From: the human T2T-CHM13v2.0 reference genome, Homo sapiens
Reading direction: 5' to 3' (one strand)
DNA length: 64,000 nt
NCBI RefSeq assembly: GCF_009914755.1
Contig: NC_060932.1
Part shown: positions 1-64,000 of the stretch, piece by piece
Layout of the letters: every line of letters begins with the position of its first letter
How positions within the stretch are numbered: the stretch's first letter is position 1
Translations under genes and position numbers: made by a program
The notes under the pieces: model-generated
Database searches by the model: none
What the model saw: only the letters and a program-made list of their open reading frames with translations
What the model was told of the DNA's origin: nothing

Positions 1-1377
1 GGCCTTTCATTTGAAACATTATACCTTCATCCTCATGTAGTCAAACATTATTTTCCCAGAAGTCAGTAAAAGTACAAATAAATTACTATGGAATTCATTT
101 TAAATTATAACAAGATAATTTATAGAATCTTTTAATTAAAAACCAAGAGACCAGTGCATGAGAATTTCTGGTTTCTCATACAGCATTCTGTCCTCACAAC
201 AAGAAAAAGTGGAACAAGCTGAAAAGCAGCAATTCTTTGTAGATTCTTATCAAAATGAATGTCACAGGGCAAACAGCTCCCCCAGAATGAGAGAGGCTGA
301 CACAGAGACTCACAACCCACTGAGCAGATGCCCAGGTACGGAAACCTCTGTGGGGACCTGTGCTGGGCTGGGGAAGCCTGACCCGTGGCTGACAAACCCA
401 GAAGCTCAACGTGGACAAACCTGAGGACTGAAAACTCTAGGGGGCCCAGTCTTAGGACGCCCCCAACACCTTGTGAGCTTTACCCCCAGGAACCCCCCCG
501 CCCCCCCCGCCAGGTTCTCAGGGTATAGATCAGAGAAAAATGCCCTTGTGTTTCCAGCAGGTGGGGGGAAAGTAGCCATTCTGAAATATGCCCAGAGCAT
601 CTGTTCACCTTAAAAAAAGGCCCTCAAGTAAAAGTATCCTACCAAAGCCTAACAGACAGACTTGGGGTTTGCCAGAGTCTGACATATCTAGGGGAAGGGA
701 AAGACCCTATGCCAGCCCCCTGTAGCCATCCTAAGGCAGGGGTGGGGAGGGGGGACTGGGAAGGATTTACAAAGATCAGACCTCAGGGCACAGGCTCACT
801 GAAAGACTGAGACCCAATCATAGGATAAGAGAAAGCTTCCCCTCCCCCCTACACCTTACCATTCCATCAATAGCACTTTTGTATTAAAAAAGAGGGAGGC
901 CGGGTATGGTGGCTCGCACCTGTAATCCCAGCACTTTGGGATGCCAAGGTGAGAGGATCGCTTGAGCACAGGACTTTTTAAAAAAGAGACCCAACAGCAT
1001 GCTGTTACCAGAAAAGCGCTTTAAATATAAAGACACTGATTAAAAGTAACACCATAGAGCAGTGTAAACCATGCTAACACTAATCCAAAGCAAGCTGCAG
1101 TCACTGCATTAACACCAGACAGGGCACCCTTCAGACAAGAAATCTCCTCCAGGACACAGAAGGACATGACATAATGATAAAGAGGCCAGTTCTCCACAAA
1201 GGCATGACAATGCTCAATGTGCCTGTGCCTAAAAACAGTGTCAAGTGACACGAAAACCAGCAGAACTACAAAGAAAGAGAAATCCACTGTGGCGGTTAGA
1301 GAGCTCAGCACCTGTCTACCAGTAACTGACAGATCCAGCCAGCAGAAAATCAGCAAGGACATAGCTGACCTCAACAG

Positions 1378-2240
1378 CACCACTGGTTACCTAGCTATAA
1401 TGAACACCTAACACCCTACTTCATCCAACTACAGTGGAACAGACATGCTTCCCAAGCTATACTCTGGGCTACGAAACACACCTTAAAAATGTAAAAGAAG
1501 CACCACTGGTTACCTAGCTATAATGCACACCTAACACCCTACTTCGTCCAACTGCAGCAGAACACACATGCTTCCCAAGCTACACTCTGGGCTATGAAAC
1601 ACACTTTAAAAATGTAAAAGAAGCACCACTGGTTACCTAGCTATAATGAACACCTAACACCCTACTTCATCCAACTACAGCAGAACACACATGCTTCCCA
1701 AGCTACACTCTGGGCTATGAAACACACTTTAAAAATGTAAAAGAAGCACCACTGGTTACCTAGCTATAATGCACACCTAACACCCTACTTCGTCCAACTG
1801 CAGCAGAACACACAGGCTTCCCAAGCTACACTCTGGGCTATGAAACACACCTTAACAGATGTAAAAGAAGCACCACTGGTTACCTAGCTATAATGCACAC
1901 CTAACACCCTACTTCGTCCAACTGCAGCAGAACACACATGCTTCCCAAGCTACACTCTGGGCTATGAAACACACTTTAAAAATGTAAAAGAAGCACCACT
2001 GGTTACCTAGCTATAATGAACACCTAACACCCTACTTCATCCAACTACAGCAGAACACACATGCTTCCCAAGCTACACTCTGGGCTATGAAACACACGCT
2101 AACAGATGTAAAAGAAGCACCACTGGTTACCTAGCTGTAATGAACACCTAACACCCTACTTCATCCAACTACAGCAGAACACACATGCTTCCCAAGCTAC
2201 ACTCTGGGCTATGAAACACACGCTAACAGATGTAAAAGAA
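1378..2240 (+). repeat. Minisatellite, 7 copies of a 123-124 bp unit derived from L1 ORF2
   Basis: Units begin caccactggttacctagct at 1378, 1501, 1624, 1747, 1871, 1994 and 2118. Confidence 0.95.
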
Positions 2241-4600
2241 TAGAGTCATACAATGTATGAACTCTCAATTCCACAACGGAGTTAAACTAGAAATCAGTAA
2301 CAGAAAGATAGCTGGAAAATCCCCAAACACATGGAGATTAAGCAATGCACTTCTAATACCACATGGATCTACAAAGAAGTCTCAAAAGAAATTTAAAAAT
2401 ATTTAAACTAAATGAAAATAACAACACAATATATGTAAATTTGTGAGATGCAGCAAAAGCAGTGCCTGGAAGAAATGCATAGCATTCAATGCCTGTATTA
2501 GAAAAGAATGATCCAAAAGCAATCATTTAGATATCCATCTTAGGAGGCAGTCAAATCCAAAGTAAGCACAGGAAATGAAATAATAAAAATTAGAGCAGAA
2601 ATCAATACAATTGAAAATAGGAAACAGAGAAAAATAATGTAATCAAAAGCCAGCGCTTTGAAAAGATCAATAAAATTGATAAGCCGCTAACCGTTCACTC
2701 TCCTGGAAAAGGGGCTGCAGCCAGGGAGCCAAGTGGTCTGGCTCGGTGGGTCCCACCCCCAAGGAGCCCAGCAAGCTAAGATCCACTGGCTTGAAATTCT
2801 TGCTGCCAGCACAGAAATCAACCTGAAATCAACCTGAAATGCTCAAGCTTGGTGCGGGCAGGGGTGCCCACCACTGCGAGGCTTGAGTAGGCAGTTTTAC
2901 CCTCACCGTGTAAACAAAGCCTCTGGGAAGTTCGAACTGGGCAATCCCACCGCAGCTCAGCAAGGCCACTGTGGCCAGACTGCCTCTCTAGACTCCGCCT
3001 CTCTGGGCAGGGCATCTCTGAAAAACAGGCAGCAGCCCCAGTCAGGGGCTTGTAGATAAAACCCCCATCTAACTGGGACAGAGCACCCAGGGAAAGGGGC
3101 GGCTGTGGGTGCAGCTTCAGCAGAATTAAACGCTCATGCCTGACGGCTGTGAAGACAACAGCAGATCTCCCAGCACAGCACTCAAGTCTCTGCTAAGGGT
3201 CAGACTGCCTCCTCAACTGGGTCCCTGACCCTGGTGTATCCTGACTGGGAGAAACCTCCCAGTAGGGGACAACAGACACCTCATACAGGAGAGCTCTGGC
3301 TGGCATCTGGTGGGTGCTCCTCTGGGATGAAGATTCCAAAGGAAGGAACAGGCAGCAATCTTTGCTGTTCTGCAGCCTCCGCTGGCGATACTCAGGCAAA
3401 CAGGGTCTGGAGTGGACCTCCAGCAAACTCCAGCAGACCTGCAGCAGAGGGGCCTGATGGTTAGAAGGAAAACTAACAAACAGAAAGCAATAGCATCAAC
3501 ATCAACAAAAAGGACATCCACACCAGAACCCCATCTGAAGGTCAACAGCATCAAAGACCAAAGGTAGAGAAATCCATGAAGATGGAAGAAACTGGCGCAA
3601 AAAGGCTGAAAATTCCAAAAGCCATAACGCCTCTTCTTCTCCAAAGGATCACAACTCCTCGCCAGCAAGGGAACAAAACTGGACAGAGAATAAGTTTGAT
3701 GAATTGACAGAAGTAGGCTTCAGAAGGTGGGTAACAAACTCCTCTGAGCTAAAGGAGCATGTTCTAACCCAAAGCAAGGAAGCTATGAACCTGGAAAAAA
3801 GGTTAGAGGAATTGCTAACTAGAATAACCAGTGTGGAGAAGAACATAAATGACCTGATGAAGCTGAAGACCACAGCATGAGAACTTCGTGAAGCATATAC
3901 AAGTATCAATAGCCGAATCGATCAAATGGAAGAGAGGATATCAGAGATTAAAGATCAACGAAATGAAATAAAGTGAGAAGACAAGATCACAGAAAAAAGA
4001 ATGAAAAGGAACAAACAAAGCCTCCAGGAAATATGGGACTACGTGAAAAGACCAAATCTAAGTTCGATTAGTGTACCTGAAAGTGACGGGGAGAATGGAA
4101 CCAAGTTGGGAAATACTCTTCAGGATATTATCCAGGAGAACTTCCCCAAACTAGCAAGACAGGCCAACATTCAAATTCAGGAAATACAGAGAACACGACA
4201 AAGATACTCCTGGAGAAGAGCAACCCCAAGACACATTAACATCAGATTCACCAAGGTTGAAATGAAGGAAAAAAATCTTAAGGGCAGCCAGAGAGAAAGG
4301 TCAGACTACCCACAAAGGGAAGCCCATCAGATTAACAGTGGATCTCTCTGCAGAAACCCTACAAGCCAGAAGAGAGTGGGGCCAATGTTCAACATTCTTA
4401 AAGAAAAGAATTTTCAACCAGAATTTCATATCCAGCCAAACTAAGTTTCATAAGCAAAGGATGAATAAAATCCTTTACAGACAAGCAAATGCTGAGAGAT
4501 ATTGTCATCACCAGGCCTGCCTTACAAGAGCTCCTGAAGGAAGCACTAAACATGGAAAGGAACCACCAGTACCAGCCATTGCAGAAACATACCAAATTGT

Positions 4601-4898
4601 GGCCAGGTGCAGTGGCTGACACCTGTAATGCCAGCACTTTGGAAGGCTGAGACAGGCAGAACACGAGGTCAGGAGATCGAGACCAACCTGGCTAACACAG
4701 TGAAACCCCATCTCTACTAAAAATACAAAAAAATTAACCGGGCATGGTGGCAGGCGTCTGTAGTCCCAGCTTCTTGGTAGGGTCAGGCAGGACAATGGCG
4801 TGAACCCAGGAGGTGGAGCTTTCAGTGAGCCGAGACTGCAGCACTGCACTCCAGCCTGGGCAACAGAGCAAGACTCCATCTCAAAAAAAAAAAAAAAA
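4601..4898 (+). mobile_element. Alu within L1 ORF1 end
   Basis: Full dimer, poly(A), TSD aaattgt. Confidence 0.92.
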
Positions 4899-5696
4899 TT
4901 GTAAAGACCATCAACACTACAAAGAAACTGCATAAACTAATGAGCAAAATAACCAGCTAGCATCATAATGACAGGATCAAATTCACACATAACAATATTA
5001 ACCTTAAACGTAAATGGACTGAATGCCCCAATTAAAAGACACAGACTGGCAAATTGGATAAAGAGTCAAGACCCATCAGTGTGCTGTATTCAGGAGACCC
5101 ATCTCATGTGCAAAGACACACATAGGCTCAAAATAAACAGATGGAGGAATATTAACGAAGAAAATGGAAAGCAAAAAAAGGCAGGGGTTGCAATCCTAGT
5201 CTCTGATAAAACAGACTTTAAACCAACAGAGATGAAAAGAGACAAAGAAAGGTATTACATAATGGTAAAGGGATCAATTCACCAAGAGCTAACTATCCTA
5301 AATATATAAGCACCCAATACAGGAGCACGCAGATTCATAAAGCAAGTTCTTAGAGACCTACAAAGAGACTTAAAATCTCCCATATTATTGTGTGGGAGTC
5401 TAACACTCCACTGTCAATATCAGACAGATCAATGAGACGGAAAATTAACTAGGATATTCAGGACCTGAACTCAGATCTGGACCAAGCAGACCTAATAGAC
5501 ATCTACAGAACTCTCCACCCCAAATCAATAGAATACACATTCTTGTCAGCATCTCATTATGCTTATTCTAAAATTAACCACATAATTGGAAGTAAAACAC
5601 TCCTCAGCAAATGCAAAAGGATGGAAGTCATAACAAACGGCCTCTCTGACCACAATGCAATCAAATTAGAACTCAGGATTAAGAAACTCACTCAAT

Positions 5697-6019
<323 letters not shown>

Positions 6020-6194
6020 GGACTCACTCAAAACTGCACCACACAACTACATGGAAACTGGACAACCTGCTCCTGAAAGACTACTTGGTAAATAACAAAA
6101 TTAAGGCAGAAATAAAGATGTTCCTTGAAACCAATGAGAACAAAGACAACGTACCAGAATCTATGGGACATATTTCAGGCAGTGTTTAGAGGTA

Positions 6195-6501
6195 CTTTTT
6201 TTTTTTTTTTTTTTTGAGGCAGAGTCTTGCTCTGTCGCCTCCATGCAGGAGTTCAGCAGTACGATCCCAGCTCACACTGCAAGTTCTGCCTCCCAAGTTC
6301 ACGCCATTTTCCTGCCTCAGCTTCCCGAGTAGCTGGGACTACAGGCGCCTACCACCATGCCCAGCTAATTTTTTTGTATTTTTAGTAGAGACAGGGTTTC
6401 ACCATGTTAGCCAGGATGGTCTCAATCTCCTGAACTCGTGATCTGCCCACTTTGGCCTCCCAAAGTACCAGGATTACAGGCGTGAGACACTGTGCCCTGC
6501 C
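6195..6501 (-). mobile_element. Alu
   Basis: Poly(T) followed by antisense Alu. Confidence 0.9.
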
Positions 6502-7138
6502 TAGAGGGAAATTTGTAGCACTAAATGCCCACAAGAGAAAGCAGCAAAGATCTAAAATTGACACCCTAACATCACAATTAAAAGAACTAGAGAAGCAAGA
6601 GCAAACAAATTCAAAAGCTAGCAGGGACAAGAAATAACTAAGATCAGAGCAGAACTGAAAGAGATAGAGACACGAAAACGCCTTCAAAAAAATGAATCCA
6701 GGAGCTGGTTTTTTGAAAAGATCAACAAAATAGATAGACTGCTAGCAAGACTAATAAAGAAGAGAAAAGAATCAAATAGACAGAATAAAAAATGATAAAG
6801 GGGATATCACCACTGATACCACAGAAATACAAACTAACATCAGAGAATACTATAAACACCTCTATGCAAATAAACTAGAAAATCTACAAGAAATGGATAA
6901 ATTCTGGGACACATACACTCTCCCAAGTCTAAACCAGGAAGAAGTCAAATCCCTGAATAGACCAATAACAAGTTCTGAAATTGAGGCAATAATTAATAGC
7001 CTTCCAACCAAAAGAAGTCGAGGACCAGAAAGATTCACAGCCGAATTCTACCAGAGGTACAAAGAGGAGCAGGTACTATTCCTTCTGAAACTATTCAAAA
7101 CAATAGAAAAAGAGGGAATCCTCCCTAACTCATTTTAA

Positions 7139-7249
<111 letters not shown>

Positions 7250-7267
7250 TGAAACCTAATCCAGTAG

Positions 7268-7375
<108 letters not shown>

Positions 7376-7578
7376 TGACAAAAAACACATGATCAGCTCA
7401 ATAGATGCAGAAAAGGCCTTCAACAAAATTCCACAGCGCTTCATGCTAGAAACTCTCAATAAACTAGGTATTGATGGAATGTATTTCAAAATAATAAGAG
7501 CTTTTTATGACAAACCCACAGCCAATATCATACTGAATGACCAAAAACTGTAAGCATTCCCTTTGAAAACCAGCACAA

Positions 7579-11680
<4,102 letters not shown>

Positions 11681-11765
11681 GAAAACCAGCACAAAATAAG
11701 GCTTCCTTCTCTAACCACTCCTATTCAACATAGTATTGGAAGTTCTGACCAGGGCAATCACGTAA

Positions 11766-11906
<141 letters not shown>

Positions 11907-13750
11907 TAAGGATACAAAATCCATATTCAAAAATCACAAGCATTCCTATACACCAATAACAGACAAACGACAGCCAAATCATGAGTGACCTCTCACTCAC
12001 GATTGCTACCAAGAGAATAAAATACCTAGGAATCCAACTTACAAGGGATGTGAAGGACCTCTTCAAGAAGAACTACAAACCACTGCTCAAGAAAATGAGA
12101 GAGGACACAAATAAATGGAACAACATTCCATGCTCATGGATAGCAGGAATCAATATCGGGAAAATGGCCATACTGCCCAAGGTAATTTACAGATTCAATG
12201 CTATGGCCATCAAGCTACCATTGACTTTCTTCACAGAATTGGAAAAAACTACTTTAAATGTCATATGGAACCAAAAAGGAGCCCACATAGCCAAGACAAT
12301 CACAAGCAAAAAGAACAAAGCTGGAGGCATCACACTACCTGACTTCAAACTATACTACAAGGCTACAGTAACCAAAAGAGCATGGTACTGGTACCAAAAC
12401 AGATATAGACAAATGGAACAGAACAGAGCCCTCAGAAATAACACCACACATCTAAAACCATCTGATCTTTGACAAACTTGACAAAAACAAGAAATGGGGA
12501 AAGGATTCTCTAATTAATAAATAGTACTAGGAAAACTACCTAGTCATATGCACAAAACTGAAACTGGACCCCTTCCTTACACTTTATACAAAAATTAACT
12601 CAAGATGGATTAACGACTTAAATGTAAAACCTAAAACCATAAAAACCCTAGAAGAAAACCTAGGCAACACCACTCAGGACATAGGCATGGGCAAAAATTT
12701 TTGGTGAATAAAACACCAAAAGCAAGGGCAACTAAAGCCAAAATTAACAAATGGGATCTAATTAAACTAAAGAGCTTCTGCACAGCAAAAGAACCTATCA
12801 TCAGAGTGAACAGGCAACCTACAGAATGGCAGAAAATTTTTGCATTCTATCCATATGACAAAGGGCTAATATCCAGAATCTACAAAGAACTATAACAAAT
12901 TTACAAGAAAAAAACAAACCACTCCAACAACAGGTGGGAGATATGAACAGATACTTCTCAAAAGAAGACATTTATGCGGCCAAAAAACATTGAAAAAAAG
13001 CTCACCATCACTGATCACTAGAGAAATGCAAATCAAAACCACAATGAGGTACCATCTCACGCCAGTTAGAACGGTGATCATTAAAAAGGCAGGAAACAGA
13101 TGTCAGAGATGATGTGGAGAAATAGGAATGCTTTTACACTGTTGGTGGGAGTATAAATTAGTTCAACCATTGTGGAAGATACTGTAGCAATTCCTCAAGG
13201 ATCTAGAAGCAGAAATAGCATTTGACCCAGCAATCCCATTACTGGGTATACACACAAAGGATTATACATCTTTCTACTATAAAGGTGCATTCACACGTAT
13301 GTTTATTGCGGCGCTATTCACAATAACGAAGACTTGGAACTAACCAAAATGCCCACAAATGATAGACTGGATAAAGAAAATGTGATACATATACACCATG
13401 GAATAATATGCAACCATAAAAAAGGATGAGTTAATGTCATTTGCAGGGACAGGGATGAAGCTGGACACCATCATTCTCAGCAACTAACACAAGAACAGAA
13501 AACCAAACACCTCATGTTCTTACTCATGAGTGGGAGATGAACAATGAGAACACATGGACACAGGGAGGGGAACATCACACATCAGGGCCTGTCGGTGGGT
13601 GGGGGCTAGAGGAGAGATAGCATTAGGAGAAACACCTAATGTAGATGATGGGTTGATGGATGCAGAAACCACTATGGCACATGTATACCTATGTAACAAA
13701 ACTGCACGTTCTGCTCATGTGCCCCAGAACTTAAAGTATAATCTAAAAAA

Positions 13751-13905
13751 ATTAGCCTGGTGTAGTAGCAAGCACCTGATTCTGGTGCATGCACCTGATA
13801 TAGTAGCTGCAGTCCCAGCTACTAGGTCAAGGCTGCAGTGAACCCCGATTGCACCCCTGCATTCCAGCCTGGGTGATTGAGAGAGAACCTGTTTCAAAAA
13901 AAAAA
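13751..13905 (+). mobile_element. Alu right monomer fused to the L1PA7 3' end
   Basis: attagcctgg...gtcccagctact...ccagcctgggtga...caaaaaaa. Confidence 0.8.
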
Positions 13906-14568
13906 TGAATTGTATAAACAACTAATGTCTATAAACTTGATAACGTAGACGAAATGAACCAATTCCTAGGAAGATACAATCCAACAAAACACACCTAAGT
14001 GGAAATATGTATTCTGAATAGGACTGTATTTATTAAAGAAATTAAATAACCTTCTTCCCAAACAGAAAGCACCCATCCCAGATGAGGTCACTGTTGAGTT
14101 CCACCAAACTCACCAGTAACTATAAGAATCACACCAATTCTCCATAATGTCTTTTAGAAAATAGAAGCAGAGGTACTACTTCCTAACTCATTCTGAGGCC
14201 AGGATTCCCCTAAAACCAAAGCCAAACAAAGATATTAAAAGAAAGGAATTCTAAAATCAGTATGTCTCAGGAACATAGATGCAAAATCCTCAAAAAAAGA
14301 AAAACCCAAAAATAACAAATCAAGCGCAACGATATGTAAAAAGAATTGTATACCACAACCAAGAGGGATTTATCCCCAGTACACAAGACTGTTATAAACA
14401 TTTGAAAATCAATTAATGTAATCACCACATCAACAGGCTAAAGAAAAAAATCATAAATTTTATCAGTAGATACAGAAAAAGCATTTGGCAGAACCCAACA
14501 CCATTCACAGTGAAGAGTCTCAGCAAACTCGGAATAAAGGGTACTTTCTCAACTTGATAAAGAACATC

Positions 14569-14911
<343 letters not shown>

Positions 14912-15676
14912 CTATTTAATTATGAGAAACTGGAAGGCTCCCCAGTAGGATCAGGAACAGGGCAGGAACATCCCTCTCACCACTACTGTTCATCATCACA
15001 CTGAAGATCCCAGCTAACACAATAAAGCAAGGAAAGGAAAGACGAGGCACACGCATTGGGAAGAGATTAAAAATCTGTCTTTGTTTACAGATGACAATTG
15101 TCTGTAGAAAATACCAAAGAAACAACAACAACAAAAAAACACTCATGGAACCAAAAGCAATTACAGCTAGGTTGCAGGATAAAAAGTTAATATGAAAAAT
15201 CAATTGCTTTCTTACATAGAAGCCATTAACAATTGGAATCTGAAATTTCAAAACATCTTTAATGCAACTGCAATAAAAATCCCAGCAAGTTACCTTGTGA
15301 CTGTTGACAAACGGATTCTAAAGTTTATATGGAGAGGCAAAGACCCAGAACAGCCAACAAAATAGGGAGGGAGGAAAACAAAGTCAGAGGAGTGACACTT
15401 CCCACCTTCGAGTCTGACTCTAACACCACAGCAATCAGGATGGTGTGTGATTTGCTAAATAACAGACCAGATCAATGAAACAGAATTGAGAACCCAGAAA
15501 CAGACCCACATGAATGTAGTCAACTGATCTTTGACAAAGGAACAAATGCAAGTCAGTGCTGAAAAGATCGTTTTTTAAACAAATAGTGCTAGAACAGCTG
15601 GACAGCCACAGACAAAAAAAAAGAATCTAGATTTAGACTTTAGACCTTTCACAAAGTCTTATTAACAATGGATCAT

Positions 15677-15970
15677 GGCCTGGCTGGCACAGTGGTTCAC
15701 TCCTGTAATGCCAGCACTTTGGGAGTTTGAGGTGGGAGAATCACTTGAGCCCAGGAATGTGAGACCAGCTTGGGCAACATAGAGACACCCTGACTCTACA
15801 AAAAATAAATACAATTAGCCAGGTGTGGTGGCGGCACCTATAGTCCCAGCTACTTGGGAGGCTGAAGCAGGAGGATCGCTTGAGCCCAGGAGGTCGATGC
15901 TACAGTGAGCCAAGATCACACCACTGTACTCCAGCATGGATGACAAAGCAAGACCCTGTCTCAAAAAAAT
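15677..15970 (+). mobile_element. Alu (J-like)
   Basis: ttgagcccagga in both arms. Confidence 0.88.
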
Positions 15971-16346
15971 AAAAAGTAAAAATATAGAAAATTTTAAAAT
16001 AAAAAATAGATCATAGACCTAAATGTAAAATGCAAAGCTATAAAACTTCCAGAAGATAACATAGGAGAACATCTAGGTGACCTCTAGTTTGGTGGTGATC
16101 TTTTAGATACAACATCAAAGGCATGATCCATTAACGAAAGGATTGATAAGTTCGAATTCATTAAAATTTTAAAACCCATCTATTCATTTGAAAGACTGTG
16201 TTCAGAAAATGAATTGACAAACCACAGACTGGGAGAAAATATTTGCAAAACATTTATCTAATAAAAGACTGGCATCCAAAATATACAAACAGCTCTTAAA
16301 ACTCAACAGTAAGAAAACAAATAACCGAATTTAAAAATTGGCAAAG

Positions 16347-16667
<321 letters not shown>

Positions 16668-16934
16668 CTAAGGAGACGCCTCATCAAGAAAATATCCAGA
16701 AGGCAAATAAGGCATATAAAAGGACATCACATGCCATCAAGGAAATGCAAATTAAAACCACAGTGAGACACCACCACACACCTATGAGCATGTCTGCTAT
16801 TCAAAACACTGACAACTCCAAACACCAATAAGGATGCAGAGTAACAGGTGCCCTCGTTTGCTGCTGGTGGGAATGCAAAATGGTGCAGGCACTTTGGAAG
16901 ACAGTTTGGCAGTGTCTCATAAACATAAATATTA

Positions 16935-17229
16935 TACTGAAGCTATTAAAATGCAGAGTATGAAGACCTAAATTTTGATCCCTATCTAATTCCCACAGCA
17001 GACCTTAAACCAGGAGAACTACCACTCCTTGAAGTTGGTAACTGGGTAGTCTTACCTGTTGAAATGTCTATCCACATATCAGTCTCATCTGGAGACGTAC
17101 TGCCCTCCTGAGCTCCCCCATCTCTAGGCCTAAAAACGGATTCAGATCCAGGACTTTTAGATAGAGCAGCTCTCACATCGGCACAACCCGGCCTGGAGCA
17201 CGGACAGTGCTTAGACATTTCTAGTTGAA
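16935..17229 (+). pseudogene. NUMT: mitochondrial COX2 (MT-CO2) fragment, about residues 105-200
   Basis: Read in frame with TGA=W and ATA=M: [94 protein letters not shown]. Colinear with COX2 YW(S/T)YEYTDY...DVLHSWAVP.LGLKTDAIPGRLNQ...GQCSEI. Confidence 0.92.
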
Positions 17230-17382
17230 CTTTCCATTCAACCCAGGAATTGTGCTCCTTGGTGTCTACACAAAGGAGTTAAAAACTTGTGTCCACACAA
17301 ACACCTGCATAGAAATGTTTACATTCATAATTGCCAAAACCTGGAAGCAGCCAGGATGTCTTTCTGTGGGTGAATGAATCGT

Positions 17383-18683
17383 GATGCCACATCTACAACC
17401 ATCTGATCTTCAACAAACCTGACAAAAACAAGCAATGGGGAAACGATTCCCTATTTAATAAATGGTGCTGGGAAAACTGGCTAGCCATATGCAGCAAACA
17501 AACTGGAACCATTCCTTGCACCTTATACAAAAATTAACTCAAGATGGATTAAAGACTTAAATGTAAAACCTAAAACCATAAAAACCCGAGAAGAAAACCT
17601 AGGCAATACGATTCAGGACATAGGCATGGGCAAAGACTTTGTGAATAAAACACCAAAAGTAATGGCAACAAAAGCCAAAATTGACAAATGGGATCTAATT
17701 AAACTAAAGAGCTTCTGCACAGCAAAAGAACCTATCATTAGAGTGAACAGGCAACGTACAGAATGGCAGAAAATTTTTGCAATCTATCCATCTGACAAAA
17801 GGCTAATATCTAGAATCTGCAAGGAACTTAAATTTATAAGGAAAAAAAAACCTCATCGAAAAGTGGGCGAAGTATATGAACAGACACTTCCCAAAAGAAG
17901 ACATTTATGCAGCCAACAAACATATGAAAAAAAGCTCATCATCATTGGTCATTAAAGAAATGCAAATCAAAACCACAATGAGATACCATTTCATGCCAGT
18001 TAGACTGATGATTATTAAAAAATCAGGGAACAACAGATGCTGGAGAGGATGTGGAGAAATAGGAACGCTTTTACACTGTTGATGGGAGTGTAAATTAGTT
18101 CAAGCATTTTGGAAGACAGTGTGGCAATTCCTCAAGGATCTAGAACCAGAAATAGCATTTGACCCAGCAATCACATTACCAGGTATATACACAAAGGATT
18201 ATAAATCATTCTGCTATAAAGATACATACATACATATGTTTATTGCAGTACTATCCACAATAGCAAAGACTTGGAACCAACCCAAATGCCCATCATTGAC
18301 AGACTGTATAAAGAAAATGTGGCACATATATGCCATGGAATACTATGCAACCATAAAAAAGAATGAGTTCATGTCCTTTGCAGGGACACGGATGAAGCTG
18401 GAAACCATTCTCAGCAAACTAACACAGGAACAGAAAACGAAACATTGCATGTTCTCACTCATAAGTGGGAGTTGAACAATGAGAACGCATGGACACAGGA
18501 AGGGGAACATCACACACTGGGGCCTGTTGGTGGGTGCGGAGGGAGAGCATTAGGACAAATACCTAAGGCATGTGGGGCTTAAAACCTAGATGACGGGTTG
18601 ATAGGTGCAGCAACCACCATGGCACATGTACACCTATGTAACAAACCTGCCTGTTCCGCACACATATCCCAGAACTTAAAAAT
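17383..18683 (+). mobile_element. 5'-truncated L1PA8-like 3' fragment
   Basis: ORF2 C-terminus ([14 protein letters not shown]) and 3'UTR with cttaaaacctagatgacgggttgatagg. Confidence 0.85.
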
Positions 18684-21550
18684 AAACTCTGGTGCATCCA
18701 GACAATGCAATATTATTGAGCACTTTTTAAAAATGAGCTATCAAGCCATGAAAAGACATGGGGGACATGAAATGCTTATTACTAAGTGAAAGAAGTCAAC
18801 CTGAAAAGGCTACCCACTGTGTGACTCCATCTGCATGACCTTCTGGAAAAGGTGGAACTATGGAGACAGTATAAAGATCAGTGGTTGGTAGGAGTTAGGG
18901 CAGCTGGAGGGCAGGTGGGGGCGGGGTGTGGGGGGGCAGGCAGAGCACAGAGGATGTTTACGGCAGTGAAACTATTCTGTGGATACCGTCACGGTAGATC
19001 CGTGTCATTACACATTTTCCAAACCCACAGAACGTACACCAACAGTGAACCCACAGGTAAACTATGGACTTTAGTTAATATTAATGTGAAATTGTAAAAT
19101 CAATAATAAAACATACCACACCAATGCAAGATATTAACAAGGGGGGAAATGGAGGTCAGAGTGAGGCAGTATAAGAGAATTCCCTGTACTTTCTGCCCAA
19201 TTTTTCTGTGAACCTAAACTGCTAAAAAAAAAAAGTTATATTAATTAAAATCAGCAACAAAACAAGAGGCGATGATGAGAAAATGTCAGATACAACAATT
19301 TGAATGTTTTCAGCTTCTTTTCCATTATTTGAGATTTTAAATGAAGTTGGCTTTTTAAAATTAGAACACTGGAAAGAGTTCTGCTCCTTATTTTTAATAT
19401 TGTGAGTTCTTAAGTTAGCATCACTTAATATGTCCCGAGAATTGCTACTTGCGTCTTAGTGAAGGTGAGGAGCAATGCACAGATGTTGGGCTGGGAAAGA
19501 AAAGATTTCGGAGAGGACCGCTCTAAGCATTGGCATCCAGCCACAGGGTGCAGCTTCAATTCTGGGGAGTTCTCCATGCAGCCTCCACTGCAGTTTAAAA
19601 TGGGCTAAATGGATTTTTCCCGAACAATTAGGGTCCAGTGCAGATGGAAATCCATTTCCAAATGACCTCATTACACTGCTATGGTCTGTAACAATTTCGA
19701 GTGTGAAAAATTCAATTTTATACCAACACCACATTTCTGCACAGTCAAGAGTCTCTGAAGATTCAGACAACATTCATGACACGCCGCCCTGTGCGTGGGC
19801 TGCTGTGGCTCTGGTCCTCCCCAGTGGCAGCCTGGTGCTCACAGCCTTGCCCTCGGTTTCCCTCCTCCGAGGGGCCCTCCGTGTGCAGGCCACACGAGGA
19901 AGAGCAAAGCCGCTCCATGAGCCTCCCCTTTCTGGGCCGCCTGCCCCGTCTCAAGGTCTCCAGCCTTCGCCCAACCTTCCCCACTCTCTGCACAGCACAG
20001 GACCCTGGCATGGAGCGCCAGTTTCTGGGAGCTGAGACTCTGCCTGGGGGGTGGGCACGAGGGGCCAGGCAGGCAGCCGATGTCCACGCCTCTCACTCCT
20101 GTTTGTCTTCCTGGTCATAGTCAGCCCTACTGCCCTCGGCAGCCTCCTCCACTCGCGCTCGCAAAACATCCGTTTCCTACTCAGTTCATCCATATTGCTG
20201 GCAATAAGCTGTTTCTAAAATTCAAATTCCCCAAATGGCTGCTCCTGGCTAAACAATTTCAATGACTCCTCCTCACATTCACAGAACATCTCCACATCTG
20301 AATCCACCTTGCTCTCCAGCCCTGCCTCCTCTGGAAGCCACTGTGCACTCGATATCCTAGCGGTTCCCAAATCCATGCTCCGTCCAGGGCTGTGCCATTC
20401 CCTCCACGCGCCCTCAGTGCCAGCACCCCCATGCTGCCTGGACCATCACCACTAAGGGCCTCCCTGGTCCTTCGGGGTGAGCTGGTCACCTTCCTCTTCC
20501 CTCTCCCAAAATGACGGTCAACCTGGTAACTGTCATCATACATCACAATGAACAGCAAGCATTTGTTAACTTGCTTGTGATCAAATTGTGGGGCTTTCAG
20601 GAGCAAATATATATATTCCTCTTTATGACTGGCTCCCAAGAAAGTGTGGCACTGGATACACCCTCACAGCATTCTTAGCGCACTGTGGGTGACCGGTTGG
20701 ATAATGACAAGACCAAACTCCTCTGTGTATCATTCATTGATTCAATAAATATGTACTGAACAACACTTATGTACTGTCCACTCTGCTGGAAATACTGTAT
20801 TTAAACAAACAAACAAACCACAATGGGTGCGGCTTCCCAGAGGCAGTCAGGTCCCACCTTGAAAAGGATGGATGTGACTGGGGACACCAGGGCATGAGAA
20901 CCCGGCGAGATTCAGACTCTAAAGCTGGGCCGGCTGCACCGCAACTGCAGCCGTGAGCAGCACAGGTGGTCACCTCCCGCCTCGAGGACCTGAGCAGCAA
21001 GGCCTGTGACAGCCTGGCCATTGACAAGTCCCTGCCACTGATCACCCTGGTCCTGCAGAGGCTGGCACCACGGTGATGAGGATTACTTCCTGTGTCTGCC
21101 TTCCAATACTAAGAGTATGGCATTGACCAATAACGAGACGAGGGCATAGGACAATTCTGATGGAGATATGGCTTGGGTTTCCAGGCATCCTTTGATGTGG
21201 ATGAACTATAGCGGGGCATGGTTGAAGCAGAAGAATGTGGCCAGGCAGCTGAACAAGGCTCCATCCAGTGCCATCCTCCTATCAGAGGAAGACTGTCCCG
21301 TGCTCATTCATATTCTGTGTTCAGATCTGGCTCAGGAACTAAGCCAAGGCTGTGCCACCATCCAGGTTCGCAGGACGCGCTCCAGCAGGTGCTTCACAGA
21401 GGAAGTGGTCTGTCCGGGCAGCTCCTGGAGCTGTACCTCCCGGTTTTGGAGAAAGAGGGCAGCCTCTTGTCAAGGCAAGAGTAGTCCAAAGCAGCCTTTG
21501 GTGATGAGGCAGAGGCAGTAGACATGATTTTGACAAAAAGACCTCCTCTG

Positions 21551-21913
<363 letters not shown>

Positions 21914-22301
21914 CTACTCAGGATGTGGAGCTGCTTACCAAGGAAGACCCCAAGGCACTGGCTCTTGCTTTGAACGGGGACATTACGAAGACAAACTGTT
22001 CAAGAGGCTGGTGACCAGGTGCTCGCCCTGCACAGACGCAGAGCTTGCATTCTCGCCAGGAAGAACTCACTTTTGGAGACCCGCAGAACCCTAGGCCAGC
22101 CAGGCGAGACCCCACACAGCTGCAGCGGGAAGTGTGCCAGGGAAAGCCCTTGTCTCTGTTATTGCTATCAGCCTGGTTGTTTTACTACCCAAGCCCTACT
22201 CTACCGACTACCCTAGAGCACGTTCCACGACAGGGTGGGAGACTGGCTTTTTGCCCCTTCTGGAAAAGCTATCTCAGGTCTCAACATATGCCCTTCCCCC
22301 A

Positions 22302-22947
<646 letters not shown>

Positions 22948-23779
22948 GGACTTCCACCAATTTTAAATAATATAGCTGCACCAACAATATCCTACCTCCT
23001 CTAATTACCCATTCTTATGTTCTCTGTATAACAGTAGTTGTTGACAGCTCAGCTGCACTGCCTAAGAGTTAGCACTGCTCCACAAGGAGCGATTTAAAAA
23101 AAAGAAAAACATTAACAAATAAGGAAACAAAAGTAACTGTCAGCCTGGGCAACATAGCAAGACCCTGTCTCTACAAAAAAAATTAAAAATTAGCAAGGTG
23201 AGGTGGCTCACACCTGTAGTCCTAGCCACTCAACAGGCTGCGACGGGAGGATCTCTTGAGCCCAGAAGTTCAAGGCTGCAGTGAGCCGAGATTGCAGCAC
23301 TGCACTCCAGCCTGGGTGACAGAGCAAGACCCTGTCTCAAAAAGGAAAAAGATAATTGTCAAGGGCAATGAAAAGAAATGCTTGTATTTTGGACTCATCA
23401 TCTTTCTTCCAAAGATAGTACTGCAGAATTTTAAGCACAGATCATGGTAGAGGAGGTGACATTGGAGAGTGTTATGGCCACAAACTGGCTTCTCAAGTTA
23501 ATGAGTTTTTTTGTTTCAAGGCACATTAATTACGTTACGAACATTAAATTAACGCGACGTTACTTTTGCAGACCCTACGGACATACGGAGAGTCTACTTC
23601 ACCATTTCTAATACCTAATTCAGTGGTGTGAAATTGTATCTGTTAGCACTGTAAAACTCTTTTCCCTTTCCTAATTGTTTTATCAGCAGGGGATGTAAAA
23701 GCTCATTAAAGCAATTTCCATGTGGAAAAAATTTAAAATTAAATAATCAGCCCTGAACTTACATTGAACTACAAGGTCA

Positions 23780-24219
23780 CGGATTTTCTTTCACTTTACT
23801 TACAAGCTAATAAGTTGCCTTTTGCTATTTCATTGACGCTGCTAGAAGTCGGGAGACGCGTCGATCAGAGACCAGGGTTTTATTCCTCACTGCGCAGAAG
23901 ACAGCACGGGCAGGAGTCTGTGGTTCCCTTGGCCCCACATCCCACAGGGCCGCGTGGAACAGCTCAGCTCGGTGCCGGGTGCACGCTGGCTCTGTGTCCC
24001 GGCCGAGGCACACGGACGCTGGGACCCTGTTCTATAGCAGACAGTCGATGCCTGCTCCTTGTCCGCGGGGGACACATTTCCTCCTCCCTCGAGGATGGCT
24101 CCCTGCACGCACAGCCCTGAGAGATGGTCCGGGAAAGAGCAATCCAGCCACAGTGCTCTGGACACGCCTGAGGAAGACACTTACACGTGGGAAGGACCCT
24201 GGGACTGTCTTTCCCAACA
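23780..24219 (-). mobile_element. Probable LTR fragment
   Basis: Ends ...tttcccaaca (TGTTGGGAAA on minus); minus-strand AATAAA near 23879-23884. Confidence 0.45.
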
Positions 24220-24232
24220 GCTATGGGCTTCA

Positions 24233-25008
<776 letters not shown>

Positions 25009-25415
25009 TTCTGTTCTGAAGCCACAAAGATAATAAGATGCCTGTACTGAGAAGTCCAGGTGGCATTTTCTTACCCCCATCTTGACACTGCCGTTTTCTG
25101 TTTCGAACCCCAGTCCACCCCACAGCTCCAAACCACCCTCCCTGCCTCCACCTACAGCTGGCACCTGCTGCCGCGTCGTCGTGGGGCTGCCGCTGTGATC
25201 TGAGCCCGGGAGCAGGAAGGTCAGGCCTTGGTGCACCGGCTGGCCAGTCCAGACAGGAGTGCCTGCCTCACTCCAGGACTATGGACAGCACCTGTGATTT
25301 GCAGGTCCTTTCTTAAATTAACACCCACAGTCTAATTCCCAATGAACCTTGGACCTTCTCTAGCTCCCTGAATTGTCCAGGCCTAGCCTTGCAAAGTGAT
25401 TGTGTGTGCTCACTA

Positions 25416-25631
<216 letters not shown>

Positions 25632-25634
25632 TCA

Positions 25635-25799
<165 letters not shown>

Positions 25800-27046
25800 T
25801 TAGCTCTAATAACAGCCTATTTTAACTGTATCAAAGAAGAAGGCGATTTCATAAGGCATTCCAGAAAAAACAAAATTCTAGCAGCGTTTGGGCTCCTAAA
25901 CCGATCCAGCCATTTCCCTATGAAATGCCCTCAGGCCATCTCCATTTGAAACATGACGAATTGAGGCTTCCAGAGGTGAGATAGGAAACTGGCTTTTGAG
26001 TTTAACAATTCTCTGCACATATTCAGTTCTAGAGCACCAACCAGCTTTCACCATAATAACCATGAAGAGATTGTACAGGAATTCCTTATTTGAATTAAGT
26101 AATTGACACCAAGCAAACGTTTTACAGATTTATGCATTACGAAGGAGCTATGAAGGGCTAACAGACTTTGTAAAGTAAAACATATTTTATATTTGCTGCC
26201 TAAGGATATGTTTGGCTTCGGGGAAATGAAATTAGATTCACTAGATGAGATTCGAAGTGTAAAGCTCTGCAGTGTTCAGGGTCTCCCACAAGAGGGCAGT
26301 GTGCTAGCATTTGGAAGCAGCGGAGCCTCTTCCTGGACTCAGCTTGAATTGGAATTGACAACTAAGAAAACTATGATTAAACCCTGATTCTTAAGTTTAT
26401 CTCACATAAAGCCAGTGTTCAAGGATGTTGAATAAACAAGGATTAGTAAAACAACATTGTATTTCAAAATATGAGCAGTCCAATAAAAGCTATCGCAGAG
26501 CTAGTTGCCCTACTCAACAGGAAGTAGTATCTCCCATAACTAGCAATTCTCCTCTGAACTAATGAGCTATCACCCAGAAAGTAAACTGCATGTTAGATTA
26601 ACAAGAAAATGTATAGGATACATTGAGTAGGAAGTGGCTGAGATATTTTAATTTTAATCCTTCATCAAAATCAGCCAATAACTGTTGTCTCTTCTAAGCT
26701 ATTCCTTGCATGAAAAATCCTTACCAGCTGCCACTGGACTCTGGACAGAGGTCTCTGCCCCCACATGGGCCTCCCTTCTCCTGTTCCAGGTGGTAGAGAA
26801 GTTTCACAGCATCTCTCAGGAGAAGGCTGAGCACCCAGCGGTGTAGACCACAAGGATAAATCAGATGTGATGTCGTCCACATAGGGCTGGGGAGTTTTCC
26901 ACAGAAGCTTCTACATTATATAATGTACAGACTTAATCTTGTTTTAACTCATTAACCGTTTTAATTCTTTTGAGGCCAGGCATGGTGGCTTATGCCTGTA
27001 ATCCCAGCACTTTGAGAGGCCGAGGCAGGCGAATGGCTTGAGCTCA

Positions 27047-27445
<399 letters not shown>

Positions 27446-27541
27446 TCAGAAAACTTTAACACCTATTTCCTATTTAACCCTAACACATGCTTGGTCTCAA
27501 GATAGATTAGCAAGAACCATTCCCCACCTTAATGTGGCTGG

Positions 27542-28230
<689 letters not shown>

Positions 28231-29570
28231 ATTGGCTTGTTCTTGAAAAAAAAAAATCACTTGTAAGGAATTGTGCTGGGCTCAAATACAATGACCCCTC
28301 CTCCCCTGTGGGAGCCTTGCTGTCTCCCAGAGCTCCTGCTACCCCCACAGACTCCCTCCTCTGCCCCCAGTGCCCTATCCCCATGAAAATCCCCTTTACT
28401 TGAAAACCAAGCCTGCCTGGCTCACCCCTCTCACCTGGGACTCCGACAGCCAAACATTGTTGTGGTTGTGAATGCTGGGATGAGAAAGCTGGAATGTTTA
28501 GCTTTGGGCTCACATTTCTCTACCCAGGTTGAGCTGGGCAATAGGAAATAACCTCTAATTTAGAATTCTAAACACGAAACATATTCACTATCTGATATAG
28601 TAGTAAGTTTAGGGGAGGAAAAACCCCTGAAACTCAGCCCCCAAACAGCACAAACCCTGACTGGAGTGAGATTTTTTGTCCCCACCCACATGCCTGCCAT
28701 GAGTAACAGAAATTGCTTCCTGAAGATAATACATCCAGATCCTCAAATCATTTCTACAACCTTTAATAGGCAACAGCAACATTCAACCAAAACTTACCTG
28801 ACAGAGATAAGACAAGAAAGAAATTACCGACAGCCAAGAAAAACAGGCAATAGGAAGAGATCGCGGGAATTTCAGGGGCTGGAGTTATGAGATGCGTCCT
28901 CTAAAAAACATGGGGTTACTCCATCCAAGTACTGAAGTGAGCCGATGGAGAATTTCACCAGAAAAGTGAAAATTATAATAATAAAAGAATCAAGTAGAAG
29001 TTTTAGAAATGTGAAATGTGATACGGAAAATAAGAACTCTAACATGGACTGTAGGCAGCAAAGGAGGGGACGGGAAAAGTGGGCGAGTCCTCCGAAGCAT
29101 TTGCACAGCCAGGACAGGTGGAGAACGGAGGAGGGAAATGGGCAGGGGGCACAAGAGACCAGGGCGCTCAGGACGGGGGAGCAGGTCCTCTGTGCACACA
29201 CAGCCCCAGAAGAGAAGAGAGAATGGGGCAAAAGAATCATAAAGGAGGTGAGAACCAATGATTATTTTTATTTATTTATTTATTTTATTTATTTATTTAT
29301 TTTTGAGACAGAGTCTCAATCTGTCACCCGGGCTGGAGTGCAGTGGCGCGATGTTGGCTCACTGCAACCTCTGCCTCTGGGGTTCAAGTGATTCTCCCAC
29401 CTCGGCCTCTTGAGGAGCTGGGACTATAGGCGCCCACCACCATGCCCAGCTAATTTTTGTATTTTTAGTAGAGATAGGTTTTCACTGTGTTGGCCATGCC
29501 AGTCTTGAACTCCTGACCTTAGGTGATCCACCTGCCTCGGCCTCCCAGAGTGATGGGATTACAGGAGTGA

Positions 29571-29825
<255 letters not shown>

Positions 29826-30016
29826 TGATCTGCCCACCTCAGCCTCCCAAACTGCTGGGATTACAGGATGGTTTTTAATAACCAATCAAAGTCAAGTTAA
29901 ACTCCAGCAGAAACAGATGAGTTTCCTGATGGTTGTGCACAGGCTTCGGACCCAAGGCAAGGTCTTCCTGTCTCGAGGCCTTCTGCCATCATCCTGCCTC
30001 CCCAGACATACCCCAG

Positions 30017-31000
<984 letters not shown>

Positions 31001-32217
31001 CTCATCCTAACTCAGACCCCAGCTTCCCCATGAAGCTGTCAGCAAGACAGCAGCTATGCTCCCCTCCTCCCTCCAGAGTCTGATGGCCTCAGTCCCAGCA
31101 CGTAGTTCAACCTCCAACTTGACTCTGCCTACCTCATGCAAATGAGCCTATCTCTTTATTCTTCAGGATCCAAAATGGCAACTCCCTGAAGCCAGAGAAC
31201 CCATCAGAACTTAAAAGTAGACAATTTTTTTAGAGCAGTTTTTGGCTCACAGTAAAATGCACAGAAGGTACAGACACCTGCCATTCGCTGCCTGTCCCCT
31301 CTCCCCTGCACGCATAGCCACCCCCCACCAGCAAGTGTGGTGCATTTGTTACCATTGGTGAACCCACATGGACACGTCTTCATTGCCTGGAGTCCGTGGT
31401 TTACACGAGGGCTCGCTCTAGGTGTTGTTCATCCTCTGGGTCTGCACAGATGTACACTGACTCTTATCCACCATGACAGTGCCATGCAGAGTAGCTTCAC
31501 TGCCCTGAAGATCCTCTGTGCAGTGTAACTTCATCACCGTTAGGAAGAAAACAATCTCTTTTAACATCACGTGTGAATAAGACAGATGATGTCCCAGCCC
31601 ACCATGGGGCTTCCCATTCTTGTGAGGTGGGAAGGGCAGGACAGAAAATAAACAGTCCACAAAGAGATAAAAATAATTATCATGTCATTTTTATGACATG
31701 ATAGATCATTCTATCATGAATGTTTAAGATCATTCAATGAGTGAAATGCAAGGACATGAGCGAGTAAGAGAGGGAGGCAGGCCCGACAGGTAGTGGCGTC
31801 CCAGGTGGTAGCTCCTCCTCGGAGCCCAGCCAGAGTTGAGACCTGAAGGATGAGGAGGACTTGGTCCTTGGACAATAGAAGAAATAAAGACCCAGGTAGA
31901 GAGGCAAAAGCAAATGTGAAGGCCCAGAAGCTTGAAAAGGCTGAGCCTGTCCTGGGAGTTATCAGAGGCACAGTCTGATCAGAGTGGAGTCAATAAGGAG
32001 TGGTGGTGAGACCCACGTTGGGTAAGGACAGAGACGTCCCATGCTTGACTCCTTGGACATGTGACCTCAGCTTCCTTAGCTGTAAAACGTGACAGGTGGC
32101 CAGGCGCGTTGGCTCATGCCTGTAATCCCAGCACTTTCGGGAGGCCGAGGCGGGTGGATCACGAGGTCAGGAGATCAAGACCATCCTGTCTAACACTGTG
32201 AAACCCCGTCTCTACTA

Positions 32218-32774
<557 letters not shown>

Positions 32775-32926
32775 TCAACATTCTTGTGCATGACCTTGTG
32801 TGCAATATGTTTGCATTTCTGCTGGTCGTGGGGAATCACAGTGTTGCCATGGAAGCTTCAGTTCAGTTTCAGTGGTTATTGGTCCAGGGTCAATGCAAAA
32901 ATGTTACTTCCCCCCAGGGGTGCGCA

Positions 32927-33110
32927 AGTGAGTTCAGTTTCCACACAGTAGTGTGTGAGTGAGTTCAGGCCCCCCCGTGGTGTGTGAGTTCAGTCCCCTC
33001 AGTGCTGTGTGAGTGAGTTCAGTCCCCCCATGGTGTGTGAGTGAGTTCAGTTCTCCTCAGCAGTGTGTGAGTTCAGTTCCCACCAACAGTGTCTGAGTTC
33101 AGTTTCTCTG
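32927..33110. repeat. Degenerate ~25-30 bp tandem repeat (GTGAGTTCAGT core, ~7 copies) in an antisense old L1 fragment
   Basis: Repeated gagttcag; flanks resemble antisense L1 ORF2. Confidence 0.8.
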
Positions 33111-33313
33111 TATCCACACTGATTCCTGCTCCTCTTTCCTGACTTTGCTGTCCTGGCGGCTATGTAGTGATATCTCACTGTGGTTGTAAGCAGCAGCCAC
33201 TGATGAATAACACAGGGGAGCATCCGTTGAGTAGCCATTTTGATCTTTTCTTTGGTACAGTGCTTGTTCAGGTCTTTTGCCCATTTCTCTATTTAAATCG
33301 CTTGTTTTTTCTA

Positions 33314-33901
<588 letters not shown>

Positions 33902-35317
33902 CTCTAGATGAAGATCCTGGGTCAGTTACACACCTGGCAATAGCTTCCCTCAGTTTCCTAATGTTTTCCTTTGAGAAATGAAAGTGTTTTCCTTGGATGC
34001 AGCCCTGGTTCTCCTTCTTCCTTCGGGCAGGTGGCTGGTTTGGACTGGAAGGAAAGTGCATCTCCCCTGCTCTTTAGTGTCCTCTGGAGGGATAGGAGCA
34101 CCCACAGATCTGCAATGATGGGTGCCAGCCGCCCCCGGCGGGGGAATGAGTGCTCACTATGAGGCAAGTGACCACCACGAGCAGGAAGGTCCCTCCCACT
34201 GAGGGACGGCTTGTGCAGTCCTGGCCTGGGGGCTGATCTCCACCATGGTTCCAATCTCCTCCTGCTATGCCTTTGCCATTTTCAGAGCTTATTCTCTTTC
34301 TCTGCTCTGAACAAATAGGCAGCCTAAAACTACAACCTTTAAAACTCTCCCATAAAGAAACCTGTGGCGTTGATGAATGTAGGGGGGGCTTCCCACTAGG
34401 AGGGGATGAGCGGGGCTTGATGTTTCCGCAGATGTCTGTGCCCGCACTGGCGACTCCGATACTCCAATGCAGGTTCATCAACTGTAACACACGGACCACT
34501 CACGGCGTTGGCCGTTCTCTGGTTTGGGCACATGTAGAATGACACGTACCCACCATTACAGTGTCACTGCCTAAAATTCCTTCGTGCAGCATCCCTTTTC
34601 CGCTGGTAGGGGGGAAGCAACCTCTTTGAGCCTCACGGTGTGAATAAACACAGATGATCGTCCTGTAGAAAATAGCTGCTCCTTCATTTCCACCTTCCAA
34701 ATTTCTGCAAATCTCTCTTTCCTCCAACAGGACGTTGGAACCATTCAGGGAAGGGAACTTTGAGAAACACAGATTAGCTAAGAGAACGCGGTACAGAGCC
34801 ACTCAGAGAGAAGACAAATGCGTCATCACGACAAAGGCTCGACGCTGATAGGGTCAAGGCCCTTCTAGTGACAGAAGAGAGAGGGGAGAGCCAGCGGAAG
34901 GAGCCGCGTGCCTGGCGGGAGGCTCCTTGAGGACGAGAGAAGATGAAAACTCGGGAAGGCAGCTCCCTAGGCAGGTCTTCCGTGATATGCAGGAACTATC
35001 CCGGCTGGGAATGTGACGGTGAGACGTGACACTGCGAAGGATGGCAGCACGTGCACAAATAAGGGGTGAAGGTCAAGGGTGAGGTCTGGAAACGGGCTGG
35101 CGTGGCCGGGAGGGGGACTTCCTGGAGGAAGGTGCAGGGCAGGAAATGGGAGCAGGGCCCCTGGATGGGGCCGGATCCGAGGGGAGGGCAGGCACCTAAA
35201 CACTTCGAGTACCCAATGGCGTGCCGCATGACACTTGCTATGACCTTGGCATCAACACGGGACCCGGCTCGTGATGGGCAAACTGCACGAGGATAAAAAC
35301 GTTCCCCTGAGATGTTA

Positions 35318-35776
<459 letters not shown>

Positions 35777-37388
35777 TCACCAGTTCTTCTTTTCCATGAT
35801 GAAAAGGTAGTTTCCCCATATGACCATAGGCTCTCAATGGGCAGGGAGCGATGGAGACAGCTCAGCCTTTGATTCTAGTCCTTACATGGAAGACAGCGTA
35901 TTGCAGAGACTCAGCCACAAAGAGAACTGAATACGGTGTCTGAAATTCTCCTTCTCCTGAATTGTCAATGTTGGTGTCTTTTCGCTTCTGAACAGCATTC
36001 CGTGAGAGAACCACGACCCTGGCCCAAACGTGTAGGCTGTGGCTGGCTGTTTTGTTTTGTCGTGGTTTGTCTGGATGCACAAAAATGCTTAAGCTTTAAG
36101 TCTCTGATAGTTTACATTTTGTGATGTAAGAACAAGAAAAAAAAACTTCCTCCAACCTAATGCTCTCTGCAAACCAGAAACAAAGTAAACAAGCAAAACC
36201 TGCTCTGCTCAGCTTCCGTAATTCCAAATGTTTTATAAGGGTGACTGCAGCATTGGCGGCTTGCTATCTCCAGACTGTGGGCTGTCCCTCACAGCCAGGC
36301 CATGACTCAGTCACCTCTTGCTCTCTCGGGGTGTCTGCCCAATGGATTTGTCACAGAATCAGAGGCCCAGTGAGTGACCAAGGCTTGCCTGAGCAGGATA
36401 TGAAAGCCGCGCTGCTAGAATCTAAGCTGGACCGCAGCATAGGCCACGCGCTTTCCATCCTACCTGCCCTGTAACGTGACTGACGTTAGCTGCGGTGGGG
36501 CCAGGAGCGCCGTCTTGTGTCCTGAGTTTGATCACCTCGTCAGACCACAAGTTGGAGGTGTGGGTTTCTGAAGTGACAACATCCTCACTGAAATTCTGCC
36601 CATGCACTTTCTCTTCTCATTTTGTTTCCACCCACCGTGACCTTTTTCCTCTTTTTCCACCCCAAAGGAAGAGAAATGTCAAGAAAATAACACTACAGAG
36701 CACATATGGAGGAAAGGCAGACAGTGCGAAGATTGCAATAACTGTGTTCCTCCAAGTTATAAGATGTGGAAATAAGACAAGTGATGGGTCCCACGTCCAA
36801 CGTGGCTCGGCTAGAAGGTGCTTTCTGCTTTAATATGTGGGGATTTCTGGCTGTCTCTGGACTGTGCCCAACAATAAGCCCTAAAAAGTGAACCCTGATT
36901 CAGCTGTGAGGGCCTGAGGTCCAGCAGCTCTGCACTGTGGCTCTCTGGCCCCACCCACCCCAGCTTGTGACTGGTGAGTCACCCAGCCCAGCAGACACCA
37001 TCGTGCCCTCTGCAGATGCACAAGCTGCTTCCTGCCTTGCTTTCCTCCCAGAGCTGTTTGCCATAAATGACCACACGTGTAAGAAAGCACATTGCATACT
37101 TCTAACATTCGGTGTGAGCACCACGTGTACACATAAACAAGTATCCGTGCGTTTATCTACAAAATAGAAGTAGTCCAAGGATATGGTACAGCTGTTAAAA
37201 GGCTTGACAAAATTGAAACACAGTAATGGTGCTTCTGAAGTTTGCCAAATTTCTATGATGATGAAAAAGCTTTTATCCCAGATACAAAACCTTTGTTCTC
37301 AGCATCATCTAGTGACAAGTCGATGGGACTAGGCATTAAGAGATGGGATGTGGATTAAGTAGGATCACTGGGTTTTGGTGAAAGACAC

Positions 37389-37858
37389 CGTTATGAGTTG
37401 AATTATACCCCATTCAAAAAAAAAAGGTATGTTGGAGACCTAACCACCCCCCATACCTGGAAATGTGACTTTATTTGGAAATAGGGTCTTGTCTATTTCC
37501 AAAGAGGGAATGAAATTAAATCAAATTCAGATAAGGTCATGAGGGAGGATCCTAATTGAATACAGTCAGTGTTCTTATAAAAAGGGGAAACTGGGACACA
37601 GAGAGACACACACAGAGGAAGGACACCACGTGAGGACTGGAGCTCCACCACCGAGCCGAGGAGCCACTCAGCCCAGGGGCCACCCAGCCGAGGGGCCACC
37701 GGAGGCCAGATCCAGGCCCAGCTGGGACAGACCCTCCCCTGGAGCCTTCAGGGGAGCTCAACCCTGCGGACACCGGGATCTCGGACTTCTGGCTTGGGAG
37801 AGAAGACCGTCCTATTGTTTGTGGCACTTTGTTATGGCAGCCCTAACAAACTGATACA
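37389..37858. mobile_element. MLT1-type MaLR LTR
   Basis: atgtgactttatttggaaatagggtctt...tttgttatggcagccctaacaaactgataca. Confidence 0.82.
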
Positions 37859-37943
37859 GACCCTAAAGCGAGAGGGGTGAACACAGTTCTGACTTTGAAG
37901 GCACCAAAGCCCACGTTTGCATTCCAGTTCTGATGCTTATTGA

Positions 37944-38319
<376 letters not shown>

Positions 38320-38395
38320 TGAACACACAGATTACAGATACAGATGTGGACATAGATGTAGCTATGGACATAGATGTATATAGATATAGATATAG

Positions 38396-38806
38396 TAATA
38401 CAGTTTAGATATTTGTCCCCACCCAAGTCTCATGTTGAGTTGTAATCTCCAGTGTTGGAGATGGGGTCTGGCGGGAGGGGTTTAGTTCGTGGGTGAAGAT
38501 CCCTCGTGGCTTTGTGCTGTCCTCACAATGGTGAGTGAGTTCTCAGGAGGTCTGGGTGTTTAAGTGTGTGGCAGCTCCCCCAACCCACTCTCTCTCTCTC
38601 TGACTTCAGCTCTGTCCATGTGACACACCTGCTCCTGCTTCACCTTCCGCCATGAGCAAAAGCTCCCAGAGGCCTCCCCAGAAGCGGAGCAGATGCTGGT
38701 ACGATGTTTGCGCAGCCTGCAGAACCGTTAGCCAATTCCACCTATTTTCTTTGTAAATGACCCAGTCTCAGGTATTTCTTTATAGCAATGCAAGAATGAC
38801 TTAACA
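38396..38806. mobile_element. MST-type MaLR LTR flanked by (TAGATA)-like simple repeats
   Basis: gtccccacccaagtctcatgttg...ggtatttctttatagcaatgcaagaatgacttaaca. Confidence 0.82.
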
Positions 38807-40472
38807 GATATAGACACAGCTGTGATATGGGTATAGATGTAGAAATATAGAGATATGGGTATGGGTATAGATATTGATATGACTGTAGATGTAGATGTAG
38901 GTGTATATGTAGACACAGATAAGGATACAGACATATAATTGGCACGCGTACCTGGGATAACACAGATAAAGATGCTTCCTCTCTCTTCTCCTAGACCGGG
39001 AGCTCACTGGCAGCAAAGACCCCACATTGCTTCCTGTGTCCATCCCAGTGACACAGCTGCACCTAGGCACACAGCGGATGTCCTTGAGCACCTGTCAGGA
39101 AGGCTGACACAGCCTAACCCGCTTGCTCACTCCTCCGACCTCCCACGTGAATGGTACCCCACCAGCCACTATGGTGATGAACAACCCGAGGTCGGTGTCT
39201 GGCTGGAAGTTCCCTGGCCCTCAAAAATTATTTTATGTATGGAACATATGGTTTAATGTTTAAATTCTTTAAACTTGCCCGACATAATTGAGCTCACCGA
39301 TTAGCCCACAGCTAAGGAGTCCTTGCCATTATATCTATGTCCTTCTCTTTATCTTGTTTCCAGCAGCCCCACCCTGCCCTGGCCTGAGCCCCCCACATCC
39401 CCCTTGCTGCAAAAATGAATCATTCCCCCTACCTTCCCCAGCTCTGCCCCAATTCCAGGTCAGGCTTTTGGCTTTTGTGCTCCAGAAATCATCTACGGGT
39501 TTTCCACATAATGCCCATGACAATTTAGCGTCTCTTACCAACATCAGCATCAAGAAGCTACATAAAATGCGTGGATGTTAAATCGACAGTGAGAGCTCCT
39601 GGATAGCTCCGTGCCCCAGATTCGCTAATCAGCCTGCAAACCATTTGCACGCAGGCTTTCGTTTACAACAAGAGCTTACATTTTAGCATGAGGCAGAAAG
39701 ACAAGAAACTCTCACAGATCTCATCTATTCTTCTTTTCAATTACTTTGTAATTCTACACTTCCATTAAGAAGTTAATTACTTCAACGTTAACCTTCCATC
39801 TATCTTTTTAACATAAAACAAAGATTGGATAAAAATACAAGGACTTACTAAAATGGCAAACGCTTATAGAACACTTACGAGGTGGCAGGCGGGGTTTTCA
39901 GGGCCCCGCTCATTGAGTATATTAACCGGGATTCCCGTGAGGGCTGTGAGACAAACACGGGCAGTGCTCAAAACGCTTCACAGCCAGTTCAGCTCCACGT
40001 TGATTGCTGAGTCGTGGAAACGTGCAAGGGGTCCCGGAGAGTCAACTGTTTACCAACTGGCTTGGGAGTATCCAAATGTGTAACAACGGAACGCTGATGT
40101 GCCGGGGTATGTGGCCTGAATCCCACCAGCCTCTGTGGCAGGAACAGCATCAGCCCATTTTATAGAGAAGGAAACTGAGGCCCAGAGACAGGAAGCGACA
40201 TTCCCAGGGCTCACAGACAGCATGGGTGCAGATGGACCGTGCAGTCTGGTTTCCACAGCTGAGCCAGTGGCCTCTGCACTAACTGTCTCAATTCTGGGAC
40301 TGGAAATGGACTGTGTGTGTACGTTACAATATTGTTTTAACAACCAGATACATTTTCTGACTTCCTATGAAAGCTTTCAAATGCACAGAAAAAGTGAAAA
40401 AGAAATAAGATGAATACTCATGTACCAAACAACCAGATCGACGATTCTTATTGTTCAGTCATATTTACTTCA

Positions 40473-40971
<499 letters not shown>

Positions 40972-41410
40972 TCAAAAAAAAAGAAAGTCAGCAATAAGTC
41001 ACTAAGACTACCGAATGCTCAGTCCATATTGAAATGTCCCCAGTTGTCCCTGAGGATGCGTCTGACCACTGCCTGTTGGAAAAGCCCCCAATCACGGCTC
41101 ACATGGTGAGTGCAGTTGTCACATGTCTTTGGCTGTTTTAATCTAGACTCAACTCCCTGACACACACACACTCCCCAACCCGCTCCCAGCACACTGATCT
41201 GTTATGGAGACCTGGCCAATTGTCCACATTCTAGATTTGTCCGGTTCCCTATGGCTTCGTTTAACTGGTTCCTCTGTGGCCTGGATTTTCTGCCACATGG
41301 AATTTCAGCCTTGATTGGCCAGAAAGCTTCACAGGGAATACCTCGACTCACAGCATCATGCCCGGAGCCAGGTCCCCTCAGGCTGACCACACACATTTTA
41401 ATGATAGTCA

Positions 41411-42417
<1,007 letters not shown>

Positions 42418-42418
<1 letters not shown>

Positions 42419-42629
42419 ACACACACACACACAGAGATACACACAGACACAGACACAGACACACAGAGACATACACAGACACACACACACAGACACACAC
42501 ACAGACACACAGAGACATACACAGACACACACAGACACACACACAGACACACAGAGACACACACAGACACACACACACAGATACACATACAGACACACAC
42601 GAACACACATACAGACACACACAGACACA
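42418..42629. repeat. Compound (CA)n/(CAGA) microsatellite replacing an Alu tail
   Basis: Direct reading. Confidence 0.9.
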
Positions 42630-43953
42630 AAACAAACCTGCTGAGACTGAGGTTTGGATGCCCCTTAAGTTCAGGGGTAGTGATGACAGTGGAGTCGTGT
42701 CAGGGAAAGCAAATTTAAATTCCCCAAAGTGCTTGTTCTGGTCATAGAGCTTTGTCCATTTCCTAAAAGAAAGCCTGTCTTGAGGTGTGGGCCGGTAACC
42801 TGGCTCCGGGCTTGTCCCTTTTGTGGGGAAGTATTTAACAGTCAGCGGCCAGCCTGTCTTGTCAGACAAAGATCCATGTTTTGTACTTAACCTTGACACC
42901 CCAAATTCTTGACACCCCAACCTCTGGCAATCAGTCCATTGAGAAACCCTGTGGACAAAACAGAGGAGGAGGGTGGGCAGCAGGTGAGAAGATGTCATCG
43001 GCCTACCTGGTTATCTTTTTCACTCTTAATAGAATCTTTCCAAATATCATTTTCTTCTTATTATTTGCTTTTTATTATGAAAATTTCCAAACATATAGAC
43101 ATGTTGAGATGACAATAATTAAGGAACAGAAACATGCTGTTATCTTTAACGGCTGCTAACGTTTTGCCTTCTTTGCTTCATCTAGCTTTCTTTCTTGCTG
43201 ATGTATTTTAAAGTAAATTGGGGACATGACGACATTTCATCCCTAAAAGCATCTCTACACATCTCTAAAAAATAAGAACCTTTTCCTGTAGAACCACAAT
43301 GCCACTAACCATCCCACAAAATTAAGGATCTAACATCATCTAATGCTGGCTATATCCATAATTTCCCAATTACTTGAAAAATGTATTTTCCAACTGGTTA
43401 GTTGACATCTGGATTGAATTCAGGACTACACATTTGGTTTTCTGTCTTAAGTCTCATTCAATGGAATAGTCCTGTCACTTTTTTTTATTCTTTCATAGCA
43501 TTGAATTGTTGAGAAGACAATGCCTGAAGTCTGAATTCGTCTGTTTCCTTGTGGTGTCATTTAACTTGTTTCCTATTCCCTGTATTTCCTGCTGACTGGC
43601 AGGTTGATCAAGAGTTCTATGTATTTAAGTTAAATATTTACTCGAGAGTCTCTCACAGGTGGTCCTGTGTGCTTCCTACTGGACAGCCTCAGAAGGCATG
43701 TGGCTCACATCCCACTATGATGACGCAAAGATCTTCCTCTGAGTTAGATGGTGGCAGCCTCATCTCCTCATCAGCAAGGTACATTCTCCCCTTTCTGATA
43801 ATTACATAAGTTGGGAGGTTGGTACGTGGCAAGGTGTGCAGCTCCTCACTGTCTTTCTGCCTAATGGTTTCAGGAATCTGTTACTGATTCTTGCCCACCT
43901 CATTATTTTTATTAGGAGTTCACAGATGGTAATTTTGAAATTTTGTCATTCCT

Positions 43954-44596
<643 letters not shown>

Positions 44597-44603
44597 TCAT
44601 TAC

Positions 44604-45045
44604 TGTACAGTCCTAATCAAGGAGGGGGATTCAGGTTGGTGGGACCAAAGGAAAGCAAAAGGATAAGCTGTGAGTCTGCCTTTCTTCATTGTCCAAGACA
44701 CACAGGCCCCCTGCACAAATAACTCAGTCTTCCTGTGCCCAGCAATCACCAGACCTTCGCTGATACAAAAATTGCAAGTTAGCTCCCTGCAACCTTGGCG
44801 TTACTAGCACTGCACATAGCCCTCTCCAGCACACACCACGAGCACGATCCTATCAAATCCCCTGCAAGTGTGTGTTTCCTGGCAGTCAGCTCCTCTCCTG
44901 CTGGCCTGCCCGTTGCTCCCTTGCAATGTACTTTCATACTTTTTCTAATAAATCTGCCTTTCTTTACCAACAACTGTCTTGGTAAATTCTTCTTAACCCC
45001 TGCATCACACCATGGGCTTTAGATGATCGCCAGGCACCCACAACA
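44604..45045 (+). mobile_element. Complete solo LTR (ERVL-class, LTR47-like)
   Basis: TG...CA ends, AATAAA near 44947, perfect 5-bp TSD ATTAC (44599-44603 and 45046-45050). Confidence 0.8.
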
Positions 45046-46869
45046 ATTACTTTCCAGTCTTATGTAAAAATGAGGTTTCCCTCTCCACTGGGTCTCTTTA
45101 TTTGTCTTTGACTATCTTTATTTGTTTTGAATATCTTTATTTGGTCTCAACATGTCTATCAGCCTGATTCTCTTTTGTAGTGAGGACGTTCTTATAAGCA
45201 TTCCCAGGAAATAACGGATATTTTCAGAACTTGAGATCTTTCTGAGAGTATAGCAGTGATATACTTCTTCTCCAAAACACTTCAGCATCTAAAGCTGCTG
45301 TCGAACACACATTTTTCATCCTCAGACAACTACTCATAGGAAAGCACCCAAGAGGGAACTTGGTGGAAGGCTGGGTGAAAGTGGAGAGCAGGGACTATGG
45401 GCAAGCCGTCTGGAGACATCCCAACACCATGCCTGCTCTGAGGATGCAATGAGCTGGGGAAGGCTTGGTGGCTCAGTGGATAGTTCACAGCGCATGTCTG
45501 GGTTCAGCTGCTCACCTGGTGCCCTGGGGTCAAACAGGCCATCTCTGCCTGCCCAGAAGCAGGCCGGAAGTTCTTTCTTCAAAAGAGATCAGCCACTGAA
45601 GGAGAAGGAGCCTTGCTGCAAAGCTCCAGAACCCCTTCCGTGACAGTGCTGCTGGTCTTGTGATATCCTCTTCCCTACAGACCTCCGAGCCAATGAGATC
45701 TGCTGGGGCTGCCAGATCTGCTGGCTTCTAAGGGCCACTTCAGGTTGAGTCTATCAAGACCTTCGTCATTCCATGAAATCAAGACGTTCGTCATTCCATG
45801 AACTTCTCCCTTTCCCAGCAAGTGAAAAAGAAGTGACCCTTCTGGGAAAGGGAGAAGTTGGTGAAATGACACGGGTCTTGATAGACACAACCTGACATAG
45901 ACTAACAGATGGGTTAGTCTAACTAACAGAGAGGTTAGTCTATGTCATGCATTAAACTTTCCTTTACTCTGGGTCCAAACCTTACAAAGTCCTCCATGGA
46001 GTCAGAGATTGGATCCCCACCCGACTCCCCTCGCTCTTCCCATCCTGTTTTCTCTCACTGGCATGGAGCTGTAGTCTCCAAGCCCCTCAGTGGCCCCACA
46101 CAGACCCCTCCCCACCTTTGTGGTCTGGCAAGAAGCCTCTGCCCACAAGATACAAGTGCCTCCCCCCGTTCTACCCCTTCAGAGACAGCTGGCTTGTGTT
46201 ACATGTTCTCTGAACACCGTGTCGCAGGTCCTGACATATCAGCTGCTCTTTACCTTGAAATGACTTAGATCACAACCGGTCTGCCCAGAGGGCTGGGGGT
46301 TGGACGCACCACAACCTGGCCCAGCCTCTCCTGCGGGGATGACCGACAATCCATCCAATCCATCGGGTGGCAGCCCCACTTCCTCAGCAGAGACAACATC
46401 CTGTTACACCCTCTCTTCATGCTGAGTGATTCTAACCTCCTCTGGAATGAACTCCATGCTTGCAGAGTCATCTTCAGAATGAGTCAGCTCCGCTTGTCCC
46501 AGGCAGGAGACTCACGAGTTGATGTGAAATGCGGATTCCCTATGAGACGGAGGACATTGCATGTCTCATCCCATCACGACCGTGTGGGTCTCGTTATTTC
46601 ATAAGAGAGGGGGAAAATGTGAATTGGAATTTTATTTCCTAAGTACTGTTCTTGGTTTCTGACCAGCTGATCCCAAGTTTCACATCCTTGTCTGTGAAGC
46701 TAAACTCAATGCTGCTGTGTGGGAAGAAGATTTGTAAAGAAAACTCTTAGGTAAGTTTTCATTGTTTGGTGTTTAACAAATACACCACTTCCCTGTGCTG
46801 CTTTCTGGATCTGCCTACTTTGTAACATTCTACCTGACATTTTAAATACACAAAATTTCACTAAATTTC

Positions 46870-47666
<797 letters not shown>

Positions 47667-47834
47667 TAAAGCTGCACTAAAGTCCTTTAGGTCACCCAAG
47701 TGCCATTTGATATCATTCCAAGAGATGAAGCTGGAGAGCAGGCCTATTTGGGGCAGCGGAAAGTCCACTTCGAGGCCAGCGTCCCTCTCTCTACAGTTTT
47801 AGTTTTTAAGCGGAGGTGTGTCCTCTTCCAGGAT

Positions 47835-48050
47835 ATACATTTTTCAAGCTCACCACCATTGATGTTGGGGCTGGGCCATTGCCGTGGGGCTGCCCTGGGC
47901 ATTGTCGGAAGCCTGGTAGCTTCTCCCCTCTGAAGGTCAGCAGCAGCAACCTGCTTCTCAACCAAGGTCATGACAACCCAAAAACGTCTCCAGACACTGC
48001 CAAATGTCCCCACGGGAGGGGGCGTAGAGGACAGTGTGCTATGGTGGCCC
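47835..48050. mobile_element. MER20-like DNA transposon
   Basis: tgacaacccaaaaacgtctccagacactgccaaatgtcccc. Confidence 0.75.
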
Positions 48051-48148
48051 CACAGTAGCTATCTTTGTTGCCCTAGAATCAACATGATCTTGTCAAGGCA
48101 CTTTTTTTGGTTTTGTTTCGTTTTTTGAGATGGAGTCTTGCTCTGTAG

Positions 48149-48307
<159 letters not shown>

Positions 48308-48986
48308 TAGCCTGGTCACGAACTCCTGACCTCAGGAGATCCACCCGCCTCGGCCTCCCAGAGTGCTGGGATTATAGGCACGAGCCACCATGCTTGGGCA
48401 CTTTTTAAAGGCTGGTTGTTATGGGCATTTTTAAAGGCTGGTTGTTATGCCAATGGCTTCGTCCAATGGGGATTTAAGGCTTCTTTGGGTACTGATAATT
48501 ACGGCTATTATCTCGGGGTTATCATTTTCAACAGGAAGAACCCTGCCAAATGTTGTTTGTCTGATCCTCAAATAGCAGAAGATTCAGGATCGTCTAGCTT
48601 TCATGTTGGAGGAGACTTTAGGGACCAATCTCATCCTTTTACACTTGTGGCTCAGAGAGGTTAAGCAACCCCTCCAAGGTCACACAGCCAGCAGAAGTAA
48701 CACCCAGCATAGAGATCACCAAGACAGCATCAGAGCCCTTTAGTACGATATCCCGAGTGTCCCGCATGCAAGCCATCGGCACTGTGTTTTGTGGCTCAAT
48801 ATTTTTCAGTTTTTAAGAAAGATACACTTTTTGGAAAAAGAAATGGACACAGTGAATGCCCGCATCAGCAGAAAGACAGTTTTCTATAATGAGTTCTTTT
48901 TCTCTTTATTTCTAAGGTTTAATTTTGCCACACTTGCTAAAGAAAACATTATACACGGCCCTTATTAAAGAACGGTAAGACAGACT

Positions 48987-49962
48987 TGTCAACACAAAGA
49001 GTCAAATTTGTAAATTAGTTGATGAGATTTATTCTGAGCCAAATATGAGGACTTTGATTGATGACACAGCCCCATGAGGTCCTAAGAACTGCTGCATAAG
49101 GTGGTTGGGTTCTAGCTGGATTTTATGCATTTTAGGGGGACAGAAGTTACAGGCAGAAAATAAGAAAAGGGCAAGACGATCCCCTGCCACCTCCATGACG
49201 TCATTTCAGTTCTCTTCTCCAAACACCTCACAGTATCGTATTTCAAAATTCGGCTTTGTCATTTAGCAGTGTGTGGAGGTGTACATGTTGCCAATCGATA
49301 CATGTAAGGTGTCCAGTGGTTTGGTCCAGAAAGGTGACACAACTCCATGGATGCAGGTGGAAGGTGTCCAGGTCACAGATGGATTCAACGATTTTCTGAT
49401 GGGCAATTAATTGAAAGAGTTAAGTTATTATTGTAGAGACCTGGAATGAATAGAAAGGATTGTCTGGGTTACGATAAAGGTTGTGGAGACCAAGGTTTTT
49501 TATCTTCAGAGCTCTTATTGGACCTAAAAGAGGTGCCAGACTCTTAGTTAAATCTCTCCTAGATCAGGGAAAAGACCTGGAAAGGGAAGGGGATTCTGGC
49601 AGGATGTGGATTTTCCCCTCAAGAGACAGCCGTGTGGGGCCCCTTCAAAATATGTCAAAGAAATATATTCTGGGGTAAAATGCTTGATTTCTTCCAGGGC
49701 CTGCTCTCTATCATGTGATGCTATACTAGAGTCAGGTTGGAATGTAGTATCTTATTGCTACAGAGTCTGTTTTGTCAACCTTAAGATCTCTGCTTTGACG
49801 TTAATGCAGGTCAGCTGTGCCTGGATTTCAACGGAAGGCGGGTATAAGGAGCCTGTCCCACCCCCACTTCCCATCACGGTCTGAACTAGTCTCTAAGGTT
49901 TACTTTGGAAAGCTCGTGGCTAACGGGGTTGGCGGGGGACTAGAATTTTATTTTTGTTTTAC
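48987..49962 (-). mobile_element. MER4-family LTR with a ~135-bp foreign insert
   Basis: tgtcaacacaaagagtcaaa...ttctgagccaaatatgag...gaattttatttttgttttaca. Confidence 0.8.
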
Positions 49963-51372
49963 AGTCTCAAAGGAATCGCGATAGGTGCAGGGGCCACTGC
50001 AGTGGGACTAGGCTCAACTCTGAGTGTAAGAAGAAAAACGGGAATGTACAGCCACGGAGAGGGTGAGAACGGACGGAAAACTATGAAGAGGCTACATCAG
50101 GCCAGGGGGGTTCTTGCTAGAACCACTTGGTAGGATTCGTGCCACAGGCAGGCCAGGTGATAAGATACCGAGGGTGAGGGATGAGGAGTATGATATCAGG
50201 GGCGGGGAACTGTCACTGCATTGACCCAGCAGGATTCTTTTGGACGAAAGGGGACAGGGGTCCAGGTCAGAGCCTTGAGGGCTTCGAGGACCCTGCCTGG
50301 AGTTAGGTCAGGTAGAGTCTTTGCCACATTGAGGCTGAGAAGCTGAGCAGCTGATCTGCGGGAGTCCAGAGACCCTCATGCTTCCTGCAGATGTGCTGTC
50401 AGCAGATCCTGAACTTGGGTTCCAGTGTTTTAAAGTGTTGTTTGCAAGCACCGCGGTCCTGCTCTCCCACTCACAGAACTACTATTGCTCACTGGTGAAG
50501 GACACTGGATTTAAAATCACAGACGTTCTTTTTCGCCTCTCGCTCATTATACATCCCTTTGAGGACACCGTCATTTTGCTGTTTAGGAGGAAGAAACAGG
50601 CAGAAGAGAACTCCTCCCATCCCTCCGCTAATGGCTTTTAAAACAGTCTTTTTTGTAATGGAACAACCAAACCTCACAATGAGCGTATATTGCTTGTGTG
50701 ACCAGAAAGTAAGACAGTCCCCTGACACCTCAATTAAGTCATTTTGGTTGTCTACTCCAGACACCTCATGGCATCGTACTTCAAAATTCAGCTTTGTCAT
50801 TTAGCAGTGTGTGGAGGTGCACACATTGCTAACCTCAGGCTCACTGAACACTGTTTTTTTTCTATGACGTGGATAATGGTGCCTGCGTCAGACACCTGTG
50901 ATGTTTGAAAGAACCAGTTTATCAAAGTGCTTAGCCTGACGCCTGACACGCTGTGCACCCAAGATAAATGTTTGTTGTGTCATTCGATCTGTCGAGGAAG
51001 GAGGTGAGACACTTGTGGGTGGCAGGGCGGGAGGGGAGTACACAGGCTGTAAACAGCAGTGCCCAAGCTGAGACGGAGCAAGCTGGGAATCCGCCCGGGT
51101 TTCATTCAGTCTTCCACACCCCGCATGGATACTGGTTATACCTGTGATCAGTTATGCCTGTGATGGTTTTTTAGAAAACAAAACTATTTTATCACTCTGC
51201 TTTAAAGATGGCCGAGTGGAAAGACACAGTCCTGGAATGTTTAAATTCAAGCTGAAGAGCTTACTAGCCACGTGACTGAGCAAGTTATGGTTCCATCTTT
51301 CTAAGCCTCACTTCATTCTTTGTTAAGACAGGCCTCAGCATGCTGTTAGTAGGAATCTAAGGAACCCAGTGC

Positions 51373-53131
<1,759 letters not shown>

Positions 53132-53616
53132 ATCATGAAGGCTGCTGGCAGTTCTCTGGCCTCCAGGGAGGCCTCCACACACATTTACCCATGTTCTTAG
53201 ACAATCCTAGGGACTCAAGGCTTCAACAAACCTAAATGAGCCAGCAGAAAAATAAACTTGAACATGAATGTCAACGTTTTCCCACATGTACTAAAGGGTT
53301 ATAATAATTTTGAAATGTTTATTTCAAAGAGCGTTGGTAATTTAAACGTCCTATTTAATCCCCAAAACAGTCCTGAGGGGGAGATAAGGCAGTTATCTTC
53401 ATAGTACAGGAAAGGAAAAAAGCGAGGGTCCAAGGCCGACTATACCCTCAGCTCCATTAGCCCCCGAGGCCTCCCTGACAGGCGGGGCGGACAATCCCAG
53501 TGCAGATGCTCTGTATCGATCGCATGCTATCGGTTCTTTCAAGGAACGTGTATTGATCATCAATTAAGTGGTGAGTACTCCTCTAGATGTCGATTCTAAA
53601 GAGGGAACAAAACACA

Positions 53617-53694
53617 TTAGAGAGAAGAAACATAAGTAACTCGAATAACAACCTTAGAGAGAAGAAACATAAGTAACTCGAATAACAACCTTAG
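53617..53694. repeat. Perfect 37-bp tandem duplication
   Basis: ttagagagaagaaacataagtaactcgaataacaacc starts at 53617 and 53654, followed by ttag. Confidence 0.95.
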
Positions 53695-54060
53695 CAAACT
53701 GCGGAAACTCCTACAGACAAAAACTCAGGTGTGGGCGCAGAAGGGCCGGGGATGCGCTCGGTCAAGACTTGAAGGCCCGGGGCTTGGGCCCTGTGTCCTC
53801 ACCGAGCCCCGGGGAGGCTCCGGCTCCGTCCACACCCGGAGCGCGACTCAGCCGCGGCCGGGGCTCTTCTGGAGAACGGCGCGGTCAGGCTCTGCCGCAG
53901 CTTTCAGGTCCCCTCGGCCCCGTCCGGGTGCAGCGCAACCAGGCTGCCCGCGGAGCCCCACCGCCCCCATGCCGCCGCCCGCCATGGTTCAGCCCGGCCC
54001 CGCCCCTCCCGCCGGCCGTGGTTCAGCGCGTCCGCCCCGCCGCCCCCCAGCGCCCGCCGC

Positions 54061-54300
54061 GCCGCGCCCCGCCCCCCGCCGCCCCCCGCCCCCCGCCGCG
54101 CCCCGCCCCCCGCCGCGCCCCGCCCCCCGCCGCCCCCCGCCCCCCGCCGCGCCCCGCCCCCCGCCGCGCCCCGCCCCCCGCCGCGCCCCGCCCCCCGCCG
54201 CGCCCCGCCCCCCGCCGCGCCCCGCCCCCCGCCGCGCCCCGCCCCCCGCCGCGCCCCGCCCCCCGCCGCGCCCCGCCCCCCGCCGCGCCCCGCCCCGCCC
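54061..54300. repeat. 100% GC VNTR, 17-bp unit GCCGCGCCCCGCCCCCC, ~14 copies
   Basis: 17-bp period read directly from 54061; variant unit GCCGCCCCCCGCCCCCC at copies 2 and 5; degenerate flanks 54033-54372. Confidence 0.93.
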
Positions 54301-54469
54301 CCCGCCCCGCGCCCCGCCCCCCGCCGCGCCCCTCCCGCGCCCGCCGCCCCGCCCCTCCCGCGCCCGCCGCCGTCGTAGCGCCTAGGCGGGGCCTCTCGTA
54401 GCGACGCCCCCAGGGGGGCAGAACGCGTGCGCACGCGCGTGCGAACGCGCGTGCGCGGGCGGTGTTTGA

Positions 54470-54574
54470 GGCCGGCCAGTCGTGACTGGGCGGCAATGAG
54501 GTCAGTGACTGCCGGGAGTCCTGCAGGGGCGGGGCGGCGCCAAGCGCAGGGAGCCCGGCTGAGTGGCAGCCCAG
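54470..54574 (+). other. CLN8: CLN8 non-coding exon 1 (start approximate)
   Basis: Inside the CpG island, downstream of GC boxes and NRF1-like motifs; first strong donor is CCCAG|GTGAGC at 54574/54575. The TSS cannot be determined from sequence. Confidence 0.7.
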
Positions 54575-54835
54575 GTGAGCGCTCAGGGAGCCCGGGTGAG
54601 GGCCGGGAACCCAGGTGAGGGGCAGCCCAGGTGAGCGCGCGGGGTGCCCGGGTTAGGGGCCGGGAACCCAGGTGAGGGGCAGCCCAGGTGAGCGCGCGTG
54701 GAGCCCAGGCGAGGGGGCTGGGAAGCCCGGGTGAGGGGACCGGGGATCCCAGGTGAGGGGCCGGGAACTCAGCTGAGGGGGAACCCAGATGGGCGCGCGG
54801 GAGCCCACGTGAGGGGGAGCCCGGGTGAGGGGCCG
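54566..54835 (+). repeat. Degenerate 16-22 bp tandem repeat with core CCC(A/G)GGTGAG
   Basis: Recurrent gagcccaggtgagggg-type units; 41-bp exact duplication at 54601-54641 and 54658-54698 (period 57). Confidence 0.85.
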
Positions 54836-57037
54836 GGGTGGCTCCTGGCGTCCGCGGTCCCAGCCCTGCCTTCCGGTGGGCGTGCGGCACCCCGGGCCGT
54901 GCGGTTCCCGGACAGCAGCTTGTGGGGGACTTTCGAGCCCCGCAGCCCGGGGTCCTGCCTGCGCGGGTTGGGCGTGGGGGGCTCCTCACCGCGACGCTGA
55001 CTTTGGAGTCCTTGAGCGGCGCGGATGCCGGACGGAGGGAGGGGACAGGCGGAGGCGGAGGCGGCGCCGTCGCCCCTGACCTCGCTTCCCTCAGACCGGC
55101 TGGGCAAGTACGGTCAGCTCACCTGTGTGCCCACGAGGCGGGGAGGCGGCTCCTGCAGAGCCACAGAGGTGCCGTCGGAGCTGCTGTCAAGGACAGCAGG
55201 TGTCACGTGGGTGTGGCCTCCACTGGTCACCGAGTTAGCTGGGGCGGAAGGGGACAAGGTGCAGCTCAACATGGTGTGGGAGGCGGAGGGACGCTGGGTC
55301 AGTCAGAACCTGTAGGAGCGGGGAGGGACGCTGGGTAAGGTCACCAAAGTGTGCGGGGGAGAGAGCGGGCGCTGGGTCAGGTCAGCAGGAGGTGGGACCC
55401 GCCTGGGCTCTGGGCCCTATAGCCAGCTGCTCTAGGTTGGGGTTGGGTGTGGACAGTAGGGAGGGGAGCCAGGGGCTCCCCAGCCTGTGTAGATTCTGCT
55501 GTAAGTGACTCTTCTCTGAAAGACTGGCGCGAGGCGGCTGCTTCTGACTCCTGTTTCAGTTTACCCTCTGTGTGAAATCTGTAACTATCCAGCTTCTGCT
55601 TACCTCACTCCCGTATTTTGATTTTTATTTACATACAACTTTTCAGGAAGGTTGTGAGAGGAAAGAGCAATGGTGCAGGAAGTGTGAGTGATTGAGGGAA
55701 TATGAGATGGCCACAGCTCCCCACTGAGCTTGAACACTTCTGTGCCTCACTTTCAGATTGGCCGTCATGGAGGCTGTGGTTGTTAAGGAAGTTCTTCCTG
55801 AGCATCCAGTTTCCATACAAAGAGCACAGGTTCTCTAGGTGGCCTCAGAGATGTTCAATACACAATGTCTTCTGATAACGAGGAACTGGGCAAAAGCCTG
55901 GTAGGACACCGGGTAGGTAAATGGTGGAGTCCCTGCAACCGTGTTGCAGAGGAGGATTAGCTGTTGCTGAGAGAAGAGAAGCAGGCCGGGGAGCAGCTTG
56001 TATACTGTTATCCCCTTTTATGTAAAAAGAAGAGTTTATATCTAGAAAAACAATTGACCCAGCAGGCACCAAAAAATAGTGATGGTGCTTGGAGCTGTGT
56101 AAGAGGATTGTAAATTTTTATTTTTGTATTTTTATGCTTGTTTATATTTTCTGAATTTTGTGTATTAAACATGTATTTCTGTTGATTTTGGAAAACATTT
56201 TTACAACCCATCAATGTATAATTTTCAAAATGTTAGAAGTATAATTCTCATGTAAATAGCTCTTGTCAGGTTATATTTCAGTCATTAATGCAGTATACAG
56301 CAGGATAGGAATGTCAGTTCAAAAGAGAATACACAAAACTAGGATTTTCTTAGTGAGTGGGTAACAGGAATGCTGAGAGAAGATTGCCAGATTAGATAAT
56401 AAGATTGGTGAATATCCTGTGTGCATTGAAACCACAGCCTTTGGGATTGTCTTTTCTTCTTGATGGAAAGGAGAATTAGCTTTGCAGATTGTAAAATGCG
56501 TGACCCACAATCAGTGGTAAATAGTTTAGTTATTTCTCCTAGAAAGTCAAGTGATTGTTGGGGTTGTAAAACACTGAACTTGCGTTAGCAGGGAAAAAAG
56601 CATGCAACCTTTTTTTTCCCTTTTGACGTCACTTCCAAGTTTGGATAAATTATCTCAATGAAAAACAAAAATGCTGGTATCCATAGCAGTTTAGCCCCCA
56701 TAAACCGGAGGAGCGCATAGATGCATGACAGAGTCGAAGGGTTCCAGTGGCCACTGAGCCTGGTTCCTGGTCACACTGCAGCAACAGAGCTAACACTCTT
56801 ACTGATGTGTTTGCATTCAGATTTTTAAAAAACTTCATGGCCCAGTGCAATAGAAGAGCTGAAACCACAGAATCTTATAAGACAAGCTTTTTGTATACAT
56901 TTTCTCCAAAGAAAATGAAGATCTGCAGCGTCAAGAGATGGTGGCCTTCCAGGAGTTGTTTATTCTCCGGCTCCACTTCCTCTACTGCAGAGAGGAAAGG
57001 GGCTGGTGTGGAAGGGCTTGGAAGCCTTCCAGAATGA

Positions 57038-57317
<280 letters not shown>

Positions 57318-58198
57318 TGATCCTCCCACCTTGGGCTCCCAAAGTGCTGGGATTACAGGTGTGAGCCACCCTGCCCGGCCGGTTCGGCCTCCAGTTTTAC
57401 CCATGGAAGGAACAGTGACTTCCAGCTGTGCATTACACTTAAGGACTCCTTCATGTGGCCTGAGCCTTATGGTGCACAGCAAGGGAACAGTGGGAACCCC
57501 TGTGTCCCATTTTGCATATCAAGAGTGAGAGGGTGTGGTTGGGTCAAGGAGCAGAAATAGAAGCAAAAGGAGAAGCTGAGCTCTTCCCATACCCCTTCTG
57601 TGCTGCCTGACAGAACAAGGCCTAGCCACACTTCTGTGGGTGCCCGCCTTGTGACTTGGGGTGAACCACAGCTGTTCTCAGTACAACGCTGATGCCACGA
57701 AAGGACAGCAGAGCTCTGCAGGACTCCAGGAAGACTGGGCGCTTGGGCTGGATCCTGCCTCTGGGACTGGCCTTCTACCCTCATGGCTGAGAGAGCTGAG
57801 GAGTTCACCTCCTTTGTGAACTCCTGGCTGGAGGATGCTGGTTGGCATTAACTAAACTCAGAGACCCACAGTAACGAGTTAGACTAGAACAGCACCAGCT
57901 TACCCAGAAAGTCAGGAGGTTTGAGCAAAGAATCAGAATGGGGGATTCACTACAGGACTGGAAGGGGAAGTAAGCATTCTGGTCTTTATAATCTGCTGTT
58001 TCTGCATCCCTAATTGGCACCTGTTCTCTGACTGCCAGGAGGGTTTGCCCACTCAGCTGTGGCTTACCTGTTTCTGTTTCCATGTCTTTCACCTATCTGC
58101 CACTTTTCTGTAGATATGGTAATCTCTCCAAAAAGATATCTAGAAAGCTTGAAGACCTGGTAGCTATTTGCTCTTATGGTGAAGATCACACAAACTAG

Positions 58199-58457
<259 letters not shown>

Positions 58458-58761
58458 TGACCATGTTGGCCAGGCTGGTCTCGAACTTCTGACCTTGTGA
58501 TGCACCTGCCTTGGCATCCCAAAGTGCTGGGATTACAGGCGTGCGCCACTGCACTCGGCCTGCTCTGTGTGTTTCTTTTTCCTGTAGTCAGATTCTGGGG
58601 TCCAGGGTGGTTAGGAAAGAAACTTGTTTTCTTTCTTTCTTTTTTTTTTTTGAGATGGAGTTTTGCTCTGTTGCCCAGGTTGAAGTGCAGTTGTGTGATC
58701 TCGGCTCACTGCAACCTCCACCCTCCTGGGTTCCAGAAATTCTCCTGCCTCAGCCTCCTGA

Positions 58762-58956
<195 letters not shown>

Positions 58957-60617
58957 TAAATAGTGAAATCAAGATCAGAGCCCACTAAGCCAGCCGCTCT
59001 TCTTGGTTTTTGGTTCTCATGTCCTGGAGTCCCTCTCACCTTGACCAAACCAAAGACCTCCTGAAGCATCACTTGGGCTCACCACTTCCACTGAGGTGGA
59101 TTTGAGTCATTGATCTGGGCAGAGCCTTCTGGAGTCGGGGTTTCTCTCGTCTCAAGGCAGAGGTCCTACAGAAGTTAGTGGTCTTGGCCAAGCGGACATT
59201 GATGCAACTGTGGCAAAATGGGACCTATAAGTCAGAGCTGATGACCTACTCGTGGAAAAGTACAGGGAGAAGTTTTACGAGGGGTCCATATTTTAACCTT
59301 TAACAGTGTTGTTCACGTTAACCCTTGTAATGGATGCTATTCCTTGCCTGATACCTGTCCTTTCCACCCAGCCTGCTTTTCTTTAATGCTGGTAAGCGGT
59401 CTCCCCTCCAGGCATTAGGCTGCACTTGAAGTTGATCTGCTCCTGTGAAGTGCATAGGGGTTCAACGATGCCTTGCTGCACACTGAATACCAGAGCCGAG
59501 TGCTCTTGCCAGCCCCTTAATACCATGTTCAACCTGATTTGTCAACAGGTTAACAGAAATGTGTTTGGAGATGTGTAAGTACACTGGAGTCTTGATATAT
59601 AGCATGACCAGAAGTGTGGGTCACGAGGGCACACATGGGCATGGCAGCCCCTCAGTTGTCATCCATAGCATCTATCAGAGAGCACGCCTGTGTGCCCTGA
59701 ACTCACGCACCAGGGGCAGCATGACACGGGAGCCGTTTCTCTAGGGAGAAACATGAGTACCAGTGCTGTCTTTCCCCACATCAGATTTGTGTTCAAACAG
59801 AGCTAGTCTGTGTTAAAGCTGGAGTGTTAATGGAGAAACAGACAAACTCTTGTACTATTTTGCCTTTGATTATAGACCATTATCAAAGCAAGAGGTTAGG
59901 AGTGATCAGTGCTCCCTTGTCATTTGCATCAGGTCCCAGGACTCACATTCTTTGCATGCTTGTGTGAGCTAGTGTTTTCCATGTCCTTGGGGTGTGGTCA
60001 CAGCGACCTTTTTGCCTGAATAATGATTGGCAAGTTTTTGCTGAATGGCCACAGTGAATGGCTCCTCCTATGCTTCTGGCTCTAGTCCTGCTGTCTCACA
60101 ATTGAGTCAATTCTGGGGTCTCTTCCGGAGAGCAGAGGGTCCAGCTGCGTGGGGAGTGTGGTGTTCCCAGCCCTGCTGTCTGTTCGCTGGGTGTGAGTGA
60201 CAAGAGTCCCCACTCCCTGCAGAAATTCCATTACCTGGACAAGTCCCTGCACACTGGGTGAGGGGGGACCAGGCGGGGACCTGAGTCTTTGTCGGTAGCC
60301 GTTCCTATGTCATCGTTGTGTGCCTGGGTTTCCTGCCGTGTAAAAGGAAAGGCTGGAATCAATCACACGTCCCTTCCAGTTTTTCAAGAACTTGAGACTC
60401 TGGTGTTTGTAGCTTTGCAGACAGGTTCAGGCTTAGGTAAAGTGGACCCTTTCAGCATGATTCAGCATCTGTTCATGTGTTCCATAAATGTTTCTTGAGG
60501 GCCCACTGTGGACCCAGTGCTGCATCAGGCAGAGGAGATGCTGTGATGGAAGGCAGGTGTGGTCTGTGCCCTCACAGAGCTTGCTGTCCAGTGGAGGTGA
60601 GGATTCAGTAAGCACTT

Positions 60618-61367
60618 GTCCTATGTGCACCCCACCAGCAAGTCTCCCGCCTTCACAGCAGTCCCAATCAGTCACACAATTCAGGCATCGCAGGATGAAA
60701 CATATTTAAGTCATTACACTGGGATACACTTTGTTACAGCACTGAACTTCTGCTGTTTGATCCTAGTTAACACCCCAAACACCAAAAATGAGTGTTTGGG
60801 GTATGCATCAGGAGCTTGAAGCAAAGGTACTTAACCCAGTCCATGGGTCTCCCCTACTCTGGGAGGGCATCTGGAGCAAATGGCCTTTAAGTGAGGACCT
60901 GACAGGTAAGATGGTGCCAACTTGGGGAAGGTAAAGACTTTTCCAGGAGAGGGCCCAGCAGCTGCAGAGACCCAGAGGTGCAGGAGAGTGTGATGTTTTC
61001 AAAGGACTGGAAGGTTATAGCATGGAGTGAGATGCAGGGGATGGTGAGAGTGGAACCAGAGAAGGTATAATTGATAATCACATTCTGCAGAGTGCCGTAG
61101 GTCACAGTGAGGAGTTCAGGCCTTCCCTGCTGCTGTTGAGAAGGCATTCCATGGCCTTAACCAAGGAATAACATGAAGAACAGGAGCACAGGTTTTCGTG
61201 ACATCCTTGGGGTGTTAACTAGGATCAAACAGCAGAAGTTCAGTGCTGTAACAAAGTGTATCCCAGTGTAATGACTTAAATATGTTTCATCCTGCGATGC
61301 CTGAATTGTGTGACTGATTGGGACTGCTGTGAAGGCGGGAGACTTGCTGGTGGGGTGCACATAGGAC
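60618..61367. repeat. Perfect 161-bp inverted repeat (arms 60618-60778 and 61207-61367; 428-bp spacer)
   Basis: Arms compared by eye are exact reverse complements. The same peptide HPTSKSPAFTAVPISHTIQASQDETY... appears in ORFs on both strands. Confidence 0.96.
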
Positions 61368-61622
61368 GAGCATAGGACCGTGTGTTCCTGCCAGCACCGC
61401 TCCGGCCTCCTGTTCGTGGCTGGACCGCTCTAGCTTTAGTTTCATTTTCTTTCCTCCTATACTGTCAGTGGATGTTACCTTGGTATGTTTATGCATCCTT
61501 GTAAGTTCATTAAGAATAAGGTACAGAATTAAATATTTTGTAGTTTAATGTTTGCGTTACTGGGGTAGTGATGTGTCCTTGTTTCTATCGAGTCAACACA
61601 AAATGAATGATCTTTCTTTTAG

Positions 61623-62312
<690 letters not shown>

Positions 62313-62467
62313 TGACATGTGCCTCACGCATTTAATCACTGGCTACAATGTCCTGGACGCTGCCATAAACTCAACAGCAGGCTGGATTGCAGCACACACA
62401 TTCAGTTACAAACTCATTTTAGTTGAATGCAATATTCTGGTTTTGTTTATTTATTTATTTATTTTGA

Positions 62468-62815
<348 letters not shown>

Positions 62816-63160
62816 TAGTAGAGATGGGGTTTCACTATGTTGGTCAGGCTGGTCTTGAACTCCTGACCTTGTGGTCCGCCTGCCTGGGCCTCCCAACGTG
62901 CTGGAATTACAAATGTGAGCCACCGTGCCTGGCCTCTTTTAATACTTTAGAAAAACTGAAGTAATATCTGTGCGTACACACATACCTTGCTTGCTTTTTA
63001 TTTTTGAATAAGGTTGTTGTACTAGTGCTCAGAAGTGTTGGGACCTAGCATAGTTATTTGCCTAGCACTTTCTTTCTGTTTTTGAAGAACATGTTTTAAA
63101 AATATTTGTCACTTGATTGTCATATTGATGTCAAAATGTTCTTCATGTTAAACTCTTTAA

Positions 63161-63316
<156 letters not shown>

Positions 63317-63323
63317 TAGCTAA

Positions 63324-63479
<156 letters not shown>

Positions 63480-64000
63480 TAAAATTGTTTTTACATAGAT
63501 TCTTGCTATCTTTTATGACCCATCACATTGTTTATGGGATATTTGATATGAAATTTGAGATCCTGCAAATGTTCAGCCATTCACACAAATGGGTCATGTT
63601 ACTGCACATTTCTTGTCTACAGGAGACTGGTAGCCTCGAGAGGAAAAATAAGCATAACAAATCACTCCTGCCTTCGGGGTCGAGGTGGGTAGATGATATC
63701 AGTCCATCAAAAGTGCACTGCAGTGTAAACAGTACAGACTGTTCATGCATAACCACCATGGACACCAGCCGGGTGTCAGATACTGTGCTGGCACCTGGGA
63801 ACTCAAGGAGGAACTTGTGTTCCTGGTGTCCCCTGAGGTTGGCCCCATCTGGCACCAGATGGGGTGTGTGAGCACAGTGACAGGGAAGTGCAGAGAAACC
63901 ATGGCCCCAGATGCGGACCCTCTGCAGGAGGAGCAGGTGAGCACCTCGGAGTTAAGGCAAGTGAATGAGGGTGAGTGAGGCACAGTCGTCGCCAGTACAG

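What the first reader, a model, noticed from the sequence alone, without database searches (positions are those of the whole stretch)
60618..61367. Perfect 161-bp non-Alu inverted repeat ~255 bp upstream of the CLN8 exon 2 acceptor
Seen: arms 60618-60778 and 61207-61367 are exact reverse complements around a 428-bp spacer and resemble no repeat family I recognise. Inference: 100% identity means very recent origin or ongoing arm-to-arm gene conversion. Such repeats can drive recurrent inversion of the spacer. In CLN8 pre-mRNA they would form a 161-bp perfect dsRNA stem (ADAR/PKR/Dicer-sized substrate) beside the only acceptor leading into the start-codon exon. L2-like sequence flanks the left arm on both sides in one orientation, which suggests the left arm is the inserted copy and the spacer is in ancestral orientation.
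Basis: partly seen in the sequence, partly recalled or inferred. Interest (0 to 1): 0.8.

Follow-up and report, generated by a model that had tools for sequence, protein, structure and literature searches.

The report
Young inverted duplication in CLN8 intron
A 161-base stretch of CLN8 intron 1 was copied backwards into an old repeat 428 bases upstream, most likely by a copying slip, leaving a perfect hairpin-forming repeat that is probably harmless.

Summary
Arms 60618-60778 and 61207-61367 are exact reverse complements (161 nt; 164 nt with one mismatch) around a 428-nt spacer. In the whole CHM13 assembly the arm has only these two copies.

It is not a transposon or a known RNA family, and the spacer is not inverted. 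Profiles built from copies of an old dispersed repeat (L2-like; the name is recalled) match the left flank (60465-60614) and the spacer (60861-60981). The homology runs on to about 61175, on one strand and in order. With the left arm cut out in silico the two matches fuse into one (E 3e-22). A deletion scan peaks at the arm's start.

An 11-bp hairpin straddles the inner junction, and a 7-mer is shared with the source's first bases. This points to a microhomology-primed template switch or snap-back repair.

Perfect identity bounds the age only to under about 17-19 Myr, so gene conversion is not needed. The 161-bp RNA stem is predicted but lies wholly in the intron. Its function, editing, polymorphism and presence in other assemblies could not be tested. 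Interest is modest.

The parts
60618..60778 (+). Left arm: the derived, inverted copy (templated insertion) of the right arm. With one mismatch the repeat extends to 60615.
   Evidence: Exact reverse complement of 61207-61367. It interrupts an otherwise continuous old repeat.
60779..61206 (+). 428-nt spacer in ancestral orientation. Most of it continues the old L2-like repeat that also forms the left flank.
   Evidence: Profile hits 60861-60981, 60933-61127 / 60931-61168 and 60881-61175, all on the + strand and collinear with the left-flank hit.
61207..61367 (+). Right arm: the inferred source (template) of the duplication. It lies about 30 nt beyond the last detectable homology to the old repeat.
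   Evidence: No repeat-profile or Smith-Waterman signal above a reversed-sequence control for 61176-61367. Only two genomic copies.
60454..60614 (+). Left flank: part of an old dispersed repeat (L2-like, name recalled). Its homology runs up to 0-3 nt before the left arm.
   Evidence: Motif at 60569-60594 has 157 genome matches against 0 for the reversed control. Profile hits 60454-60604, 60467-60603 and 60465-60614 at E 1.6e-14.
60772..60802 (.). 11-bp perfect hairpin (60772-60782 / 60792-60802, 9-nt loop) straddling the inner junction of the left arm. Seven stem bases come from the arm and four from the flank.
   Evidence: only 5 loci in 64 kb have a perfect stem of at least 11 bp with a 3-20 nt loop, and this is one of them.
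60796..60802 (+). 7-mer TTGGGGT, 17 nt right of the insertion point. It is identical to the first 7 nt of the right arm (61207-61213) and is the candidate microhomology for the template switch.
   Evidence: 7 occurrences on the + strand in 64 kb. One is here and one is the first 7 nt of the source.
61360..61378 (+). Direct 8-mer repeat CATAGGAC, 3 nt, CATAGGAC at the outer end of the source. The copy stops exactly after the first 8-mer. Its meaning is unresolved.
   Evidence: 88 comparable pairs (at least 3 letters) in 64 kb, so chance is not excluded.
61623..62288 (+). CLN8 exon 2, which holds the start codon at 61746. This is context only: its acceptor lies 255 nt downstream of the right arm.
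   Evidence: Annotation supplied with the finding. Distance.

Best explanation
The feature is a single-locus inverted duplication that is evolutionarily young (most likely under about 10 Myr, bound about 17-19 Myr). A 161-nt stretch of CLN8 intron 1 (now the right arm) was copied in reverse complement and inserted 428 nt upstream, into an old L2-like repeat fragment. That insertion is the left arm. The most likely mechanism is a template switch during replication or break repair, of four-point order 1-4-3-2, which is an inverted templated insertion.

Inferred steps:
- A 3' end on the minus strand, ending opposite 60779, snapped back on a 4-nt complement (GTGT on ACAC).
- It copied 7 nt (TTGGGGT).
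- It re-annealed through that 7-mer at the second identical site 411 nt away, opposite 61207-61213.
- It copied about 154 more nt.
- It was rejoined to the left side with at most 2 nt of homology.

Shown here: the exact inverted identity, the single locus, the interruption of a collinear old repeat, and the junction hairpin with the shared 7-mer. Inferred: the order of steps, the enzyme, the age and neutrality.

When CLN8 is transcribed, the arms should form a perfect 161-bp intronic RNA duplex. That duplex is a plausible nuclear ADAR substrate removed with the intron. No function is indicated.
For: (1) Exact 161-nt reverse complementarity, 164 nt with one mismatch.
(2) Only two copies of the arm in the 3.1-Gb assembly, both at this locus.
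(3) The left flank and the spacer both carry motifs of high-copy old repeats: 157 matches against 0 control, and 414 against 0.
(4) In copies that hold both motif regions, the two lie about 205-255 nt apart. The window distance is 372 nt, or 211 nt without the arm.
(5) A profile built from 59 other copies hits 60465-60614 (model 70-214, E 1.6e-14) and 60861-60981 (model 318-442, E 8.7e-8), on the same strand and in order.
(6) With the arm removed in silico there is one hit over model 71-443, E 3e-22, score 67.1 against 41.9 and 19.6.
(7) In a 161-nt deletion scan over 44 start positions, the score peaks at start 60615 (70.5) and 60618 (67.1).
(8) The old-repeat homology ends 0-3 nt before the repeat's outer edge. 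This is automatic if the arm is the insert and a coincidence otherwise.
(9) The 11-bp junction hairpin and the shared 7-mer are rare in the window: 5 such hairpin loci and 7 copies of the 7-mer in 64 kb.
(10) The event type is described in print. Order 1-4-3-2 'creates an inverted repeat' and made up 31% of high-confidence human-chimp events (PMC5453318, passages).
Against: - No outgroup or second human assembly could be consulted, so polarity and age rest on the old-repeat proxy and on rate assumptions.
- The deletion scan has limited resolution. A second plateau at starts 60698-60728 scores 54-63, because the repeat is poorly conserved between model positions 214 and 318.
- The outer junction shows only 2 nt of homology with a terminal mismatch.
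- The two-step snap-back model was fitted after seeing the sequence.
- The copied tract of 161 nt exceeds the maximum of 128 nt (median 12) in a great-ape gold-standard set (PMC7954356, passage). Snap-back inserts in end-joining are, by recall, usually far shorter.
- The window's own site does not match the second motif as written, because it has a 1-nt deletion.
- The name 'L2' is recalled. It was not checked against a repeat library.
Confidence: 0.72

Rival explanations
1. An older inverted duplication (tens of Myr) whose arms are kept identical by recurrent arm-to-arm gene conversion, as in larger palindromes.
For: Perfect identity over 161 nt, with both CpGs kept in both arms. The structural origin is equally compatible with this reading.
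Against: Identity needs no conversion. P(0 differences) is about 0.32-0.35 at 6.5 Myr and reaches 5% only at about 17-19 Myr. The junction features outside the arms are still perfect (4-nt ACAC/GTGT and the 7-mer at 60796). By recall, 161-nt tracts 428 nt apart are short for efficient conversion. Nothing here tests conversion directly.
Confidence: 0.1
2. Reverse polarity. The left arm is an older foreign insertion into the old repeat, and the right arm is its recent inverted copy.
For: Old-repeat continuity shows only that the left arm is foreign to that repeat. The right arm lies in sequence with no detectable repeat homology, so its own status cannot be read from context. The 8-mer direct repeat at the right arm's outer end could be a junction scar.
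Against: The recent copy would have to end within 0-3 nt of the old insertion's boundary. The arm has no other copy in the genome that could have supplied an old insertion. The 7-mer and hairpin signature fits a 3' end at the left site. No homology was seen at the right arm's inner junction (sequence read).
Confidence: 0.08
3. A selected functional element. The intronic 161-bp dsRNA regulates CLN8 (exon 2 splicing, nuclear retention or editing-dependent control) or yields small RNAs.
For: A very stable predicted stem: MFE -475.9 kcal/mol, z -31.5 against 20 shuffles. It lies 255 nt from the only acceptor leading into the coding exon. Template switching is reported to create hairpins and new miRNAs (PMC8794818 and PMC10710096, search-listing abstracts only).
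Against: No Rfam family matches 60000-62000 at E up to 1. There is no exon between the arms. The stem is wholly intronic and would be spliced out. It is below the >300 bp that favours MDA5 (PMC11838218, section 10). No paper linking CLN8 to an inverted repeat or to intronic editing was found. A perfect stem fits recency as well as it fits selection.
Confidence: 0.05
4. An assembly or polishing artefact of this one assembly.
For: Only one assembly could be examined. Scans of other collections for an arm 24-mer found nothing, though those collections are not expected to hold human DNA.
Against: The structure has clean junctions with a mechanistic signature. By recall, the whole 750-nt unit is far shorter than the long reads used for such assemblies, and artefactual palindromes usually span whole reads rather than a 161-nt insert.
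Confidence: 0.03

Closest known systems
Short-range template-switch mutations (four-point model, order 1-4-3-2; Loytynoja & Goldman 2017, PMC5453318; Walker et al. 2021, PMC7954356)
   Same: A nearby tract is copied in reverse complement and inserted in one event, creating a perfect inverted repeat that can fold as an RNA hairpin. The source lies downstream of the insertion point, which gives order 1-4-3-2 (passages).
   Different: Size and reach. The copy is 161 nt, taken from 428-589 nt away. The great-ape gold set has a median of 12 nt and a maximum of 128 nt. The ancestral state is inferred here from an interrupted old repeat, not from an outgroup alignment.
Synthesis-dependent microhomology-mediated end joining / polymerase-theta 'snap-back' templated insertions (PMC2943611, PMC5728401, PMC4912351; search-listing abstracts only)
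   Same: A 3' end primes on a short nearby complement, copies flanking sequence in inverted orientation, and uses newly made microhomology to re-anneal. The 4-nt and 7-nt junction features fit this.
   Different: By recall, reported inserts are mostly a few to tens of nucleotides. Here about 154-161 nt were copied after a jump of 411 nt. This fits a more processive replicative switch (FoSTeS/MMBIR-like) at least as well.
Inverted Alu pairs as intronic dsRNA and A-to-I editing substrates
   Same: They work alike: two inverted copies in one intron pair in the pre-mRNA. The window holds many imperfect inverted pairs (the other 24 printed pairs are 73-92% complementary).
   Different: The arms are single-locus sequence, not Alu. 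They are perfectly paired and only 161 bp long. No editing data could be examined.
MITE-like DNA transposon with long terminal inverted repeats
   Same: Two inverted arms flank a short internal segment in a 750-nt unit.
   Different: There are no other genomic copies and no target-site duplication in the flanking bases. The internal segment is host old-repeat sequence collinear with the left flank.
Inversions flanked by inverted duplications (staggered-break model; four-point orders with an inverted spacer)
   Same: These also leave a pair of inverted repeats around a segment.
   Different: The spacer here is not inverted relative to the left flank.

Membership tests
Template-switch inverted templated insertion (four-point order 1-4-3-2) | The inserted tract is the exact reverse complement of a nearby tract | tested here: met
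   161 of 161 nt complementary, source 428 nt away
Template-switch inverted templated insertion (four-point order 1-4-3-2) | The tract is absent from the ancestral sequence at the insertion point | tested here: met
   By proxy only. An old dispersed repeat is collinear across the left arm and aligns as one hit when the arm is removed. No outgroup genome was available.
Template-switch inverted templated insertion (four-point order 1-4-3-2) | Microhomology at the switch points | tested here: inconclusive
   Inner junction: a shared 7-mer and an 11-bp hairpin, both rare in the window. Outer junction: only 2 nt with a mismatch. No multiple-testing-proof statistic was computed.
Template-switch inverted templated insertion (four-point order 1-4-3-2) | Size within the range of catalogued short-range events | tested here: not met
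   161 nt against a maximum of 128 nt in the great-ape gold set (PMC7954356, passage). This is a property of that catalogue, not a defining limit of the mechanism.
DNA transposon / MITE | Multiple dispersed copies | tested here: not met
   The arm occurs twice in the genome, both at this locus
DNA transposon / MITE | Target-site duplication flanking the unit | tested here: not met
   The 8 nt before 60618 and the 8 nt after 61367 differ (sequence)
DNA transposon / MITE | The internal segment belongs to the element, not to the host context | tested here: not met
   The spacer continues the old repeat of the left flank
Inversion with flanking inverted duplications | The spacer is inverted relative to its flanks | tested here: not met
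   Flank and spacer match the repeat profile on the same strand and in order
Known structured RNA family (miRNA precursor or other Rfam family) | Match to a curated covariance model | tested here: not met
   0 matches at E up to 1 in 60000-62000 on both strands
Edited intronic dsRNA (works like an inverted Alu pair) | A long duplex is predicted in the sense transcript | tested here: met
   The MFE structure pairs the arms fully: -475.9 kcal/mol, z -31.5
Edited intronic dsRNA (works like an inverted Alu pair) | A-to-I clusters or duplex-mapping reads on the arms | not testable with these tools
   No RNA-seq or editing database was on hand. Paper searches gave nothing specific.
Palindrome kept by gene conversion | Arms identical within species but diverged between species | not testable with these tools
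   No primate genomes were held. The rate calculation shows identity is expected without conversion for several Myr.

The most novel reading that the evidence does not exclude
The left arm is a human-lineage (possibly still polymorphic) templated insertion, and the largest clean short-range template-switch event yet described. The perfect 161-bp intronic duplex it created is heavily edited or diced, and it measurably alters CLN8 exon 1-2 splicing or transcript level. That would make it a natural allele series for studying how a new dsRNA is tolerated in a disease gene.
Probability: 0.06. Interest if true: 0.6.

Novelty: new member of a known kind. Interest (0 to 1): 0.3.

Why it matters
The locus is a clean, large example of how one copying error can create a long perfect hairpin in a gene in a single step. 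The polarity could be read without an outgroup, from an interrupted ancient repeat. It lies between catalogued short template switches (up to 128 nt) and kilobase-scale FoSTeS/MMBIR rearrangements, and its junction keeps a readable microhomology signature.

In practice, the perfect arms can confuse short-read mapping and variant calling in CLN8 intron 1, near the coding exon of a neuronal ceroid lipofuscinosis gene. If the insertion is polymorphic, it offers a natural test of whether a 161-bp intronic dsRNA has any effect. Nothing found here suggests it is pathogenic or functional.

Tried and rejected
- Self-BLAST of 60000-61999 against the window (word 7, E 1e-2) gave only self and arm-to-arm hits, so there were no in-window relatives to date or name the flanks.
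- Pairwise BLAST of the region against the fetched repeat copies gave only short hits around the anchoring motifs. Profiles were needed.
- The first global MAFFT profile was contaminated by Alu insertions in the flanks of the copies. A second profile with Alus excised showed conservation only around the motif. Both were dropped in favour of iterated local nhmmer profiles.
- Searching for the first motif upstream of the second by substitutions only found it in 1 of 30 copies, and weakly. Indel-tolerant BLAST was needed.
- I tried to show that the right arm is itself old-repeat sequence. Profiles from 4 references, one of which gave no hit at all, and Smith-Waterman against 30 copies with a reversed control, gave no signal beyond about 61175. 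The right arm's ancestry is therefore not positively shown.
- Rfam gave nothing.
- Scans of genome contigs and viral contigs for an arm 24-mer, a long shot for stray primate DNA, gave nothing.
- Paper searches for CLN8 with 'inverted repeat' or 'RNA editing' and 'intron' gave nothing about this locus. In PMC9405548 the phrase 'inverted repeat' refers to GLA, and the CLN8 deletions it mentions are not tied to this site. CLN8 is not mentioned in the dsRNAscan preprint text, and its supplementary tables were not seen.
One paper search failed on term length and was not repeated.
- The transposon, staggered-break inversion and known-RNA-family readings were rejected on the tests listed under Membership tests.

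Full report
**1. Observation**

- A script confirms that 60618-60778 equals the reverse complement of 61207-61367 over all 161 nt.
- The repeat finder extends the pair to 60615-60778 / 61207-61370, which is 164 nt with one mismatch, with 428 nt between the arms.
- The unit is 750 nt. Each arm has 46.6% G+C and two CpGs. 255 nt separate the right arm from the annotated exon 2 start at 61623.
- The window has 64 inverted pairs of at least 60 nt within 5 kb, of which the 25 longest were printed. This pair, at 99%, is the only printed one above 92% complementarity. The other 24 printed lie at 73-92%, and many of them coincide with Alu-like stretches flagged.

**2. Not a repeat family, a known RNA or a transposon**

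- The window's whole genome could be searched (3.1 Gb in 24 contigs; the window is C8:1488001-1552000). The arm has exactly two matches, the two arms themselves.
- Region 60400-61600 finds only itself plus the arm-to-arm matches, even at E up to 10. That first look is word-based and would miss old, diverged repeats.
- Rfam gives no match in 60000-62000 at E up to 1.
- The bases flanking the unit show no target-site duplication.

**3. Which arm is the copy**

No outgroup genome is held, so I used an internal proxy: an ancient dispersed repeat.
- A motif in the left flank (60569-60594) has 157 matches in the genome with up to 1 mismatch, against 0 for the reversed control.
- A second motif, modelled on the spacer near 60941, has 414 matches against 0. 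It was partly recalled, and the window's own site has a 1-nt deletion relative to it.
- A third motif has 197 matches against 0.
- I fetched 29 + 30 + 30 copies with 1.5-kb flanks. Indel-tolerant BLAST between the first two sets shows that, in copies holding both regions, the first lies about 205-255 nt upstream of the second on the same strand.
- In the window the distance is 372 nt, or 211 nt once the 161-nt arm is subtracted.
- An iterated nhmmer profile built on 59 copies, with the window excluded, hits 60465-60614 (model 70-214, E 1.6e-14) and 60861-60981 (model 318-442, E 8.7e-8). Both hits are on the + strand.
- With the left arm sliced out in a script, the same profile gives one hit over model 71-443 at E 3e-22, score 67.1.
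- A scan that deletes 161 nt at each of 44 start positions peaks at 60615 (70.5) and 60618 (67.1). A lower plateau at 60698-60728 scores 54-63. Scores elsewhere are 41-44, or 19.6 where the deletion removes the left-flank match, and one intermediate start (60588) scores 48.5. The resolution is limited because the repeat is poorly conserved between model positions 214 and 318.
- Further profiles and Smith-Waterman alignments carry the same repeat, on the same strand, on to about 61126-61175.
- Nothing above a reversed-sequence control is seen in 61176-61367 or 61368-61560.

Conclusion: the left flank and the spacer are one old element in one orientation, and the left arm interrupts it. The right arm lies about 30 nt past its last detectable homology.

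The old-repeat homology stops 0-3 nt before the inverted repeat begins. The simplest reading is therefore that the entire foreign block is the copy, so the left arm is derived and the right arm is the source. The alternative is that the left arm is an older foreign insert that was later copied to the right. That needs a boundary coincidence, and I give it about 8%.

I call the repeat 'L2-like' from recall only. No repeat library was available.

**4. Mechanism**

In the four-point template-switch model, this is order 1-4-3-2 (leave at 60617, copy 61367 to 61207 complemented, resume at 60779). That type 'creates an inverted repeat' and made up 31% of high-confidence human-chimp events (PMC5453318, passages).

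The junctions carry a signature.
- The last 7 nt of the left arm plus the next 4 flank bases (60772-60782) pair perfectly with 60792-60802 across a 9-nt loop. Only 5 loci in the 64-kb window have such a hairpin (stem at least 11 bp, loop 3-20 nt).
- The underlying cause is a 7-mer, TTGGGGT. It occurs 7 times on the + strand of the window. One copy lies 17 nt right of the insertion point, and one forms the first 7 nt of the source.

From this I infer the following sequence of steps:
- A minus-strand 3' end, either a nascent strand or a resected break end, ended opposite 60779.
- It snapped back on the 4-nt complement.
- It copied the 7-mer.
- It re-annealed at the second identical site 411 nt away.
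- It copied about 154 nt more.
- It was rejoined to the left side with at most 2 nt of homology. The 164-nt extension with one mismatch is consistent with this.

This matches serial microhomology-primed switching (FoSTeS/MMBIR-like), or snap-back synthesis in alternative end joining (PMC2943611, PMC5728401, PMC4912351; abstracts in the search listing only).

Caveats:
- The model was fitted after the fact.
- The 8-mer direct repeat at 61360/61371 is unexplained, and 88 comparable pairs exist in the window.
- 161 nt exceeds the maximum of 128 nt (median 12) in a great-ape gold set (PMC7954356, passage).

**5. Age and conversion**

I assumed rates of 0.5e-9 per site per year, or 0.4e-9 for non-CpG and 6e-9 for CpG sites.
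- The two arms gain a first difference after 5.8-6.2 Myr on average.
- P(no difference) is 0.5 at about 4 Myr and 0.32-0.35 at 6.5 Myr.
- It reaches 0.05 at 17-19 Myr.

Perfect identity therefore fits anything from a segregating human variant to an insertion shared with other apes. It does not call for gene conversion.

**6. Consequences**

- Folded as RNA, 60600-61385 pairs the arms completely. The MFE is -475.9 kcal/mol against a shuffle mean of -251.2, z -31.5, and 0 of 20 shuffles folded as well.
- The duplex is entirely inside intron 1, with no exon between the arms, and it ends 255 nt before the acceptor.
- A genome-wide prediction study counts 31,017 of 5,134,754 predicted human dsRNAs as more than 96% paired. 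It notes that MDA5 favours duplexes over 300 bp, and that highly paired duplexes involving an intron are removed by splicing (PMC11838218, section 10). That text does not mention CLN8, and its supplements were not seen.
- A nuclear ADAR substrate is therefore plausible. An innate-immune or splicing role is unsupported.
- Inversion of the spacer by recombination between 161-nt arms is possible in principle. In this haplotype the spacer is in the ancestral orientation.
- No paper linking CLN8 to an inverted repeat or to intronic editing was found.

**7. Verdict**

This is a real, single-locus, probably neutral inverted templated insertion. The functional ideas are untested.

- presence in other human and ape assemblies
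- the repeat-library name of the old repeat
- RNA editing or small-RNA evidence
- any splicing effect

Interest is 0.3.

Noticed in passing
window 4929-5287 and 7799-8157: A 359-nt inverted pair at 92% complementarity with a 2511-nt spacer. It is the longest printed pair in the window and, after the CLN8 intron pair, the best-matched among the 25 printed. It lies in stretches listed as masked repeats. Its family was not identified.
   Followed up: no
window 54429-54456: A perfect 12-bp G+C-rich hairpin with a 4-nt loop, made of alternating CG-rich sequence. It ends about 20 nt upstream of the annotated CLN8 exon 1 start (54478), so it sits in the core promoter and CpG-island area.
   Followed up: no
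window 60941-60969: The window's copy of the old repeat has a 1-nt deletion in the best-conserved motif of that repeat, so it is not itself a hit to the pattern.
   Followed up: yes
L074-L077 (G000 C1: about 121.2, 143.1, 144.2 and 205.5 Mb): Four fetched copies of the old repeat on contig 1 carry the same one-mismatch variant of the motif, and their match extents are the same to within a few bases. They look like paralogous copies inside a segmental duplication rather than independent insertions. They were kept in the profiles.
   Followed up: no
window, about 40 places between 4.5 kb and 63.5 kb: The first, contaminated profile lit up dozens of Alu-like segments on both strands. These include several in CLN8 intron 1 (about 56.8-59.1 kb), so the intron already carries imperfect Alu inverted-repeat potential besides the perfect pair.
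   Followed up: partly
window 61360-61378: An 8-mer direct repeat separated by 3 nt lies exactly at the outer end of the source arm. It could be a small tandem duplication or a second junction scar. It is unexplained.
   Followed up: partly
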